From positions 16,994 to 80,993 of the forward strand of contig CAMPBS010000002.1 in assembly GCA_946639585.1 (NCBI GenBank): DNA of 64,000 bases, given 5' to 3'. Every line of letters starts with the position of its first letter. Positions within the stretch are counted from its first letter, which is position 1. Below are positions 1 through 64,000 of the stretch, piece after piece. The position numbers were made by a program, and so were the translations under genes. This DNA comes from an uncultured Clostridium sp. (GTDB lineage Bacteria > Bacillota > Clostridia > TANB77 > CAG-508). The notes under the pieces are model-generated. The model saw only the letters and a program-made list of their open reading frames with translations, searched no databases and had not been told where the DNA came from.

Positions 1-1
1 A

Positions 2-1693
2 AAATTTAGGAATAGCAATATGAGCCATATTTTAGCAGTGTCAGGAATGCATATTACATATATTGTGCTTGGAATTGTGCTATTTTTAAGCAAATTATCT
101 GGTAAAAAAATAGCTAAAATTTTAAGTATTATTGTATTAGTTTTTTATATTACAATAACTGGTTTTTCTCCATCTATTATACGTGCTTGTAGCACAGCAA
201 TAATAATGCTTGTTGGAGGGATAATAAATAGAAAATCAGATGTATGGACATCAATGTCTATATCTTTATTTATTATTCTAATTCACAATCCATTTTTAAT
301 AACTAATATTGGATTACAATTCTCTTATATGGGGACACTAGGAATTATTATTTTAAATAAAAATGTTATGAAAATTTTAACATCTAAAAAGAATACTGAT
401 AAACACAAAATAAGAAAGTTTAAAATACACAAAACAAAATTTAATGAAAAGTTTATTTCTAAGTTTAAGGAGATAATAGCTGTTTCAATTTCTGCGCAAA
501 TCTTTATATTACCATTAACAATATTTCATTTTAATACAATTGGTTTGTATTTTCTAATAACTAATTTACTATTAAGTTTAATCATTGGGCCTGTAATAAT
601 TTTAGGATTTCTGTTTTTAACAATGCTAATTTTAAATTTATCGATTTTAAATATTTTTGCATTTCCTATAAAATGGGGAATAAAAATTATTTTATTTATA
701 ACTCAAATAGGAAATTTTCCATATTCAAAAATCTATGTTGCAACTCCCAAAGTATTTGTATTAATAATATATTTTGTATTTGTAATGGTTCTAAATCATA
801 TTTATACTGCTTGTACGAATAAAAGTCCAACAAATTCAAATTTACGAGTTAAATATATGCTTCAGCTTTTAAAATATAACATTAGGAAATATAGCAAAAA
901 AATTATTTCATTTGTAATTCTTATAATTTTTTTATCCATTTTTGTTGTTTTATTCATTCCAAAATCCTTAAAAATCCATTTTGTAGATGTAGGCCAAGGA
1001 GATTGTTGCTTTATAGAAACACCTGGAAATAAAACCATTTTAATAGATGGTGGAGGTAGCGAATTTGGGAGTTATGATGTTGGTAAAAATACATTATTAC
1101 CATATATTTTAGACAGAGGTTATACAAAAATAGATTATATATTTATAAGTCATTTTGATACGGACCATGTGCAAGGTTTATTAACAATACTAAAGGAATT
1201 GCAAGTTGAAAATGTAATAATTGCAAAGCAAAAAGAAGAAAGTCAAAACTATAAAAAATTCATAGAAATAGTAAATTCAGGAAAATTAAAAGTTGATATT
1301 GTTAAAAAGGGGGATAGAGTAAAAATAGAAGATGATTTGTATTTTGATATTATCTGGCCCAATACTCAAAATTTAATAAATGAAAATGCTTTAAACAATA
1401 ATTCAATGATGTGCAAGTTGATCTATAAGGATTTTTCAATGGTATTTACAGGAGATATAGAAGAAATCGCTGAAAAGAAGATACTACAAGAATATAAGAA
1501 TAATTTGAGAATGCTGAATTCTACTATTTTAAAAATTGCGCATCATGGGTCAAAAACATCATCAATGCAAGAATTTCTAGAAGCGGTAAAACCTAAAATA
1601 GTTTTAATTGGCGTTGGAGAAAGTAATAAATTTGGTCATCCGAATAAGGAAGTATTAGAAAGGCTTGAATTATTGCGGTTCAAAAATTTATAG
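2..1693 (+). CDS. comEC: DNA internalization competence protein ComEC/Rec2, 5'-partial (frame open to the window edge)
   Basis: The competence domain (ILAVSGMHI) is followed by a metallo-beta-lactamase domain (HFVDVGQGDCCFIE...HFDTDH...HHGS). About 200 aa of the N-terminus lie upstream of the window. Confidence 0.8.
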   Translation, partial: KFRNSNMSHILAVSGMHITYIVLGIVLFLSKLSGKKIAKILSIIVLVFYITITGFSPSIIRACSTAIIMLVGGIINRKSDVWTSMSISLFIILIHNPFLITNIGLQFSYMGTLGIIILNKNVMKILTSKKNTDKHKIRKFKIHKTKFNEKFISKFKEIIAVSISAQIFILPLTIFHFNTIGLYFLITNLLLSLIIGPVIILGFLFLTMLILNLSILNIFAFPIKWGIKIILFITQIGNFPYSKIYVATPKVFVLIIYFVFVMVLNHIYTACTNKSPTNSNLRVKYMLQLLKYNIRKYSKKIISFVILIIFLSIFVVLFIPKSLKIHFVDVGQGDCCFIETPGNKTILIDGGGSEFGSYDVGKNTLLPYILDRGYTKIDYIFISHFDTDHVQGLLTILKELQVENVIIAKQKEESQNYKKFIEIVNSGKLKVDIVKKGDRVKIEDDLYFDIIWPNTQNLINENALNNNSMMCKLIYKDFSMVFTGDIEEIAEKKILQEYKNNLRMLNSTILKIAHHGSKTSSMQEFLEAVKPKIVLIGVGESNKFGHPNKEVLERLELLRFKNL

Positions 1694-1836
1694 AACAGAC
1701 CAAAACGGAGAAATAACATTAGTAATAAATCGAAAAGGAAAAATAAAAATAAATAAAAAGCGCAACTAAAAATAGTTGCACGAATAGTATAAAATTTGAA
1801 ATTTTGTAAATAATAACCTTGAAAGAAGGAGATTTT

Positions 1837-2448
1837 ATGGATAAACTTAACAAGGTTATTATTTCAATGCTGGTTATTTCTGCTATACTTATTGCAATAG
1901 TTGCAGCGTTGTTATTAAATCAAAAAAATAACAAAAAAGATGAGGTTGGGGAGAGTGTAAAAACCCAAATTGGAGAAAATATATATGATGAATGTACAGA
2001 TGAATATGAGGAAATGGGAGAAGATGTAATAACAACAAATACTGAGGAAGAGAAGATATCTCCAAATTGTAAAATAACTCTTATAAAATACTATAAAGGT
2101 TGTAAAGATAAAATAAATGATTATATAAGTGTTCCTAAAGAACTTGTAAATTGTACAGAAAAACAACTGCAAGGCAAATATAATGATTGGGAAATAAAAG
2201 AATTTTCAAGTAATCAAATTACATTATATAAAGAGTTTGAAGGGGAATGCGGAGAACATTATTTATTAAAAGATAAAGATGGTAAAATTTATATTTATAA
2301 AATTAATGAAAATGGTAAACAAGAAGAATATGAAAAAACTGATGTTGCAACTGATTACTTACCAGAAAAAGATAAAAGTGCTATAAAAGAAGGCTTAAAA
2401 GTTAATGGAAAAGAAAAATTAAATGAACTAATCGAAAGCTTTGAATAA
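1837..2448 (+). CDS. hypothetical membrane-anchored, Cys-containing protein
   Basis: An AGGAG RBS precedes the ATG at 1837, followed by an N-terminal TM helix. I see no recognisable domain. Confidence 0.45.
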   Translation: MDKLNKVIISMLVISAILIAIVAALLLNQKNNKKDEVGESVKTQIGENIYDECTDEYEEMGEDVITTNTEEEKISPNCKITLIKYYKGCKDKINDYISVPKELVNCTEKQLQGKYNDWEIKEFSSNQITLYKEFEGECGEHYLLKDKDGKIYIYKINENGKQEEYEKTDVATDYLPEKDKSAIKEGLKVNGKEKLNELIESFE

Positions 2449-2490
2449 AAGAAAAAATGCAAAAGATTGTACTTTTGCATTTTTTTTATT
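2449..2490. terminator. bidirectional intrinsic terminator
   Basis: A hairpin (aaaaaatgcaaaagattgtacttttgcatttttttt) sits between convergent genes. Confidence 0.6.
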
Positions 2491-3073
2491 CTTTTTTATT
2501 ATTTACTTTTGTTACATCTTTTTTCAAGTCTTTTTTATCAATAAAACCATTATGATATAATGACCAAACATACATAATTAAAGCAAATAGGGTAGATATT
2601 AATGCTAAAGCGTAGCAAATTAAATCTAGGTTTTTCCAGAAACCTTCAACATTAAATTGCCTGAATATTAATGAAAGAACTATTGCTACATAGAATAATA
2701 CTGTTGCAAGTTTGCCATACCATTTACTATAAACTACAACATCTTTTCCATATAGGAATGAAGCTCCAACTATCATTATAAATTCTTTTACTAAAACTAT
2801 AATTAAAATCCATAGTGGAATTATATTTACTAAAGCTAATGAACCTAATGTACATATTTGTGTTAACTTGTCAGCAAGGGGATCCATTAGTTTTCCAAAG
2901 TTGGAAACCAAATTGAATTTTCTTGCTATAAAACCATCAGCAACATCTGTTATTCCAGATATTGTAAAAAATACGAAGGCTAATATAAATTGTTCTGTAA
3001 ATATGAAATATACTATAAATGGTATTAATAAAAATCTTATTATTGTTAATATATTTGGTACATGTTTAAACAT
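2486..3073 (-). CDS. pgsA: CDP-diacylglycerol--glycerol-3-phosphate 3-phosphatidyltransferase
   Basis: It carries the CDP-alcohol phosphatidyltransferase motif DVADGFIARK...G...DPLADK. The AAGGAG RBS supports the ATG at 3073. Confidence 0.85.
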   Translation of the reverse strand: MFKHVPNILTIIRFLLIPFIVYFIFTEQFILAFVFFTISGITDVADGFIARKFNLVSNFGKLMDPLADKLTQICTLGSLALVNIIPLWILIIVLVKEFIMIVGASFLYGKDVVVYSKWYGKLATVLFYVAIVLSLIFRQFNVEGFWKNLDLICYALALISTLFALIMYVWSLYHNGFIDKKDLKKDVTKVNNKKE

Positions 3074-3100
3074 AATTACTCCTTTTGAGTATTCTATTTT

Positions 3101-3228
3101 AATATAATGATTTTTAATTCCTTGGTGTCGCAATCTCCTTATTTAAAAATACTAGTATGTCGATTGCTCCAGTCGCCCTGCGCTTTGCTCCGGTTGGTCG
3201 CTTACGCGGAATTCAAAATCATTATATT
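3101..3228 (+). repeat. GC-rich structured intergenic repeat element, copy 1 of 3
   Basis: The conserved core (ccttggtgtcgcaa...gctccagtcgccctgcgc...ggttggtcgcttacgcgg) is closed by a 21 bp AT-rich inverted repeat specific to this copy. Confidence 0.8.
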
Positions 3229-3233
3229 AAAAT

Positions 3234-5690
3234 TTAAACTACTCGAAATATTAATTCATTTTCTAAATCTACTACAATATTTTGACCATTTTTTAATTCT
3301 GAGCGAAGGATTTTCTCAGATATTTCATCTTCGAGATACTTTTGAATTGCTCTTCTTAATGGTCTAGCTCCAAATTTTACATTTGTGCCTTTTTCTAAAA
3401 TGTATTTTTTTGCGTTTTCTGTTACTTCCATAGTTATATTTTTTTCTTTTAAAGCTTTTTCAGTATCTTGTAACATTAAATCTACTATTTGAATTAGCTC
3501 TGGTTCTGTAAGTGAGTCAAATACAATTGTTTCATCAATTCTATTTAAGAATTCTGGTCTAAATACATCTTTTAAACTATCTAAAATTTTGTTTTTGTTT
3601 ATTATAGATTTTCCACCAAATCCGATTGAATTATTGTTTAAGTTTGATCCTGCATTTGATGTCATTATAATAATTGTATTTGAAAAATTAACTGTATTTC
3701 CCTGACTATCTGTAAGCTTGCCGTCATCAAGCACTTGTAATAAAATATTAAATACATCAGGATGAGCTTTTTCAATTTCGTCAAATAGAATTATAGAGTA
3801 AGGTTTTCTTTTTACCTTTTCAGTTAATTGACCTGCATCATCATATCCTACATAACCTGGAGGAGATCCAATTAGTTTTGCTGTTGAATGACTTTCCATA
3901 TATTCTGACATGTCAACTCTAATTATTGCATCTTCTGAACCAAACATTTCATAAGCTAATGATTTTGCAAGTTCAGTTTTTCCTACACCAGTAGGACCTA
4001 CAAATATAAATGATGGTGGTCTTTTGGTACTTTGAAGCCCAGCTCTGTTCCTTCTAATTGCTCTAGATACAGCATTTACAGCTTCTTCTTGGCCAATTAC
4101 TCTTTTATGAAGGTTAGTTTCTAAGTTTAATAATTTTTGAGTTTCAGCTTCTGTAATCTTTTTAACAGGTATTTTTGTCCAGTTTTCAATTACATTTGCT
4201 ATATCTTGAACTGTAAGGTTTTTTAATTTCATTTTATTATTTATTGAATCTATTTGTTCAATCAATTGACATTCTTTTGCCTTAAGTTCAGCAGCTTTTT
4301 GATAATCTTCTGTTGAATCAGCTGCAACAACTTCTTCTTTCTCGGCTTGTACTTTTTTTAGTTCTTGACGAAGTAATTCTAATGTGAATAAGTCTTTGTT
4401 TTCTAGATTTATTCTTGAACAAGCTTCATCCAAAATGTCGATTGCTTTATCTGGTAAAAATCTGTCATGTATATATTTTTCAGACATTATTACTGTTTGC
4501 TTAATCACATCAGATGAGATTTTTACTTTGTGATATTCTTCATAATATTTTTTTATTCCATTTAGAATACCAACAGAATCTTCAATGTTTGGCTCTTCGA
4601 CCAATACTTGTTGAAATCTTCTTTCTAAGGCTGTGTCTTTTTCAATGTATTTTCTATATTCTTTTAAAGTTGTAGTTCCAATCAATTGAATTTCACCATT
4701 AGATAAGGCGGGTTTTAAAATATTTGCGGCATTCATAGAATGTTCGCCATCTCCGGCACCTATAATATTGTGAATTTCATCTATAACTAAAATAATATTT
4801 CCGTATTCTCGACATTCATCTATAATGCCTTTCATTCTAGCTTCAAATTGACCTCTAAACTGTGTTCCGGCAATAACTGCTGTCATATCTAAAAGGTAAA
4901 CTTCTTTATTTAAAAGCTTTGCAGGTACATTTTGGTTCGCAATTTTTATTGCTAAACCTTGGGCAATTGCAGTTTTTCCAACTCCAGGTTCACCAATTAA
5001 ACAAGGATTATTTTTAGAACGTCTATTTAAGATTTGTGTAATTCTTTGAATTTCCTTATCTCTACCAATTACAATGTCTAATTCATTGTTTTTGGCTTTA
5101 TTTGTTAGGTTTGTACCATATGTATCTAAATATTTTTTCTTTTTAGATGTTTTTGTTTTTTTCTTTTCAACTTTAACTTTTTTTCTTTCTGAACTATTTG
5201 GATTTCCGTTAGCTTGGGCATGCGCTGCTCCATTATTTCCAAACATATTGAAAATTGAACCTAGGGGAATAGCTGCACCGGCAATTTTTGGAGATTCGTC
5301 ATCTTCTTCATCTTCATCCATTCCATCAGCAGAAGGACCAAAAGTGAAGGCTCCCTCAATATTTTGAATATCTTCCAAATTTATATTTTCGGCCAAATCT
5401 TTAAATATTGTTTCAAATTGTTTAGACATATCTTGCATATTTATATTATTTAAATTATTATTACCATTTGGATTAGTATTGTTTACATTTTGGTTTAAAT
5501 CAGGGTTAGTATCTTGTTTTGTACTATCAATTATGTTTTTTTGCCTGTTTAAAACATCTATTACATCAATGCCTCTTTTTTGAGCGCATTCAGCACATAA
5601 ACCTTCCATAGTGCTTTTTCCATTTTCTTGTTTTTCAAAAAAAAGTATAGCTGCATTTTTATTACAATCAGAACATAACATACTTTTCAT
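3234..5690 (-). CDS. clpE: ATP-dependent Clp protease ATP-binding subunit, ClpE-like (N-terminal zinc finger, two AAA+ modules)
   Basis: It has an N-terminal CxxC...CxxC zinc finger, two Walker A motifs (GEPGVGKT and GPTGVGKT) and an Asn-rich linker. Confidence 0.85.
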   Translation of the reverse strand: MKSMLCSDCNKNAAILFFEKQENGKSTMEGLCAECAQKRGIDVIDVLNRQKNIIDSTKQDTNPDLNQNVNNTNPNGNNNLNNINMQDMSKQFETIFKDLAENINLEDIQNIEGAFTFGPSADGMDEDEEDDESPKIAGAAIPLGSIFNMFGNNGAAHAQANGNPNSSERKKVKVEKKKTKTSKKKKYLDTYGTNLTNKAKNNELDIVIGRDKEIQRITQILNRRSKNNPCLIGEPGVGKTAIAQGLAIKIANQNVPAKLLNKEVYLLDMTAVIAGTQFRGQFEARMKGIIDECREYGNIILVIDEIHNIIGAGDGEHSMNAANILKPALSNGEIQLIGTTTLKEYRKYIEKDTALERRFQQVLVEEPNIEDSVGILNGIKKYYEEYHKVKISSDVIKQTVIMSEKYIHDRFLPDKAIDILDEACSRINLENKDLFTLELLRQELKKVQAEKEEVVAADSTEDYQKAAELKAKECQLIEQIDSINNKMKLKNLTVQDIANVIENWTKIPVKKITEAETQKLLNLETNLHKRVIGQEEAVNAVSRAIRRNRAGLQSTKRPPSFIFVGPTGVGKTELAKSLAYEMFGSEDAIIRVDMSEYMESHSTAKLIGSPPGYVGYDDAGQLTEKVKRKPYSIILFDEIEKAHPDVFNILLQVLDDGKLTDSQGNTVNFSNTIIIMTSNAGSNLNNNSIGFGGKSIINKNKILDSLKDVFRPEFLNRIDETIVFDSLTEPELIQIVDLMLQDTEKALKEKNITMEVTENAKKYILEKGTNVKFGARPLRRAIQKYLEDEISEKILRSELKNGQNIVVDLENELIFRVV

Positions 5691-5775
5691 TTCTCCTTAC
5701 TTTTATATAAAATTACAATATATATATTATCTCAAAAACCTTAATAAGTCAAGCTAAACTTTTGAAATAAGCAAT

Positions 5776-5827
5776 CTGGGGACACTTCCCAAAATGTACA
5801 ATTTTTGAACATTTTGGGAAGTGTCCC
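5776..5827. repeat. palindromic element GGGACACTTCCCAAAATG-N-CATTTTGGGAAGTGTCCC (copy A)
   Basis: It is a 20 bp perfect inverted repeat with a 12 nt spacer, lying in the clpE upstream region. Three related copies occur elsewhere in the window. Confidence 0.75.
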
Positions 5828-5928
5828 TAAAATGTTCAAAATTATTTAAATTTATATTGCAATAAAATTTGGTAAATGTTATAATATACTTAGTAAAAAA
5901 AGATTTACAAAAGAAAGAGGGCGAAAGA

Positions 5929-6771
5929 ATGAATGTAACACTGCCAGACAATAAATTGGATAAAAAGACTATAATGGTGTATGCAATAATCATTTTCATA
6001 TGTATTGCATCTATTTTTGCTGTTGTTTGGATGCAATTTTTTGATGGCGAAATTGTTGAAACAGTTGGAACTCTGAAAGGTAAGAGTGACCACGATTATA
6101 ATAATTTAAAAGCGGAATTCAATGAATTACTTACAAATGATATACAGAATTATGATGAAAAATATAATAACAAAAAAGAAAGCTTGACAAATGATATAGT
6201 ATATACTGTTTGTGAGGAAAATGCTTCATCAGGAGATGATTACAATATTCAAGTTAAAATTCCATATATAAATATAAAGAGTAAAACAGTTAAAGAGTAT
6301 AATAATGAAATTAAAAAGACTTTTATTGATAAAGTAGAATCAATTAAAAATACTAAAAATAAACATTCAACATATTCGGTTCAATATGGGGGATATGTAC
6401 AAGATGGAGTTTTATCAGTAGTGATAAAAGCAGAAATACAAGAAGGAACAAAAGCTCAAAGAACAGTAATAAAAACATTTAATTATGATTTAGAAAATAA
6501 CAGTGAAATTTCTTTTAATAAATTACTTCAAACAAAAAAAGTAAGTTTGGAATATGCTCAGGACAGAATCAACAAAGAAGCACAAATAGGTGCCAAAAAA
6601 TCTGAGGATATTAAAGCTATGGGATATGAAATTTATGAAAGAAATCTTGAAGATTCTATGTATAAAGTTGAAAATATTAAAGAATTTTATTTCCATGATG
6701 GAACAATATATGTAATGTTTGCGTACGGAAATACTAAATATACAAATGAATTAGATATAGCTGTAATATAA
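5929..6771 (+). CDS. membrane-anchored protein, DUF4163/DUF3298-like (RsiV/PdaC N-terminal-like)
   Basis: An RBS (agaaagaggg) precedes the ATG at 5929, followed by an N-terminal TM helix. The family assignment rests on overall composition and pattern only. Confidence 0.45.
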   Translation: MNVTLPDNKLDKKTIMVYAIIIFICIASIFAVVWMQFFDGEIVETVGTLKGKSDHDYNNLKAEFNELLTNDIQNYDEKYNNKKESLTNDIVYTVCEENASSGDDYNIQVKIPYINIKSKTVKEYNNEIKKTFIDKVESIKNTKNKHSTYSVQYGGYVQDGVLSVVIKAEIQEGTKAQRTVIKTFNYDLENNSEISFNKLLQTKKVSLEYAQDRINKEAQIGAKKSEDIKAMGYEIYERNLEDSMYKVENIKEFYFHDGTIYVMFAYGNTKYTNELDIAVI

Positions 6772-6790
6772 AAATAAAATTAAAAACCTG

Positions 6791-6822
6791 CAAGTTTAAC
6801 TTGCAGGTTTTTAAAAATAAAA
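6791..6822. terminator. intrinsic terminator
   Basis: Hairpin aaacctgcaagtttaacttgcaggttttt. Confidence 0.7.
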
Positions 6823-6968
6823 GGGGATGTTTTCTTAATTTTTAGTTAGGTTCTCATTCCTAACTTGTTTATATTATATATTTTGTTTTTGTCCATTGTG
6901 TGAACTCAGGGTGAAAAAACGGAAAAATAAAAATCGCATTGCGATTTTTATTTTTATGATTTTTAAAA

Positions 6969-8288
6969 TTATGGTTGTTCTCCTAAAATAACAGTAATTT
7001 CTTCTTCTTTGTTATTTCTATTAATTTTTAATTTTAGTTCATCACCAATATTTTTGGAATTTTTTATTTCATTTAATTCGTCCATTTTAGTGATTTTTTT
7101 GCCATCAACTTCTATAATTACATCACCAACTTTTATGCCAGATTTTTCAGCAGCTGAGAAGTCTTCTATAGTTTTTACATAAATACCAACAACTAAATTA
7201 TGGGCTTTGGCAGTTTTTTCATCTAAATCAACTCCACCAATTCCAATAAACGGTCTTTTAACCTTACTGTATTGAATTAATTGCTCTGTTATATTTGATG
7301 TTGAATTAATTGGAATAGCAAATCCCATTCCTTCAACGCCTGTTCCTGAAAGTTTTAAAGTATTTACACCAATTACCTTTCCTTCACTATTTACTAAAGC
7401 TCCACCACTATTACCAGAGTTTATAGCAGCATCTGTTTGAATTAGTTTGAAAGATTTTCCTTCAGTATCTGTAACTTCTCTGTTTACAGCACTTACAACA
7501 CCACATGTTATACTACTTTGCATTCCAAGTGGATTTCCTACAGCCATAGCAAATTCACCAACTTTAATAGAATCGGAATCAGCAAATTCTGCTTTTGTTA
7601 GTCCTGTTTTATCAATTTTTATAACAGCTAAATCTGTTTGCTCATCTTTTCCAATTATTTTGGCATCATATTCAGTTTCATCATCATAAAGAGTAACTGT
7701 AACTTTATTTGCTTCTGAAACTTGATAGAATGAATCAGATGATGATGAAGCAACAATGTGGTTATTTGTTAAAATGTAACCGTCATCACTAATTATAATT
7801 CCAGACCCTGAAGCTGTTGCAGATGAGGTTTGAGGTCTACTAGACAAACCAAACATACTATAATAATTTGAACTTACTGTATAATCTACTTTAATTCCTA
7901 CAATTGATGGTAATATTTTATTTGCAGCATATATAGAAGTATTTGAATATTTATCTAAATCAACTTGTTTTACAGTACCATTAGAACTTGTATTAGTGCT
8001 TGGAGCAGTACTAATAACATTGCTTGTAGGAAATACTGCTTTTTTGATTTCTGGAACGAATAGGATAGTTCCCATTACAGTGGCACAGCCTATAATACCG
8101 CTTACAAAAGGTATTATAACGCTTTTTCCAAAAGAATATGTTTTAGGAGATTTCTCTTTTTTTGTTTTCTCCTTTTTTATTTTAGGTTGTTTTAAATTAT
8201 TGGCAGTATTTGGTACTGCTTTGAAATTGTGATTAATCTCAGAAGTATTATTTTGAGTTGCATTATTATCATTTTTTATTTCATTCAT
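6969..8288 (-). CDS. htrA: serine protease HtrA/DegP (trypsin-like domain plus PDZ)
   Basis: The catalytic triad context is present (TNNHIV, DLAVIKI, GNSGGALVN) with a C-terminal PDZ domain. The RBS supports the ATG at 8288. Confidence 0.85.
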   Translation of the reverse strand: MNEIKNDNNATQNNTSEINHNFKAVPNTANNLKQPKIKKEKTKKEKSPKTYSFGKSVIIPFVSGIIGCATVMGTILFVPEIKKAVFPTSNVISTAPSTNTSSNGTVKQVDLDKYSNTSIYAANKILPSIVGIKVDYTVSSNYYSMFGLSSRPQTSSATASGSGIIISDDGYILTNNHIVASSSSDSFYQVSEANKVTVTLYDDETEYDAKIIGKDEQTDLAVIKIDKTGLTKAEFADSDSIKVGEFAMAVGNPLGMQSSITCGVVSAVNREVTDTEGKSFKLIQTDAAINSGNSGGALVNSEGKVIGVNTLKLSGTGVEGMGFAIPINSTSNITEQLIQYSKVKRPFIGIGGVDLDEKTAKAHNLVVGIYVKTIEDFSAAEKSGIKVGDVIIEVDGKKITKMDELNEIKNSKNIGDELKLKINRNNKEEEITVILGEQP

Positions 8289-8479
8289 AATAAAATCCTT
8301 CCTTTCATTTAGTATAAAAATACCATATAATATATAATATCTCAAAACAATATGATTTTACAATAGTATTGTGAATTTTTTGTGAAAAAATAAAAATATT
8401 TTTAAATTTAAGATTTATATTGAAATAATTATCAATAAAAGATATAATGTAGAAAATATGTTAAAAGAGAGGTAAAAAA

Positions 8480-9040
8480 ATGGACATAAAAGATAATAAA
8501 GGTATAACATTAGTAGTACTAGTTGTAACTATAATAGTTTTGATAATAATTGCAGGAGTAACAATTACAGCAGGAACTGAGTCCATAAAAAAAGCTAAGC
8601 TAGAAACTTTAAGAACCAATATGCTTTTAATAAAAGCCAAAGGAAAAGAATATTGTGAAGAGGCTAATTTTAGAGCGGGAATTATAAATGAAAATGATAC
8701 TGCAGAAGCGAAAGCAGAAAAAATTGAAAAAGGGAAAAATTATATAAAAAATCCTGGAGAAAAAGTAAAGGGACTTTTAAATGAAGCGACAGCAGCAGAT
8801 TTGACATCTGTTAATGCGAGTCTAGGAGATGATGCAGCAAATAAATATGCTGTTAAATTAACTACTCAAGATTTAAAAGATATGGGACTAAATGAAGTGG
8901 CAAATACCCAAAATGAAGGAGAATATATAATCATATTTGATATAAAAAATAATATAGTTGAAGTTTTTAATACACAAGGTTATCAGGATAAAAATCAAAC
9001 AAAATATTCTTTAACAGAAATAGAAGCAATAGAAGATTAG
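8480..9040 (+). CDS. pilin-like / prepilin-type N-terminal hydrophobic segment protein
   Basis: The N-terminus (NKGITLVVLVVTIIVLIIIAGVTITAG) resembles a class III signal/pseudopilin segment and is paralogous to the N-terminus of the gene at 42817. Confidence 0.5.
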   Translation: MDIKDNKGITLVVLVVTIIVLIIIAGVTITAGTESIKKAKLETLRTNMLLIKAKGKEYCEEANFRAGIINENDTAEAKAEKIEKGKNYIKNPGEKVKGLLNEATAADLTSVNASLGDDAANKYAVKLTTQDLKDMGLNEVANTQNEGEYIIIFDIKNNIVEVFNTQGYQDKNQTKYSLTEIEAIED

Positions 9041-9093
9041 ATTTTTTAAATTTAGGAAGCAATTTATCGATCGATAAGAAGAAGGTACAAAAA

Positions 9094-9729
9094 GTGAAAG
9101 AAAAAGAATTAGAAAGATTAACAAAATTAAAAGAAATAGAAAAAGAATTTCATGAAAAAGGAATAAAGTATATATGTGGAATAGATGAAGCGGGTCGTGG
9201 CCCTTTGGCAGGGCCTGTTTGCGTTGCAAGTGTAATAATGCCAGAAAATTCTATGATAGAGGGGGTAAATGATTCAAAAAAAGTATCTGAAAAGAAAAGA
9301 GAAATGTTGTATGACAAAATAATAGAAGAAGCTATTAGCTATTCAGTTGCAATAATCTCAGAAAAAGAAATAGATGAAATAAACATTCTAAATGCAACTA
9401 AAAAGGGGCTCACCCAATCGATAGCAGGTTTAGACGTAAAACCTGAACTGATACTAGTAGATGCATTAGATAAAATTGATACATTAGGCATTCCATATAA
9501 ACCAATAATTAAAGGAGATGCACTTGCTTATTCAATTTCAGCAGCTTCAATTTTAGCTAAGGTTACCAGGGATAGGATAATGAGGCAAATGGATGAAATA
9601 TATCCAGAGTATGGCTTTGCTGGACATAAAGGATATGGAACTGCTAAACATATTGCAGCAATAAAAGAATTTGGACTTTGCGATATACATAGAAGGAGCT
9701 TTACAAAAAATTTTATCAATATTAAATAA
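9094..9729 (+). CDS. rnhB: ribonuclease HII
   Basis: It carries the GIDEAGRGPLAGPV motif. The start is a GTG. Confidence 0.85.
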   Translation: MKEKELERLTKLKEIEKEFHEKGIKYICGIDEAGRGPLAGPVCVASVIMPENSMIEGVNDSKKVSEKKREMLYDKIIEEAISYSVAIISEKEIDEINILNATKKGLTQSIAGLDVKPELILVDALDKIDTLGIPYKPIIKGDALAYSISAASILAKVTRDRIMRQMDEIYPEYGFAGHKGYGTAKHIAAIKEFGLCDIHRRSFTKNFINIK

Positions 9730-9862
9730 ATACGTTTACTTAATATTTAATATTGAAATTTGTTAAAATTAGCTAGTAAAAAAATGTTGAATTTTATAAT
9801 AAATGTGTTATAATTAATATGGTACTAAAGAATTTTTAGTAAACATATGGAAGGAGAAGAGA

Positions 9863-19833: not shown

Positions 19834-20700
19834 ATGAAATTAGCAAATGAATGGAAAGAATATAAAATTTTAGATATGGCTGACGGGCAAAAGCTAGAAA
19901 GATGGGGAGATGTTGTGCTTTCTAGACCTGACCCACAGATCATTTGGAAAAATAAAAGTTTTCCAAATAAATGGAAAGAAATAAACGCTACTTATCATAG
20001 AAGCAAAACTGGTGGAGGTTCTTGGGAATATAATAAAAAAATGCCATCACAATGGCAAGTACATTATAAAAATTTAACTTTCAATATAAAGCCGATGGGA
20101 TTCAAACATACAGGATTATTTCCAGAGCAAGCTGTTAACTGGGATTGGATGATAAATAAAATAAAATCATCTAAAAGAGAAATAAAAGTATTGAACTTGT
20201 TTGCATATACAGGTGGTGCAACAGTTGCATGTTTATCAGCAGGTGCATCAGTTTGCCATGTAGATAGTTCAAAGGGAATGACAACATGGGCAAAAGAAAA
20301 TGTTGAAGCTTCAGGTTTAAGAGAAAGACCAGTTAGATTTATAGTTGATGATGTTGTTAAATTTGTAAATAGAGAAATAAGAAGAGGCAACAAATATGAT
20401 GCAATAATAATGGACCCTCCATCTTATGGAAGAGGTGCGAATGGTGAAGTTTGGCAGTTTGAAAACAATATATATGACTTAGTTGAATTATGTTCAAAAG
20501 TATTATCAGACAACCCATTATTCTTCTTAATAAATTCTTATACAACAGGAATTTCTAGCAAAGTTTTAGAAGATATTTTGAGTTTAACAATTTGCAAAAA
20601 ACATAAAGGAAAGCTAGAATCTGGAGAAATAGGGCTTCCAATGGAGAATTCAAATTTGGTTTTACCTTGCGGAATTTATGGCCGTTGGGAAGAAATATAA
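19834..20700 (+). CDS. class I SAM-dependent rRNA methyltransferase (RlmI/YwbD-like)
   Basis: It carries a Rossmann SAM-binding motif (VLNLFAYTGGATVA) and a DPPSYG catalytic motif. Confidence 0.7.
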   Translation: MKLANEWKEYKILDMADGQKLERWGDVVLSRPDPQIIWKNKSFPNKWKEINATYHRSKTGGGSWEYNKKMPSQWQVHYKNLTFNIKPMGFKHTGLFPEQAVNWDWMINKIKSSKREIKVLNLFAYTGGATVACLSAGASVCHVDSSKGMTTWAKENVEASGLRERPVRFIVDDVVKFVNREIRRGNKYDAIIMDPPSYGRGANGEVWQFENNIYDLVELCSKVLSDNPLFFLINSYTTGISSKVLEDILSLTICKKHKGKLESGEIGLPMENSNLVLPCGIYGRWEEI

Positions 20701-20717
20701 TTAGGAATGAGATAAAA

Positions 20718-21395
20718 ATGAATAAAATAAAAGTTATTTACGAAGATAATCACATAATTGTGGTAGAAAAAACACCAAACATTCCATCACAAGCAGATAA
20801 AACAGGTGATATAGACATGCTGAGTTTGGTAAAAGATTATATAAAAGAAAAATATAATAAACCAGGAAATGTTTATTTAGGTTTAGTTCATAGGCTAGAT
20901 AGACCAGTTGGTGGAATTATGGTATTTGCTAAAACTTCTAAAGCAGCATCAAGACTAAGCGAAGAAGTTAGAAACAAAACATTTCAAAAGAAGTATTTAG
21001 CAGTTGTAGATGGAAAAATTGAGCAAGACGCGGGAACATTAGAAGATTACTTATATAAAGATGAAAGAAATAATATGAGTAAAGTAGTAAGTGCTACAAA
21101 GAAAAATGCAAAACTTGCCAAATTAGATTACAAAGTTTTAAAATATGATGAAGTGAAAAAATTAAGTTTAGTAGAAATAGATTTACATACAGGAAGACAT
21201 CATCAAATAAGAGTACAGCTAAGCCATTTTGGACATAGCATATTTGGTGATCAAAAGTATGGAACAAGAGGACAAGGAAAACAAATTGCACTTTGGGCAT
21301 ACAAATTAAAAATTGTGCATCCCACAACAAAAGAAGAAATGGAATTTGAAGATTTGCCAGAATCAGTTGGAACATGGTGCATATTGAAGAAATAA
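20718..21395 (+). CDS. RluA-family pseudouridine synthase
   Basis: It has the HRLDRPVGGIMVFAKT catalytic Asp motif. The ATG sits at 20718. Confidence 0.8.
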   Translation: MNKIKVIYEDNHIIVVEKTPNIPSQADKTGDIDMLSLVKDYIKEKYNKPGNVYLGLVHRLDRPVGGIMVFAKTSKAASRLSEEVRNKTFQKKYLAVVDGKIEQDAGTLEDYLYKDERNNMSKVVSATKKNAKLAKLDYKVLKYDEVKKLSLVEIDLHTGRHHQIRVQLSHFGHSIFGDQKYGTRGQGKQIALWAYKLKIVHPTTKEEMEFEDLPESVGTWCILKK

Positions 21396-21403
21396 AAAAG
21401 AAG

Positions 21404-21444
21404 GCTGGCGAGCAATCTGGGGACACTTCCCAAATTGCTCGCCA
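21404..21444. repeat. hairpin carrying the CTGGGGACACTTCCCAAA core (copy C)
   Basis: The stem ctggcgagcaat / attgctcgccag encloses the conserved core. It lies downstream of the rluA-family gene. Confidence 0.65.
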
Positions 21445-21468
21445 GTCTTCTCTTCATCTTTATGTCAA

Positions 21469-21497
21469 TTTTACAAAGCGTAAAATAGTTTTACAAA
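21469..21497 (+). promoter_or_regulatory. LytTR-type direct repeats (TTTTACAAA-N11-TTTTACAAA) upstream of agrB
   Basis: It is a 9 bp direct repeat with a 20 bp period, typical of AgrA-like binding sites. Confidence 0.5.
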
Positions 21498-21609
21498 AAT
21501 AGCATTTTAAACTTTTCATAAAACAAAAATACCATCTTATAAACGAAATGAAAAATGTCGAAAATTAAGTGATAAACTCACCCTAACAACACAAAAGAGG
21601 GGTGAGGAA

Positions 21610-22221
21610 ATGATAGATAAAATCTGTGAATTTCTAACCAATAAGATACGAAAGGAAATGCCAGAAATTGATGACGAGAGGGCAGAAATAATAAATTATG
21701 GACTACAAAATATTATAGGAGAAATTCCTAAAATATTTATAACATTGGGAATCGCATTGATATTTGGAATTTTTGATTTAACATTTTACACATTTTTAAT
21801 ATTACTACCATATAAAGCATTTTCAGGAGGATTCCATTTGAAAACACATATTGGTTGTATAATTTGCACAACTGCAATGTATTGTGGAATAGCACTTTTG
21901 AGTAAATACATTATTTTAACTGAAATTGCAAAATACATTTTAATAGCCTTGATTTGGGTATTTGGAATGTGGATGGTAAAATTATATGCGCCAGCAGATA
22001 CAGAAAATGTGCCAATACTAAGGAAAAAAGATAGAAGAAAAAAGCAAATATTATCATACATTGCTTTAACAATTGGGCTTGTTATAGCATTGCTTATCCC
22101 TTATGGAGAAATTGCAAATATATTGATATTTGGCAGTTTCATTCAAACACTTTGTACAACAAAATTTGTTTATAAAATTACAAACAACAAATATGGTTAT
22201 GAAGTGTATGGAAATAGTTAA
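21610..22221 (+). CDS. agrB: accessory gene regulator B (AgrD-processing membrane peptidase)
   Basis: It is a multi-TM protein with the conserved His/Cys motif SGGFHLKTHIGCIICT. Confidence 0.75.
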   Translation: MIDKICEFLTNKIRKEMPEIDDERAEIINYGLQNIIGEIPKIFITLGIALIFGIFDLTFYTFLILLPYKAFSGGFHLKTHIGCIICTTAMYCGIALLSKYIILTEIAKYILIALIWVFGMWMVKLYAPADTENVPILRKKDRRKKQILSYIALTIGLVIALLIPYGEIANILIFGSFIQTLCTTKFVYKITNNKYGYEVYGNS

Positions 22222-22281
22222 AGGATAATAACGACATGAAATGTCGTAATTATAAAAATTATTTTCAAAGGAGGGATTTAT

Positions 22282-22401
22282 ATGTTTAAATTTCTAGCAA
22301 AGGCAGCTGAAAAATATGCAAAGGCAACAAATACTGCATGTTTAGTATTATGGGTGTTACATCAACCTAAAATGCCTACAAGCTTAATAAAAAAAGATTA
22401 A
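22282..22401 (+). CDS. agrD: autoinducing peptide precursor AgrD (39 aa), too short for the ORF track
   Basis: A GGAGGG RBS precedes MFKFLAKAAEKYAKATNTACLVLWVLHQPKMPTSLIKKD. The core motif C-L-V-L-W...HQPxxPxSL matches clostridial AgrD precursors. Confidence 0.7.
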   Translation: MFKFLAKAAEKYAKATNTACLVLWVLHQPKMPTSLIKKD

Positions 22402-22517
22402 TTATAAACATTTAACATAGTTATTAAATTTCCTAGCATTTCGTCAACTATGCTAGGAGATCCTTAAATAAATTTCGACATCCAAAAAGGAAGTGCATAG
22501 CACTTCCTTTTTGGTAT

Positions 22518-23864
22518 CTAATTATAAATTTCAAATTGTTGTGAAAAATACTTATCATCCTTTGTTGTATGTAAATTAAGGTTATTATTGGCTTGTAGTA
22601 TTTTACGAATTTCCCACAAGCCCAATCCAGTATGATTTTCTTTGCTTGTTTTACCTTTTTCAAATATAGCATCGATATCTACATTTTTATCTTTATAAGA
22701 ATTTTCTATTTTTAGATATTGCATATTATTTTTTTCATCATCCTTAAAAGTAACATTTATTATTTTTTCTTCACTTTCTTTTGCAGCATCGATTGCATTA
22801 TCTATTAAGATACCAAATATCTTGGTGAATTCATATATTTTCATATTTATTTTAGATAAATCCCATAATACTGTAATATTCATTTTAATATTTAGTTCTT
22901 CAGCTTCATTATATTTTGTTGTTAATAAACTATATATTCCAGGATTATTTATAATATTTGGATTTAACATATACATTCTATTAACCTTTAAACATTCATC
23001 TTCAAGCTGTGAATAGTATTGTTTCAAGCCTTCCATATCATTTGTTCTTATATATCCGCCAATTGCAGCAACAGTATTATCATAATCATGTTTAAATCCT
23101 CTAATATTATCATGCAAAATTTGTAGTGTTTTATTATATTCTTCAGCATTTTCTAGTCGTTTGGCAGTTAAATATAGTTGATTAGTTTTAGTTAAACTAT
23201 ATATATTTATAGAAAAATATGCCAAAAGGGAAATAAAACTTAATAGAGTTATTATTATTGGCAATGATTCTACATAATATAATGTTATTATAAATTGGAT
23301 TGCTAAAACAACAAAGCCTAATATTAAATTTGTAATTAAAAGTTTTTTAGATTTTTTATCTAAATCTTCCAAGACTCTTATATATAAATTTTTATGTTTT
23401 AATACTTTTATAACTCCAAATGTACATATATAAGAAATAAATAAGTATCCGACTCTATATATAGGTATGCTATGTATTATTTCATAATCAACATTTAAGA
23501 TTTTCATAAAAGGATTTAATACAAGTGTTCCAATTAAAGCATATATTATTGTAGGCAATATAATTGCTAAAATACTTTTCAATATTGAAATTTTAAAAAC
23601 AAATTTTATTGCTAAAAACAAAATAATATAGTTAATAAAAGAATTGAATGGGGCTGGCAAATAAAGAAGCGATATCATTGATGTTAATGATGAGATTAAC
23701 AAATACATTCCTTTTTGTTTTTTACTACCCTTAATATTTAATAAATATAAGAATAAGTATAAAATCAATGCATTTTCGACAATAAATAATGGTAATGCAA
23801 TTAGATTTACTACCCCCTCATTAGGCGTACTTATCGCCGTCCAAATATTACCCCATAAATCCAT
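22518..23864 (-). CDS. agrC: AgrC-like sensor histidine kinase (multi-TM sensor plus HATPase_c)
   Basis: It has 6-7 TM helices, a conserved His region and a GHKL ATPase motif (ILIDNAIDAA...GLGL). It overlaps the agrA stop. Confidence 0.75.
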   Translation of the reverse strand: MDLWGNIWTAISTPNEGVVNLIALPLFIVENALILYLFLYLLNIKGSKKQKGMYLLISSLTSMISLLYLPAPFNSFINYIILFLAIKFVFKISILKSILAIILPTIIYALIGTLVLNPFMKILNVDYEIIHSIPIYRVGYLFISYICTFGVIKVLKHKNLYIRVLEDLDKKSKKLLITNLILGFVVLAIQFIITLYYVESLPIIITLLSFISLLAYFSINIYSLTKTNQLYLTAKRLENAEEYNKTLQILHDNIRGFKHDYDNTVAAIGGYIRTNDMEGLKQYYSQLEDECLKVNRMYMLNPNIINNPGIYSLLTTKYNEAEELNIKMNITVLWDLSKINMKIYEFTKIFGILIDNAIDAAKESEEKIINVTFKDDEKNNMQYLKIENSYKDKNVDIDAIFEKGKTSKENHTGLGLWEIRKILQANNNLNLHTTKDDKYFSQQFEIYN

Positions 23865-24564
23865 AATTATTCAAAACCTCCAACAAATTACTTTTATACT
23901 TAGGACCAATATCGCAACTAAAATTACTATTATTAAAAATAAGTCTATTTTCAACAGGTTCTAAATTACTAATTTTATTTATATTGGCAATATAAGATTT
24001 GTGACATCTAACAAAGTTTTCAGGCAACGTATCTTTTACTTTATTGAATGAACTATAGATTTCATAATCTCTGCTATCAGTGCAAAATACTAGTTTCATA
24101 CCATCTCTTTTAATATAATTGATTTCATTTTCATCAATAATTGTATTTTTATTATCAATTTTTAAATATTTCTTTGGTTTACTATAAATATCATCATATA
24201 ACCTAGTAATAGTTTCTTCTAATCTTTCTTGAGTGATAGGTTTTGAAATATAATCAAAAGTCTTAAATTTATAGGCAACCATGGCATATTCCAAATGACC
24301 TGTTATAAAAATTATATATGTACTTTTATTTTTCGCTCTAATTTCTTGTGCTAATTCAAGACCAGTTTTCTTAGCTTTTAAATTGATATCTAAAAAAACA
24401 ACATCTATATTGTTTGCACAAACATAATTAATAATATTGTCTGGATTGTCAGTTGCAAGTTCAACTTTGGCATCATAATTATATTTTACAAAAATGTTTT
24501 CCATCAAGTTAGAAAGCTTGTTTAAAATATTTAAATTGTCCTCACATATTACAAAACGTAGCAT
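23848..24564 (-). CDS. agrA: AgrA-like LytTR-family response regulator
   Basis: It has a REC domain (VVFLDINL) and a C-terminal LytTR domain. Confidence 0.8.
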   Translation of the reverse strand: MLRFVICEDNLNILNKLSNLMENIFVKYNYDAKVELATDNPDNIINYVCANNIDVVFLDINLKAKKTGLELAQEIRAKNKSTYIIFITGHLEYAMVAYKFKTFDYISKPITQERLEETITRLYDDIYSKPKKYLKIDNKNTIIDENEINYIKRDGMKLVFCTDSRDYEIYSSFNKVKDTLPENFVRCHKSYIANINKISNLEPVENRLIFNNSNFSCDIGPKYKSNLLEVLNNYGFMG

Positions 24565-24802
24565 TTTAAAATCCCCCTAAATTCATATAAAAAAATCCAA
24601 TTTTTACCAAAAAAATCCAATTTTTCAGTAGCCATATAAATATAATTCAAAAATTTTATATTGTCAAGAATAATTGACAAAATTTTACAGCTACATAATA
24701 TGTGTAGTATGTAAAAACGTTACAATACTGAGTGATATCACAAAAAATTTATTGACCAAAGTTTATTATTATGATATATTGTGTAAGAGGAGAAATAAAA
24801 AA

Positions 24803-25579
24803 ATGGAATTTATGGTTATGTTATTTTTGGCACCAATAATAGGTGGAATTATAGGACTAATTGTAAGAAAAAAAGTATTAAAAAAACTTAATCCTGAAGT
24901 GGAAGGATTTTTAAATAAAAGGGGAACTACATTAGAAAGTGAATTACAAAAATTTATAGATTCACAAAACTTAAATGAAAAAGTTTTAACTGCGCGTATG
25001 AGCAGCATTTATAAATATAAAAATAATGAATGTACATGTATTATTGTTAAATTTAAAATAGAAGGAAAAAGTGATTGGTATGCCGGAATTGTAAGCGATT
25101 CAGGAACATATACTGACCTGAAAAAGTTTAACCTAATGACATCAATTCAAGATACTAATATATTATTACAAAAAATTTATAAACAACCTACAAGAGAAAT
25201 CAATGAGGATTGTTTAATATATTTGCCTAAATTAGAAAACATATATCATTTTAGAATTCAACCTGATGAAAAAGTTATATTCAATTCGAAAATAAATAAT
25301 GTTAGAATAGACAATAATTTATCAATAGGAAGAAATGCCAAACTTACTATGACTGATAAGAGGATATTCATATTTAATGGAGTTGGATTATGGACAATTG
25401 AGCTTTATAATGACATATCAGATTATAAAAGAGAAGAATCATATTTAGAGATAGCACTTTCAGAAATATGTATTTTCGGACAAGCTGGAGAAAGAATTTG
25501 TACTGGATTTAAATTCTTTTTTGATAATACTGAGGAATTAGATAAATTTGAAAATATTTTGAATAATATAATACAATAA
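24803..25579 (+). CDS. hypothetical membrane-anchored protein (PH-domain-like C-terminal region)
   Basis: An RBS (agaggag) precedes the ATG at 24803, followed by an N-terminal TM helix. Confidence 0.45.
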   Translation: MEFMVMLFLAPIIGGIIGLIVRKKVLKKLNPEVEGFLNKRGTTLESELQKFIDSQNLNEKVLTARMSSIYKYKNNECTCIIVKFKIEGKSDWYAGIVSDSGTYTDLKKFNLMTSIQDTNILLQKIYKQPTREINEDCLIYLPKLENIYHFRIQPDEKVIFNSKINNVRIDNNLSIGRNAKLTMTDKRIFIFNGVGLWTIELYNDISDYKREESYLEIALSEICIFGQAGERICTGFKFFFDNTEELDKFENILNNIIQ

Positions 25580-25601
25580 AGGGCCGAATAAAGGAGATGT
25601 T

Positions 25602-26459
25602 ATGGTGGTTGATTTAGAATTATATAGAATATTTAAAATCGTTGCTGATGAAGAAAACTTAACAAGAGCAAGTGAAATATTAAATATTTCACAACCAGCA
25701 GTAACAAAACACATTCACAATTTAGAAGATGAATTAGAAATAAAATTATTTGATAGAACAAAATATGGAATGAAACTAACTATAGATGGAAAACAAATAT
25801 ACAATCAAATAAAAGATGCTATAAACGCATTAATGAGTGTAGAAAATAATTTAAAACAAAATAAAATATTAAATTTGGGAATTCATACAAATATACCAAA
25901 GGAATTATATAGGAATATAATAGCAAAAATAAAGCGAAATAATCTTAATATAGAAGTAAATATTGAAAAAGCACCTACAGAGGATATGTTTTCAATGTTA
26001 GAAAAACAGAAAATTGATGCATATTTATCAAAAAAACAACCAGAAGATATACATAGTGAATTTATAAAATTTATAGAATTAGGAGCTTTTCATGATGATT
26101 TCTTTGTAAATATTAATTCAAAATATTTAGATAAAAGTATTTTGAAAGATGATGAAAAAATTACTATATACACTTTAAGAAATATATCAAGTACAAGTAG
26201 AAATTTGGAAAATATATTAAAAGAAAAGAATTTAAAAAATATAGAAATAAAGAATGCAACATTTAATACAATTATTGAAGAAATGCAGAACAATGATATA
26301 GTTGCATATATAACAGAAGAATATATACAAGAAGAACTTGAAAGTGGTAAATTAAGCAAATTGGAATTAGGAATTGAATCTCCAGCTCTAGAGTATGGAA
26401 TTTATTATAATTCTAATAACAAGATCAAGAATGTTAAGAATTTATTTAAAGATATTTAA
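25602..26459 (+). CDS. LysR-family transcriptional regulator
   Basis: The N-terminal HTH (LTRASEILNISQPAVTKHIHNLEDEL) is followed by a substrate-binding domain. Confidence 0.8.
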   Translation: MVVDLELYRIFKIVADEENLTRASEILNISQPAVTKHIHNLEDELEIKLFDRTKYGMKLTIDGKQIYNQIKDAINALMSVENNLKQNKILNLGIHTNIPKELYRNIIAKIKRNNLNIEVNIEKAPTEDMFSMLEKQKIDAYLSKKQPEDIHSEFIKFIELGAFHDDFFVNINSKYLDKSILKDDEKITIYTLRNISSTSRNLENILKEKNLKNIEIKNATFNTIIEEMQNNDIVAYITEEYIQEELESGKLSKLELGIESPALEYGIYYNSNNKIKNVKNLFKDI

Positions 26460-26593
26460 TAATGAGAATGAGTGCGAGATATAACTTTAAGTTATATCTC
26501 GCACTCATATTTCTATTTTACATAACATAAAGATGTTGCTACAATAAAAGTAATAACAAGGTAGATACCTAATGTGAAATAGGAGGAATTATT

Positions 26594-27670
26594 ATGATTA
26601 ATTATACACTGAATGACCCTACACAGCAAATGCTGATTCCTCATCTTAAGACTACAGAGGAATTGCTATCACGGGTCGCAACCAAACTTTCTGGTGTAAA
26701 GAAGTATGCAGAAATAACGGCTATGCCTGATCTTGGCATTGCACATAACTGCACCCGCATGATGGGTGGATTTTTCACTGGTGCACGATATGTGTGGGAT
26801 TCGACCGTTCCGTTTGTTCCTGTTGATGCAACTGTTAATGTATGTGGCACTGCTGTATTTAAACTTAACAATGAAATTTCCGTCCAGGAATTTCTAGAGA
26901 GAGTTGAAACTGTACTTGCAGACAGAACTCGATATACGTGGAATTACACAAACGGAAATCACTTCATTAGTCTGTGCCGTTCTAACGGTGAATATGGCAC
27001 AGAATCCGGATATTATATGGTGGTTCACGCATCAGCCAACGAGTTTAAGAATGGTCCAAATGGATTGTATCCGAACTTAGACGTTTGGTATTCTAACACT
27101 ATACAGACAGAGTATTTAGAGGGAACGTCAAGATATCTGCGGTATATTGCGGGAGCACCAGCAGAACGTTTTTATGAAATTGCAAAGCGGCTTATCTTGT
27201 TCAACGAAGAGCGCAATCGTTATTTTATTAGAAATGTTCTTAAGGAATATCTGGATAAGGAAGTTCTTAGTGTTCAGCATTATGGAATGCCAAATGACCA
27301 TACTGTTTGTATTGGTATGCACTGGGAGCCAACAACATATACGCTGTTAACTGCACCTGGACGTCCAATTTTCCTTGTAGAGCCTGGCAAAAATTATGAT
27401 GGTTCGCCACATGGTTTTGGTCTGGCAGTTAGGCACACGAATATCGAATTTTCAAGTGACTCAATCACAATTGGAAACAAGACCTTTTATCATGGAGAAA
27501 GCATTAATATAGGCAGTGACGCACTTAATCGTTGTTCTTCTCCAAAAGACAATCTTGATGATTATGTTGGTGAGATTCTTAGTATTTGTCCTGGCAAAAT
27601 TATTGGCAAGCTATATCAGATTGTTTCTATTTCAAAGGATGGAACTAAAATCTGGAAAGATGTAATTTAG
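26594..27670 (+). CDS. hypothetical protein of unknown family, encoded in a higher-G+C islet
   Basis: It is a 358 aa ORF with a strong RBS (aggagg). Its codon and base composition are visibly GC-richer than the flanks, and I see no recognisable motif. Confidence 0.6.
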   Translation: MINYTLNDPTQQMLIPHLKTTEELLSRVATKLSGVKKYAEITAMPDLGIAHNCTRMMGGFFTGARYVWDSTVPFVPVDATVNVCGTAVFKLNNEISVQEFLERVETVLADRTRYTWNYTNGNHFISLCRSNGEYGTESGYYMVVHASANEFKNGPNGLYPNLDVWYSNTIQTEYLEGTSRYLRYIAGAPAERFYEIAKRLILFNEERNRYFIRNVLKEYLDKEVLSVQHYGMPNDHTVCIGMHWEPTTYTLLTAPGRPIFLVEPGKNYDGSPHGFGLAVRHTNIEFSSDSITIGNKTFYHGESINIGSDALNRCSSPKDNLDDYVGEILSICPGKIIGKLYQIVSISKDGTKIWKDVI

Positions 27671-27729
27671 AAAAGATTGAGGAGTGTTTATTGAATGCTC
27701 CTCAGTGTTATTTATGAGGGAGGTTTTTT

Positions 27730-28269
27730 ATGAAAATTGTACTTATGAGGCATGCCGAAACAACGTTTAATAATTCTGGAAGGTTTTGTGGCAGAACTGA
27801 TTGTGACATAACAGAAAACGGAAGAATTACTACAGCTAAATTAGCAAGTATTGAGCCATTCTTATCGGGTTTTACTGCTATGTATGTTTCACCTCTTAAG
27901 CGGACCGTACAAACTTTGATTGCAATTTATCCTAGTTGCAACTACATTGTAGATGAACGTCTGACCGAGATTTCCATTGGCATATGGGAAGGACTTGAGA
28001 AAGCATCTGTCAATCAAAGTGATAGGAAAGCTTTTCTGAAAGGATTATATACTCCGCCTAATGCAGAAGAAAACCACGAAGGCGTAGTTAACCGCATTAT
28101 GAGTCTTTTTAAGGAACTTGACAATTCTTATGATGACTCGGACATTATTCTTTTAGTAACACATAATGGTGTAATACGGACTGTTAAGCAGTTACTTAAA
28201 ATGGATGAGCTTAAGACAAAAAACTCAGATTTTATTATAATTGATTCTAAAGATGTATTTGATTTGTGA
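27730..28269 (+). CDS. histidine phosphatase family protein (phosphoglycerate mutase / CobC-like)
   Basis: It carries an RHAET...G...R catalytic His motif (LMRHAETTFN) and shares the higher-G+C composition of the preceding ORF. Confidence 0.75.
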   Translation: MKIVLMRHAETTFNNSGRFCGRTDCDITENGRITTAKLASIEPFLSGFTAMYVSPLKRTVQTLIAIYPSCNYIVDERLTEISIGIWEGLEKASVNQSDRKAFLKGLYTPPNAEENHEGVVNRIMSLFKELDNSYDDSDIILLVTHNGVIRTVKQLLKMDELKTKNSDFIIIDSKDVFDL

Positions 28270-28330
28270 AAATAAAAGAGCAGATGTTGCTCTTTTGTTT
28301 TTATATGTTTGGTAAGGAGGAAAAGTAAAA

Positions 28331-28924
28331 ATGAATAATGTAACTAATATCTTTTATATACCAGGTACTTCCGGTAATATTTGGGCAACTTATGAGAACT
28401 ATTTAAAAGATGCATGTGAAAAAATGAATATAGATATTACCTTTGTTAATTTCCCATTACAAGAAAAGTGCAAATATAGTGAGTGGGAAAAGGTAATGAA
28501 AGAATATCTTAAACCTAATACAATAAATGAGCATACGTTAATTGTATCTAGATGTGTTGGAAGTAGATTTATAATTAAATATGTATCAGATAATAATATA
28601 AAAGTAAATGGAATTATAGGTATTGCAACTTCATTTAACAACAAACTACTTGTTGAAAGAGAATATGTACAAAGGGTATTACCATTATTTCCAATTACGG
28701 AAGATGTTATAGCTAAAGCCATTGCTAATATTGAAAATAGAATCTTTATATATGGAGATCAAGATCATTTATTTGCAGAAGAATGGTTGAAAGAAACGGC
28801 TGAAATAATGAAGGCTGAAAAAATTTTTATACCAGGACTAAATCACTGTGGAAATAAGTCTGGGATAAAAGAATTTCCAGAATTGATTGACGCGATTAAA
28901 AAGCTGGGAAAATTTGTTATGTAA
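28331..28924 (+). CDS. alpha/beta hydrolase, YdeN/RBBP9-like (putative)
   Basis: The size (~190 aa) and pattern fit the family, but the assignment is tentative. Confidence 0.4.
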   Translation: MNNVTNIFYIPGTSGNIWATYENYLKDACEKMNIDITFVNFPLQEKCKYSEWEKVMKEYLKPNTINEHTLIVSRCVGSRFIIKYVSDNNIKVNGIIGIATSFNNKLLVEREYVQRVLPLFPITEDVIAKAIANIENRIFIYGDQDHLFAEEWLKETAEIMKAEKIFIPGLNHCGNKSGIKEFPELIDAIKKLGKFVM

Positions 28925-28994
28925 AAATACAAAAGTAATAATTCTATTTTCTCTTCATAAAATTAAAAGAATAATTTTATGGAGGTTTTTTTAT

Positions 28995-29801
28995 ATGAAA
29001 AAATATTTAAATAAAAATATCATAATGGGAATTTTAGCAGTTCTAATATTTTCTTTAAGCATGACAATGCTAAATTCTAGTAAAACACAGGAGACATCAA
29101 GTTCAGCATTAAGCAATGAACTAATAGGTTGGGGAATAAAAAGGGCAAACAATCATGAGCAGCCAGATGTAGGAAAGAAAAACAAAAAATTATTAGACGA
29201 AGCAGATGGAATATGTTTAGGAAACAAAGATAAAAAAATAATATATTTAACATTTGATAACGGCTACGAAGCGGGCTACACAAGCAAAATCCTAGAGGCA
29301 CTTAAGAATAATAATGTTCAAGCAACATTTTTCATAACAGCACATTATTTAAATACACAACCAGAATTAGTAAAGCAAATGATAGACGATGGGCATATTG
29401 TAGGCAACCATACTGTTAATCACAAGAGTATGCCAAGTTTAAGTGATGATCAAATTAAAAAGGAAGTAATGGATTTACATCAAGCAATAAAATCAAAACT
29501 TAATTATGAAATGAAATACATTAGACCGCCAAAAGGAGAATACAGTGAACGAACTCTAAGCGTGTGTAACTCTTTAGGTTACAAATCTGTAATGTGGTCA
29601 TTTGCTTATGCAGATTGGGAAGAGAATAAACAGCCAGAAGAAAACAAAGCAAAAGAAATGATTTTGAATAATCTTCATAATGGAGAAATAATGCTACTAC
29701 ATGGTACCTCCAAAACAAATGCAAATATTTTAGATAGTGTAATAAAAGAAATAAAGGCACAAGGTTATGAGATAAAAGCCATTAGCGAATTTGAAAAATA
29801 A
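28995..29801 (+). CDS. pdaA: polysaccharide deacetylase family protein (PdaA-like, sporulation-associated)
   Basis: It has NodB-domain motifs (TFDNGY...HTVNH). The GGAGG RBS supports the ATG at 28995. Confidence 0.75.
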   Translation: MKKYLNKNIIMGILAVLIFSLSMTMLNSSKTQETSSSALSNELIGWGIKRANNHEQPDVGKKNKKLLDEADGICLGNKDKKIIYLTFDNGYEAGYTSKILEALKNNNVQATFFITAHYLNTQPELVKQMIDDGHIVGNHTVNHKSMPSLSDDQIKKEVMDLHQAIKSKLNYEMKYIRPPKGEYSERTLSVCNSLGYKSVMWSFAYADWEENKQPEENKAKEMILNNLHNGEIMLLHGTSKTNANILDSVIKEIKAQGYEIKAISEFEK

Positions 29802-29843
29802 TTGGAGAGTTTCGGTGTTAAAATGCAAATGGAAGGGGAAAAA

Positions 29844-30122
29844 ATGAAGAAAAAAGGAATGAAAAAGCTTAATAGAATGTTAGAAATGCCGCAAGAAGTT
29901 TATACCAATGTACCCAAGTTTACAATCACAGGGTTTCAAGAGCTTGTAATAGAAAATTACAAAGGAATTTTAGAATATGAAAACTTCTTCGTAAGAATAA
30001 GCACACATATTGGAATTGTAAATATAAATGGTTTGAACTTGAATTTAGAAACAATGACAAATGATGACATTAGAGTAACAGGGAAAATTGAAAGCGTTGA
30101 ACTTGAAAGAGTCATAGACTAA
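29844..30122 (+). CDS. yqfC: sporulation protein YqfC (YabP family)
   Basis: It is about 92 aa with a YabP-like pattern and is followed by yqfD as in Bacillus. Confidence 0.65.
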   Translation: MKKKGMKKLNRMLEMPQEVYTNVPKFTITGFQELVIENYKGILEYENFFVRISTHIGIVNINGLNLNLETMTNDDIRVTGKIESVELERVID

Positions 30123-30130
30123 AAACTTTT

Positions 30131-30190
30131 TAGGACACTCCCCAAAAACCAGGTTTTAAGTCTGAACCTTGCTTTTAGGGAGCGTCCCCC
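30131..30190. repeat. palindromic element AGGACACTCCCCAAAAA-N-TTTTAGGGAGCGTCCC (copy D)
   Basis: It is related to copy B and lies between yqfC and yqfD. Confidence 0.6.
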
Positions 30191-30228
30191 CAATGCGCCC
30201 CAATGCGTTAAAGTTAGGAGAGAAAATT

Positions 30229-31413
30229 ATGTTTTTTAGAATATTGATAAACTTTATAATTGGATATGTTCGAGTTGCAGTTGAAGGATATTATATTGAA
30301 AGATTTATTAATATTTGTAAAAATGAAAAAATAGCAGTATGGAATTTAAAAAGAAATAATGACGTGAAATTGTTCTTGAATGTAGGATTGAAAGATTATA
30401 GAAGAATACTAAAAGTTGCTAAAAAAACAAAATGTAAAGTGAAAATTCAAAGAAAAAGAGGAGTTCCATTTGTACTAAATAGATATAAAAAAAGAAAGAT
30501 ATTTGGAATTCTTTTGATGCTCTTAATTGCAACAACAATTTTTAGCTCTAATTTTATTTGGAATATAGAAGTACGAGTTGAGAATGATGAAAAAGTTGAT
30601 AACATTGTTCAAGATTTAGAAGAAATGGGATTAAAAACAGGAGAATGGAAAAGCAAGGTTAATATAAAAGATGTAATAAGCAAAGTAAGATTAAAAAGAC
30701 AAGATATTGCATGGATGGGAATTGAATTAAAAGGTACAAATGCAATTGTAAAAATTGCTAAAGCAAAGGAAAAACCACAAATTTTAGATGAGAACGAATA
30801 TTGTAATATTGTTTCTGATAAAACTGGAGTTATTACAAAAATAAGTGCTCAAAATGGAACAGCTGTGGTAAAAGTAGGTGATACAATTACAAAAGGAACT
30901 CCATTAATAAATGGTTGGTTAGAAGGAAAATATACAGGGTTAAGATATGTTCATGCAAAAGGTGAGATTGAGGCGAAAGTATGGCATACTAGAAGTACTA
31001 AAGTGGAGTGTAACCAAGTGATAAAAGAAGGTACTGGAAACGAGGAAAATAAATATTCAATAAAATTTAATAATTTTAAAATAAATTTACAAAAAAAGCT
31101 TTCCAAATTTGAAATTTATGATACAATAACATCAGAAAACAAATTAAAAATATTTTCAGATTTCTATTTACCAATCGCGATTGAAAAAACAACATATAAA
31201 GAACAAAAAGAAAAAAATATTACATACACCCCAGAAGAAGCTAAAAACATAGGGATTGTACAATTGCAAAAAGAATTAGACGGGGAAATAGAAAATAAGG
31301 AAAATATAGTGAATAAAAATATAAATTTCTATGAAAGGCCAGAAGCCGTAGAGGTTTATGTTACATATGAAGTACTTGAAAATGTTGGCACAGAGGAAAA
31401 AATTGTATTTTAG
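30229..31413 (+). CDS. yqfD: sporulation protein YqfD
   Basis: The size, a central TM helix and its position after yqfC fit YqfD. The AGGAGAG RBS supports the ATG at 30229. Confidence 0.7.
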   Translation: MFFRILINFIIGYVRVAVEGYYIERFINICKNEKIAVWNLKRNNDVKLFLNVGLKDYRRILKVAKKTKCKVKIQRKRGVPFVLNRYKKRKIFGILLMLLIATTIFSSNFIWNIEVRVENDEKVDNIVQDLEEMGLKTGEWKSKVNIKDVISKVRLKRQDIAWMGIELKGTNAIVKIAKAKEKPQILDENEYCNIVSDKTGVITKISAQNGTAVVKVGDTITKGTPLINGWLEGKYTGLRYVHAKGEIEAKVWHTRSTKVECNQVIKEGTGNEENKYSIKFNNFKINLQKKLSKFEIYDTITSENKLKIFSDFYLPIAIEKTTYKEQKEKNITYTPEEAKNIGIVQLQKELDGEIENKENIVNKNINFYERPEAVEVYVTYEVLENVGTEEKIVF

Positions 31414-31418
31414 AGAGG

Positions 31419-32648
31419 ATGATGCAAATGGAAGAAAGAAGCTTGAGAATTACAGGAACAGATAAAAATTTTTTCGGAAGAATATCAACAAAATTATCTG
31501 CAATGTTAATCCCAACAAAAGTGGGAATTAACAGCATGCTTATTTCAATGAAAAGAACATCAGTCATGAAAGCTTTTGAGAATTATTCAAAAGATAATAA
31601 GGACTATGATTCAGAAGAACAAGAGAAAAAATTTGAAAATTCTTATACACTATATTTAGAGGCATTAGACAAATATGTTATGGATTCAATCTACAAAAAA
31701 GTCAGAAATGGTTCAGCCACAGAATTTGAAAAAAATGCATTATCAAAATATTATGAAGTTACAAGTTTAAAAGAAAATGAATACATGGAATATAAATATA
31801 GAAAACAAAAATATCTATTAGACTTGGATTATGAAAGTGTTAAAACGAATGGAAAAGAGAAACTAAAGAAAAGATATAATGACTTTTATGTGAGCAAAAT
31901 GGATTCAATATATAAAGCAATTTTAAAAAACTATTCTATAAAACTTGCAAATACAAGTAGTATATATGATTCAAACAAAGAATGGATATATAATAAAATC
32001 TTTTATACTTTAGAAGACTATATTCAAAACATCTTATCAATAAAAATTCAAAATAATATAGACAACAAACAAGATATGAAAGAAGAATATGAGAGATATG
32101 AAAACTACGCAATAGGAAAGCTAGATTCTAGAGATAATATAGAAAAGAATAAAGTTGTTTTAGGAATAAGTAGAAAACTATTTACTCATAGTTTACCACT
32201 AGTTGTTGCAGAACAATGTTACGAAAAACTATTAAAAGATGCAAGAAGTTTAGTACAAGATACAAAAATAGCCACAAAAAGGGAAAAAGCTTTTATTACA
32301 TTAATAAATTTAATCGAAGATTATAATGTGAAATTGCTATCAACAAAAGTATATTGGGATGACCCAGCAAAAAGAGATAGCTTTAAAGCATTTTGGGACA
32401 AGTATAAAGTAATTTCAAAGCTTAGAGAAACTAAACCAAAAGAATATAAAAAGCAAAAGGAAATACTATTCTTAAGAAGAGATTTGAAAAGCATTGAGAA
32501 TACTCCTATAGACTATTCTCAAATAACAAAATATTATAAAAGAAAATTGGTTGATTACGGGGCAATAAGAGAAATACAAAACAAATGCAAAACATTAAAT
32601 GGAAAATTCTTAAAAATAAGGAGCAATGAAATAGAATGTTTGAACTAA
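31419..32648 (+). CDS. hypothetical Lys/Tyr-rich protein
   Basis: It is a long ORF with a consistent codon bias and no recognisable domain. Confidence 0.5.
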   Translation: MMQMEERSLRITGTDKNFFGRISTKLSAMLIPTKVGINSMLISMKRTSVMKAFENYSKDNKDYDSEEQEKKFENSYTLYLEALDKYVMDSIYKKVRNGSATEFEKNALSKYYEVTSLKENEYMEYKYRKQKYLLDLDYESVKTNGKEKLKKRYNDFYVSKMDSIYKAILKNYSIKLANTSSIYDSNKEWIYNKIFYTLEDYIQNILSIKIQNNIDNKQDMKEEYERYENYAIGKLDSRDNIEKNKVVLGISRKLFTHSLPLVVAEQCYEKLLKDARSLVQDTKIATKREKAFITLINLIEDYNVKLLSTKVYWDDPAKRDSFKAFWDKYKVISKLRETKPKEYKKQKEILFLRRDLKSIENTPIDYSQITKYYKRKLVDYGAIREIQNKCKTLNGKFLKIRSNEIECLN

Positions 32649-33109
32649 CATACTTGGATTTAGAAGAAAACAAAGAATATTTAGAAATAATAGACGAAGT
32701 TCTAAAAGAATGTTATAGGGAAGAAAAACTAGAAAATTCAAAGTTAACAATACAAATTACTTTGACAACACCTGAAAACATTAGAAAGCTAAACAAAGAA
32801 TATAGGAATATAGATAAAGAAACTGATGTGCTTTCATTCCCAATGTTTGAAAAAGAGGAAATAGACTTAAAAGTTAAAAATCAAGATTTTCCTTATGAAG
32901 ATATCCTTGGAGATATGGTTATTTCAATCCCAAGAGTTGAAGAACAAGCAAAAGAATATGGACATAGCTTTAAAAGAGAACTTAGTTACATGGTAGTACA
33001 TAGTTTTTATCACTTGATGGGGTATGATCATATGGAAGAAAATGACAAAAAACTTATGAGACAAAAAGAAGATGTTATTTTAAACAGACTAAATATAACT
33101 AGAGATTAA
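32636..33109 (+). CDS. ybeY: rRNA maturation RNase YbeY
   Basis: It carries the zinc-binding motif HSFYHLMGYDH. Confidence 0.85.
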   Translation: MFELTYLDLEENKEYLEIIDEVLKECYREEKLENSKLTIQITLTTPENIRKLNKEYRNIDKETDVLSFPMFEKEEIDLKVKNQDFPYEDILGDMVISIPRVEEQAKEYGHSFKRELSYMVVHSFYHLMGYDHMEENDKKLMRQKEDVILNRLNITRD

Positions 33110-33130
33110 TGAAGGGAGATTGAAAGTTAT

Positions 33131-34213
33131 ATGAGTAAAGGAAAAAGAACAAAAGCAAAGAAAAAAATGAAAAATAGTACAAAGTTTATAATATTACTTT
33201 TACTAATAATTGCAATTGCAGGGGGAATTTTGGCATATCAAATATTCACAGGAAATAATTCAACTTTAAACAATGAAGAAAATAAAGAAGTTGCAAGCGA
33301 GCCAGAGCCTGAACCAGAGCCAGAGCCAGCTAAACAAGTTCAAATATATAAAGGAAATGATAGACCAATAGCAGTTATGATAGACAACCATAATGGAGCA
33401 TGGCCACAAGCTGGTCTAAACAATGCATACATGGTTTATGAAATTATAGTTGAAGGCGGAGAAACAAGACTAATGGCATTATTTAAAGGACAAAACTTAG
33501 CTACAATAGGCCCAGTTAGAAGTTCAAGACATTATTTCTTAGATTATGCAATGGAAAATGATGCAATGTATGTTCATTATGGATGGAGCCCACAAGCTCA
33601 AAGTGATATTTCAAAATTTGGGATAAACAATATAAATGGTATAACAGAAAGTTCTGATATATTCTGGCGTTCCAAAGAAAAATCATCTCCACATAATGCA
33701 GTAACAAGTACAGAAAAAATTCTAAAAAGTGCAAATGCAAAAAAATATAGAACAACATCAACAAAAGAAAGTGTTTTAAATTATACAACAGACGAAGTTG
33801 AATTAACAAGTGAAACAGTTGCAAATAAAGTTGTAATACCACATTCTGATTTACAAAAAGTATCTTATGAATATGATGCAGAAAACAAAGTATATAAAAG
33901 ATATGCAAGAAATAAAGCACAAAACGATTGGACAACAGGAGAGGCAGTAAAAACAAAAAATATAATTATTACATTATGTGATAATTATACATTAAGCGAT
34001 GGAGAAAATAAAGGAAGACAAGGCTTAAAAAATATTGGTACATTTAATGGATATTATATTACAAATGGAAAGGCAATTAAAATACAATGTACAAAAAGCG
34101 ACAGAAGTAGTCAAACAGTTTATAAAGATTTAGATGGCAATATAATTAATGTAAATGATGGTAATACTTTCGTTCACATATGTCCAACTAGTGCTAAAAT
34201 ATCTTTTGAATAA
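33131..34213 (+). CDS. DUF3048 domain lipoprotein (YerB-like)
   Basis: A signal anchor and an EPEPEPEPEP linker are followed by the AVMIDNHNGAWPQAGL...YEIIVEGGETRLMALF pattern. Confidence 0.6.
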   Translation: MSKGKRTKAKKKMKNSTKFIILLLLIIAIAGGILAYQIFTGNNSTLNNEENKEVASEPEPEPEPEPAKQVQIYKGNDRPIAVMIDNHNGAWPQAGLNNAYMVYEIIVEGGETRLMALFKGQNLATIGPVRSSRHYFLDYAMENDAMYVHYGWSPQAQSDISKFGINNINGITESSDIFWRSKEKSSPHNAVTSTEKILKSANAKKYRTTSTKESVLNYTTDEVELTSETVANKVVIPHSDLQKVSYEYDAENKVYKRYARNKAQNDWTTGEAVKTKNIIITLCDNYTLSDGENKGRQGLKNIGTFNGYYITNGKAIKIQCTKSDRSSQTVYKDLDGNIINVNDGNTFVHICPTSAKISFE

Positions 34214-34234
34214 AAGGAAGGGAAATAAGTTAAA

Positions 34235-34570
34235 ATGAACGTTTATGATACAGCAAACAGATTAGCACAAGAGATAAAAACATCAGAAGAATATAATAAT
34301 TTTAAATTGGCAAAACAAGCTATTAACTTAAATAGCGCACTAAAAGCTCAAATAGATGAATTTGAAAAGGCAAGATATGAAGTTCAAATTACAGCTATGC
34401 AAACAGGAAAAAATGATGAAGAAGGCTTTAAAAAAGTTCAAGATATGTATGCAAAACTAATGGAAAATAATGATGCAAAAAAATTTTTCGAAGCAGAAAC
34501 AAAGTTTAACATTTTATTTGCAGATGTAAATAAAATAATTGGAGAAAGTGTTAGAGATTTAATGCAATAA
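34235..34570 (+). CDS. YlbF/YmcA-family regulator (UPF0342)
   Basis: It is a 111 aa helical protein with a characteristic N-terminal pattern. Confidence 0.65.
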   Translation: MNVYDTANRLAQEIKTSEEYNNFKLAKQAINLNSALKAQIDEFEKARYEVQITAMQTGKNDEEGFKKVQDMYAKLMENNDAKKFFEAETKFNILFADVNKIIGESVRDLMQ

Positions 34571-34633
34571 AAAATGTCGAAGTTTATCTAAGGTTTTTAA
34601 GTTTTTTAAATTTAGAAATTGGAGAGATAAACC

Positions 34634-35332
34634 ATGGAATTTATAATTATTGCAATAATTGTAGTTTTATTTTTAGGAATAGTAAAATCAATATTTGGAT
34701 TTGATTTAAAAGAAATAAAAAGTTTAGTTGAAAGCGAAAAAAGTAAAAAGCTAGATGAATTAACAAAAAAATATCCAGATAATAAAGAAATTTGTAAATG
34801 GTATTTGAAAAAATTAAATAATGAAAAAGTTGAGATTGAAGAAAATCAAGGCAAAGAAAACTGCCTATATATTGCAGTTACAAATAAAATATTAATTGCA
34901 AATGTAAGAGATAGCTATACAAGGATTCAAACTATAGCTCATGAGTGTTTACATTCTATACAAGGTAAGAAAATCTTGATGTCAAATTTCATCTTTTCAA
35001 ATATTTATTTACTTTATTTTGTAGTGATTTCTATACTCGCAATATTTAAGCTATTGCCATATAAAATGCTTTTTTTAGGAATTCTAATTTTTCTAAGCAT
35101 GGTCTATTTAGTGATTAGAAACTATTTAGAAAATGATGCAATGACAAAAGCAAGATATCTAGCAAAAGATTATATGGAAGAAGTTCAAATATCTACAAAA
35201 GAAGAAATAGAGGAGATAGTTTCAGAATTTGATAAAATAAACTTAATTGGAATAAGAGCAACAAATTTTCAATTATTTTTAAATACTTGCATTAAAATAG
35301 TTTTATTTTGCATTGTATGCGCATTATTCTAA
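34634..35332 (+). CDS. membrane protein with HExxH zinc-metallopeptidase-like motif
   Basis: TM helices flank an HECLH motif. Confidence 0.45.
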   Translation: MEFIIIAIIVVLFLGIVKSIFGFDLKEIKSLVESEKSKKLDELTKKYPDNKEICKWYLKKLNNEKVEIEENQGKENCLYIAVTNKILIANVRDSYTRIQTIAHECLHSIQGKKILMSNFIFSNIYLLYFVVISILAIFKLLPYKMLFLGILIFLSMVYLVIRNYLENDAMTKARYLAKDYMEEVQISTKEEIEEIVSEFDKINLIGIRATNFQLFLNTCIKIVLFCIVCALF

Positions 35333-35412
35333 AATATTTACAAAAAACAAAAAATGTGTTATAAATAAGTAAGGTTATTTATAACACATTTTTTAAAATT
35401 AGAGGTGAGAAG

Positions 35413-35997
35413 ATGCAAGTAAAAAATCCGCAATTTGAAGTATCAGCAGTTAGTCCAAAGCAATATCCTAAAAATAATCTTCCAGAAATAGTTTTGGTAG
35501 GTAAATCAAATGTTGGAAAATCAAGCTTTGTAAATACGATGATAAATAGAAAAAAGTTAGCAAGAACAAGTAGTGAACCAGGAAAAACACGTCAAATTAA
35601 CTTTTATAACATAGATGAAAAATTTTATTTTGTTGATTTACCAGGCTATGGTTATAGCAAAATGAGCAAAAAAGAACAAGAACAAGTAGGAAAATTTATC
35701 GAGGAATACTTATTTAATAGGAAAGAAATTTCTTTAATAATTTTTTTAGTAGATATAAGACATAATCCAACTGCAAATGATAAACTAATGTATAATTACA
35801 TAATTTCTGCAGGTTTGCCATTTATGATTCTAACAAACAAAGCAGATAAAATTGCAATTACAAAAGTTGAAGGAGAAGTAAAGAAAATTCAAAAAGAACT
35901 AAATCCAATAGGAGATGTGCCTACATTTGCATTTTCATCAGAAAGAAAAATATATAAAGATCAAGTGTGGGAAGAAATAGAAAAATATATAAATTAA
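35413..35997 (+). CDS. engB: ribosome biogenesis GTP-binding protein YsxC/EngB
   Basis: It has G1 (GKSNVGKSS) and G4 (NKAD) motifs. Confidence 0.9.
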   Translation: MQVKNPQFEVSAVSPKQYPKNNLPEIVLVGKSNVGKSSFVNTMINRKKLARTSSEPGKTRQINFYNIDEKFYFVDLPGYGYSKMSKKEQEQVGKFIEEYLFNRKEISLIIFLVDIRHNPTANDKLMYNYIISAGLPFMILTNKADKIAITKVEGEVKKIQKELNPIGDVPTFAFSSERKIYKDQVWEEIEKYIN

Positions 35998-36010
35998 GGG
36001 AGATTTTATT

Positions 36011-36406
36011 ATGGTAGAATTAAAAATAGTTTGGAAAGACACAAGAAGACCAATATTTGGGTTACCATTATCATTTACCAAATATAGATTATTAGAGGAT
36101 AAATTGTTAATAGATACAGGTTTTTTATCTACAAAGCAGGAAGAAATAAAACTATATAGAATAATGGACGTAACATTAAATCGTACATTTATACAAAGAA
36201 TATTTGGAGTGGGAACAATTCATTGCTGTTCAGCAGACAAAACAACTCCTGAATTCGATATAAAAGATATTAAAAAATCTTTTGAGGTTAAAGAAATGTT
36301 ATCAAAAATGGTAGAAGAACAAAGAGACAAAAAAAGAGTTTCTGGAAGAGAATTCTTTGCAAACCATGATGATGACGATGATTTAGATGATGATGATATA
36401 CATTAA
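36011..36406 (+). CDS. bacterial PH-domain (YdbS/YdbT-like) protein with poly-Asp tail
   Basis: The pattern and size fit the family, and the C-terminus is DDDDDLDDDD. Confidence 0.45.
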   Translation: MVELKIVWKDTRRPIFGLPLSFTKYRLLEDKLLIDTGFLSTKQEEIKLYRIMDVTLNRTFIQRIFGVGTIHCCSADKTTPEFDIKDIKKSFEVKEMLSKMVEEQRDKKRVSGREFFANHDDDDDLDDDDIH

Positions 36407-36518
36407 AAAAACAAGCACTTATAACAAAGTGCTTGTTTTTTTAAATTCACAAAAAATTCACAATTATTTTAGCAGATTAACTTGACAAGTGCTAAAAATG
36501 GGTATAATATATAACAAG

Positions 36519-36545
36519 TTAGCAGTCAAATTAAAAGAGTGCTAA
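36519..36545 (+). promoter_or_regulatory. CIRCE operator (HrcA binding site) upstream of hrcA
   Basis: TTAGCAGTC-N9-GAGTGCTAA matches the CIRCE consensus TTAGCACTC-N9-GAGTGCTAA. A TTGACA/TATAAT-like promoter lies upstream at about 36482-36508. Confidence 0.85.
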
Positions 36546-36569
36546 AAACGTACTGAAAGAGGTGAAATA

Positions 36570-37577
36570 ATGCTAGATGATAGAAAAAAGAGAGTTTTGC
36601 AAGCTATTGTAGAGGAATACATAAACACTGCAGAACCAGTAAGTTCAAATGCTTTAACCAAAAGCAATGGTTTAAATTATAGTAGTGCTACAATAAGAAA
36701 CGAGATGGCAGACCTAGAAAAGAAAGGCTATCTAGACAAAACACATACATCATCAGGTAGAATTCCATCTGAAAAAGGTTATAGGTACTATGTAGATGAA
36801 CTTATAAATGATAATGACATAAGTGTAGAAGAAATAAAATACATAAGTTCAAAATTAGAAACAAAAGTAAATGAAATTGAAGATTTAACAAAACTTACGG
36901 CAACAACAATTTCAGAAATAACACATTACACAACATTATCAATTGGACCTAAAAATGATGAGCAATTAATTGAAGAAATTAAATTTGTTCAATTAGGTAC
37001 AAGAATGTTAATGGCAGTAATTTTAACAGATAATGGTTTGGTAAAAGAAACAATTATAAAATTTGATGAAGACATTACAGCAAAACAAGTAGAAACAGTA
37101 AATTATATGTTTAATCAAAAGTTGAAGGGAAAGCCATTAGAAACAATAAAAGGTCCATTAGAAGAATACTTATTTGACGAAATGCAATATAGCGTAAATG
37201 TTATAAAACCTATAATTGAACAGATTAAAAAGGTATTGGCAGAAGATGAAAAAATCTATTTAGAAGGTGCAAATAAGTCTTTCGATTTGCCAGAATTTAA
37301 TAGTTTAGAAGTAGCCAAAAACTTCGTAAATGTGCTAGACACAAAAGAGCTTATGGAAGATATGCTAAACTCAGGATTTGCTCAAGACATAAATGTATAT
37401 ATCGGGCAAGAAAATGAAAAAGATGAGTTAAAAGATTTTAGTGTAGTTACATTTAAACATAAGGTGGGTAACAAAGATTTAGGAACAATAGGAATAATAG
37501 GACCCAAGAGAATGGATTATTCAAAGGTTATTTCTGTAATGAAATACATTAGTAAAAAACTAAATGATAATAACTAA
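36570..37577 (+). CDS. hrcA: heat-inducible transcription repressor HrcA
   Basis: It has the HrcA N-terminal wHTH and lies in the operon context. Confidence 0.9.
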   Translation: MLDDRKKRVLQAIVEEYINTAEPVSSNALTKSNGLNYSSATIRNEMADLEKKGYLDKTHTSSGRIPSEKGYRYYVDELINDNDISVEEIKYISSKLETKVNEIEDLTKLTATTISEITHYTTLSIGPKNDEQLIEEIKFVQLGTRMLMAVILTDNGLVKETIIKFDEDITAKQVETVNYMFNQKLKGKPLETIKGPLEEYLFDEMQYSVNVIKPIIEQIKKVLAEDEKIYLEGANKSFDLPEFNSLEVAKNFVNVLDTKELMEDMLNSGFAQDINVYIGQENEKDELKDFSVVTFKHKVGNKDLGTIGIIGPKRMDYSKVISVMKYISKKLNDNN

Positions 37578-37719
37578 TTTGATATATATTATTTTTTAAA
37601 TCCTTGGTGTCGCAACTTCCAGATTTTAAAATTGACTTATCTGTAAGTTGCTCCAGTCGCCCTGCGCTTCGCTTCGGTTGGTCGCTTACGCGGATTTTAA
37701 AAATAATATATATCAAATT
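37576..37719 (+). repeat. GC-rich structured intergenic repeat element, copy 2 of 3 (between hrcA and grpE)
   Basis: It has the same conserved core as copy 1, closed by a different, perfect 28 bp AT-rich inverted repeat. Confidence 0.8.
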
Positions 37720-37750
37720 ATCAATATAATTTATAGAAAAGGAGAAGAAG

Positions 37751-38251
37751 ATGTCAGAGAATAAAGAAGAAGTTAAAGAAGAAATGAAACAAGAAGAAGT
37801 ACAAACTGAAAAATCAGAGCTAGAGCTTAAACAAGAAGAACTAGACGATATAACAGATAGATATAAAAGAGTGCTAGCAGAGTTTGAAAATTTCAAGAAA
37901 AGAAGTAGCAAGGAAAGAGAAAGTTTATACAGTTCAATCCTTGGAGATGTAGTAGAAGCAATGCTTCCAGTAGTTGATAACTTAGAAAATGCAGCTAAAG
38001 TGGAAACACAAGATGAAAACTACAAAAAAGGTGTTGAAATGGTTTTAAAACAATTTAAAGATGTGCTTCAATCAAAAGGTGTTGAAGAAATCAAAACTGT
38101 TGGAGAAACATTCGACCCAAGCTTACACGAAGCAGTAAGCAGTATTCAAGATGAAAACTTAGGAGAAAAAGAAATTGCACAAGAATACAGAAAGGGCTAC
38201 AAGATTGGTAGTAAAGTTATTAGACATTCTATGGTAGTAGTAGCAAATTAA
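37751..38251 (+). CDS. grpE: nucleotide exchange factor GrpE
   Basis: It shows GrpE family similarity and lies in the operon context. Confidence 0.9.
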   Translation: MSENKEEVKEEMKQEEVQTEKSELELKQEELDDITDRYKRVLAEFENFKKRSSKERESLYSSILGDVVEAMLPVVDNLENAAKVETQDENYKKGVEMVLKQFKDVLQSKGVEEIKTVGETFDPSLHEAVSSIQDENLGEKEIAQEYRKGYKIGSKVIRHSMVVVAN

Positions 38252-38309
38252 AATAGTTATTAAATTTAAAAATATAAATTCGAGGTAACCCCTCAAAGAA
38301 AGGAAGTAA

Positions 38310-40160
<1,851 letters not shown>

Positions 40161-40162
40161 AA

Positions 40163-40200
40163 AAATGCCAAAAGGGCGTGGCCCTTTTGGCAGATTTTTG
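40163..40200 (+). terminator. intrinsic terminator after dnaK (probably attenuating)
   Basis: Hairpin gccaaaagggcgtggcccttttggc followed by a T-run. Confidence 0.6.
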
Positions 40201-40210
40201 GAGGAAGGAA

Positions 40211-41374
40211 ATGGCAGGAAAAAAAGATTATTACGAAATATTGGGTGTTAATAAATCTGCAACAGACGATGAGCTAAAAAAAGCATATCGTAAACTTGCA
40301 AAAAAATATCACCCAGATGCTAATCCAGATAATAAAGCAGAAGCGGAAGCAAAATTCAAAGAAGTAAATGAAGCTTATGAAGTGCTTTCTGATTCTCAAA
40401 AAAGAAAAATGTATGACCAATTTGGAACTGCAGACCCATCAGGATTTGGCGGAGGTCAAGGACCATTTGGCCAAGGTGGATATTATTCATATACAGGTGG
40501 TTCTGGATTTGATGGTTTTGGCGACTTTGGAGATTTAGGAGACATCTTTTCTTCATTCTTTGGTGGAGGATTTGGTTCAAGAGCAAGAAAACAAAGTAAT
40601 GGCCCACGCAAGGGTTCAGACATAAATTTACGTATGGATATCACTTTTGAAGAAGCATTTTTAGGAGTTGAAAAAGAAGTAGTTGTATCTAGAAATGAAC
40701 AATGTCCTAATTGCCATGGAACAGGTGCAAAACCAGGAACAAATCCTATGAAATGCCCTGAATGTAATGGAACAGGCCAAGTTCGTCAAGTTCAAAATAC
40801 AATATTAGGCCAAATGCAAACAACAAGAACATGTTCTGCATGTCATGGAACTGGAGAAATAATAAAAGAACCTTGCGAGACTTGTAAAGGCAAAGGAACA
40901 ATAAGAAAACAAGCAAAAATAAAAGTCAAAATTCCAGCTGGAATTGATGATGGCCAAACAGTAGTATTAAGAGGAGAAGGTGAGCCTGGTACTAAAGGTG
41001 GACCAAAAGGTGATTTATACATAACTGTAGGTGTTAAAAAACATAGCATATTCACAAGAAAAGGAAACAATGTGTTGTGTGAAATTCCAATAACAATAAC
41101 ACAAGCAACATTAGGTGCTGAGCTTGAAATTCCAATGGTAGATGGAAGCAAAGAAAAATACAAAATTGCAGAAGCAACACAAACAGGAAGTAAATTTACA
41201 ATAAGAAACAAAGGCTTCAAATATGTAAATTCAAATATGCAAGGAGATTTTGTATTCACAGTAGTAGTACAAACACCAAAAAAACTAACAAAAGAACAAA
41301 GGGACTTATTAACACAATTAGCGAAAACAATGAACGAACAACCACCGGTAAAGAAAAGGGGATTGTTTGGGTAA
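40211..41374 (+). CDS. dnaJ: molecular chaperone DnaJ
   Basis: It has a J domain (HPD), a G/F region and four CxxCxGxG zinc-finger repeats. Confidence 0.95.
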
Positions 41375-41381
41375 AATAAAA

Positions 41382-41412
41382 ACTCTGTATTTAAGCAAAA
41401 TACAGAGTTTTT
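41382..41412 (+). terminator. intrinsic terminator, member of the repeated AAAACTCTGTAT...ATACAGAGTTTTT hairpin family
   Basis: A near-identical hairpin recurs at 47114-47145 and a related one at 44322-44350. Confidence 0.65.
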
Positions 41413-41527
41413 GCTTATTTGAAAAAATTTTTAAATAACTACTTGACAGCGACCCCCAATTTATATATAATGCAAACATGCAAACATCAATTTGCAAAAC
41501 AAATATTTTTAAAAAGGATGTGGATAT

Positions 41528-42304
41528 ATGGAAACAAACAAATTAAAAACAATCTCAAATTTATTTGAAGGAAAAGAAATTAGGAGTGTGTGGGATTCAG
41601 AAAAAGAGGAATATTATTTTAGCGTTGTAGATGTAATAAGTGCTTTAACGGACAGTAATAATCCAAGACATTATTGGGCAGTTTTAAAATCTAGGTTAAA
41701 AATAGAGGGAAGTGAAGTGGTCACAAATTGTGACCAGTTGAAAATGTTAGCTCCAGATGGGAAAATAAGATTAAGAGATGCAATGATTACCAAAGACATT
41801 TTAAGATTAATTGAATCAGTTCCTAGTCCCAAAGCAGAGCCATTTAAATTATGGTTAGCACAAATGGGAAGTGAAAGGATTGACGAAATATTTGATCCAG
41901 AAAAAGCTATAAAAAGAGCAATAGATTATTACAGAAATAGAGGGTATTCAGATGACTGGATTGAAAGAAGATTAAAAGGAATATTAGATAGAAATAAATT
42001 AACAGATGTATGGAAAGAAAATGGAATTAAAGAGAATTACGAATTTGCAGTTTTAACAAATGAGATTTACAAAACCTGGTCTGGAATGAAAGCATCAGAG
42101 TATAAGGCTTTTAAAGGAATAAGAAAAGAATCTTTAAGAGATAATATGTCAGATATAGAAGTTGCACTTACAGATTTAGGCGAAATAGCTACAAGAGAGT
42201 TAGCTAAAAAGCACAAACCACAAGGCTTAAAAGAAAATAAAAAGATAGCAAAAGAAGGTGGGGAAGTGGCTAAAACTGCAAGAAATGATTTAGAAAAAAA
42301 TTAG
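41528..42304 (+). CDS. Bro-N domain protein (phage antirepressor / DinD-like)
   Basis: It has a Bro-N-like N-terminal region (SVWDSEKEEYYFSVVDVISAL...FKLWLAQMG). Confidence 0.6.
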   Translation: METNKLKTISNLFEGKEIRSVWDSEKEEYYFSVVDVISALTDSNNPRHYWAVLKSRLKIEGSEVVTNCDQLKMLAPDGKIRLRDAMITKDILRLIESVPSPKAEPFKLWLAQMGSERIDEIFDPEKAIKRAIDYYRNRGYSDDWIERRLKGILDRNKLTDVWKENGIKENYEFAVLTNEIYKTWSGMKASEYKAFKGIRKESLRDNMSDIEVALTDLGEIATRELAKKHKPQGLKENKKIAKEGGEVAKTARNDLEKN

Positions 42305-42464
42305 GAGAAACAGTTATAAGTAAAGAAAACGCATTAAATTATAAATATTCAGATAACAATAAATTAAACAAAGAAAACCAAAAGACTATAAAAAAAGCAG
42401 AAAAAAGGAAAGAGATTAAGTAAAAAAATACAGATGTTGAAGAAATCTTATATTCTATTTTATT

Positions 42465-42692
42465 TTATTTTTTCTTTGGATATGGTTTTATTTCATCGGT
42501 TAAACCTAAAATATAATCAGTAGATGTTTTATAAAATGAGGCTAGTTTTATTAAATGGTCAATTTGAATTGTATTTTTTTCATTTTCGATTTGAGAATAA
42601 CTATTTTGTTGAATTCCTAAAAACTTTGCTATTTCAGCTTGTTTTATATCATTATCTTCTCTAAGTTCTTTAATTCTTAACATCGCACTCAC
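42465..42692 (-). CDS. XRE-family HTH transcriptional regulator (Cro/CI-type)
   Basis: The HTH region is QAEIAKFLGIQQNSYSQIENEK. Confidence 0.8.
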   Translation of the reverse strand: MSAMLRIKELREDNDIKQAEIAKFLGIQQNSYSQIENEKNTIQIDHLIKLASFYKTSTDYILGLTDEIKPYPKKK

Positions 42693-42816
42693 CTCAAAAA
42701 TAATTCTATAATATCTTTGAAAATGATATTGACAATTATCTTTGATAATGATATAAAAGAATTATCTTTACTAAAGATAATTGCAAAATTAGAACTAATA
42801 AAAAGGGGGACGAAAG

Positions 42817-44311
42817 ATGAAGAAAGAAGAAAAAAGAAACAAAGGAATTACGCTTATAGCATTAATAATCACAATTATAGTATTATTAATTTTGGCTCGG
42901 AATAACAATAAATGCACTAACAGGAAGTGATTCAGCACCTGCCAAAGCAAATGAAGCAGAGCAAAAAAATGATATAGGTTCAGCAAAAGACCAAATCAGC
43001 TTAACAGCAATAAATGCCAAAACTGATGCATATGATACAGCATATGTAGGAAATGGAGTATCAAGTTCAGAAGCAGCAACAACAATAGGACAAGCAGTAA
43101 TAGATGCTGTATTACCAATGAATGGAACAAATACGGGAAAGGCTTCAATATCAGTAGTGCAAGAAGAAAATGCAGGAGTAAAAGGAAATGCACTAATTAC
43201 AATATCAACAAGAGATTTTGAAATAGAAGGAAAAATAACTTTGCAAGATGGGATATTAACATGGGGAGAAATAGAAGATAATGTTCCTAGAATAAAAGGA
43301 ATTCCAACAAGTTTAATATTAAAATCAGGAGAAAAGAAAGACTTTAATGCAACTTTAAAAGGAATAACAGGAACAATAAATTGGAAAGTAGAAGAAGGTA
43401 GTGCTAAATTTATATTAGCAGATGAAAGCAAAGCAACAGAAACAACAGGAGAAAATGTAAAATTAGAAATATTAGATATAGCAAATAATAATGAAACTGT
43501 AATAATAACAGCAAAAGTAGAAGACAAATGCACAGCAACTTGCGAAATAACAGTAGAAAAAATCCTAAGAGCAAAAGATGTTTTAATTCCAAATCCATCT
43601 GGAACAACCGAAGCAGAAAAAAGTCCTTATGTATATTACACAATGAATGGACAAACAGAACCAACATTATGTAGGGTGCTGTATAATGAAGGAACTCCAG
43701 AAGATAACGGATATGGAATACAAATAATAACTGTCGGTACTGTAGGAAGTGTGGCATTAGGATTAGACGATGAAAATGTTGATGGAACATATTTGGCAAA
43801 AGTAAAAAAATCATATAATAATTCAGTTGCAAATTTAAATAAAAAAGCTTATGATCTTAGAAATTCTAATTTATCAGATTATGCTAGATGTGTTGGATGC
43901 TATCCAATGGGTATTCCTATTATTAATCCAAATGAGGATACTACAGGTAATATAACATTATCTGGTTCAAATGCTAGTATAACCGATTTAAAAATGCCTG
44001 ATGAAAACTATGAATATGATATTTCAAGAATGAATTCACTTGGAATTGCTGGTGCAGGAAATACATATTGGTTTGCATCTAGATATTGTAAAAATGATGG
44101 TAGTAGTGGAAATCAAATAGGTTTATGGTTTGGTTCATCAGTGGCGTTAAATGAAGGAAATGGTCTAGGTCGCATTAATGTTGGATATTATGTTAATTGT
44201 TATAGTATAACTTTGTATTTTAGACCAATATTTTATATAAATCCTAATATAAAAATAGATAGCGGCTCAGGAACATCAGCAGACCCGTACATACTAAAAG
44301 CAGGAAATTAA
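42817..44311 (+). pseudogene. pilin-like N-terminal segment fused to a large secreted domain, interrupted by a +1 frameshift near 42898
   Basis: The ATG at 42817 encodes MKKEEKRNKGITLIALIITIIVLLILA and then hits a stop. Shifting frame continues GITINALTGS... into the long ORF 43118-44311. The N-terminus is paralogous to the gene at 8480. Confidence 0.55.
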
Positions 44312-44427
44312 ATAAAATCAAACTCTGTATTATTTCAATACGGAGTTTTAATTTGTACAAATCTCTTGCTACTCACAGCAACTTATGATACAATTCAAAA
44401 TGAAAAAACAAAAGCGGGGGATTACAA

Positions 44428-45183
44428 ATGAGTGCAAGGAAAAGTTACAAAAGTAGCAAAAAAATGAGCAAAGAACAAATAATAACATCAATTATTTTAT
44501 TTATAATAGTTGTTGCGTTTAACTATTTTTATGAGATAATGAGTAAATCACATGAAAGTGAAGCAAACTCAAATATCTTTGGTAAAACATCATATTCAAA
44601 TTTAGTTGATGTACCAGATTATTCAGGCGAAATATGCGTAATGTTAAATGATAACAAGCCATACTTCAAAGAAGAAGAGTATACCACAAAAGCATTTGAA
44701 AACTATAGCGAACTAGACGCTTTAGGAAGATGTGGAGTAGCTTATGCAAATATCTGTAAAGAAACAATGCCACCAAAAGGTGATGAAAGAGGAGACATCA
44801 GCTCAGTTCGTCCAACAGGATGGAAACAAACTAAATGTAATGGGGAATATTTATATAATAGATGCCATTTAATTGCTTATTGTCTTTCTGATGAAGATGC
44901 TAATAAACAAAATTTAATAACTGGAACAAGATATTTTAATACAGAAGGAATGTTGCCAATAGAAAAGCTTGTTTTAGAATATATGAACAATAATAAAGAT
45001 AATCATGTGTTATACAGAGTAACGCCGGTTTTTAAGGACAAGAATCTTTTAGCAAGTGGAGTAGAGATGGAAGCTTATTCAGTGGAAGACAATGGAAAAC
45101 TATCTTTCAATGTATTTGTTTATAATGTTCAACCAGGAGCAAACTTAAATTATGCAACAGGAGAATTAATCAAAAACAATTGA
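44428..45183 (+). CDS. EndA-family membrane-anchored DNA-entry/non-specific nuclease
   Basis: An N-terminal TM anchor is followed by motifs TGWKQ, NRCHLIAY, VLYRVTPVF and LSFNVFVYNVQPGANLNYATGEL. These parallel pneumococcal EndA (PGWHQ, [40 protein letters not shown]). Confidence 0.7.
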   Translation: MSARKSYKSSKKMSKEQIITSIILFIIVVAFNYFYEIMSKSHESEANSNIFGKTSYSNLVDVPDYSGEICVMLNDNKPYFKEEEYTTKAFENYSELDALGRCGVAYANICKETMPPKGDERGDISSVRPTGWKQTKCNGEYLYNRCHLIAYCLSDEDANKQNLITGTRYFNTEGMLPIEKLVLEYMNNNKDNHVLYRVTPVFKDKNLLASGVEMEAYSVEDNGKLSFNVFVYNVQPGANLNYATGELIKNN

Positions 45184-45288
45184 CAAATTATGTAAAAGTA
45201 TATATAATCACTCTATATTTAAATCTTATTGCTATATTTCAATAGTAAAATTTCCCAAAAACAAATTTAAATAGGAGAGTGATTTTTA

Positions 45289-45978
45289 TTGAATTTAGAT
45301 ATATTCAATGATTTAGTTAATGATGTAAAAAACAGCAATGAAATTCAAAATCTTATAAAAGAAGTAAAAAAATATTTAGAAAACAATATAATAAAGAATG
45401 ATGTAAAGGAGGAAATAACATTGGTTAATCCTACTTATGATAGTGAAAGAATAATCACAAAATATAGAGATGAAATGCTAACAAAGAGGTTAGAGATTTT
45501 AAACAACTATGCCCAAAATACTAAATATAAAGGAGAAATGTACTACATCTATAGTAAAAATTCTGAAAATGAAAACAATTATAATCTTTGCATTTGTGAA
45601 GAAGATAAAAGCCATATCGTTATAGAAAAAAGCCAAGAAGAACTACCTTCAGGTGCAATAGTAGGTAGTGTCTTGAGAAAAAATAATGATAGATTTATTA
45701 TAGATGAAAAAGCAACTAAAACTATTTCTGAAAAATTAGATAACATGAAATCTCAATTATTAGAAGAACAAAGAGAATTTTTAGCTAGTCAAAGAATAGA
45801 AGGACATATGTATGAGATGGCTGAAAAAAGTGAAGATAGAGTATTGCTATTCGATATAACAGCAGGAAACGATGAAGGCTTTGAAGAAATAGATTTTCCT
45901 TTGGAATTACTAAATGAAAGCAAAGAGGGAGAGTTATTTGTTTTTGAAGATGGAGAATATATAAAAGTTGACGATTAG
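45289..45978 (+). CDS. hypothetical protein (possible nuclease partner/immunity protein), TTG start
   Basis: An AGGAGAG RBS precedes the start, the ORF lies immediately downstream of the nuclease, and the protein is acidic. Confidence 0.4.
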   Translation: MNLDIFNDLVNDVKNSNEIQNLIKEVKKYLENNIIKNDVKEEITLVNPTYDSERIITKYRDEMLTKRLEILNNYAQNTKYKGEMYYIYSKNSENENNYNLCICEEDKSHIVIEKSQEELPSGAIVGSVLRKNNDRFIIDEKATKTISEKLDNMKSQLLEEQREFLASQRIEGHMYEMAEKSEDRVLLFDITAGNDEGFEEIDFPLELLNESKEGELFVFEDGEYIKVDD

Positions 45979-46022
45979 AAAATATTATGTTAATATGTAA
46001 TTAGTTTTAATTATAAAAGCTT

Positions 46023-46096
46023 GCGAACGTAGCCAAATTGGGAAGGCAACTGCTAGGAGTAGTAGAGATGAGAAGGTTCGAATCCTTCCGTTCGCA
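46023..46096 (+). tRNA. tRNA-like sequence with a defective anticodon arm (probable pseudo-tRNA or integration scar)
   Basis: It has an acceptor stem (GCGAACG/CGTTCGC), a canonical T-arm (GAAGG-TTCGAAT-CCTTC) and a D-arm. The anticodon stem (CTGCT/AGTAG) closes only a 6 nt loop. A terminator hairpin follows at 46101-46130. Confidence 0.4.
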
Positions 46097-46278
46097 TAAA
46101 AATAGAGACTTTGTGTCTCTATTTTTTTATTCTATTATTTTTGTGTTTTAAAAAATATAAAAAATACTTGACAGTCAATATAAATCTATATATAATACAA
46201 ACAAGAATTTGAATACCAATATATATAAATGGAAAATAATGGATGCAAAAATACAATTAAAAGAAAGGAAAACTTAAA

Positions 46279-47115
46279 ATGGATGAAAAAAAGTTAATTA
46301 ATATTACAGAGGAAAATTTTGAAAGTATAAAACATATGGATGAAGATGGAATTGAATTTTGGTATGGAAGAGAATTGATGAAGGTATTAGATTATTCAAG
46401 TTGGGATAAATTTAAAAAAATTATAAAAAAAGCAATGATAGCGTGCGAAAATAGCCAAGTATCAATAAAGCAATGTTTTTCCCAATTGGGAAAAACATCA
46501 AAAATGCCTAATGGTGGAGAAAAGTATGTTGAAGATTTTGATTATAAATTAAATAGATATGCATGTTATTTAGTTGCTCAAAATGGAAGTTCAAAGAAAA
46601 AAACTATTGCACTTGCTCAAACTTATTTTGCAGTACAAACAAGAAAACAGGAATTGACAAGAAAAGAATATGAACAACTAAGTGAAGATGAAAAGAGATT
46701 ATATACAAGAAAGAATGTAAGAGATAAAAATAAATATTTATTTGATACAGCAAAAATAGCAGGTGTACGAAATTATGGGAAATTTAATAATTATGGTTAT
46801 AGAGGATTATACAATGGTGAAACAGCAAAAGATATTGCAAATAGAAAAGGTATATCAGAAAAAGAAGATATTTTAGATTACATGAGTAGTACAGAATTAG
46901 CTGCAAACCTATTTAGAATTACTCAAACAGACGAGGTTCTTAAAAATAAGAATATAAATAATGAAGATGAGGCTTGCAATACTCATCATAAAGTAGGACA
47001 AGCAGTTAGGCAAACTATAAAAAGAATTGGTGGTACAATGCCAGAAGATTTACCAACACCAGCCAAAAGTACAAAACAAATTGAAAAAGAGAAACAAAAG
47101 AAATTAAAAGCATAA
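46279..47115 (+). CDS. DNA-damage-inducible protein D (DinD)-like, Bro-N family
   Basis: It has a DinD-like pattern (FWYGRELMKVLDY...RYACYLVAQNG...IALAQTYFA). Confidence 0.6.
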   Translation: MDEKKLINITEENFESIKHMDEDGIEFWYGRELMKVLDYSSWDKFKKIIKKAMIACENSQVSIKQCFSQLGKTSKMPNGGEKYVEDFDYKLNRYACYLVAQNGSSKKKTIALAQTYFAVQTRKQELTRKEYEQLSEDEKRLYTRKNVRDKNKYLFDTAKIAGVRNYGKFNNYGYRGLYNGETAKDIANRKGISEKEDILDYMSSTELAANLFRITQTDEVLKNKNINNEDEACNTHHKVGQAVRQTIKRIGGTMPEDLPTPAKSTKQIEKEKQKKLKA

Positions 47116-47267
47116 AAATAAAAACTCTGTATATAAAAAATACAGAGTTTTTGCATATAAAGAAAAATTTTTCAAAAGCCTCTTGACATCGAACATAATT
47201 TCATATATAATATAAACACACAAACAATAATTCGTAAAACAAATATTTTAAAAGGATGTGATTGTAT

Positions 47268-47579
47268 ATGAGAAAAGTAAATGGAAAAAGAAAAACAAAA
47301 TTAAATGTAAAAACAATATTGTTAATAGTTTTAGCTATAATATCAATTAGTTTAATAACATCTGCAAACAAGTCATATTCAAAAGTAGAGATACAATACA
47401 AAACAGAGTATGCTAGTTCAGGAGATACATTGTGGTCAATAGCGGAGCGTGAAAGTGAAAACAACAATTATTATAAAGATAAAGATGTAAGAGAAATAAT
47501 CTATGATTTAAAGAAAATAAATAATCTTTCAAACTCAAATTTGGCAGAAGGACAAGAAATAAAGATACCAAAGATTTAA
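47268..47579 (+). CDS. LysM-domain membrane protein, YneA-like (candidate SOS cell-division inhibitor)
   Basis: It is about 103 aa with an N-terminal TM helix and a C-terminal LysM domain (YASSGDTLWSIAE...LAEGQEIKIP). Confidence 0.55.
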   Translation: MRKVNGKRKTKLNVKTILLIVLAIISISLITSANKSYSKVEIQYKTEYASSGDTLWSIAERESENNNYYKDKDVREIIYDLKKINNLSNSNLAEGQEIKIPKI

Positions 47580-47628
47580 TAAAAAACTAGTTTTAGGTTA
47601 AACTAATCCCAAGGAATGGGAGGCAAAA

Positions 47629-48627
47629 ATGTTTAAACCTAAAACTATTTTTTTTGAAAAAGAAATTGTAAATTATAAGCTTGGAAAAGAGCTAATGGAA
47701 AAATACAAAGAAATTCCTAAAATAGAAATAGCTAATCACAACAACATAGAAGAACTGCGAAAAAGTGAGAACAAAGAGTTCCTAAATCTAAAAAACAACT
47801 TAATAATAGGAGTTAGGAAAACACACAAATTTGTAGAAAATCATAAAGTATCAGATTATTTGGTGCCATACACATCTTCAGGTTGTAGTGCTGCATGTAT
47901 GTATTGCTATTTGGTTTGCAATTATAACAAATGTAGCTATTTAAGACTATTTGTAAACAGAGAGCAAATGTTAGATAAAATAATAAAAACTTCAGAAAAA
48001 TCCGAAAGAGAATTAACCTTTGAAATTGGTAGTAATAGTGATTTAATTTTAGAAAATACTATAACAGGAAACTTGCCATGGACAATAGAAAATTTCAAAA
48101 ATACTAAAAAAGGAATGCTTACATTTCCTACAAAATTTGATATGGTAGATGATATTCTAAATGTTGCCCATCAAGGAAAAGTAATTACAAGAATGAGTGT
48201 AAACCCAGATGAAATAATAAAACAAGTAGAGCTTGGTACATCAAGGCTAAAAGGTAGAATAGAAGCGATAAACAAGCTAAAAGAAGCGGGGTACAAAGTT
48301 GGAATTCTTATTGCACCTGTAATAATGGTAGACAACTGGAAAGAACTTTATTCAGAGCTTATAAAACAATTAGAAAGAAATCTGAGTGAACAAGTAAAAA
48401 AAGAATTATTCTTTGAAGTGATTTTTATGACATACAGCTATGTGCACACAAAAATAAATGAAGAAGCATTTCCCAATGCCATCAATTTATACAATAAAGA
48501 ACAAATGACAGGGAGAGGTAGAGGAAAATATATGTACAAAAATGAACTTAGAAAAGATGGAGAAGTGTTTATGCGCGAGCAACTTGGAAAGTGTTTTCCT
48601 AATAATAAAATCTTATATGTAGTGTGA
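47629..48627 (+). CDS. splB: spore photoproduct lyase (radical SAM)
   Basis: It has a CxxxCxxC motif (CSAACMYC) and the size and pattern of SplB. Confidence 0.7.
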   Translation: MFKPKTIFFEKEIVNYKLGKELMEKYKEIPKIEIANHNNIEELRKSENKEFLNLKNNLIIGVRKTHKFVENHKVSDYLVPYTSSGCSAACMYCYLVCNYNKCSYLRLFVNREQMLDKIIKTSEKSERELTFEIGSNSDLILENTITGNLPWTIENFKNTKKGMLTFPTKFDMVDDILNVAHQGKVITRMSVNPDEIIKQVELGTSRLKGRIEAINKLKEAGYKVGILIAPVIMVDNWKELYSELIKQLERNLSEQVKKELFFEVIFMTYSYVHTKINEEAFPNAINLYNKEQMTGRGRGKYMYKNELRKDGEVFMREQLGKCFPNNKILYVV

Positions 48628-48644
48628 TTTTTTGCGTTAAAATG

Positions 48645-48673
48645 TTGACAAATAAGCCATATTAACATATAAT
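48645..48673 (+). promoter_or_regulatory. sigma-A-type promoter, TTGACA-17-TATAAT, of the cysS leader
   Basis: ttgacaaataagccatattaacatataat is a perfect consensus with 17 nt spacing. Confidence 0.7.
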
Positions 48674-48701
48674 ATTACTAAGTTTAAAAGGAGAAAATAA
48701 A

Positions 48702-48743
48702 ATGAGTAATAAAAATATAATCTTTAATTGTTGTTGTAGATAA
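48702..48743 (+). CDS. candidate leader peptide MSNKNIIFNCCCR with three tandem Cys codons
   Basis: An AAAGGAG RBS sits 8 nt before the ATG. The ORF carries TGT TGT TGT and is followed by alternative hairpins and a terminator. Confidence 0.5.
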   Translation: MSNKNIIFNCCCR

Positions 48744-48817
48744 AATACTCTATCTATTGTAGATAAGAGTATTAATTAGTGTACCCTACAATAGAGATTA
48801 TATTTATAATAAAGTAT

Positions 48818-48852
48818 AAGAACTATGTGGGGAAAACACATAGTTCTTTTGA
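48818..48852 (+). terminator. intrinsic terminator / attenuator immediately upstream of cysS
   Basis: The 12 bp stem aagaactatgtg / cacatagttctt has a gggaaaa loop and is followed by TTTT. Confidence 0.65.
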
Positions 48853-48870
48853 ATATTAGGAGGTATTATA

Positions 48871-50340
48871 ATGAAAATTCACAATTCAATAACAGGAAAA
48901 AAAGAAGAATTTATTCCAATAGACGGAAAAAATGTTAGAATGTACGCATGCGGTGTAACAGTATATGATCTAAGCCATATAGGCCATGCAAGGCAAGCAA
49001 TAGTATATGCAATGATGGCAGATTATTTAAGATATAGAGGCTATAACGTAAAATACGTTAGAAATTACACAGATGTAGATGATAAAATAATAAAGAGAGC
49101 AAATGAACGAGGAAAAGATGCATTAGACTTTTCAAAAGAGCAAATTGCTGAAACTGAAAAAGATATGGAAGCTTTGCATGTAACAGAAGCAGATGAAAAA
49201 CCAAAAGCATCAGAATACATTGGGAAAATAATTGAGTTCGTTCAAGGTTTAATTGAAAAAGGATATGCATACCCAGCTCCAAATGGTGATGTATATTATA
49301 GAGTAAGAAAATTCAATGGTTATGGTAAATTGTCACATAGAAATGTTGATGAATTATTAAATGGAGTTCGTAAAGAACTAGAAGAAGGAAAAGAAGATCC
49401 ATTAGACTTTGCACTTTGGAAATCAGCAAAACCAGGAGAAATTTCTTGGGATTCTCCATGGGGCAAAGGTAGGCCAGGCTGGCATATAGAATGCTCTGTA
49501 ATGGCAAAAGATACATTGGGCGAATCAATAGACATTCATGGTGGAGGAAGAGATTTGGTATTCCCACATCATGAAAATGAAATTGCACAAAGTGAAGCTT
49601 TAACAGGAAAGCCATTTGCAAAATATTGGTCACATTGTGGACTAATAAAAATAAATGGTGAAAAAATGAGTAAGTCTTTAGGAAATTCTGTAACTATTAG
49701 AGATGCATTAAAAATGTATAATTACGAAGTTTTAAAATATGTATTTTTTGAAAAACACTATGCATCAGATGTAGACATTTACGATAAAGATTATAAACAA
49801 GCAGAAAATCACATGTATTATTTTTATAACTCAATCAAAAACATGGAAAAATATATTAAAGAAAACAACGGAAATAAAGAAGGACAAAAAGTAGAAGATG
49901 ACATTTCAAATACAATTAAAGAAAAATTTATAGAAGTAATGGATGACGATTTCAACACATCAGCTGCAATAGCACAATTACATGTAATTTTTAAATATGT
50001 AAATAATTTAATGAAAACAGCAAAAAAATCAAATAAGATTTTAGCAGCAAATACAGTTGCAAATATATTAGATGAAGTAAAAGAAGTATATGGAATTTTA
50101 GGGTTTTTCAAACAAGAACCAGATACATTCATCAAAGAAATTCAAGAAAAATATTTAAAACAAATGGAATTAAATGTAGAATACATAAATGACGAAATCG
50201 AAAAAAGAACGGAAGCAAAGAAAAATAAAGATTACGAACTTGCTGATAAAATCAGAAGTGAACTAGATGAAAAAGGTATAATTTTAAATGACACAATAGA
50301 AGGAACAACATGGGACATCAAGTCACTATATCAAATCTAA
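48871..50340 (+). CDS. cysS: cysteine--tRNA ligase
   Basis: It has the HIGH motif (HIGHARQ) and the KMSKS motif. Confidence 0.95.
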   Translation: MKIHNSITGKKEEFIPIDGKNVRMYACGVTVYDLSHIGHARQAIVYAMMADYLRYRGYNVKYVRNYTDVDDKIIKRANERGKDALDFSKEQIAETEKDMEALHVTEADEKPKASEYIGKIIEFVQGLIEKGYAYPAPNGDVYYRVRKFNGYGKLSHRNVDELLNGVRKELEEGKEDPLDFALWKSAKPGEISWDSPWGKGRPGWHIECSVMAKDTLGESIDIHGGGRDLVFPHHENEIAQSEALTGKPFAKYWSHCGLIKINGEKMSKSLGNSVTIRDALKMYNYEVLKYVFFEKHYASDVDIYDKDYKQAENHMYYFYNSIKNMEKYIKENNGNKEGQKVEDDISNTIKEKFIEVMDDDFNTSAAIAQLHVIFKYVNNLMKTAKKSNKILAANTVANILDEVKEVYGILGFFKQEPDTFIKEIQEKYLKQMELNVEYINDEIEKRTEAKKNKDYELADKIRSELDEKGIILNDTIEGTTWDIKSLYQI

Positions 50341-50444
50341 CAAGATAATTAAAATGGAATAATTTTGACAAATTCGAAATTATTCCATTTCACTTTATTT
50401 TTTTTTATATATATGATAAAATATGCAAAAAGGAAACAAAAAAT

Positions 50445-51317
50445 ATGGTAAAAAGAATAATATTAGAGATAATTTTAATTGTAATAACTGTACTTGTGGT
50501 TGTATGTGGATATTTTTTAATATTAGATATTGAAAGCAATGCGCCACAAGAATTACAAGATAAAGTGGAAATTACTACAAAAGAATTTATGGAAAGAAAA
50601 TTGTTTGAAATAGCACCTAAAAATAAAGACAAAAAAAACAATAAAACAATTCTATATTTCCATGGTGGAGCTTATGTGGCAGAAGCAACTGAAGAACATT
50701 GGGATTTTTTGGCCAAACTAGTAAATGACACAAAGGCAACAGTAATAATGCCAGATTATCCATTAACACCTAAATACACATATAAAGATGTGCTAAAAAT
50801 GATAGAACCTGTATATAAAGAAACTATTACAAAAGTAGGAGCTGAAAATCTAATAGTAATGGGAGATTCAGCAGGTGGTGGAATGGCACTTGGCTTATTA
50901 GAAAAACTAAGCCAAAACAATGTAGAAATGCCTGCAAAAACATTCCTAATTTCACCATGGCTAGATACGACAATGTCAAATCCTAAAATATATGAAGTTC
51001 AAAAAAAAGACAAAGACTTGAATAAAGAAAAACTATATTTAGCAGGAGTATCTTATTCAAGAGATTTAAAACAAGAAGAAGACTACTTCGTAAATCCAAT
51101 AAATGGAAAATTTTCTAAATTAAAAAATATAGTTATCTATACTGGAACTTATGATATTCTAAATCCGGATTGCCATTTGCTAAAAGAAAAGGCTGAAAAA
51201 GAAGGTGTAAATATTGAAATTAAAGAATATGAAACTGCTCCACATATTTGGATTGTAAATAATCAAGACGAATTGGCCATTTCGGCTTACAATGATCTAA
51301 TTTCATCATTTAATTAA
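50445..51317 (+). CDS. alpha/beta hydrolase fold-3 esterase/lipase (HSL family)
   Basis: It has an HGGA oxyanion motif and a GDSAGG nucleophile elbow. Confidence 0.75.
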   Translation: MVKRIILEIILIVITVLVVVCGYFLILDIESNAPQELQDKVEITTKEFMERKLFEIAPKNKDKKNNKTILYFHGGAYVAEATEEHWDFLAKLVNDTKATVIMPDYPLTPKYTYKDVLKMIEPVYKETITKVGAENLIVMGDSAGGGMALGLLEKLSQNNVEMPAKTFLISPWLDTTMSNPKIYEVQKKDKDLNKEKLYLAGVSYSRDLKQEEDYFVNPINGKFSKLKNIVIYTGTYDILNPDCHLLKEKAEKEGVNIEIKEYETAPHIWIVNNQDELAISAYNDLISSFN

Positions 51318-51323
51318 AACTAA

Positions 51324-51466
51324 CTATAAATTTATATTATTTTTTATGCCTTGGTGTCGCAACTTCCGGATTTTAAAATACTAGTCTGTAAGTTGCTCCA
51401 GTCGCCCTTCGCTACGCTACGGTTGGTCGCTTATGCGGCATTTCAAAATAATATAAATTTATATAG
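51324..51466 (+). repeat. GC-rich structured intergenic repeat element, copy 3 of 3 (between esterase gene and rlmN)
   Basis: The conserved core carries compensatory changes and is closed by a different AT-rich inverted repeat. Confidence 0.8.
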
Positions 51467-51492
51467 AATAATGAATAGGAGTAATATAAAAA

Positions 51493-52518
51493 ATGAAAAA
51501 TATAAAAGACTATAACTTAGATGCACTAAAGGAAGAAATGAAAAATATAGGTGAAAAGCCATTTAGGGCAGAGCAAATCTTCAAATGGCTATACCAAGAT
51601 AAAGTTACTTCATTTGACGAAATGCTAAATCTTTCTATAGAACTAAGAGAAAAATTAAAACAAAACTATACAATTTGTAATTTTGAAATAATAAGAAAAC
51701 AAGAGTCAGCAGATGGAACAATAAAATATCTATTTGATGTGTTAGATGGAAATGCAATAGAAACAGTTTTAATGAGTTATCATCATGGATATAGCGTATG
51801 TGTATCGACACAAATCGGATGTAAAATGGGATGTAAATTCTGTGCATCAACAGGTATAAAATTTATTAGAAGTTTATCTTCTGGGGAAATTGTTGAACAA
51901 ATAATAAAAATTGAACAAGATACAGGAGTAAGAGTTTCAAATGTAGTATTTATGGGAATTGGAGAACCATTAGATAATTACGAAAATGTTGTCAATGCTA
52001 TAAGAATATTAAATAATCCAAAAGGAATTAATATTGGAGCAAGACACATAAGCGTTTCAACAAGTGGTTTAGTGCCAATGATATATAAATTGGCAGAAGA
52101 AAATATTCAATGTACACTTTCAATATCACTTCATGCAACAACAGATGAAAAGCGTAGTTCAATGATGCCAGTAAACAAGCTTTACAATATAGAACAATTA
52201 TTGCAAGCATGTAAAGATTATATAAAAGTTACAAATAGAAGAGTGTCTTTTGAATATGCTTTGGCAAAAGATAATAATGATAATTTAGAAGATGCTGCAA
52301 GACTAGTAAAATTACTAAAAGGAATGAATTGCCATGTTAATTTAATTCCAATTAACAAAATAGAAAATGGTAAATTTGACAAAAGTACCAATGAAAATAT
52401 AATGAAATTTAGGGATTACCTAAATGACCATGGAATTGTTGCTACAATTAGACGTGAGCTAGGTTCAGATATAGAGGCAGCTTGTGGTCAATTACGTAGG
52501 AAAAATTTAAAAGATTAA
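51493..52518 (+). CDS. rlmN: 23S rRNA (adenine2503-C2)-methyltransferase RlmN (radical SAM)
   Basis: It carries the CKMGCKFCAS cluster. Confidence 0.9.
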   Translation: MKNIKDYNLDALKEEMKNIGEKPFRAEQIFKWLYQDKVTSFDEMLNLSIELREKLKQNYTICNFEIIRKQESADGTIKYLFDVLDGNAIETVLMSYHHGYSVCVSTQIGCKMGCKFCASTGIKFIRSLSSGEIVEQIIKIEQDTGVRVSNVVFMGIGEPLDNYENVVNAIRILNNPKGINIGARHISVSTSGLVPMIYKLAEENIQCTLSISLHATTDEKRSSMMPVNKLYNIEQLLQACKDYIKVTNRRVSFEYALAKDNNDNLEDAARLVKLLKGMNCHVNLIPINKIENGKFDKSTNENIMKFRDYLNDHGIVATIRRELGSDIEAACGQLRRKNLKD

Positions 52519-52536
52519 AAATAAAAAGGTGAAAAA

Positions 52537-53832
52537 ATGAAAAGAGAAAGTAGATTATATTGGAGAAGATTAGATAATTCTGCAAAAATATTTCCAATTC
52601 AAGCTGGAAAGAGATATAGCACAGTTTTTAGATTTTCTGCTGTAATGAAAGAAGATATAGATCCGGAGAGCTTGAAACAAGCTGTAATTCTAGCTTTAAA
52701 AAAATACAAATCTTTTAGAGTGAGAATGAAACAAGGTGTATTTTGGAACTATTTTGAGCATAATCCTAAAGAACCAATAATAGAAGAAGAAAAGGATTAT
52801 CCATGTAAATATATAGATTACAAAAGAAATAATAATTATCTTTTTAAAGTAACATATTTTGACCAAAAGATAAACATAGATATATTTCATTCATTAACAG
52901 ATGGAAATAATGGAAATTTATTTTTTAGAGAAATAATTTATTCATATATTGAATTAACACATCCAAAAGAATTCGAAGATGAGTTAAGAACTACAAGAAA
53001 AGTTGAATATACAACAGAAGATGGCTATATGAAAAATTATGATAAAACAGCAAAATCAAACAATTCATCCAAAAAAGCATTTGTTTTAAAAGGTAAAAAA
53101 ATAAAACTTGGAGCTGTATCTGCAATTCATGAAATTATAGATACAAACGAATTAAAAGCTATATGTAAATTAAAAGATTGTACAGTAACACAGTATTTAA
53201 CGGCTGTTTTAATATATTCAATTTATGAAGAAAATTACAAGAAAAATAATGGGGAAAAACCTATTAAAGTATGTATTCCAGTTAACTTAAAGAAATATTT
53301 TCCTAATTCTCAAACAATTTCAAACTTTTTTACATATATCACATTAGAAGCAGAAATGAAGAAAGACAATTTAAATACATTTGAAAAAATATTAGAGTTT
53401 GTAAAAAAAGATTTCAAAAAAAGACTGACAGAGGAAGAAATAATAAAAACAATGTCTGGAAATGTAAAACTCGGAAACAATCCATTTATAAAGGTTGTAC
53501 CACTTTTCTTGAAAAAAGCATTGGTTAGATTAAGCTATATAGAAATTAGAAAATATACAACAATAACATTTTCAAATGTAGGAAGAATAGGTATAATAGG
53601 AAAATATAAGCCATATATAGAAAGCTTTTTAATGTTAATTGCACCTGAACCAGTTGAAAAAATAAAATGTTCAGCATGTACATTTGAAGATAAAATGGTA
53701 TTTACATTTACATCAATCTTAAATGATAATAGCATTGAAAAAAGATTTTATAAGTTTTTAACAGAACAAGGAATAAAAGTTGAAATAGAAAGTAATGGGG
53801 TTTTAGATGATGTTATATCCACAAAAAATTAA
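52537..53832 (+). CDS. HxxxDG-motif acyltransferase (condensation-domain / WS-DGAT / PapA5-like), putative
   Basis: It has the motif FHSLTDGNNG, and the ~430 aa size fits. The family assignment is tentative. Confidence 0.4.
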   Translation: MKRESRLYWRRLDNSAKIFPIQAGKRYSTVFRFSAVMKEDIDPESLKQAVILALKKYKSFRVRMKQGVFWNYFEHNPKEPIIEEEKDYPCKYIDYKRNNNYLFKVTYFDQKINIDIFHSLTDGNNGNLFFREIIYSYIELTHPKEFEDELRTTRKVEYTTEDGYMKNYDKTAKSNNSSKKAFVLKGKKIKLGAVSAIHEIIDTNELKAICKLKDCTVTQYLTAVLIYSIYEENYKKNNGEKPIKVCIPVNLKKYFPNSQTISNFFTYITLEAEMKKDNLNTFEKILEFVKKDFKKRLTEEEIIKTMSGNVKLGNNPFIKVVPLFLKKALVRLSYIEIRKYTTITFSNVGRIGIIGKYKPYIESFLMLIAPEPVEKIKCSACTFEDKMVFTFTSILNDNSIEKRFYKFLTEQGIKVEIESNGVLDDVISTKN

Positions 53833-54373
53833 CGCAAGAAAAACAAATTTTATAATAAGGATGGCAATACTGATTTCATTTGCTGTAGGAATAGGTCTGG
53901 TTTTTATAAATAGATTTACAACGCCAGATATCAAATGGGCGGGATATTGTAATGCAGGAATTGTATATGTTTGGGTAACAGTTTTGTATGCATTAAACAA
54001 AAATGTAAATATTGCAAGTCATTTATTTATTCAAATGGTTGCATTATCAGCTTTATGCGTATACTTTGATATAAGGCTAGGTTTCCAGGCGTGGTCAATT
54101 AACCTTGCGATTCCAATGATTGTAATAATTATAAATATTACAATGATGATATTATCAATAGCAAGTTATAAAAACTACATGAGATATGCTTTTTTTCAAT
54201 TACTAATAGTTTTAGTAAGTTTGGTACCAATATTTTTGGTTTATGAACATTTGGTAAATGATAAAACACTAAGCATAGTAGCATCAGGGATTTCAGGTTT
54301 TAACCTTTTGATGAGTTTAATATTTCATTTTAAAGATATAAAAGAAGAAGTAATAAGAAAATTTCATATCTAA
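53807..54373 (+). CDS. hypothetical multi-pass membrane protein
   Basis: It has about 5 TM helices and overlaps the acyltransferase stop, so it is probably co-transcribed. Confidence 0.45.
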   Translation: MMLYPQKINARKTNFIIRMAILISFAVGIGLVFINRFTTPDIKWAGYCNAGIVYVWVTVLYALNKNVNIASHLFIQMVALSALCVYFDIRLGFQAWSINLAIPMIVIIINITMMILSIASYKNYMRYAFFQLLIVLVSLVPIFLVYEHLVNDKTLSIVASGISGFNLLMSLIFHFKDIKEEVIRKFHI

Positions 54374-54450
54374 AAGATATGAAATTTTTTTTGACATTTT
54401 TAAAAAAGATGTATATAATAAATTTGAAATTTTTATAAGGAGGGGAAAAT

Positions 54451-55128
54451 ATGAAAAAGTATGTATGCGAATTTTTAGGTACATTCATTTTGGTACTTTT
54501 AGGATGTGGAAGTGCAGTTTTAGCAGGAGGATACATAGGAGTTGTAGGAGTAGCATTAGCTTTTGGTTTATCAATAGTTGCAATAGCTTACTCAGTAGGT
54601 AGAATATCTGGTGGGCATGTTAATCCAGCTGTATCACTTGCTATGTTAATTAATGGAAAAATATCAGTAAAAGACTTTTGCGGTTATGTAGTAGCACAAA
54701 TTGCTGGTGCTTTTGCAGGAAGTGGAATATTAGCACTAATTGTTAGTATGACAGAATTAAGAAATGCAGGATTAGGGGCAAATGGATTTGGAGATGCATC
54801 TGCTGTAGGATTAACAATGGTAGGAGCATTAATAGTTGAAATAATAGCTACATGTATATTTGTATTAGCTATATTAGGAGTAACACATAATGATAAACTT
54901 TCTTCAAAAGCAGGTATTGTTATAGGATTAGTACTTGCATTAGTTCATTTAGTATGTATTCCATTAACAGGAACTTCTGTAAATCCAGCAAGAAGCTTAG
55001 CTCCAGCAGTTATACTTGGAGGAGAAGCTTTATCACAAGTTTGGGTATTTATAGTTGGACCACTTGTTGGTGCAGTAATTGCAGGTTTATTATGGAAATT
55101 CCTAGCAAAGAACGAAGAAGAGATATAA
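54451..55128 (+). CDS. aqpZ: aquaporin (MIP family)
   Basis: It has two NPA boxes (SGGHVNPAVS and NPARS). Confidence 0.9.
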   Translation: MKKYVCEFLGTFILVLLGCGSAVLAGGYIGVVGVALAFGLSIVAIAYSVGRISGGHVNPAVSLAMLINGKISVKDFCGYVVAQIAGAFAGSGILALIVSMTELRNAGLGANGFGDASAVGLTMVGALIVEIIATCIFVLAILGVTHNDKLSSKAGIVIGLVLALVHLVCIPLTGTSVNPARSLAPAVILGGEALSQVWVFIVGPLVGAVIAGLLWKFLAKNEEEI

Positions 55129-55188
55129 TAAACAAATCAAATGAAAATATTTAAAAAGTTAAAATGTTTAAACATTTTAACTTTTTTT
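54983..55188 (+). repeat. 206 bp direct repeat, left copy (aqpZ 3' end plus terminator)
   Basis: It is identical to 57732-57937. Confidence 0.9.
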
Positions 55189-55290
55189 AGTTAGTATAAA
55201 CTTTTTTGTAGAAAAATTCAAAAAAATGACAAGTACACTTGACAAAAAACATAATATATGATATTTATAAAATATAGAAGAGGTGGTTTT

Positions 55291-55626
55291 ATGGATAAAA
55301 AAGATATTTTATCTAAAGCTAAAGAAGAACCAGATGAGATGGAATTTGATATACAGGCAAAATCATTAGGAATTAGTACAATTATTATTCCATTGTTATG
55401 TTTATTTTATGTAATTATTAGAATTAGTACTAATTATTACATAATTAGTGATTTAATAGTGTTGGTATTATCGCAAATATTAATCCAACAAATATACCAG
55501 TATGTAAAGATGAAAAATAAAAAATATTTATTATTCATTATACTAACATTTATACTCACATGCATATTTTTTATTAATTTTTTAAATGAGGTGGGTTATG
55601 AGAGATTCATTAATTTTAAAAAATAA
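55291..55626 (+). CDS. hypothetical membrane protein (partner of the downstream XRE regulator)
   Basis: A GAGGTGG RBS precedes 3-4 TM helices. Its end overlaps the XRE gene. Confidence 0.45.
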   Translation: MDKKDILSKAKEEPDEMEFDIQAKSLGISTIIIPLLCLFYVIIRISTNYYIISDLIVLVLSQILIQQIYQYVKMKNKKYLLFIILTFILTCIFFINFLNEVGYERFINFKK

Positions 55627-55807
55627 ATTAAAAGAAATTAGAAAAGAATGCAATATATCACAGGAAGAGCTTGCAAAAGAGGTTGGAGTTTCAAGACAAA
55701 CTATTAGTTCTATCGAAACTTATACTTATTTTCCTAGTGCTAAATTATCCTATTTACTTTGTATTGCATTAGATAAAAAATTTGAGGATATATTTTATTT
55801 TGATTAG
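55598..55807 (+). CDS. XRE-family HTH transcriptional regulator
   Basis: The HTH region is QEELAKEVGVSRQTISSIE, preceded by a GAGGTGGG RBS. Confidence 0.75.
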   Translation: MRDSLILKNKLKEIRKECNISQEELAKEVGVSRQTISSIETYTYFPSAKLSYLLCIALDKKFEDIFYFD

Positions 55808-55819
55808 GATGGGAATACG

Positions 55820-56482
55820 ATGAAAAAATTTTTGAATATAAGAAATCTTTTAATTATATTAATTGTTTTAATAGTGTGTGTATATATTATTTTTATGAGA
55901 TCCCCAAATCCTGGTGATTCAAAAACATCAGAATTGTTTTATAATTTGATTAACAAAGATATAATTACAATGAGATTAAGTTATGATGGAGAAGATAGAA
56001 AAGAAAATATTATATTTAGTACAAATAAGAATATTGGTAAAACTATTAAAATTATTGAATTGTGTGATTTTAGTAAAGAAGCTAAAGAATTAAATGTCTC
56101 ACATATTAAAAATATAACAATTATAGAAAATAATAAATCACATACTTTTCAACTTAATTATGATTTAAATAATTATATAGATTTTGAAGAGGAAGCATAT
56201 GGCGAGGAACTTACAGAATGGATTGAAAATATAAATAATATAGTTAGCAAAAGTAAGTATTATGTGAAAGGCTATAAAAACATAAATAATACTGAATTGT
56301 TCACTGAAACCTTTCCTGAACAAGACTATATGTTTGGTTATGTTAGTAATGAGTTAAAATATATTAAATCAAAAGATAGTTTTTCTGGAAATGGAAATAC
56401 TATGTATGAAGTCGAATTAGATGATGATTTTATTAATAATTCATTACTAGAAATTCCAAATTATTTTAATTTAAATAATTAA
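55820..56482 (+). CDS. hypothetical membrane-anchored protein
   Basis: It has an N-terminal TM helix and is Asn/Ile-rich. Confidence 0.45.
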   Translation: MKKFLNIRNLLIILIVLIVCVYIIFMRSPNPGDSKTSELFYNLINKDIITMRLSYDGEDRKENIIFSTNKNIGKTIKIIELCDFSKEAKELNVSHIKNITIIENNKSHTFQLNYDLNNYIDFEEEAYGEELTEWIENINNIVSKSKYYVKGYKNINNTELFTETFPEQDYMFGYVSNELKYIKSKDSFSGNGNTMYEVELDDDFINNSLLEIPNYFNLNN

Positions 56483-56502
56483 ATGATAGAAAGGAGGAAA
56501 AC

Positions 56503-56733
56503 ATGAATAAATTGTCTAAGATACTAATATGTATAATTATTTTGTTAGTTATAGCTTTAGGCTATTTAATATATAAAGTTAATTATTTTAAAGATGGATA
56601 TTTACAAGCATCAAATACTTTATATGACCAAACTAAATTACTTGAAGATTCAGGAGTAGAGATCATTAGTAATGAAAATAATAAGACAGAAATACATATT
56701 AAACAATCTGGTAAAGTAATTATAGATAGATAA
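56503..56733 (+). CDS. hypothetical small membrane protein
   Basis: A GGAGGAAAA RBS precedes a single TM helix. Confidence 0.4.
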   Translation: MNKLSKILICIIILLVIALGYLIYKVNYFKDGYLQASNTLYDQTKLLEDSGVEIISNENNKTEIHIKQSGKVIIDR

Positions 56734-57139
56734 AATGTAAACTATATACAACCAATAGTTTGATGAAATTATTAAATAATACTCTTGAAAAACATGATAT
56801 TCTTGAGTCATTCCACTTATTGATGTGGGAGACTCAAGATTTTTTATATTCATAAGATTTCTAAAAATTCCACCTTTTGGGTTTTATTTGATATTCTACT
56901 ATTTTTGACTAAAAATCATAAATTTTATATATTTAAGGGTGAAATATTTAATGTGGTCTTATCACAAGTTATTCATAGATTTTTAATTAGCTACTTGACG
57001 TTAGCATAAAATTGTGTTATAGTAATTGGGTCTTTAATCAAAGTTATCTACTCTTAATAACTTATAATAAAGTTATTAATATGTAGATTGTTTTATTTTG
57101 AGTTGCCATACAATAAAAAAGAAAGAAGGACCTTTTATT

Positions 57140-57565
57140 ATGAAAAAAATTTTCTCTATGATGTTAGCATGTGGTATGGCTTCTGTTATGGCACTTAGTA
57201 ATGCTAGTGTTGTATCGTACGCTGCAAACTATAATACACCGATGGCTAATGGAGTCGTTAAGGCTGATACCTATAATAACGGCACAATAATTAATACAAC
57301 ATGGAAGACGATTGCAACATCTTCTTCTGGATTTAATTGCAATGTATATGTAAAATGTATGAATACAACGTTTGTACCGAATACATTGACAGTTTCTCCG
57401 ACAGATATTAGAATGCTTGACAGAAATGGCAATGTGGTTTGGGAAGAATGGGGGGCTGTTGCTGGATTAGGAAACAGAACTTTTTGGTGCGGAAAAAATG
57501 TTTGTAAAATCCAGGCAAGGTGTAAGGTTGGAAATGGAACTATTTATGTTCGCAGAGCAAACTAA
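57140..57565 (+). CDS. secreted Cys-rich small protein (signal peptide plus 7 Cys), possible bacteriocin/toxin-like
   Basis: A signal peptide (MKKIFSMMLACGMASVMALSNA) is followed by a Cys-rich mature region. Its G+C is somewhat higher than neighbouring sequence. Confidence 0.5.
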   Translation: MKKIFSMMLACGMASVMALSNASVVSYAANYNTPMANGVVKADTYNNGTIINTTWKTIATSSSGFNCNVYVKCMNTTFVPNTLTVSPTDIRMLDRNGNVVWEEWGAVAGLGNRTFWCGKNVCKIQARCKVGNGTIYVRRAN

Positions 57566-57731
57566 TTATAAATAACTATTTAAAATATATTGGGCAACTT
57601 AAAAGACACAAAGCAGTAGAAGAATGGATTCTTTTACTGCTTTTTATGTGTGATAGGCATGTCGTTTGGCTTATCGGTGAAAGCCCGTAGAGGTAGGTAT
57701 ATATTGCTAACCCCATAGAGAAGCATAAGCT

Positions 57732-57937
57732 ATCCAGCAAGAAGCTTAGCTCCAGCAGTTATACTTGGAGGAGAAGCTTTATCACAAGTTTGGGTATTTA
57801 TAGTTGGACCACTTGTTGGTGCAGTAATTGCAGGTTTATTATGGAAATTCCTAGCAAAGAACGAAGAAGAGATATAATAAACAAATCAAATGAAAATATT
57901 TAAAAAGTTAAAATGTTTAAACATTTTAACTTTTTTT
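57732..57937 (+). repeat. 206 bp direct repeat, right copy (orphan aqpZ 3' fragment plus terminator)
   Basis: It is identical to 54983-55188. Confidence 0.9.
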
Positions 57938-58004
57938 TATTATATCTTTATTTTTCTTTGAAAATATGGTAAAATATACAAGATTTTTAAAAATGGAGAA
58001 GAAA

Positions 58005-58862
58005 ATGGAAAGATATCAAGAAATAGAAAGAAGTCTTATAACTAAATATAGAAAAACAATATGGACAAAATTCATAAAAGGAATCCAAGAATACGACATG
58101 ATACAAGATGGGGACAAAATTGCAGTATGTATATCAGGTGGTAAAGATTCAATGCTACTTGCAAAATGTTTTCAAGAACTTTTAAAACATGGCAAAATGA
58201 ACTTTGAATTAGTATTCATGTGCATGAATCCAGGGTATAATGAAGAAAATAAACAAAAAATAATCGAAAATGCTAAAATATTAAATATTCCTTTAACAAT
58301 GTTTGAAACAAAAATATTTGATACAGTTGTTAATATAGATGACCATCCATGTTATATATGTGCTAGAATGAGAAGAGGGCATTTATACAAAAAGGCAAGA
58401 GAATTGGGATGCAATAAAATTGCACTTGGACACCATTTTGACGATGTAATAGAAACAATATTAATGGGAATGATTTATGGTGCGCAAATGCAAACAATGA
58501 TGCCAAAATTACACAGTTCATTTCATGAAGGGATGGAACTGATTAGACCATTATGTTTTGTTAAAGAACAAGATATAATAAATTGGAGAGATAGAAATGG
58601 TCTTGAATTTATCCAATGCGCTTGTAGATTTACTGAAAATGAAGCAAAAGCAAATGATGATGAAATAGGCAAAAGGGAAGAGATGAAAAGGCTTATAAGA
58701 GAGCTTAGAAAAAAATATAAAAACGCAGATATGAATATATACAGAAGTGCACAAAATGTGAATTTAAATACTCTTTTATCATATACTAAAAATGGGGAAA
58801 CACATACATTTTTAGAAGATTTTAATAAAAGAAAAAAAGAAATTCAAGATAAGGCCCAATAA
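58005..58862 (+). CDS. ttcA: tRNA 2-thiocytidine(32) synthetase TtcA
   Basis: It has the PP-loop SGGKDS and Cys motifs (CYIC ... CAC). A GGAGAAG RBS precedes the ATG at 58005. Confidence 0.8.
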   Translation: MERYQEIERSLITKYRKTIWTKFIKGIQEYDMIQDGDKIAVCISGGKDSMLLAKCFQELLKHGKMNFELVFMCMNPGYNEENKQKIIENAKILNIPLTMFETKIFDTVVNIDDHPCYICARMRRGHLYKKARELGCNKIALGHHFDDVIETILMGMIYGAQMQTMMPKLHSSFHEGMELIRPLCFVKEQDIINWRDRNGLEFIQCACRFTENEAKANDDEIGKREEMKRLIRELRKKYKNADMNIYRSAQNVNLNTLLSYTKNGETHTFLEDFNKRKKEIQDKAQ

Positions 58863-58933
58863 TATATATTGTTTTTAAACAATATATATTATTGACATAT
58901 TTGGCATTTAAATATTATAATATAAATAGAAAC

Positions 58934-59007
58934 GCGGGTATAGTTTAATGGTAGAATCCCATGCTTCCGACCTGGTGGTGAGGGTTCGATTCCCTCTACC
59001 CGCTCCA
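58934..59007 (+). tRNA. tRNA-Gly (anticodon UCC) with encoded CCA
   Basis: GCGGGUA acceptor stem, GUUUAAUGGUAGAAU D-arm, CUUCCGA anticodon loop (UCC), GAGGG-UUCGAUU-CCCUC T-arm and 3' CCA are all present. Confidence 0.85.
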
Positions 59008-59973
59008 TTTGAAGACAACTTACGGACTAATTAAAGTTCGTAAGTTTTTATTTTGCCCGTAGTTAGGCTTGGAAAGGCTTGTTCTACCAAATATAAAGAT
59101 AATGTTCTCTTTCTAGGAAGAAGGACGTTTAGAAGTAGAACTTATTGAAGCACAAGTTGTAAAAAAATACTACAAGAGCAAATCTAGAAAAGAATAAACA
59201 TTCCAATTATGGAGAGCATATAACTAGAGATGATAACTACAATATTGAGATTAAAAATATCAAATTCACAGAAGAATTTATCTCAAAAAGTACAAAAGAT
59301 TATATTGATTATTTAAACGAATTATTAACTGATAATAATATTGGTATAACTTATAAAGAACAAATTAATAAAGAAAAATTATTAGAATTAGAAAAAGATT
59401 ATACCATTATGTAATTAGTAAAAATGGAAAATAATCTATATTCTGAAGAAGAATTAAATAACTATATTGATTTAATGAAAGAACATTTCTATGTAGATGG
59501 AATTATAAATTGCCCTTATATTGAAGGTAATAATATAGTTGATACTTTAATTCTAATACCAAAAACTGAACTAATAAATGTTTAAAAATTAAGAAAGGAA
59601 TGATAAAAATATGGAAATAAAATATACAAGACCAGGGGATTATATTAAAAATGATGAAAGACTGTCTGAAAAAAGTAAAGAATTAAATCTTATAGAATGG
59701 ACAAAGTTAATGAATAATTACAAGAATATGGCAGAAGAAATTGTCTTAAATGAATATGTTTTTGTATAAATAATCTTAAAAAAAGAGGAAAAAATTATCA
59801 AAATAATTTAATCCTCTTTTTATATTTTTTTCTAATATGGGAGTAAAATTCGTGTCTAGCCAGCACTGAATTTATACTCCCGTATAAATTCTTCTATGGG
59901 AATTCCCATACCATTTAATGGAAATAAGATTATTAATTTACAAATAATTCCAATTATAAATTATAATTTATAG

Positions 59974-61356
59974 TTATCTATATTGTTTTTTTAATAGATA
60001 ACCTATTTTATATATTCCAGTTGAAAGCATTAATATAGAATTTATAATTAAAATTAAAGCTAAATCTTTTACAAAATCCCATATAACCCAAAATGGAACA
60101 CTTATAATTGTTGGTATTAAAATTAATACTATTGGCAATAGTAAATGTCTTGCAATATCTATAATATATAGTTTCTTTGTTTTATTTTTATTCTTCCAAC
60201 TCTTAATAGTTATAATTGGATACAAAGCAATAATAGTAATAACTATATATATAGCATCAATTAGTAAATGATTTATTATATATAAGTTATTTGATACTTC
60301 TGTTTTTTCTTCTCCCAAAAGGGGTTTTACAGTATCTTCTAGTAAATTATTTGTAACTAAATAATCATTCATATTAACAAGAACAACTACTCCTATATTA
60401 CTTTCTGGAATAATGAACATTTTAGAAGTATAATTCTCAACCAATCCGGAATGTGTCAAAATTGGTTTACTATAATATTTGGTATATTCCCATCCCATTC
60501 CATAGTAAGCTCTATCTATATCATCTTGAGGTATATTATCGTAAAACATTTGATGAATACTATCTTCACTTATAATATTCACACCATTATTTAGATACAT
60601 TTGTAAATATTTGCCCATATCGCTAGCACTAGAACTAATATAACCAGCAGGCACTTGTGACCAAGAATTTTTGGTAGGATAATTTGGTTTCTCTGCAATA
60701 GGAAAGCCAAAATAATTTTGATAACCTTTTATTAATCCATTCTTATTGCTTCCTTCTAAGGTTGCCGAAGTATGATTCATTTCAAGTGGTTCAAATATAT
60801 TTTTAGTAACATAATCAGAATAACTCTCATTACTTACTGATTCAATAATTTTTCCTAATAGATTATAATTAGCATTTGCATATTCATACTTACCATAGTT
60901 TTTTGTTATTTCTATACTTCCTAACTTTTGATAAGTTCCAATTCCACTATTTTGATTTAATAATTGCTTTATTGTAATCTTATCTCCATCTTCTTTATTT
61001 TTGAAATAAAGTGATGTATCAATGTAAGTAGAAATCGGTTTATTTATATCTATTCTTCCTTCTTCTACTAATTTCATAATAGATAAAGCTGTAAATGATT
61101 TACTCAATGAACCTATTATAAAGGGTGTATCAATACTTTTACAATTACCATAAGTTTTTGAAAACACTACCTCATTTGAATTTACAACTACTACAGACAT
61201 ACCAGGAATATGATTCTTTTTAATTTTGGTTTCTAATTCTTTACTTACGGCTTCATAATCAATATTATCACTTTTAGCATACACATTATAATTTCTACCC
61301 AAAAAATATACAAAGATACAACACATTATAATTAAAATTTTATATATCTTTTTCAT
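59974..61356 (-). CDS. serine hydrolase, beta-lactamase-family (PBP4*-like) with C-terminal TM region
   Basis: It has a signal peptide, an SxxK motif (SLSKS) and C-terminal TM helices. Confidence 0.7.
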   Translation of the reverse strand: MKKIYKILIIMCCIFVYFLGRNYNVYAKSDNIDYEAVSKELETKIKKNHIPGMSVVVVNSNEVVFSKTYGNCKSIDTPFIIGSLSKSFTALSIMKLVEEGRIDINKPISTYIDTSLYFKNKEDGDKITIKQLLNQNSGIGTYQKLGSIEITKNYGKYEYANANYNLLGKIIESVSNESYSDYVTKNIFEPLEMNHTSATLEGSNKNGLIKGYQNYFGFPIAEKPNYPTKNSWSQVPAGYISSSASDMGKYLQMYLNNGVNIISEDSIHQMFYDNIPQDDIDRAYYGMGWEYTKYYSKPILTHSGLVENYTSKMFIIPESNIGVVVLVNMNDYLVTNNLLEDTVKPLLGEEKTEVSNNLYIINHLLIDAIYIVITIIALYPIITIKSWKNKNKTKKLYIIDIARHLLLPIVLILIPTIISVPFWVIWDFVKDLALILIINSILMLSTGIYKIGYLLKKQYR

Positions 61357-61407
61357 TAGATCATCTCACTTTCAAATTACTATTTAGCGATTTTTAATTC
61401 GCCATAA

Positions 61408-62439
61408 TTAATTTTCTTCATTTAATTCAAAGTTTTTCTTTTCTTCTTCAACAGCACTAATTAATTCTTGTTCTGTTGGCATATGTAATTTATACTCAGA
61501 AGAGAATATCGTTTTATTATCTTCTGGTAAAGTATATTTTACAACTGTTTCATTTTTATTTGTTGAAAGTAATATTCCAACAGTTGGATTTTCATCATCT
61601 TGTTTAATTTCTCTATCATAATAATTAACATACATTTGCATTTGTCCTATATCTTGATGAGATACTTTTCCAATTTTTAAATCAATAATTACAAAACATT
61701 TTAAAAGCCTATTATAAAAAACTAAATCTGGATAAAAATGATCTTCTTCTAATGTTAACCTTACTTGGTTTCCAACATAACTAAATCCTTTTCCTAGTTC
61801 TAATAAAAAATCTTTTAAATGTTCTATAATATTCTTTTCTAAATCAGATTCTAAATAATCTGTATTTTCCTTTATATCTAAAAATTCCAATACAAAGGGG
61901 TCTTTAACTAAATCTTTACTTGTTTTTAATATTTGTCCTTTTTCAGATAATTCTAATATTTTATCTTTATCAGCAGATAAAGTTAATCTTTCATATAATA
62001 ATGAATCTCTTTGCCTTTGAAGCTCTCTAACACTCCATTTAGAGTTGATACATTCATTTAAATAAAAATTTCTTTTTGGTTCTTCATCTATTTTAATTAA
62101 CTCTAAATAATGCGACCAACTCAATTTGGCAGACACTGTCTTCCAAATTGGATACATTAGATAAAATTTTCTCATAGTTCTTAAATTTCTTGATGAAAAG
62201 CCTTTACCAAATTCAGTAGTTAATTTTTGAGATAATTTATCAAGTACAGCATCACCATAACTTGCTCTTTCATCACCTTGTTGTATTTCCATAATTGCTT
62301 TTCCTATATTCCAGTATAAATTAAGCATTTCAGTATTGACGGTTTGATATACTTTATTTCTACTATTTATAACTAAATCTTTGATATTATCAAAAATATT
62401 ATTTATTTCATTATCGCTTTTTATTAATTCATTACTCAT
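61408..62439 (-). CDS. PDDEXK nuclease domain protein, YhcG/DUF1016 family
   Basis: It has an N-terminal DUF1016-like region and a C-terminal restriction-endonuclease-like fold pattern (IIDLKIGK...Q). Confidence 0.6.
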   Translation of the reverse strand: MSNELIKSDNEINNIFDNIKDLVINSRNKVYQTVNTEMLNLYWNIGKAIMEIQQGDERASYGDAVLDKLSQKLTTEFGKGFSSRNLRTMRKFYLMYPIWKTVSAKLSWSHYLELIKIDEEPKRNFYLNECINSKWSVRELQRQRDSLLYERLTLSADKDKILELSEKGQILKTSKDLVKDPFVLEFLDIKENTDYLESDLEKNIIEHLKDFLLELGKGFSYVGNQVRLTLEEDHFYPDLVFYNRLLKCFVIIDLKIGKVSHQDIGQMQMYVNYYDREIKQDDENPTVGILLSTNKNETVVKYTLPEDNKTIFSSEYKLHMPTEQELISAVEEEKKNFELNEEN

Positions 62440-62606
62440 TAGCTTCCTCCAATCATTTATATATTAAAGACTTCATATGTATAAATTATACAATAAATAT
62501 GGGAATATTTCCATACTCCCATTGAAATTTAATAAGAATTCATATATAATATTTTTAGAAAGAGAACGTTATAGTTCGTAAGCTGTAGCTTAATCGCTCC
62601 AAAAAT

Positions 62607-62648
62607 AAAAACTTGTAAGTCCTAATAAAGTGGGCTTACAAGTTTTTT
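62607..62648 (-). terminator. intrinsic terminator
   Basis: Hairpin aaaaacttgtaagtcc...ggcttacaagttttttt. Confidence 0.6.
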
Positions 62649-62897
62649 TATATAATATAAAATTCTAATTATTATTTTTAAGTCCATATCCCTATAATAT
62701 TTCTCTTCAAATATAAAAAATAATAAAAAAATCCTGAAAACCATTGACAAATTTACTTTTTTGTAATAAAATAGTTCAGACAAATTAGCATATGAATTAA
62801 ATTTAAAACTTCTCCCCGGTAGTTTTGAATTTAAATACATATATATTAAAATTTTAAAATTAAAAATTCAATAAACGAAGAAAGGAAGTTAGTTACA

Positions 62898-63338
62898 ATG
62901 AACAACGTAACATATAGCGCTAAAAAAGGCGAAGTAGAAAGCAAATGGTATATAATTGATGCAGCTAACAAACAATTAGGTAGAGTTGCAACAGAAGCTG
63001 CAAAATTATTAAGAGGAAAACACAAACCAACATTTACACCTAATATTGATACAGGTGATCATGTTATTATTATCAATGCAAAAGATGTTATTTTAACAGG
63101 AAATAAAATGGACCAAAAAGTTTATAGACATCATTCAGGATACATTGGAGGAATGAAAGAAGTTTCTGCAAGAGTAATGATTGAAAACAATCCAGAAAAA
63201 GCTATTACATTAGCAGTTAAAGGAATGTTACCACACAATTCTTTAGGTAGACAAAGTCTTAAAAAATTAAGAGTTTATGCAGGTAGCGAACATGAAAATG
63301 CAGCACAAAAACCAGAAGTTTGGGAGGTAAGTAAATAA
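62898..63338 (+). CDS. rplM: 50S ribosomal protein L13
   Basis: It shows L13 family similarity, with an AAAGGAAG RBS. Confidence 0.95.
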
Positions 63339-63739
63339 TGGCTAATAAAGAAAATATAGTTTATTATGGTACAGGTAGAAGAAAATCTTCTATCGCTAGA
63401 GTTAGAATAGTAGAAGGTTCAGGAAAAATTACAATCAATGGAAAAGATATTGATGAATTTTTCGGATTAGAAACTTTAAAAGTTATAGTTAGACAACCAC
63501 TAGCAGTTACAAATACTGCAGCTAAATATGATGTTATAGCTAATGTTAAAGGTGGCGGAATTACAGGTCAAGCAGGAGCTGTAAGACACGGATTAGCTAG
63601 AGCTTTAAATGAAGCAAATGCTGAATTTAGACCAGCTTTAAAAACAAACGGATTCTTAACAAGAGATCCTCGTATGAAAGAAAGAAAGAAATATGGTCTT
63701 AAAAAAGCAAGAAAAGCTCCACAATTCTCAAAGAGATAA
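63338..63739 (+). CDS. rpsI: 30S ribosomal protein S9
   Basis: It shows S9 family similarity and has a C-terminal KR. Confidence 0.95.
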
Positions 63740-63844
63740 TATTTTATACATACAAAACTCTTCGGATTTAAATCTGAAGAGTTTATTTTTTGCATATTTT
63801 ACATATCATCTTTATATTTATTAAATATAAGAGTAGGTGAAAAG

Positions 63845-64000
63845 GTGATAAAAAAGAATATAAATACTAAAAGCAAAAAGGAAAGTTTTAGCCAAGCAGT
63901 TATAATGCTAGTATTTTCACAAGTACTAATAAAAATGCTTGGGCTTGTTTATACATTATACTTAACTAATAGAGATAGTTTTGGAGATAGAGGGAATGGA
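63845..64000 (+). CDS. MurJ/Wzx-family polysaccharide biosynthesis/flippase protein, 3'-partial (GTG start)
   Basis: An AGGTGA RBS precedes an N-terminus (SFSQAVIMLVFSQVLIKMLGLVYTLYL) typical of MurJ/SpoVB-family proteins. Confidence 0.4.
   Translation, partial: MIKKNINTKSKKESFSQAVIMLVFSQVLIKMLGLVYTLYLTNRDSFGDRGNG

Follow-up and report, generated by a model that had tools for sequence, protein, structure and literature searches.

Downstream of dnaJ in a lineage of uncultured low-GC gut Clostridia, different genes follow what look like copies of a single terminator, promoter and leader, and the question raised by this locus is where those copies come from. The window is the whole analysed stretch of 64,000 nucleotides, to which the coordinates refer, and all data are from metagenome assemblies. 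The sequence-only reading had pictured the segment between dnaJ and splB as a decayed or damage-responsive accessory element, and this interpretation is partly supported: the mosaic, the cassette shuffling and the LexA-type box stood, while the decayed element, the leader element, the designed re-use and the scar did not. We consider it probable (about 0.72) that the interval from dnaJ to the yneA-like gene and splB is a variable accessory and defence recombination hot spot, in which a duplicated native unit borders the blocks.

Genes of the dnaJ-splB interval

The identities proposed for the Bro-N, XRE, Endonuclea_NS_2, DUF3006, DinD, LysM and SPL genes were confirmed by profile matches.

40211..41374, forward strand: dnaJ (Pfam DnaJ/DnaJ_C), conserved left flank of the proposed hot spot
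41528..42304, forward strand: Bro-N domain gene, 258 aa (PF02498, 29.4 bits), candidate defence family PDC-S13 (PADLOC)
42465..42683, reverse strand: XRE-family HTH regulator, 72 aa as called (HTH_3, 52.7 bits)
42709..42783, no strand: three operator-like 20-nt repeats (repeat search)
42817..44311, forward strand: pilin-like gene with a prepilin-type N-terminus (three-frame translation)
44428..45183, forward strand: membrane-anchored non-specific nuclease, Endonuclea_NS_2 (PF13930, 72.5 bits)
45289..45978, forward strand: DUF3006 protein, nuclease partner (PF11213, 36.6 bits)
46022..46126, forward strand: tRNA-like gene (gene 46022-46097, terminator 46098-46126; ARAGORN, Rfam tRNA 48 bits)
46133..47163, forward strand: DinD block (promoter 46168-46196, dinD 46279-47115, hairpin H3 47120-47152)
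47268..47579, forward strand: yneA-like gene, 103 aa, N-terminal membrane segment plus LysM domain (PF01476)
47629..48627, forward strand: spore photoproduct lyase (SPL) gene, splB (PF20903, 242 bits), conserved right flank

The Bro-N protein matches PDLC04920 (374 bits) and phrog_15286, and the 278-aa DinD protein, for which DinD (DNA-damage-inducible protein D) of E. coli is the nearest known system, exceeds the NCBIfam DinD equivalog cut-off (NF008573, 331 bits vs 242) and stands behind a promoter that resembles the SOS type. Both are strong matches to the models of the PADLOC candidate PDC-S13 (333 bits for DinD), they are remotely alike (BLASTP E = 0.02), and a defence role is a candidate annotation for both; the exact proteins were found at this locus only. 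The pilin-like gene is broken, as had been noticed, by one surplus C at 42898 (GCT-C-GGA), a base shared by contigs of five different samples, and L013 carries an intact relative. Divergent from it is the XRE gene, also called in L001 and L090. The palindrome reported in their spacer, AATTATCTTT-ACT-AAAGATAATT, lies at 42760-42782, 3 nt from the position first given, and belongs to the three 20-nt operator-like repeats (42709-42779), which overlap the near-consensus promoter of the pilin-like gene (42729-42757). The nuclease gene has a weaker promoter (44366-44394) and the DUF3006 gene a perfect one of its own (45180-45208), which was absent from the earlier list.

The tRNA-like sequence that had been called a scar is a conserved and intact gene. 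It has a terminator of its own, the one upstream of the DinD gene, and a promoter-like site of its own at 45968-45996 (9/12 here, clearer in relatives). Homologues are present in L010, L012, L013, L198 and L208, compensatory changes affect 10/21 pairs in a five-sequence alignment with L208 left out, and in other lineages the gene adjoins the yneA-like promoter.

A duplicated unit around the insert

A repeat search of the window yielded an ungapped repeat of 140 nt at 74% identity (41374-41513 vs 47114-47253), which confirms that a module is repeated here. The repeat unit, of about 140-180 nt, is present in two copies (41374-41552 and 47114-47292) that bracket a 5.6 kb insert, and contains the dnaJ terminator hairpin, an A/T tract, a perfect TTGACA-N17-TATAAT promoter and a leader with RBS.

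41375..41527, forward strand: module copy 1, with hairpin H1, A/T tract, promoter and leader/RBS now feeding the Bro-N gene
41443-41448 (-35) and 41466-41471 (-10), forward strand: promoter of module copy 1, perfect TTGACA-N17-TATAAT
47114..47267, forward strand: module copy 2, with hairpin H3, A/T tract, promoter (47183-47211) and leader/RBS
41377-41413, forward strand: hairpin H1, dnaJ terminator (-16.8 kcal/mol, z = -6.7 vs shuffles)
44320-44348, forward strand: hairpin H2, right border of the Bro-N/XRE/pilin block (-13.1 kcal/mol, z = -5.4 vs shuffles)
47120-47152, forward strand: hairpin H3, terminates dinD (-14.7 kcal/mol, z = -7.7 vs shuffles)

In the related L011, which like L010 has a DnaJ protein of 95-97% identity, the unit is single-copy: L011 9487-9666, spanning the dnaJ stop to about 25 nt inside the LysM ORF, aligns by BLAST to window 41374-41552 and again to the stretch that starts at window 47115. 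Since terminator, spacer and leader are all alike, and both copies align to this one orthologous unit, the likeness of the Bro-N and LysM modules is one of descent. The earlier claim of nearly the same module before three genes is thus right for these two, whereas the DinD gene shares the similarity of the promoter core alone. That copies stand before different genes is accounted for by a probable duplication of the native intergenic region at insertion borders, and a designed re-use of promoter and leader across unrelated genes is not supported.

In a three-way alignment, the left half of copy 1 (upstream of the -35 end) equals the L011 unit at 73/74 positions and the downstream half of copy 2 at 72/82, while the remaining halves agree at 60/75 (copy 2 left) and 57/82 (copy 1 right); the weaker-matching halves lie within or close to the neutral range of 66-77% identity, taken from four-fold degenerate sites. 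Three courses of events are compatible with this chimeric pattern: insertion here, a repeat-to-repeat deletion in the lineage of L011, or drift in the halves that are free of constraint; the 73/74 identity of copy 1's left half across species exceeds what selection on the terminator easily explains.

Direct repeats that bracket an insert could also be the attL and attR of one integrated element (prophage, satellite or ICE) of which the segment is a decayed remnant. Phages and satellites indeed commonly carry Bro-N, DinD, XRE and nuclease genes, DinD adjoins an integrase in the Streptococcus satellite Javan622, and a Bro-N homologue of 71% identity adjoins serine recombinases in the viral contig L212. 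We regard this origin as highly improbable, as the segment has no integrase, excisionase, replication or structural gene, and its repeats are 140-180 nt long, diverged and made of host terminator and promoter, not short att-like cores. Phage and plasmid collections matched single genes only, each at most 11% of the query, with no match to the whole island, and in conspecifics the sub-blocks assort independently, while every variant has the nuclease, DUF3006 and tRNA-like genes.

Breakpoints among strains and species

Metagenome contigs with identical DnaJ were treated as conspecific variants. They lack, independently, the Bro-N/XRE/pilin block, the DinD block or both, which fits the suggested cassette shuffling, and their breakpoints fall at hairpin or promoter copies; additional partial copies of the unit (hairpin 44320-44348, weaker promoter copy 46168-46196) split the insert into sub-blocks. 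L094 is without window 41413-44312, its flanks overlap by 38 nt within the hairpin, and an H2-type hairpin follows dnaJ directly on the 3' side. At the position of the Bro-N/XRE/pilin block, L091, L093 and L097-99 have another block, of 430 nt with small ORFs, bordered by a 17-nt repeat of the hairpin arm, which in L091 takes in the start of the loop; L091 and L093 are also without window 46133-47163 (dinD), and L092 has dinD and no Bro-N gene. In three conspecific haplotypes divergence begins exactly at the 3' edge of the hairpin. No recombination intermediates or alternative junctions were found.

All three hairpins of the sequence-only reading are present, the second and third offset by 2-7 nt. 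They mark block borders and have a common stem, AAACTCTGTAT/ATACAGAGTTT, with different loops. The 11-mer AAACTCTGTAT is confined to them within the 64 kb window (6 matches with both arms counted, at most one mismatch tolerated, and one additional unrelated one-mismatch match excluded). The copies share identical stems despite flanks that are about 80% identical or unrelated, a contrast that simple duplication plus drift would not predict. These stems, the overlap in L094, the arm repeat in L091 and the shared point of divergence would suit a terminator hairpin that serves as a sequence-specific recombination site, where an enzyme encoded elsewhere, integron-like or hairpin-targeting, inserts and excises promoter-bearing cassettes and leaves duplicated hairpins as junction products. 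Integron gene cassettes are likewise edged by an imperfect inverted repeat and found in varied combinations at one site; unlike them, the blocks here come with no integrase and bring their own promoters, and the hairpin is an intrinsic terminator of this locus only. We think such a site unlikely, since no recombinase or transposase was found within or beside the island, the left border of the DinD block is not a hairpin of the H1/H2/H3 type, and the hairpin is not dispersed: in a metagenome-wide scan, L116 and L183 were the sole matches recognisably from the dnaJ-yneA locus, as judged by search with the window's locus proteins and by G+C. Moreover, constraint on a core gene ends with its terminator, and this is where variable DNA would be expected to begin in any case.

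The hot-spot reading agrees with the state of the site in related species. The dnaJ, yneA-like and splB genes are directly adjacent in L011, L195-197, L049 and L206, where a single unit separates dnaJ from the LysM gene; these single-copy empty sites support a mosaic accessory segment and provide the empty junction that the earlier note had proposed to look for. In L198 the tRNA-like gene alone lies between dnaJ and yneA, L204 keeps dnaJ-yneA with a different gene in the place of splB, and L012 has the tRNA-like gene and no yneA. Cargo at the site consists of RelA_SpoT and a helicase/PLD protein in L010, of MazF, a pilin-like protein and RelB/YoeB in L013, and of a DUF1287 protein, a cytidine/dCMP deaminase-family protein and two unassigned ORFs in L032.

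Chromosomal hot spots for defence and accessory genes between core genes are well known, e.g., the minimal mobile elements of Neisseria and the pangenome defence hot spots of E. coli and Pseudomonas. The present locus resembles them in its conserved core flanks, in cargo that varies by strain and species and is rich in toxin-antitoxin, nuclease and candidate defence genes, in the lack of mobility genes, and in an exchange that is presumed to proceed via homologous recombination of the flanks. It differs in that a native terminator and SOS-type promoter unit is duplicated at block borders, with incoming genes behind the copies, that breakpoints lie at short repeated hairpins, and that it is known from metagenome assemblies alone.

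Promoters, LexA-type boxes and the proposed course of events

Perfect TTGACA-N17-TATAAT promoters start at 41443, 45180, 46168 and 47183 (four in 6.4 kb), and include those that had been seen upstream of the Bro-N, DinD and LysM genes; the whole 64 kb window has 6 such sites vs 0.07 expected. Outside the hexamers, identity is 0.65 for Bro-N vs LysM, 0.47 for DinD and 0.25-0.40 for other pairs; of these, the clearly unrelated ones are limited to pairs that involve 48645 or 54391. The leader 25-mer has its exact match solely at 47236-47260, and the conserved leader that had been described extends to the Bro-N copy, with two added bases, and not to the DinD gene, whose leader is a different sequence.

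47190-47202: LexA-type box 1 of the yneA-like promoter, CGAACATAATTTC
47221-47234: LexA-type box 2 of the yneA-like promoter, CAAACAATAATTCG

The CGAAC element, earlier taken for half of a LexA box, is one of these two boxes, and at least 10 lineages have LexA-type boxes at the same places of their yneA-like promoters. Among them is the distant lineage L201, with the gene in another genomic context and the box GAACTTATGTTT, and the recA promoter of the relative L076 has AAACAAAAGTTC immediately past its -10. Clostridial LexA boxes have been published in the form GAACnnnnGTTT/GTTC/nTTC (PMC4234289), and in C. thermocellum a YneA-like gene is a LexA target, with Clo1313_1450 described as LexA-bound (PMC8457756). 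Like the LexA-repressed yneA of Bacillus subtilis and its C. thermocellum counterpart, the present gene encodes a small LysM-domain protein whose N-terminal part has a membrane segment, and GAAC-type boxes overlap its promoter. Unlike them, it lies between dnaJ and splB and is not divergent from lexA, scores 51 bits vs the NCBIfam YneA cut-off of 60 (NF010723), and has imperfect boxes (GAAC-N4-TTTC, AAAC-N4-ATTC), its function and induction being putative.

In module copy 1, box 1 is destroyed (CGACCCCCAATTT) and a box-2-like site is kept at 41480-41495 (GCAAACATCAATTTGC). The window's own boxes each depart from GAAC-N4-GTTC, and a looser search with RAAC-N4-RTTY showed no enrichment in the window (13 sites observed vs 17 expected). 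Given this, and with LexA binding a prediction, SOS control of the Bro-N and DinD genes is only weakly suggested.

Could shared function, rather than descent, have made the modules alike, either by convergence of promoters under SOS control or through a control element in the leader? What the DinD promoter has in common with the other two is chiefly the consensus hexamers, the A/T tract and a box-2-like AAAC-N4-ATTT; promoters of DinD homologues in L010 and L036 contain AAAC-N4-GTTT/ATTC sequences, and a phage Bro-N homologue has AGAACAAATGTTTG upstream, followed directly by a -10-like ATATAAT. We think this explanation unlikely. For the Bro-N and LysM genes the likeness spans terminator, spacer and leader, and both copies align to the one L011 unit, which is descent. 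The post-transcriptional leader element that had been suggested finds no support either: the leaders have no predicted structure (folding z = -0.4 and +0.5) and no match in Rfam, and the leader is not conserved in the more distant relatives L013, L032, L049 and L058.

Under the hot-spot reading, the interval in its simplest state, that of related species, consists of one unit of about 150 nt, with the intrinsic terminator of dnaJ, an A/T tract, a sigma-A consensus promoter with two LexA-type operators and a short leader of the yneA-like gene, a probable SOS-induced cell-division inhibitor whose type of promoter LexA would repress. Duplications may have arisen by recombination, through single-crossover insertion of DNA with a homologous copy or through one-sided homology and a short-homology joint in the hairpin stem. 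The left copy retains the dnaJ terminator and would now drive the Bro-N gene, its first operator destroyed, the right copy would terminate dinD and still drive yneA, and the partial copies (hairpin 44320, promoter 46168) mark sub-block borders. Every block would thus be a self-contained transcription unit of promoter, gene(s) and terminator, with cargo like that of defence and accessory islands (two PDC-S13 candidates, a nuclease with its partner, an XRE-controlled pilin-like gene). The repeats may now mediate loss and exchange of blocks, which are gained and lost independently among strains, and such strain-dependent gain and loss of cassettes is real yet fairly ordinary genome variation.

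The repeated unit and its native spacer

The gene order in this part of the window (28% G+C) is hrcA-grpE-dnaK-dnaJ, the segment studied here, the LysM gene, splB and cysS. A 121 kb metagenome contig (ENA ERZ12302818 NODE_224) is identical to the window, and its nearest relatives in a collection of species-level genomes are MAGs of uncultured bacteria from guts and rumens, labelled “Clostridia bacterium” and “Clostridium sp. CAG”. The gene calls of the sequence-only reading held in profile searches, and the repeats it had described were recovered in a repeat search as a 140-nt pair (41374-41513 and 47114-47253, 74% identity), together with a promoter repeat family of three members (41434, 46159 and 47174) and three copies of AAACTCTGTAT(T/A). 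The features concerned are as follows.

41377-41413, hairpin H1
41528, Bro-N gene, preceded by copy 1 of the unit
42817-44311, pilin-like gene
44320-44348, hairpin H2
46279-47115, DinD gene
47120-47152, hairpin H3
47268-47579 (+), LysM (yneA-like) gene, preceded by copy 2 of the unit

Each copy of the unit consists of the dnaJ terminator hairpin, an A/T tract, a TTGACA-N17-TATAAT promoter and a leader with its ribosome-binding site. The three hairpins (-13 to -17 kcal/mol; z -5.4 to -7.7) are stable stem-loops followed by a T run 3' of a gene, as intrinsic terminators are, the weakest T tail being that of H2 (TTTTAATTT), and their stem 11-mer has no other occurrence in the 64 kb window. Perfect TTGACA-N17-TATAAT sites start at 41443, 45180, 46168 and 47183, and the whole window contains six such promoters, with 0.07 expected.

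The claim that three genes share one module stood in part. The 25-mer of the leader is exact before the LysM gene only, the Bro-N copy having two inserted bases; at DinD the promoter core is shared but the rest of the upstream region is not, and the terminator there is that of a tRNA-like gene. Outside the hexamers, identity is 0.65 between the Bro-N and LysM promoters, 0.47 for the DinD promoter and 0.25-0.40 for other promoter pairs, among which only those with 48645 or 54391 are clearly unrelated. A post-transcriptional control element in the leader, which had also been proposed, found no support: neither the Bro-N nor the LysM leader folds better than shuffles (z = -0.4 and +0.5), no Rfam family matches, and the sequence is not kept in four related loci (L013, L032, L049 and L058). 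The likeness of the two leaders is inherited and is not evidence for a control element. Two further structures were seen in the window. A glmS ribozyme match (83 bits, 17353-17506, minus strand) lies upstream of a 612-aa ORF (15414-17252), as expected for glmS, and an inverted repeat at 47581-47654 (22 nt, 91% complementary, arms 30 nt apart) covers the LysM stop and the ribosome-binding site and start of splB, where it might act as a terminator or attenuator between the two genes.

In L011, a related species with a single-copy site, 153 nt separate dnaJ from the LysM gene, which is followed by splB, and this single spacer (L011 9487-9666) aligns with window 41374-41552 and also from 47115 onward. 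Since it matches both window copies, the unit is, as judged by alignment, the native dnaJ-to-LysM intergenic region, standing on either side of a 5.6 kb insert. The relation seen in a three-way alignment is chimeric: upstream of the -35 end, L011 agrees with copy 1 at 73/74 positions and with copy 2 at 60/75, while downstream of it the agreement is 72/82 with copy 2 and 57/82 with copy 1. At four-fold degenerate sites of the flanking genes the two species have 66-77% identity, therefore the halves that match poorly are at or close to what neutrality would give, and those that match well are the ones that keep their original jobs, termination of dnaJ and promotion of the LysM gene. An imported dnaJ 3' end from an L011-like donor was rejected, no recombination tract being visible inside dnaJ. 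Another related locus, L010, has a second, decayed hairpin-plus-promoter unit downstream of its LysM gene, so duplication of the unit happened more than once.

Strain variation and cargo

The site is conserved in its flanks, occurs in an empty or minimal state, and differs in cargo among strains and species, as a hot spot does. The yneA-like gene and splB directly follow dnaJ in L011 and L195-197 (the same species), in L049 and in L206 (132 nt spacer); L198 adds a tRNA-like gene alone between dnaJ and yneA, L012 has the tRNA-like gene without yneA, and L204 has 149 nt from dnaJ to yneA with another gene in the place of splB. The cargo of three other loci is unrelated: a RelA_SpoT-domain protein and a 1310-aa SF1 helicase/PLD protein in L010; MazF, a pilin-like DUF285 protein and RelB/YoeB in L013; and a DUF1287 protein, a cytidine/dCMP deaminase-family protein and two ORFs without a Pfam match in L032.

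Contigs with identical DnaJ carry at least five haplotypes, that of the window included. The conspecific contig L094 is without window 41413-44312 (Bro-N, XRE and pilin) and has an H2-type hairpin directly after dnaJ, its two flanking alignments overlapping by 38 nt in the hairpin. A different 430-nt block replaces the Bro-N/XRE/pilin block in L091, L093 and L097-99, and L091 and L093 additionally are without window 46133-47163 (dinD with its promoter and hairpin); in L092 dinD is present and Bro-N absent. From these combinations it follows that the blocks assort independently. The LysM gene of L091 has a diverged allele of its promoter and first 40 codons and is otherwise identical, thus recombination tracts end inside the LysM gene too.

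The 430-nt block (L091 11200-11631, absent from the window) follows the dnaJ hairpin and is bounded by a 17-nt repeat of the hairpin arm. Besides a promoter, a leader with structure and a terminator of its own, it has a very hydrophobic peptide of 36 aa (MLKIFAFLLMGLIISITINLALLCILYIQWVNKHIK), and in this it is like a type I toxin module.

The DinD product passes the NCBIfam equivalog NF008573 (331 bits, cut-off 242), while the Bro-N protein reaches 22.9 bits and is not a DinD member. Both match the PADLOC candidate defence family PDC-S13 (374 and 333 bits for the Bro-N and DinD proteins); their mutual similarity is remote, and no literature on PDC-S13 was matched. An anti-phage or addiction role of the cargo is thus a candidate one: the island gave these two strong matches to a candidate family and none to a validated defence system, and relatives carry toxin-antitoxin genes.

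The segment had also been read as a decayed integrated element, and this was not supported: domain searches gave no integrase, recombinase or other mobility gene in any island ORF, what is repeated at the borders is the host's own intergenic unit (140-180 nt, 74% identity) rather than short att sequences, and phage and plasmid collections matched single genes only (dinD, nuclease and Bro-N, at most 11% of the query) and never the whole island. Searches for the exact Bro-N and DinD proteins found no other location and no alternative junctions. Unlike an integron array, with IntI, attI and promoterless cassettes with attC, this locus is without an integrase and every block has its own consensus promoter.

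The single-base frameshift noticed in the pilin-like gene was borne out. An extra C at 42898 (42895-42901, GCT-C-GGA) is identical in contigs from five samples and is present in every contig carrying the gene, therefore it is not a sequencing error. The site reads Ala, followed by CGG (Arg), presumably a rare codon at 28% G+C, while the +1 frame has GGA; the pilin-like relative in L013 is intact at this point; by its sequence the gene would be either a fixed pseudogene or a site of programmed frameshifting.

LexA-type boxes

The yneA-like product has a LysM domain (29.9 bits) and a hydrophobic stretch at residues 17-32, an architecture that fits YneA, and scores 51.1 bits with NF010723, below the cut-off of 60. 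The YneA genes of Bacillus and C. thermocellum are divergent from lexA; here the place of the gene, in every lineage examined, is between dnaJ (or the island) and splB. Published work is in line with an SOS-type promoter: in C. thermocellum a YneA-like LysM gene is a conserved LexA target (PMC8457756). The published B. subtilis operator is GAAC-N4-GTTC, and clostridial searches have used GAACnnnnGTTT, GAACnnnnGTTC and GAACnnnnnTTC (PMC4234289), the last of which is fitted by box 1 of the window.

Both window boxes, CGAACATAATTTC (box 1) and CAAACAATAATTCG (box 2), are imperfect, each agreeing with CGAAC-N4-GTTCG at 8/10 positions, but their positions are conserved in at least ten lineages, some of which have better boxes (GAACTTATGTTT in L201, CGAACAGTGTTCG in L049). 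In every yneA-like promoter recovered, box 1, with the consensus CGAACAWAAATTC, stands in the spacer that separates -35 from -10, and box 2 follows -10 at a distance of 8-9 nt (CGAAC or CAAAC, N4, then ATTC, ATTT or GTTT); even in L201, a distant homologue in a different genomic context, the box lies between the hexamers. The sole recA promoter compared, from the relative L076, has AAACAAAAGTTC just after -10.

A position weight matrix built from the yneA boxes recovered the sites it was trained on, one recA promoter, and sites ahead of a small accessory gene. The Bro-N copy has lost box 1 (CGACCCCCAATTT, scoring 6.8 where true sites score 14-23) and retains box 2 (16.3); because this copy is homologous to the training sites, the matrix gives it no independent support. 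The DinD promoter has a weak box-2-like site alone (12.8). Independent hints come from homologues: the promoters of DinD homologues from L010 and L036 contain AAAC-N4-ATTC or GTTT sequences, and the region upstream of a viral-contig homologue of Bro-N (71% identical) has AGAACAAATGTTTG with a -10-like ATATAAT directly after it. The loose pattern RAAC-N4-RTTY was not enriched in the window and was therefore no longer counted in favour of the DinD and Bro-N promoters, and canonical Cheo boxes gave only two matches across related loci totalling 1.28 Mb, too few to build a regulon. With boxes that are imperfect or lost, and no enrichment of the loose pattern, support for SOS control is therefore graded: the predicted control is well supported for the LysM gene, possible for the Bro-N gene and uncertain for dinD.

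Related species show signs of a second variable spot, for which SOS control is possible. Boxes of the form GAAC-N4-ATTC/GTTT stand directly after a conserved terminator hairpin (L021 4326, L017 3330, L034 3465, L078 4610, L039 3131 and L035 2087) and precede a small accessory gene with the N-terminus M..K.NKEKGN.GLG.AIA, which adjoins DinD homologues in L017, as does a homologue in L036. The hairpin ends tRNA-Tyr in L039, and a similar one does so in L031; no tRNA was seen at the other sites. L031 (3490-5600) has a 1.5 kb tandem duplication of the tRNA-Tyr 3' end, its terminator, a leader and a dinD homologue, both copies of which are disrupted. This tandem arrangement, considered as the same phenomenon, was rejected as an ordinary duplication.

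The tRNA-like gene, the hairpins and what the locus means

What had been called a tRNA-like scar is an intact, tRNA-shaped gene with a promoter-like site and its own terminator.

46022-46097 (+), tRNA-like gene
45968-45996, its promoter-like site
46098-46126, its terminator
Homologues: L010 4398-4473; L012 7967-8039; L013 7052-7128; L198 6772-6848; L208 6720-6793

The promoter-like site scores 9/12 in the window and is clearer in L010, L012, L198 and L208. In five lineages the gene immediately precedes the yneA-like promoter; one of them is L208, in which the neighbour is not dnaJ. A cloverleaf is present (Rfam tRNA, 48 bits), and the acceptor, anticodon and T stems covary, with 10 of 21 pairs compensatory in a five-sequence alignment that leaves out L208. 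The arms resemble the tRNA-Gln of the lineage, CCA is encoded in only two of six copies, and ARAGORN calls Pro(AGG), Leu(GAG) or undetermined, depending on the species. The gene falls outside canonical tRNAs (7-nt anticodon loop, U33, purine at 37): its loop has 8-9 nt, or 7 nt if a G-U pair is taken to close it, GAGUA/GAGCA is conserved, and in the 7-nt reading U33 is missing from 4/6 copies and the purine at 37 from 6/6, although an alternative ARAGORN reading of the window copy has both. A literature search on bacterial tRNA-like genes with enlarged anticodon loops matched nothing. Pairing of the loop with the pilin frameshift site was considered and rejected, since the loop motifs (GGAG, GAGU) do not pair with GCU-C-GGA in the window; any link between the two is speculative.

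At this locus the native unit is duplicated, the blocks vary independently, and the breakpoints lie at the hairpin and promoter copies. As to origin, a single crossover may have brought in DNA carrying a homologous copy, an event that must leave chimeric direct repeats on both sides, such as the alignment shows; or dnaJ may have been the anchor of recombination and short homology in the hairpin stem its joint. At present the repeats would mediate loss and exchange of blocks. The reverse order, deletion between the repeats in the L011 lineage, fits equally well.

These origins do not fully explain why copies with unrelated or about 80% identical flanks share the same hairpin stem, nor why the left half of copy 1 matches another species at 73/74 positions. 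On both grounds we keep a small probability on a recombination process specific to the hairpin, against which stand the lack of an enzyme candidate and the confinement of the hairpin to this locus. A dispersed hairpin repeat was rejected after scans of the window, related loci, and metagenome and viral collections: the metagenome matches recognisably from the dnaJ-yneA locus were L116 and L183 only, the others mostly had 3-nt loops and 32-37% G+C (range 23-51%), none with genes of the locus, and the viral collection gave two matches.

To hypothesize, the locus could be an SOS-wired cassette platform in which the hairpin is a specific recombination site, insertions re-create a copy of the hairpin and the LexA-controlled promoter, and the tRNA-like RNA could take part in the platform or in yneA control. 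We give this joint reading a probability of roughly one in ten; if true, new defence-type genes would be automatically insulated and placed under DNA-damage control, in a functionally integron-like system without a linked integrase.

The locus is a genuine strain-variable accessory/defence hot spot of a known kind, whose borders re-use a host terminator and SOS-type promoter, and current concepts are unchanged by it. It is a small, clean example of accessory and candidate defence genes being gained and lost at a site between two core genes in uncultured gut Clostridia, with breakpoints resolved to the terminator hairpin and promoter, and it shows how a host SOS-type promoter can be copied ahead of incoming genes. 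The more unusual side items are the yneA-linked, tRNA-shaped RNA with its abnormal anticodon loop and the pilin frameshift in every carrier contig. The locus also adds a putative division inhibitor of the YneA kind, with LexA-type boxes at its promoter, for a lineage without cultured members.

Follow-up and report, generated by a model that had tools for sequence, protein, structure and literature searches.

Our results indicate that the leader of about 175 nt in front of cysS in an uncultured Clostridium sp. is probably a ribosome-mediated (leader-peptide) transcription attenuator, which senses the supply of charged tRNA-Cys and most likely raises the output of cysteinyl-tRNA synthetase (CysRS) when charged tRNA-Cys is low. 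The locus lies within a stretch of 64,000 nucleotides that was analysed as a whole and is called the window here; its features are collected in Table 1. The leader contains a promoter, an SD-led ORF with tandem cognate codons near its end, an intrinsic terminator and an antiterminator that excludes the terminator, and a purely thermodynamic prediction has the 5' strand of the antiterminator paired with the segment that spans the regulatory codons. The promoter, SD, ORF, hairpin, terminator and cysS had been named in the original prediction, which was made from the DNA letters, and all of them are present at the positions given there.

Table 1. Features of the cysS leader and its surroundings (positions of the window).
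Feature	Position	Strand	Details
Sigma-70-type promoter	48645..48673	+	TTGACA 48645-48650, 17-nt spacer, TATAAT 48668-48673
Leader SD, GGAG	48690..48693	+	8 nt 5' of ATG 48702
Leader ORF, MSNKNIIFNCCCR	48702..48743	+	13 codons and stop
Tandem Cys codons TGT TGT TGT	48729..48737	+	Codons 10-12 of 13; proposed sensing codons
Segment 1, P1 5' arm	48713..48741	+	Inside the ORF, includes the Cys codons; lower 48713-48731, upper 48736-48741; MFE folds
P2 hairpin	48744..48773	+	Starts right after the stop codon, enclosed by P1; 13 bp, one bulged A, 3-nt loop
Segment 2, P1 3' arm	48779..48805	+	Pairs through 48779-48784 and 48788-48805
Antiterminator	48784..48832	+	CCCUACA-UAG (48784-48794) with CUAUGUGGGG (48823-48832); inner hairpin 48798-48805/48812-48819
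Intrinsic terminator	48818..48850	+	12-bp stem 48818-48829/48837-48848, loop GGGAAAA, U run
cysS SD, AGGAGG	48858..48863	+	Free of terminator pairing
cysS, cysteinyl-tRNA synthetase	48871..50340	+	489 aa, from translation; predicted regulated gene

The promoter matches the consensus at 12/12 positions and was the sole such match of a promoter scan over 47500-51500, and TTGACAAA...TATAAT is kept at all related loci, the leader-less ones included. An SD (GGAG, GAGG or GAGAGGAAG) stands 7-10 nt upstream of the ATG in 9/9 aligned leaders, with varying flanking bases. The leader ORF reads ATG AGT AAT AAA AAT ATA ATC TTT AAT TGT TGT TGT AGA TAA. The gap between the terminator and the ATG of cysS is 18 nt, which leaves no room for another promoter there. 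The homologues of cysS carry the Pfam domains tRNA-synt_1e and DALR_2 and bear the NCBI name cysteine--tRNA ligase. Cysteine had been described as very rare in this proteome, and it does account for only 1.1% of the 16,539 residues encoded by the window's 50 long ORFs, none of which contains a CCC run; CCC was found in 2 of the window's 1185 short ATG-ORFs. The string TGYTGYTGY is common by itself (the window has 15 matches where about 4 would be expected, and most of them lie out of frame on the minus strand), so that the Cys run is significant only together with the promoter, SD, ORF, terminator, cognate gene and conservation.

The folding analysis gave three mutually exclusive structures. 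From the original structural model the hairpin (P2) and the terminator stand, but the model had missed the ORF-containing stem P1 and the true antiterminator. Segment 2, the 3' arm of P1, shares nucleotides with two parts of the antiterminator, its 5' strand and the 5' arm of its inner hairpin. The P1 and P2 domain has a stability of -27.4 kcal/mol (z = -6.2 against shuffled sequences) and the fold of the whole leader a z of -4.5. In the relatives 97.5% of the cells of P1 are paired with one compensatory change from C-G to U-A, and in upper P1 an A-U pair is replaced by G-C, the synonymous change from AGA to AGG being coupled with a change from U to C; the UGU triplets lie partly within the internal loop of P1. 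P2 (-10.1 kcal/mol) is paired in 94% of cells with no compensatory change, and it may be a pause or spacer hairpin. Its apical CUAUUGUAG at 48754-48762 complements 48786-48794, and the 9-bp alternative pairing proposed originally, in which CTATTGTAG is the exact reverse complement of CTACAATAG, is correct for the window; in one lineage group (L084, L087 and L109), however, it is mismatched (CUAUUGCAG), and it would at best be an accessory anti-antiterminator. The antiterminator (-15.6 kcal/mol, z = -4.1) is paired in 100% of cells over 6 distinct sequences, and its outer pair covaries as C-G, G-C and U-G. The stem of the terminator (-15.4 kcal/mol, z = -7.1) is invariant and 100% paired in the relatives, and the loop is variable in length, with a GGG that is invariant because the antiterminator pairing uses it; a terminator scanner reported the 48818-48848 stem on the minus strand only. 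Antiterminator and terminator are thus about equally stable, as expected of a switch. There are three compensatory pairs in total, and the covariation is thin, since about 4-5 independent lineages contribute to it and all of them are closely related uncultured Clostridia; 15/500 and 27/500 shuffles reached the observed score, and these shuffle controls are not decisive.

We propose that transcripts would begin at the consensus promoter and would have to cross the terminator to reach cysS. With the Cys codons unoccupied, segment 1 would pair with segment 2 once the latter is made, and the formation of P1 would let the terminator form and stop transcription. When Cys-tRNA-Cys is scarce, a ribosome would stall with a Cys codon in its A site, and its footprint (about 48714-48747) would hide segment 1; the free segment 2 could then base-pair with the terminator's 5' arm before the 3' arm is transcribed. 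This antiterminator would allow RNA polymerase to read through into cysS, and the extra CysRS would restore charging. Translation of the ORF, stalling at the Cys codons coupled in time to transcription, and a readthrough responsive to cysteine are the steps that we infer from this arrangement.

Constraint folding was conducted with a 28-nt footprint masked on Cys1, Cys2 or Cys3 and with the RNA cut before the 3' arm of the terminator. For the ribosome-free full-length RNA, P1-plus-terminator was the MFE fold in 8/9 leaders, the exception being L105. With the Cys codons masked, the 5' arm of the terminator paired with segment 2 in 6/6 sequences from 4 lineage groups. The alternative folds that had been anticipated do exist in these calculations and switch under the masked footprint, the antiterminator being the predicted fold of the truncated RNA for every lineage group examined. 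The full-length MFE of the L084 group retains the terminator despite the masked footprint, and the switch there would have to be kinetic. The folds predicted with a ribosome on the stop codon are lineage-dependent, so the distinction between a ribosome stalled at Cys and one that has finished rests on an assumed fast release and re-formation of P1. Because of these lineage-dependent stop-codon folds, the originally proposed pairing of CUAUUGUAG with CUACAAUAG is not claimed as a necessary part of the mechanism. Transcription and translation are reportedly uncoupled in B. subtilis, and uncoupling of this type would disfavour the mechanism if RNA polymerase did not pause within the leader. If the mechanism is true, either ribosomes keep pace with RNA polymerase in this Firmicute lineage or the polymerase pauses programmatically at P2.

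The presence or absence of the cassette was mapped over 13 CysRS lineages. The conservation of the Cys-codon ORF that the original prediction called for was found, with seven related lineages, all of them uncultured Clostridia, having the cassette 5' of cysS at CysRS identities of 79-100% (the window, L081, L106, L105/L102, L083/L104, L084/L087/L109 and L092; the homologues are labelled as 'Clostridia bacterium' MAGs in their sources). Sister lineages manage without the cassette, which is therefore dispensable. The signals expected of a translated ORF are conserved: the ATG, the frame, NCCCR and TAA are kept in 9/9 aligned leaders with variable N-terminal codons, and L083 has a 12-nt in-frame insertion that leaves the frame intact. 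Codon 8 varies freely among F, V and A, the AGA to AGG change is synonymous, and Cys is invariant in all relatives, including L092 with its synonymous TGT TGT TGC. The TGC variant is a single event. The 5' neighbour differs from lineage to lineage (SPL, a CTP-transferase-like gene, GIY-YIG or an opposite-strand ORF) while the cassette stays, which indicates that the cassette travels with cysS. The leader core is 82-95% identical, as compared to 56-74% at cysS third positions (conserved four-fold-family codons).

Further copies were also sought. A scan of metagenomes with the pattern ATCTATTGNAGAT...CTACAATAGA gave 16 loci, among which L092, L102, L104 and L105 are true leaders; the other 12 were rejected as chance matches inside genes. 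An nhmmer profile found no further copy outside the cysS leaders in the window and the fetched loci. The CysRS protein search of genome contigs returned, among the matches listed, only distant CysRS (at most 49% identity), and 80 loci served as controls. A short ORF with at least two adjacent Cys codons within 400 nt 5' of cysS was found in 0/80 of these distant control loci; the reverse complement of the same loci gave 8/80 with such an ORF.

The Cys codons lie within a conserved stem, so their invariance is not cleanly assignable to coding or to structure. The leader could thus be read as a translation-independent RNA switch that binds a protein (e.g., CysRS), uncharged tRNA-Cys or a small molecule, the ORF being incidental. 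E. coli thrS autoregulation is an example of a synthetase that binds its own leader. The very stable leader fold, the UGU triplets partly in the internal loop of P1 and the fact that P1 takes in the Cys codons together with most of the ORF would suit such a switch, and structure alone could explain much of the conservation. We consider this reading unlikely, because the SD, ATG, frame and stop are kept although the 5' part of the ORF is outside any conserved stem, because this part varies in sequence and length always by multiples of three, and because the change from TGT to TGC weakens pairing yet keeps Cys. In addition, no Rfam family, the T-box included, matches the leader, and the UGGN bulge for the tRNA acceptor end is absent. 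Mimicry of the tRNA-Cys anticodon by the P2 loop was rejected, as the two groups differ in the loop region (UUGUAG and UUGCAG): the loop is GUA or GCA, and GCA is not conserved.

An attenuator that works by ribosome stalling might also sense general translation stress, or act through nascent-peptide arrest like leaders of the erm or hflX type, rather than sense the charging of tRNA-Cys specifically. Its anatomy would be identical, the invariant C-terminal NCCCR-stop at the peptide level could fit an arrest peptide, and uORF elements of this sort occur in Firmicutes, such as uORFC-6-1 at hflX (PMC8632094). What makes it improbable is that the downstream gene is the cognate synthetase of the repeated codon, that tandem cognate codons near the end of an ORF are the signature of an amino-acid attenuator, and that the cassette is confined to cysS, with a single copy in the window and no copy at other places in the loci fetched.

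The terminator could simply be a constitutive leaky one, e.g., that of the upstream spore-photoproduct-lyase gene (splB), with the Cys ORF as a chance product of AT-rich DNA. In favour of this, the terminator scan found no other terminator from the stop of splB (48627) to the promoter of the leader, and chance CCC ORFs and TGYTGYTGY strings do exist in the window. The consensus promoter lies 5' of the terminator, however, so that every transcript of cysS has to pass this terminator; the cassette remains next to cysS in lineages with another upstream gene, its core is conserved well above neutral sites, and only the antiterminator accounts for the conserved loop GGG and for the covarying pair. 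This explanation is very improbable.

The original prediction reported that no T-box could be found in the leader, and this is borne out by the covariance model: RF00230 gave no match at the Rfam gathering score in the window, none at E<=10 on 48560-48960, and none in 13 related loci, whereas as a positive control it matched 8/20 other Firmicutes cysS or cysE-cysS loci with 93-125 bits. At E<=10 the leader had no match to any Rfam family. A degenerate or miniature T-box with UGU as specifier codon, for which the position 5' of an aminoacyl-tRNA synthetase gene in a Firmicute, the terminator/antiterminator pair and a loose likeness of AAUUAGUGUACC to part of the T-box sequence might speak, is hardly credible and was rejected, as the model is silent here and in the relatives, the leader of about 175 nt has no Stem I features, specifier loop or UGGN bulge, and AAUUAGUGUACC itself has no UGGN and is changed in relatives to AAUAAUCAUGCC and AAUUUUUGUGUCC. 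Ribosome-mediated attenuation has thus survived every in-silico test that had been named for its refutation.

Textbooks present T-box control of aminoacyl-tRNA synthetase genes as typical of Firmicutes. The T-box and the present leader are alike in position, in task and in the use of a terminator and antiterminator for tuning a synthetase to tRNA charging; the T-box, however, senses uncharged tRNA directly and without a ribosome, and the leader has none of its defining features. According to a comparative study of 2005 (PMC1262725), no aminoacyl-tRNA synthetase gene of Firmicutes is under classical attenuation. Calling the control unusual was thus fair for the synthetase genes of Firmicutes, but the kind had already been predicted at cysS elsewhere, since Cys-uORF attenuators of cysS were predicted in Rhodobacterales (PMC8632094) and in Deinococcus deserti (PMC4007540). 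For bacilli there is a prediction of His leader peptides that take over from T-boxes at hisS paralogues (PMC2965389).

The chances are about even that the cassette is an independently evolved, Clostridia-specific leader-peptide attenuator which stands in the place of a T-box at a housekeeping synthetase gene. If so, it is labile: either it was ancestral and sister lineages lost it by clean deletion on at least three occasions, or it moved between lineages. With the hisS paralogues of bacilli as the first case, it would be the second one where the job of a T-box falls to a ribosome-based sensor, here in uncultured gut and rumen Clostridia, and the same solution at cysS would have arisen in at least three distant phyla. 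The compact isoenergetic switch offers a possible test of transcription-translation coupling in Clostridia, and the leader could be tried as a biosensor of cysteine or tRNA-Cys. For annotation, it provides a regulatory ORF of 13 codons that gene callers miss.

E. coli pheST with its pheM leader and the trp, his, leu and thr operons have the classical leader-peptide attenuators built on 1:2, 2:3 and 3:4 pairings. They resemble the cysS leader in having regulatory codons in segment 1 and then an intrinsic terminator, and pheST (its attenuator is mentioned in PMC1262725) also in that a cognate aminoacyl-tRNA synthetase is controlled. These systems are proteobacterial and serve other amino acids; the cysS leader differs from them by the additional hairpin between segments 1 and 2 and by a shorter ORF.

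Among Firmicutes, amino-acid-specific leader-peptide attenuators comparable to ours are the His leaders of bacilli, which precede hisS paralogues and hisZ (Naville & Gautheret 2010, PMC2965389), and the Leu-rich attenuator peptide of S. aureus ilv-leu (PMC5794164). The His leaders, like the present one, stand where T-boxes are the norm. Both belong to Bacilli and to other amino acids and genes, whereas ours is from Clostridia; the hisS case concerns duplicated paralogues, and our leader stands before a cysS that is the only one seen at its locus. The leader of cysS in Deinococcus deserti (PMC4007540) and the polycysteine sORFs of mycobacteria (bioRxiv 10.1101/834739; Seliverstov 2005, PMC1262725) also have consecutive Cys codons 5' of cysS or of cysteine-metabolism genes; Cys-responsive attenuation via ribosome stalling is their known or proposed function. 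They are leaderless and have no SD, in contrast to our leader ORF. The mycobacterial sORFs are translational, unmasking a downstream ribosome-binding site without an intrinsic terminator, whereas our leader leaves the cysS SD free, and intrinsic termination is the step predicted to be regulated.

The system that the leader works like is uORFC-8-2 (Breaker laboratory, RNA Biol 2021, PMC8632094), a predicted ribosome-mediated attenuator of Rhodobacterales found exclusively 5' of cysS. Both have an AUG uORF, tandem Cys codons inside the first stem and an intrinsic terminator at the end, and they share a proposed logic in which a stall at Cys codons would lead to readthrough and more CysRS. By the description in PMC8632094 the two are set apart. 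The uORFC-8-2 motif belongs to GC-rich Alphaproteobacteria with UGC codons dominant, it has two prominent stems, and its two Cys codons lie at about codons 14-15, whereas the clostridial leader has three near the end of its shorter ORF; only the leader has P2, an additional hairpin enclosed by P1, and an antiterminator that is explicit and supported by a covarying pair. Sequence similarity to uORFC-8-2 is neither expected nor seen, and the leader matches no Rfam family at E<=10, which makes an independent origin likely. The kind of control is already known, and a Cys attenuator at cysS in Clostridia would be an added member of it.

Every element of the original prediction, from promoter, SD, Cys-codon ORF and hairpin to terminator and cysS, was found at its predicted position when the sequence was checked. 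The cysS homologues have the Pfam domains of class-I CysRS and bear the name cysteine--tRNA ligase. No terminator was found from the spore-photoproduct-lyase stop codon (48627) to the leader promoter (48645), so transcription reading through from that gene would run into the leader and encounter the terminator of the attenuator.

Features of the cysS leader in the window (stems P1 and antiterminator as predicted by folding)
Feature	Position	Strand	Remarks
Promoter TTGACA-17-TATAAT	48645-48673	+	Sole 12/12 consensus match in 4 kb scanned
SD GGAG of leader ORF	48690-48693	+	8 nt 5' of ATG at 48702
Leader ORF	48702-48743	+	MSNKNIIFNCCCR; ATG AGT AAT AAA AAT ATA ATC TTT AAT TGT TGT TGT AGA TAA
Cys codons TGT TGT TGT	48729-48737	+	Proposed stall site, inside segment 1
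Lower P1	48713-48731 with 48788-48805		18 bp, one bulge
Upper P1	48736-48741 with 48779-48784		
P2 hairpin	48744-48773	+	13 bp, one bulged A; directly 3' of ORF; -10.1 kcal/mol
Antiterminator	48784-48794 with 48823-48832		CCCUACA-UAG with CUAUGUGGGG; -15.6 kcal/mol, z = -4.1
Intrinsic terminator	48818-48829 with 48837-48848	+	12-bp G+C-containing stem, then U run; -15.4 kcal/mol, z = -7.1; stem in scanner output on minus strand only
cysS	48871-50340	+	489 aa; starts 18 nt after terminator, AGGAGG in front

The window has a G+C content of 28%, and Cys makes up 1.1% of the 16,539 residues of its 50 long ORFs, none of which contains a CCC run. Among 1185 short ATG-ORFs two encode CCC, the cysS leader and one at 6000-6044 (+), MYCIYFCCCLDAIF. 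The TGYTGYTGY string itself is not rare (15 matches in the window, about 4 expected), and the Cys run is therefore meaningful only through its context.

Folding of the whole leader (z = -4.5) predicted that the ORF forms one arm of a long stem, P1, which encloses P2; the P1+P2 domain reached -27.4 kcal/mol (z = -6.2). The 3' strand of the antiterminator consists of the terminator 5' arm and the first loop bases, and the energies of the two structures make them isoenergetic. The invariant GGG of the terminator loop plays no part in the terminator itself; it is the antiterminator that explains it. Because the P1 3' arm (segment 2, 48779-48805) has a second partner in the terminator 5' arm (segment 3), the leader is, as modelled, a classical 1:2 / 2:3 / 3:4 arrangement, with the Cys codons in segment 1 (48713-48741) and P2 as an extra hairpin between segments 1 and 2. 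The original prediction had thus recognized the hairpin and the terminator, but had overlooked P1 and the antiterminator.

The effect of a ribosome was modelled by masking a 28-nt footprint and refolding the RNA. With no ribosome, the full-length MFE was P1, P2 and terminator in eight of nine leaders folded, the exception being the related cysS locus L105. When a Cys codon occupied the A site and the RNA ended just 5' of the terminator 3' arm, the moment of decision, segment 2 paired with the terminator 5' arm in all six sequences (four lineage groups), and the footprint on the Cys codons thereby gave the expected switch. With the ribosome placed at the stop codon, the predicted folds were lineage-dependent: in the window the originally proposed 9-bp pairing of CUAUUGUAG (48754-48762) with CUACAAUAG (48786-48794) formed and left the terminator free; in others the antiterminator persisted in the truncated RNA. 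The group of the related locus L084 kept the terminator in the full-length MFE even under the mask. Given these lineage-dependent folds and the MFE of the L084 group, an attenuation model needs kinetics; it would assume that P1 forms first whenever segment 1 is free, and that the ribosome is rapidly released at the stop codon.

With its structural model corrected in this way, the original reading holds, and we consider it likely that the leader mediates ribosome-dependent transcription attenuation of cysS by Cys-tRNA-Cys supply. The ORF would be translated, and when Cys-tRNA-Cys is scarce the ribosome would stall on the Cys codons and cover segment 1; segment 2 would then pair with segment 3, no terminator would form and cysS would be transcribed. 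Otherwise P1 would form and transcription would stop at about 48850.

A scan of the genome collection with CysRS was unproductive for close relatives; a protein search returned many CysRS of 76-100% identity from uncultured Clostridia of rumen and gut metagenomes. Related loci came from contigs of these matches and from one metagenome pattern scan, with a pattern lacking Cys codons by design. The complete cassette lay 5' of cysS in all tabulated lineages.

Leader peptides at related cysS loci
Locus	CysRS relative to window	Leader peptide
Window	Reference	MSNKNIIFNCCCR
L092	Same species	MSNKNIIFNCCCR, third Cys codon TGC
L081/L082	93%	MKNKNIIFNCCCR
L106	92%	MNNKNIIFNCCCR
L105		MTNKNIIFNCCCR
L102		MATKNIIFNCCCR
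L083/L104	85%	MKMKMKRINIIVNCCCR
L084	81%	MKFRNIIANCCCR
L087	79%	MNLRNIIANCCCR
L109	80%	MNLRSIIANCCCR

The Cys-codon ORF was indeed kept in these lineages: every leader has the SD, ATG, frame, three Cys codons, Arg and TAA, the N-terminal codons vary (with a 12-nt in-frame insertion in one lineage), and the sole Cys-codon change, in L092, is synonymous. An RNA switch working independently of translation is improbable, since SD, ATG and frame are conserved in a part of the leader that the conserved stems do not cover; a sensor of general stalling, or an arrest peptide, appears slightly less probable still. Leader core identity was 82-95% between lineages, as compared to 56-74% at third positions of conserved four-fold-family codons of cysS. 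This above-neutral conservation, together with the promoter position and the linkage to cysS, makes a chance ORF at a constitutive terminator very unlikely. The gene 5' of the cassette varies (spore photoproduct lyase, a CTP-transferase-like gene, GIY-YIG or an opposite-strand ORF), which indicates that the cassette belongs to cysS. In the leader alignments 96-98% of cells were paired, with three compensatory events: C-G to U-A in lower P1; A-U to G-C in upper P1, where synonymous AGA to AGG is coupled to U to C; and C-G, G-C or U-G at the outer antiterminator pair. The shuffle controls, in which 15/500 and 27/500 reached the observed score, were not decisive because independent lineages are few. 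L084 carries an insertion of about 115-130 nt (about 1869-1985), 3' of the attenuator terminator and 5' of the cysS SD, in which there are long inverted repeats (AGATTCTAG...AGAAATTCTAGAATC). The leaders of L087 and L109 are near-identical to that of L084 and lack the insertion, which may represent a small mobile element or a small repeat element.

The cassette was absent from L107 (CysRS 84%), L108 (80%), and L088, L085/L086, L089 and L110 (76-78%). L108 shares its promoter and gene order (GIY-YIG 5' of cysS) with the leader-bearing L087 (CysRS 91% identical), but the cassette of about 170 nt is missing from it in its entirety, and its promoter abuts the SD of a cysS that starts with TTG; between such close relatives, the attenuator seems to have been cleanly deleted or inserted. 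Leader-bearing and leaderless lineages were interleaved in a CysRS neighbour-joining tree, which would fit either a cassette inherited from an ancestor with three or more later losses, or its transfer from one lineage to another. At about 1390-1470, L107 keeps the promoter (TTGACAAA...TATAAT), and the leader position is taken by a different long hairpin (GACACCCUAAAAAAGU...ACUUUUUUAGGGUGUC), with neither a U tract after it nor a short Cys ORF. L088 has about 900 nt without a called gene 5' of cysS (1115-2000), where a large near-perfect inverted repeat (...TTAGATGCCTGGCTTGGCACAAATGCCTTGA... and its complement) surrounds about 300 nt, with no leader ORF and no Rfam match. A profile of the leader found no second copy in the window or the other fetched loci, and none of 80 distant cysS matches listed had a tandem-Cys uORF.

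A degenerate T-box is the least credible explanation. No T-box was found in the window at the Rfam gathering score, nor in 13 related cysS loci, and 48560-48960 gave nothing relevant at E<=10; the same search detected T-boxes at 8 of 20 cysS loci of other Firmicutes (93-125 bits). The only window matches were two tRNAs and a full-length glmS ribozyme/riboswitch at 17353-17506 (-) (83 bits, E = 1e-17). A stand-alone tRNA-like gene at 46022-46097 (+), also carried by L092, was called tRNA-Pro with anticodon AGG by ARAGORN, an anticodon unusual for bacteria; it scored just 48 bits with Rfam, its anticodon loop is shortened (5 nt, or 7 nt with a stem of 4 bp), and an intrinsic terminator-like hairpin follows at about 46105-46127.

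According to PMC1262725, Firmicutes aaRS genes mostly carry T-boxes, and none is under classical attenuation; in bacilli, 'regular' His leader peptides were predicted in place of T-boxes at hisS paralogues (PMC2965389). Our literature search returned no description of a Cys leader 5' of cysS from Clostridia or other Firmicutes. The leader is a tidy, testable case with relevance to T-box replacement and to transcription-translation coupling in Firmicutes. The kind of regulator is established, and the same logic has been proposed before for cysS. In Rhodobacterales, the first stem of the uORFC-8-2 motif holds two tandem Cys codons, and a terminator and cysS come next (PMC8632094); Deinococcus deserti has a leaderless 10-codon ORF with two Cys 5' of cysS (PMC4007540). 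Mycobacterial cysteine genes are regulated by polycysteine short ORFs through unmasking of the ribosome-binding site (10.1101/834739; PMC1262725). In its proposed working logic the cysS leader resembles uORFC-8-2 and pheM-pheST, but homology to either is unlikely.

Follow-up and report, generated by a model that had tools for sequence, protein, structure and literature searches.

Among the described systems closest to the locus analysed here, the e14 prophage is reportedly located in icd of E. coli, and the replacement icd end that it carried, at ~165 bp, is near in length to the 206 bp repeat of our locus but diverged. CIMEs are att-flanked ICE or IME remnants that lack recombination genes, for example at fda in Streptococcus thermophilus, and the core of an att site is typically a few tens of bp. 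In E. coli experiments, when a circular molecule that contained part of a chromosomal locus recombined with the chromosome by a single crossover, 109-950 bp of that locus were duplicated (PMC3240628). In PMC5361080, homology-facilitated illegitimate recombination (HFIR; de Vries & Wackernagel 2002 and Prudhomme et al. 2002, cited therein) is the model invoked for displaced gene ends.

Against this background we examined the interval between aqpZ and ttcA in the window, a 64,000-nucleotide stretch of DNA from an uncultured rumen bacterium (features in Table 1). Our favoured interpretation, held with moderate confidence, is that a recombinase-free five-gene cassette was recently gained at this position by one rumen Clostridia lineage through host homologous recombination and not through an integrase. 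The preliminary description of the window had reported an exact repeat made up of the last ~146 bp of aqpZ and the 60 bp behind it with the terminator, and both statements hold: R1 and R2 are identical at 206 of 206 positions, have a spacing of 2,749 bp with 2,543 bp between them, and comprise the final 146 bp of aqpZ followed by 60 bp that include its terminator. Chance cannot account for so long a repeat. Identity ends on the left at 54982/57731 (A vs T), the edge falling within the codons of the second NPA motif (V-N-P-A-R) of aqpZ, and on the right at 55189/57938 (A vs T), where the edge is the T-run behind the 34-nt perfect palindrome (55153-55186) of the aqpZ terminator hairpin. The aqpZ gene is intact in occupied and empty alleles alike, and its product matches the NCBIfam aquaporin Z model with an E value of 1e-68 and 230.9 bits, slightly below the model's curated cut-off of 256. 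R2 is non-coding, with an in-frame stop four codons upstream, and its right flank (TATTATATC...) is the one present in all empty alleles.

Table 1. Features of the aqpZ-ttcA interval, with coordinates given as positions in the window.
Feature	Coordinates	Strand	Evidence or remark
aqpZ, aquaporin Z, 225 aa	54451..55128	+	Pfam MIP, E 6e-52
R1, left repeat copy: last 146 bp of aqpZ and 60 bp	54983..55188	+	100% identical to 57732-57937
aqpZ terminator, palindrome and T-run	55153..55188	+	second copy at 57902-57937
AGTTAGT, 7 bp non-resident, sister-species-like aqpZ-downstream sequence	55189..55195	+	alignment
Candidate palindromic operator, consensus GTCAAGT-NN-ACTTGAC, over -35 of cassette promoter	55228..55243	+	
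DUF6442 small membrane protein, 111 aa	55291..55626	+	Pfam PF20040, E 1e-15
XRE-type HTH regulator, 69 aa	55598..55807	+	Pfam HTH_3, E 3e-14
220-aa protein, N-terminal membrane helix and LolA/LprG-like half beta-barrel	55820..56482	+	
76-aa protein, N-terminal hydrophobic helix	56503..56733	+	ORF kept in every cassette context
Hairpin and T-run behind four-gene operon	56802..56845	+	read from sequence
Promoter-like site of 141-aa gene, TTGACG-17-TATAGT with TG	56995..57023	+	
141-aa secreted beta-jellyroll protein, signal peptide, 5 Cys in mature part	57140..57565	+	
Intrinsic terminator of 141-aa gene, right end of conserved cassette	57610..57643	+	
86 bp stretch, 44% G+C, joined directly to R2	57646..57731	.	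no homologue found
R2, right repeat copy: displaced resident aqpZ 3' fragment with terminator	57732..57937	+	identity to R1
ttcA, tRNA 2-thiocytidine synthetase, PP-loop, right-hand chromosomal neighbour	57966..58862	+	Pfam ATP_bind_3; NCBIfam TtcA, E 2e-55

A perfect repeat could in principle have been mis-joined or falsely duplicated during assembly, and short-read assemblies do break at the repeat (L004, L130 and L134). Nevertheless, seven contigs from independent metagenome assemblies (L001, L002, L007, L012, L014, L015 and L134) each contain one junction, left or right, or the two together. The first six of these, from several samples and several assemblers, provide both junctions as well as whole R1-insert-R2 spans, and an artefact of this kind is very hard to credit. 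Logan contigs are built with k=31 and are broken by the 34-nt palindrome, which also seeded one chimeric contig (L127); the Logan contig ends at 55182, considered as possible branch points between alleles, were dismissed as breaks of this type.

The empty-site allele whose existence in relatives the preliminary description had raised is present both within the species and outside it. At least six same-species contigs (L006, L009, L125, L126, L128 and L131), with a flank identity of 99.3-99.9%, carry a single repeat copy followed by ttcA, and the two closest sister species, L019 (88% nucleotide identity) and L020, are likewise empty, indicating that the ancestral state at aqpZ-ttcA is empty. 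Flank SNPs separate the empty contigs from the occupied haplotype in five of the six, that is, in all those with enough flank sequence, and the empty alleles are not fresh excisions from that haplotype, which in turn carries a private allele in its left flank (54175 C). In addition, the insert sequence of eight other contigs, 10.9 kb in total, shows not one substitution, although their flanks do vary, which supports a recent gain of the insert in one lineage, as had been suggested from the exactness of the repeats. The insert between aqpZ and ttcA is best described as an ordinary accessory islet that is strain-variable.

The sequence that immediately follows R1 carries a trace of the incoming DNA. 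Downstream of aqpZ, the sister species L019 has TTTTTTTAGTTAGTGC whereas the resident, empty allele has TTTTTTTTATTATATC, and the blastn alignment to L019 extends through 55195, so that the AGTTAGT behind R1 matches the sister species and not the resident allele. We estimate the chance of such a 7 bp match at about 1e-4 to 1e-3. The match indicates that the incoming DNA brought its own aqpZ end, and it marks the left repeat side as donor-derived. R1 and R2 are 100% identical, yet the 8 bp that follow them differ at five positions; this speaks against the favoured route in so far as it requires either a donor of the same species whose allele had diverged locally or gene conversion at a later time.

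At the other end of the insert, homology to other cassettes stops at about 57645, and the 86 bp stretch that follows ends on its right in a novel non-homologous joint with R2 (57731|57732), at which no microhomology is visible, the donor side being out of view. BLAST against 135 fetched loci identified no homologue of these 86 bp, Rfam gave no match even at a permissive threshold, exact 23- and 24-mers in viral and JGI metagenome contigs matched the same locus only, and none of the six translated frames is aqpZ-like. Folding gave the terminator as the only strong structure. Two candidate identities for the stretch, the 5' end of a class C group II intron inserted behind the terminator and an IS200/IS605 left end as in L099, found no support.

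The insert itself is a conserved cassette of five genes. The gene content given in the preliminary description, namely an overlapping membrane protein/XRE pair, two membrane proteins and a secreted protein of higher G+C, stands, with the DUF6442 and XRE genes overlapping by 29 nt and the 141-aa gene at 37% G+C, the remaining four genes being at 22% and the window as a whole at 28%. The seven Cys ascribed to the secreted protein need correction: there are six from the ATG at 57140, one of which lies inside the signal peptide, and seven only if an upstream TTG start is used; only two Cys are invariant among homologues. The 76-aa protein had no family match in Pfam or NCBIfam, and we found no literature on DUF6442. 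The segment at 56734-56940, which holds the hairpin behind the four-gene operon, is without a homologue in the other cassettes, making ~200 bp specific to this window. The operator palindrome is present with at most one mismatch in all five cassette contexts. L099, L109 and L118 have a second copy in front of the 141-aa gene; in our window the promoter of this gene retains only the right half. Since the palindrome is kept at both promoters across lineages, we read the cargo as a single regulon, in which the XRE repressor would bind the operator over the -35 element and presumably control the DUF6442, membrane-anchored LolA/LprG-like, small membrane and secreted jellyroll proteins together. The cargo looks like a cell-envelope or surface module.

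Cassettes with 65-90% amino acid identity to this one occur in four other chromosomal contexts, none of them beside aqpZ and none with flanking repeats. The cassette adjoins a truncated large serine recombinase gene in another lineage (L109-L113) and a TraG-like gene in L118, so that it does travel alongside mobile-element genes. L099 is the sole context with a Y1 transposase beside the cassette, and in L114 the cassette is flanked by a Bro-N homologue. The latter led us to consider the region at 26-47 kb of our window as a prophage, an idea that was rejected on finding that 36-41 kb is the chromosomal hrcA, dnaK, dnaJ cluster (Pfam). A neighbouring islet at tRNA-Gly is present in the same region of the window.

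Domain scans of the five insert ORFs (Pfam, NCBIfam and PADLOC) detected no recombinase or transposase domain, only DUF6442 and the XRE HTH, which bears out the earlier statement that the insert holds no integrase. No terminal inverted repeats were found at the insert ends, and exact-protein look-ups of the cassette proteins returned this locus only. A transposon or insertion sequence was rejected for lack of a transposase domain and of inverted repeats at the ends, and 206 bp is far beyond any target-site duplication. Similarly, a prophage or phage satellite was rejected: in phage and plasmid records the XRE gene alone matches, and weakly, and no relative of the 220-aa protein was found in IMG/VR viral contigs. 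Finally, among 80 aqpZ loci from other genomes none has a second aqpZ fragment within 6 kb.

The preliminary description had likened the structure to a phage or integrative element entering the 3' end of a gene. What remains of that proposal is a genuine insertion at the aqpZ 3' end that brought its own gene end and left a dead copy on the far side, as evidenced by the 7 bp tail and the empty site; the analogy to an element that targets the site is not supported, given the missing recombinase and inverted repeats, the failure to find relatives on viral contigs, the 80 aqpZ loci without a second fragment and the four repeat-free contexts. A related possibility is that the cassette and its aqpZ end form an integrative element of the e14/icd or CIME type, either decayed or cis-mobilisable, with R1 and R2 as attL and attR and a tyrosine or serine recombinase that is encoded elsewhere or was lost. 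Such an element would account for the topology, which is that of elements entering a gene 3' end and supplying a replacement end, and for the single repeat copy at the empty site; direct repeats that stem from the target gene's 3' end are indeed present in the form of the 206 bp aqpZ repeat, the cassette lies beside a truncated large serine recombinase or a TraG-like gene in other genomes, and the neighbouring tRNA-Gly islet shows that the region accepts insertions. We nevertheless regard this explanation as unlikely, because the insert holds no recombinase, 206 bp of perfect identity far exceeds a typical att core, no relative was found on viral contigs, and reuse of the site by related elements was seen neither at the 80 other aqpZ loci nor in the other cassette copies, which lie away from aqpZ without flanking repeats.

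A further explanation is that the 2,749 bp unit of repeat plus cassette is currently active as a circle or tandem array and moves between strains by re-entering aqpZ through its captured end. One contig (L013/L123, AUXO014216298.1) is 2,748 bp long, circularly permuted and spans 55084 to 57831, that is, one 2,749 bp period minus the base at 55083/57832, where the population has an A/G SNP (further SNP positions in the repeat are 55056 and 55133); its length and span indicate that the assembler walked the right part of the repeat, the insert and the left part of the repeat as a cycle. The contig is suggestive of a circle or tandem array without proving either, and the insert is in addition invariant across samples with differing flanks. 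However, any de Bruijn graph will contain a cycle for an R-insert-R arrangement, clipping of low-coverage tips can isolate such a cycle, and no replication gene is present, making current activity quite improbable; the full circle junction pattern had no match in viral contigs, the only collection scanned for it. Slightly more doubtful again is the bolder proposal that the unit is a minimal recombinase-free mobile element, looping out as a circle by RecA recombination between its repeats, spreading between strains and re-entering any genome with the same aqpZ end. If it were true, a stolen piece of a conserved host gene would serve as attachment site, and the permuted contig and the invariant insert amid differing flanks would be traces of a spreading unit. 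Formation in place with no homologous crossover, for instance by replication template switching or by capture of foreign DNA at a break with 206 bp of staggered fill-in, would fit the exactness of the duplication and the coincidence of its right edge with a strong hairpin, a possible site of replication stalling. It leaves unexplained both the donor-type 7 bp tail after R1 and the private 54175 C, and we know of no bacterial precedent for target duplications of 200 bp; we give it even less credence than the mobile-unit proposals, if more than an assembly error.

Homologous recombination, which we favour, has a perfectly identical 206 bp repeat as the expected product of a single crossover, and the length of the duplication falls in the experimental 109-950 bp range (PMC3240628). 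A donor allele signature lies beside one copy of the repeat (AGTTAGT after R1, with 54175 C in the left flank), and one joint is without homology, the sequence to the left of 57731|57732 having no similarity to aqpZ. We propose a related strain as the source of the incoming DNA, one whose cassette would lie directly behind the aqpZ terminator; the DNA would have included 206 (+7) bp from the 3' end of aqpZ. The DNA may have circularised and undergone a Campbell-type single crossover with the chromosomal aqpZ end, or one of its ends may have paired in aqpZ while the other was joined illegitimately at the NPA codons, as in HFIR. Either event would yield the order aqpZ - R1 - cassette - 86 bp - R2 - ttcA, with aqpZ kept intact and the resident 3' end persisting downstream as a dead copy. 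RecA-dependent recombination between the 206 bp repeats could delete the cassette again. The donor arrangement, aqpZ-cassette without R2, was found in no collection searched, so that we infer the route solely from its product. The unexplained 86 bp before R2 and the lack of visible microhomology at the joint also count against this route, and an integrase encoded outside the 64 kb window may have acted in trans.

On this favoured reading, the locus is a clean natural case in which an uncultured rumen bacterium acquired an accessory operon with no dedicated recombinase involved, occupied and empty alleles still segregating and a donor-allele signature lying at the junction. It would also illustrate that att-like duplications of gene ends can arise by plain homologous recombination, which calls for caution in island-finding pipelines. 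The cargo of DUF6442, XRE, LolA-like and jellyroll proteins appears to be an envelope module, as yet uncharacterised, that has been relocated widely among gut Clostridia. Neither the recombination example nor the cargo overturns current understanding.

In comparison with known systems, the locus resembles e14 in icd in that the target gene is intact, its 3' fragment is displaced to the far end of the insert and relatives have an empty site, but e14 encodes an integrase and its icd end is diverged, whereas the aqpZ insert is without an integrase, its repeats are identical and there is no evidence of site reuse at aqpZ. With CIMEs it shares the form of a small recombinase-free element between direct repeats at a gene 3' end, but the repeats of CIMEs are short att sites that a resident ICE family also has, and no family or att core of this sort was seen at aqpZ. 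Another parallel is provided by the orphan 3' ends of Rhs, CDI and T6SS effector loci (PMC5361080), where homology on the upstream side likewise lets a new module in and the former 3' end, from a conserved motif onwards, is shifted downstream. Polymorphic toxin tips and immunity genes are exchanged at those loci, whereas the duplicated aqpZ end is identical and follows no toxin/immunity logic. The likeness to Campbell-type integration and HFIR is that the foreign DNA lies between direct copies of a chromosomal segment brought in by the incoming molecule, that one joint is non-homologous and that no dedicated recombinase is needed; the aqpZ case differs in being a polymorphism found in nature, in a rumen bacterium that is uncultured.

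The two copies of the direct repeat (R1, left; R2, right) proved identical over 206 bp at a spacing of 2,749 bp when the window was searched for repeats. Since the end of aqpZ lies within R1, the repeat comprises the terminal 146 bp of the gene plus 60 bp downstream, in agreement with the extent, terminator included, given in the preliminary description. The MIP family protein encoded by aqpZ scores 230.9 bits against the NCBIfam aquaporin Z model, slightly below the cut-off of 256. The left edge of the repeat lies in sequence encoding the second NPA motif, and the right edge is the T-run behind a 34-nt perfect palindrome, the aqpZ terminator hairpin. All k=31 Logan contigs end at 55182 in this palindrome, and a chimeric inverted-duplication MEGAHIT contig (L127) has it as its axis; these effects on contigs are an assembly hazard, not biology.

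Coordinates of the repeat, the insert and other features of the window
Feature	Position	Remarks
aqpZ	54451-55128	MIP family
R1	54983-55188	left repeat copy
aqpZ terminator palindrome	55153-55186	34 nt
Insert	55189-57731	2,543 bp, five genes
DUF6442 gene	55291-55626	
XRE regulator gene	55598-55807	overlaps DUF6442 gene
220-aa protein gene	55820-56482	
76-aa protein gene	56503-56733	
141-aa protein gene	57140-57565	secreted
Segment between cassette terminator and R2	57646-57731	86 bp, 44% G+C
R2	57732-57937	right repeat copy
Terminator palindrome, second copy	57902-57935	
tRNA-Gly(TCC)	58934-59007	
tRNA-Gly islet	59008-62594	3,587 bp
Alternative ~3.2 kb insert site	62708/62709	between tRNA-Gly region and rplM
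tRNA-Pro (ARAGORN)	46022-46097	anticodon AGG, unusual in bacteria; between DUF3006 and Bro-N genes
Bro-N gene	41528-42304	after dnaJ
TraG-like ORF	13029-15365	778 aa

The arrangement of R1, insert and R2 is real: it, or one of its junctions, was independently assembled in L001, L002, L007, L012, L014, L015 and L134. Nor is it fixed, because aqpZ followed by a single repeat copy and ttcA, the empty-site allele that had been proposed for checking, was found in six contigs of the same species (L006, L009, L125, L126, L128 and L131; flanks 99.3-99.9% identical) and in both sister species. The latter, MAGs RGIG8360 (L019, 88% nucleotide identity) and RGIG2424 (L020), are the closest relatives in genome collections, and their empty sites indicate that the empty state is ancestral; exact-protein look-ups assign the window to an uncultured Clostridia species of ruminant gut metagenomes. 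The empty alleles are not fresh excisions: the five empty contigs, out of six, with sufficient flank are all distinguished by flank SNPs from the occupied haplotype, which carries a private allele at 54175. Moreover, the insert shows zero substitutions in 10.9 kb summed across eight other contigs while its flanks vary, which points to one recent gain; a recent event was one of the two possibilities raised earlier from the repeat identity. One occupied contig, L002, has seven SNPs in 58 bp of ttcA (58217-58274), two of which (58217 and 58223) have the sister-species state; the cluster resembles a short tract imported by recombination.

Directly behind R1, the 7 bp at 55189-55195 (AGTTAGT) agree exactly with the post-terminator aqpZ sequence of L019 (TTTTTTTAGTTAGTGC) and differ from the resident allele behind R2 and at every empty site (TTTTTTTTATTATATC); we put the probability of a match like this arising by chance at ~1e-4 to 1e-3. 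The left aqpZ-derived segment therefore reaches 55195 and, being of a different allele, arrived together with the insert, consistent with the earlier proposal of a carried replacement gene end. R2, which is non-coding because of an in-frame stop four codons upstream, is with its resident right flank the original aqpZ end, now displaced. The sole non-homologous joint is 57731|57732. The source of the 86 bp to its left was not traced in Rfam, by translation, among 135 loci or by exact matches in viral and JGI metagenome contigs.

The five genes of the insert form a conserved cassette, homologous to the window from ~55195-55227 through a terminator at ~57645, that recurs in four other contexts with 65-90% protein identity and, for the first four genes, up to 93% nucleotide identity. 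It lies between an HD-domain gene and tadA (L115-117, four genes only), a TraG-like gene and a MurJ-like flippase gene (L118-122), truB and an IS200-type Y1 transposase gene (L099-104), or a Bro-N gene and a 5'-truncated large serine recombinase gene (L109-114). No copy in these contexts has flanking direct repeats or adjoins aqpZ. In another lineage (L109-L113; e.g., L109 3300-3979), the truncated recombinase consists of a 196-aa Zn-ribbon and coiled-coil part with an in-frame remnant upstream, and is followed by one of three contexts (ylqF, ParA or a 252-aa protein with DUF1919). The window itself encodes a Bro-N protein 79% identical to that preceding the cassette in L114 and a homologue of the TraG-like protein preceding it in L118, so the cassette has been moved between conserved chromosomal settings in related genomes. 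Every context has a palindrome, GTCAAGT-NN-ACTTGAC, over the -35 element of the promoter of the DUF6442 gene, and three have it again in front of the 141-aa gene, so that the five genes look like one XRE-controlled regulon. The 141-aa protein is secreted, as described previously, but has six Cys from its ATG start (one inside the signal peptide); the seven reported require an upstream TTG start, and just two are invariant among homologues. Searches of defence systems, phages and plasmids related nothing in the cassette beyond the generic XRE gene, and the most plausible reading of the cargo is a module of the cell envelope or cell surface. Contigs L012 and L014, which come from different samples and assemblers, share an exact start at 57036, in front of the 141-aa gene, that is explained by neither a repeat nor a variant.

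We somewhat favor a homology-driven route for the insertion. The identical 206 bp duplication, the one-sided donor-allele tail and the single illegitimate joint are the expected product both of a single crossover joining a circular molecule that bears the aqpZ segment to the chromosome and of homology-facilitated illegitimate recombination (HFIR) of a linear fragment. Single crossovers of this type gave 109-950 bp duplications of the homologous locus in E. coli (PMC3240628), and HFIR has been proposed elsewhere to explain displaced gene ends (PMC5361080). Integration by an integrase acting in trans, as for e14/icd-like or CIME-like elements, would produce the same overall topology, and the preliminary description had likened the insert to phage integration into gene 3' ends. 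Insertion with its own aqpZ end is borne out, but the insert encodes no recombinase or transposase (no integrase, as noted before) and lacks terminal inverted repeats, none of 80 other aqpZ loci has a further aqpZ fragment within 6 kb, and no relative was found in the viral contigs searched. We therefore regard an integrase in trans as unlikely, retaining some probability for it because the 64 kb window is part of a genome in which a recombinase may lie elsewhere.

A third reading, that the unit is a minimal recombinase-free circle whose attachment site is a gene end captured from the host, seems quite improbable. It draws on a 2,748 bp contig (AUXO014216298.1; L013/L123) running from 55084 to 57831, one repeat period less the single base 55083/57832. 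Strains carry either A or G at that base, indicating that the assembler walked cyclically through the right part of the repeat, the insert and the left part and broke at the bubble. Because any de Bruijn graph turns a repeat-insert-repeat array into a cycle, the contig is compatible with a circle or tandem array without proving either. Under the favored homology-driven route and integration in trans alike, R1 and R2 should make the cassette deletable by RecA.

A separate islet follows the nearby tRNA-Gly gene; its borders are marked by a direct repeat of 7 bp, CGCTCCA, which is the tRNA 3' end. It encodes a TnpV-like 52-aa ORF, a 460-aa beta-lactamase-fold protein and a YhcG/DUF1016 nuclease-like protein, with no integrase, and is missing from L006, L019, L125, L126, L128 and L131. 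Strains that have neither of the window's islets instead carry, as does the sister species, a ~3.2 kb insert (L125 7112-10368; L019 7904-11036) with ORFs of 94, 194, 342, 101 and 240 aa that have no Pfam matches, making the ttcA-rplM interval a hotspot whose content comes in at least three alternative forms.

The aqpZ insert thus differs from integrative elements of gene 3' ends in having neither a recombinase nor a site seen to be reused at the loci compared, resembles them in its topology, and shows the features expected of a homology-driven insertion; with a cargo that is uncharacterised, it is a new example of an already known type of event.
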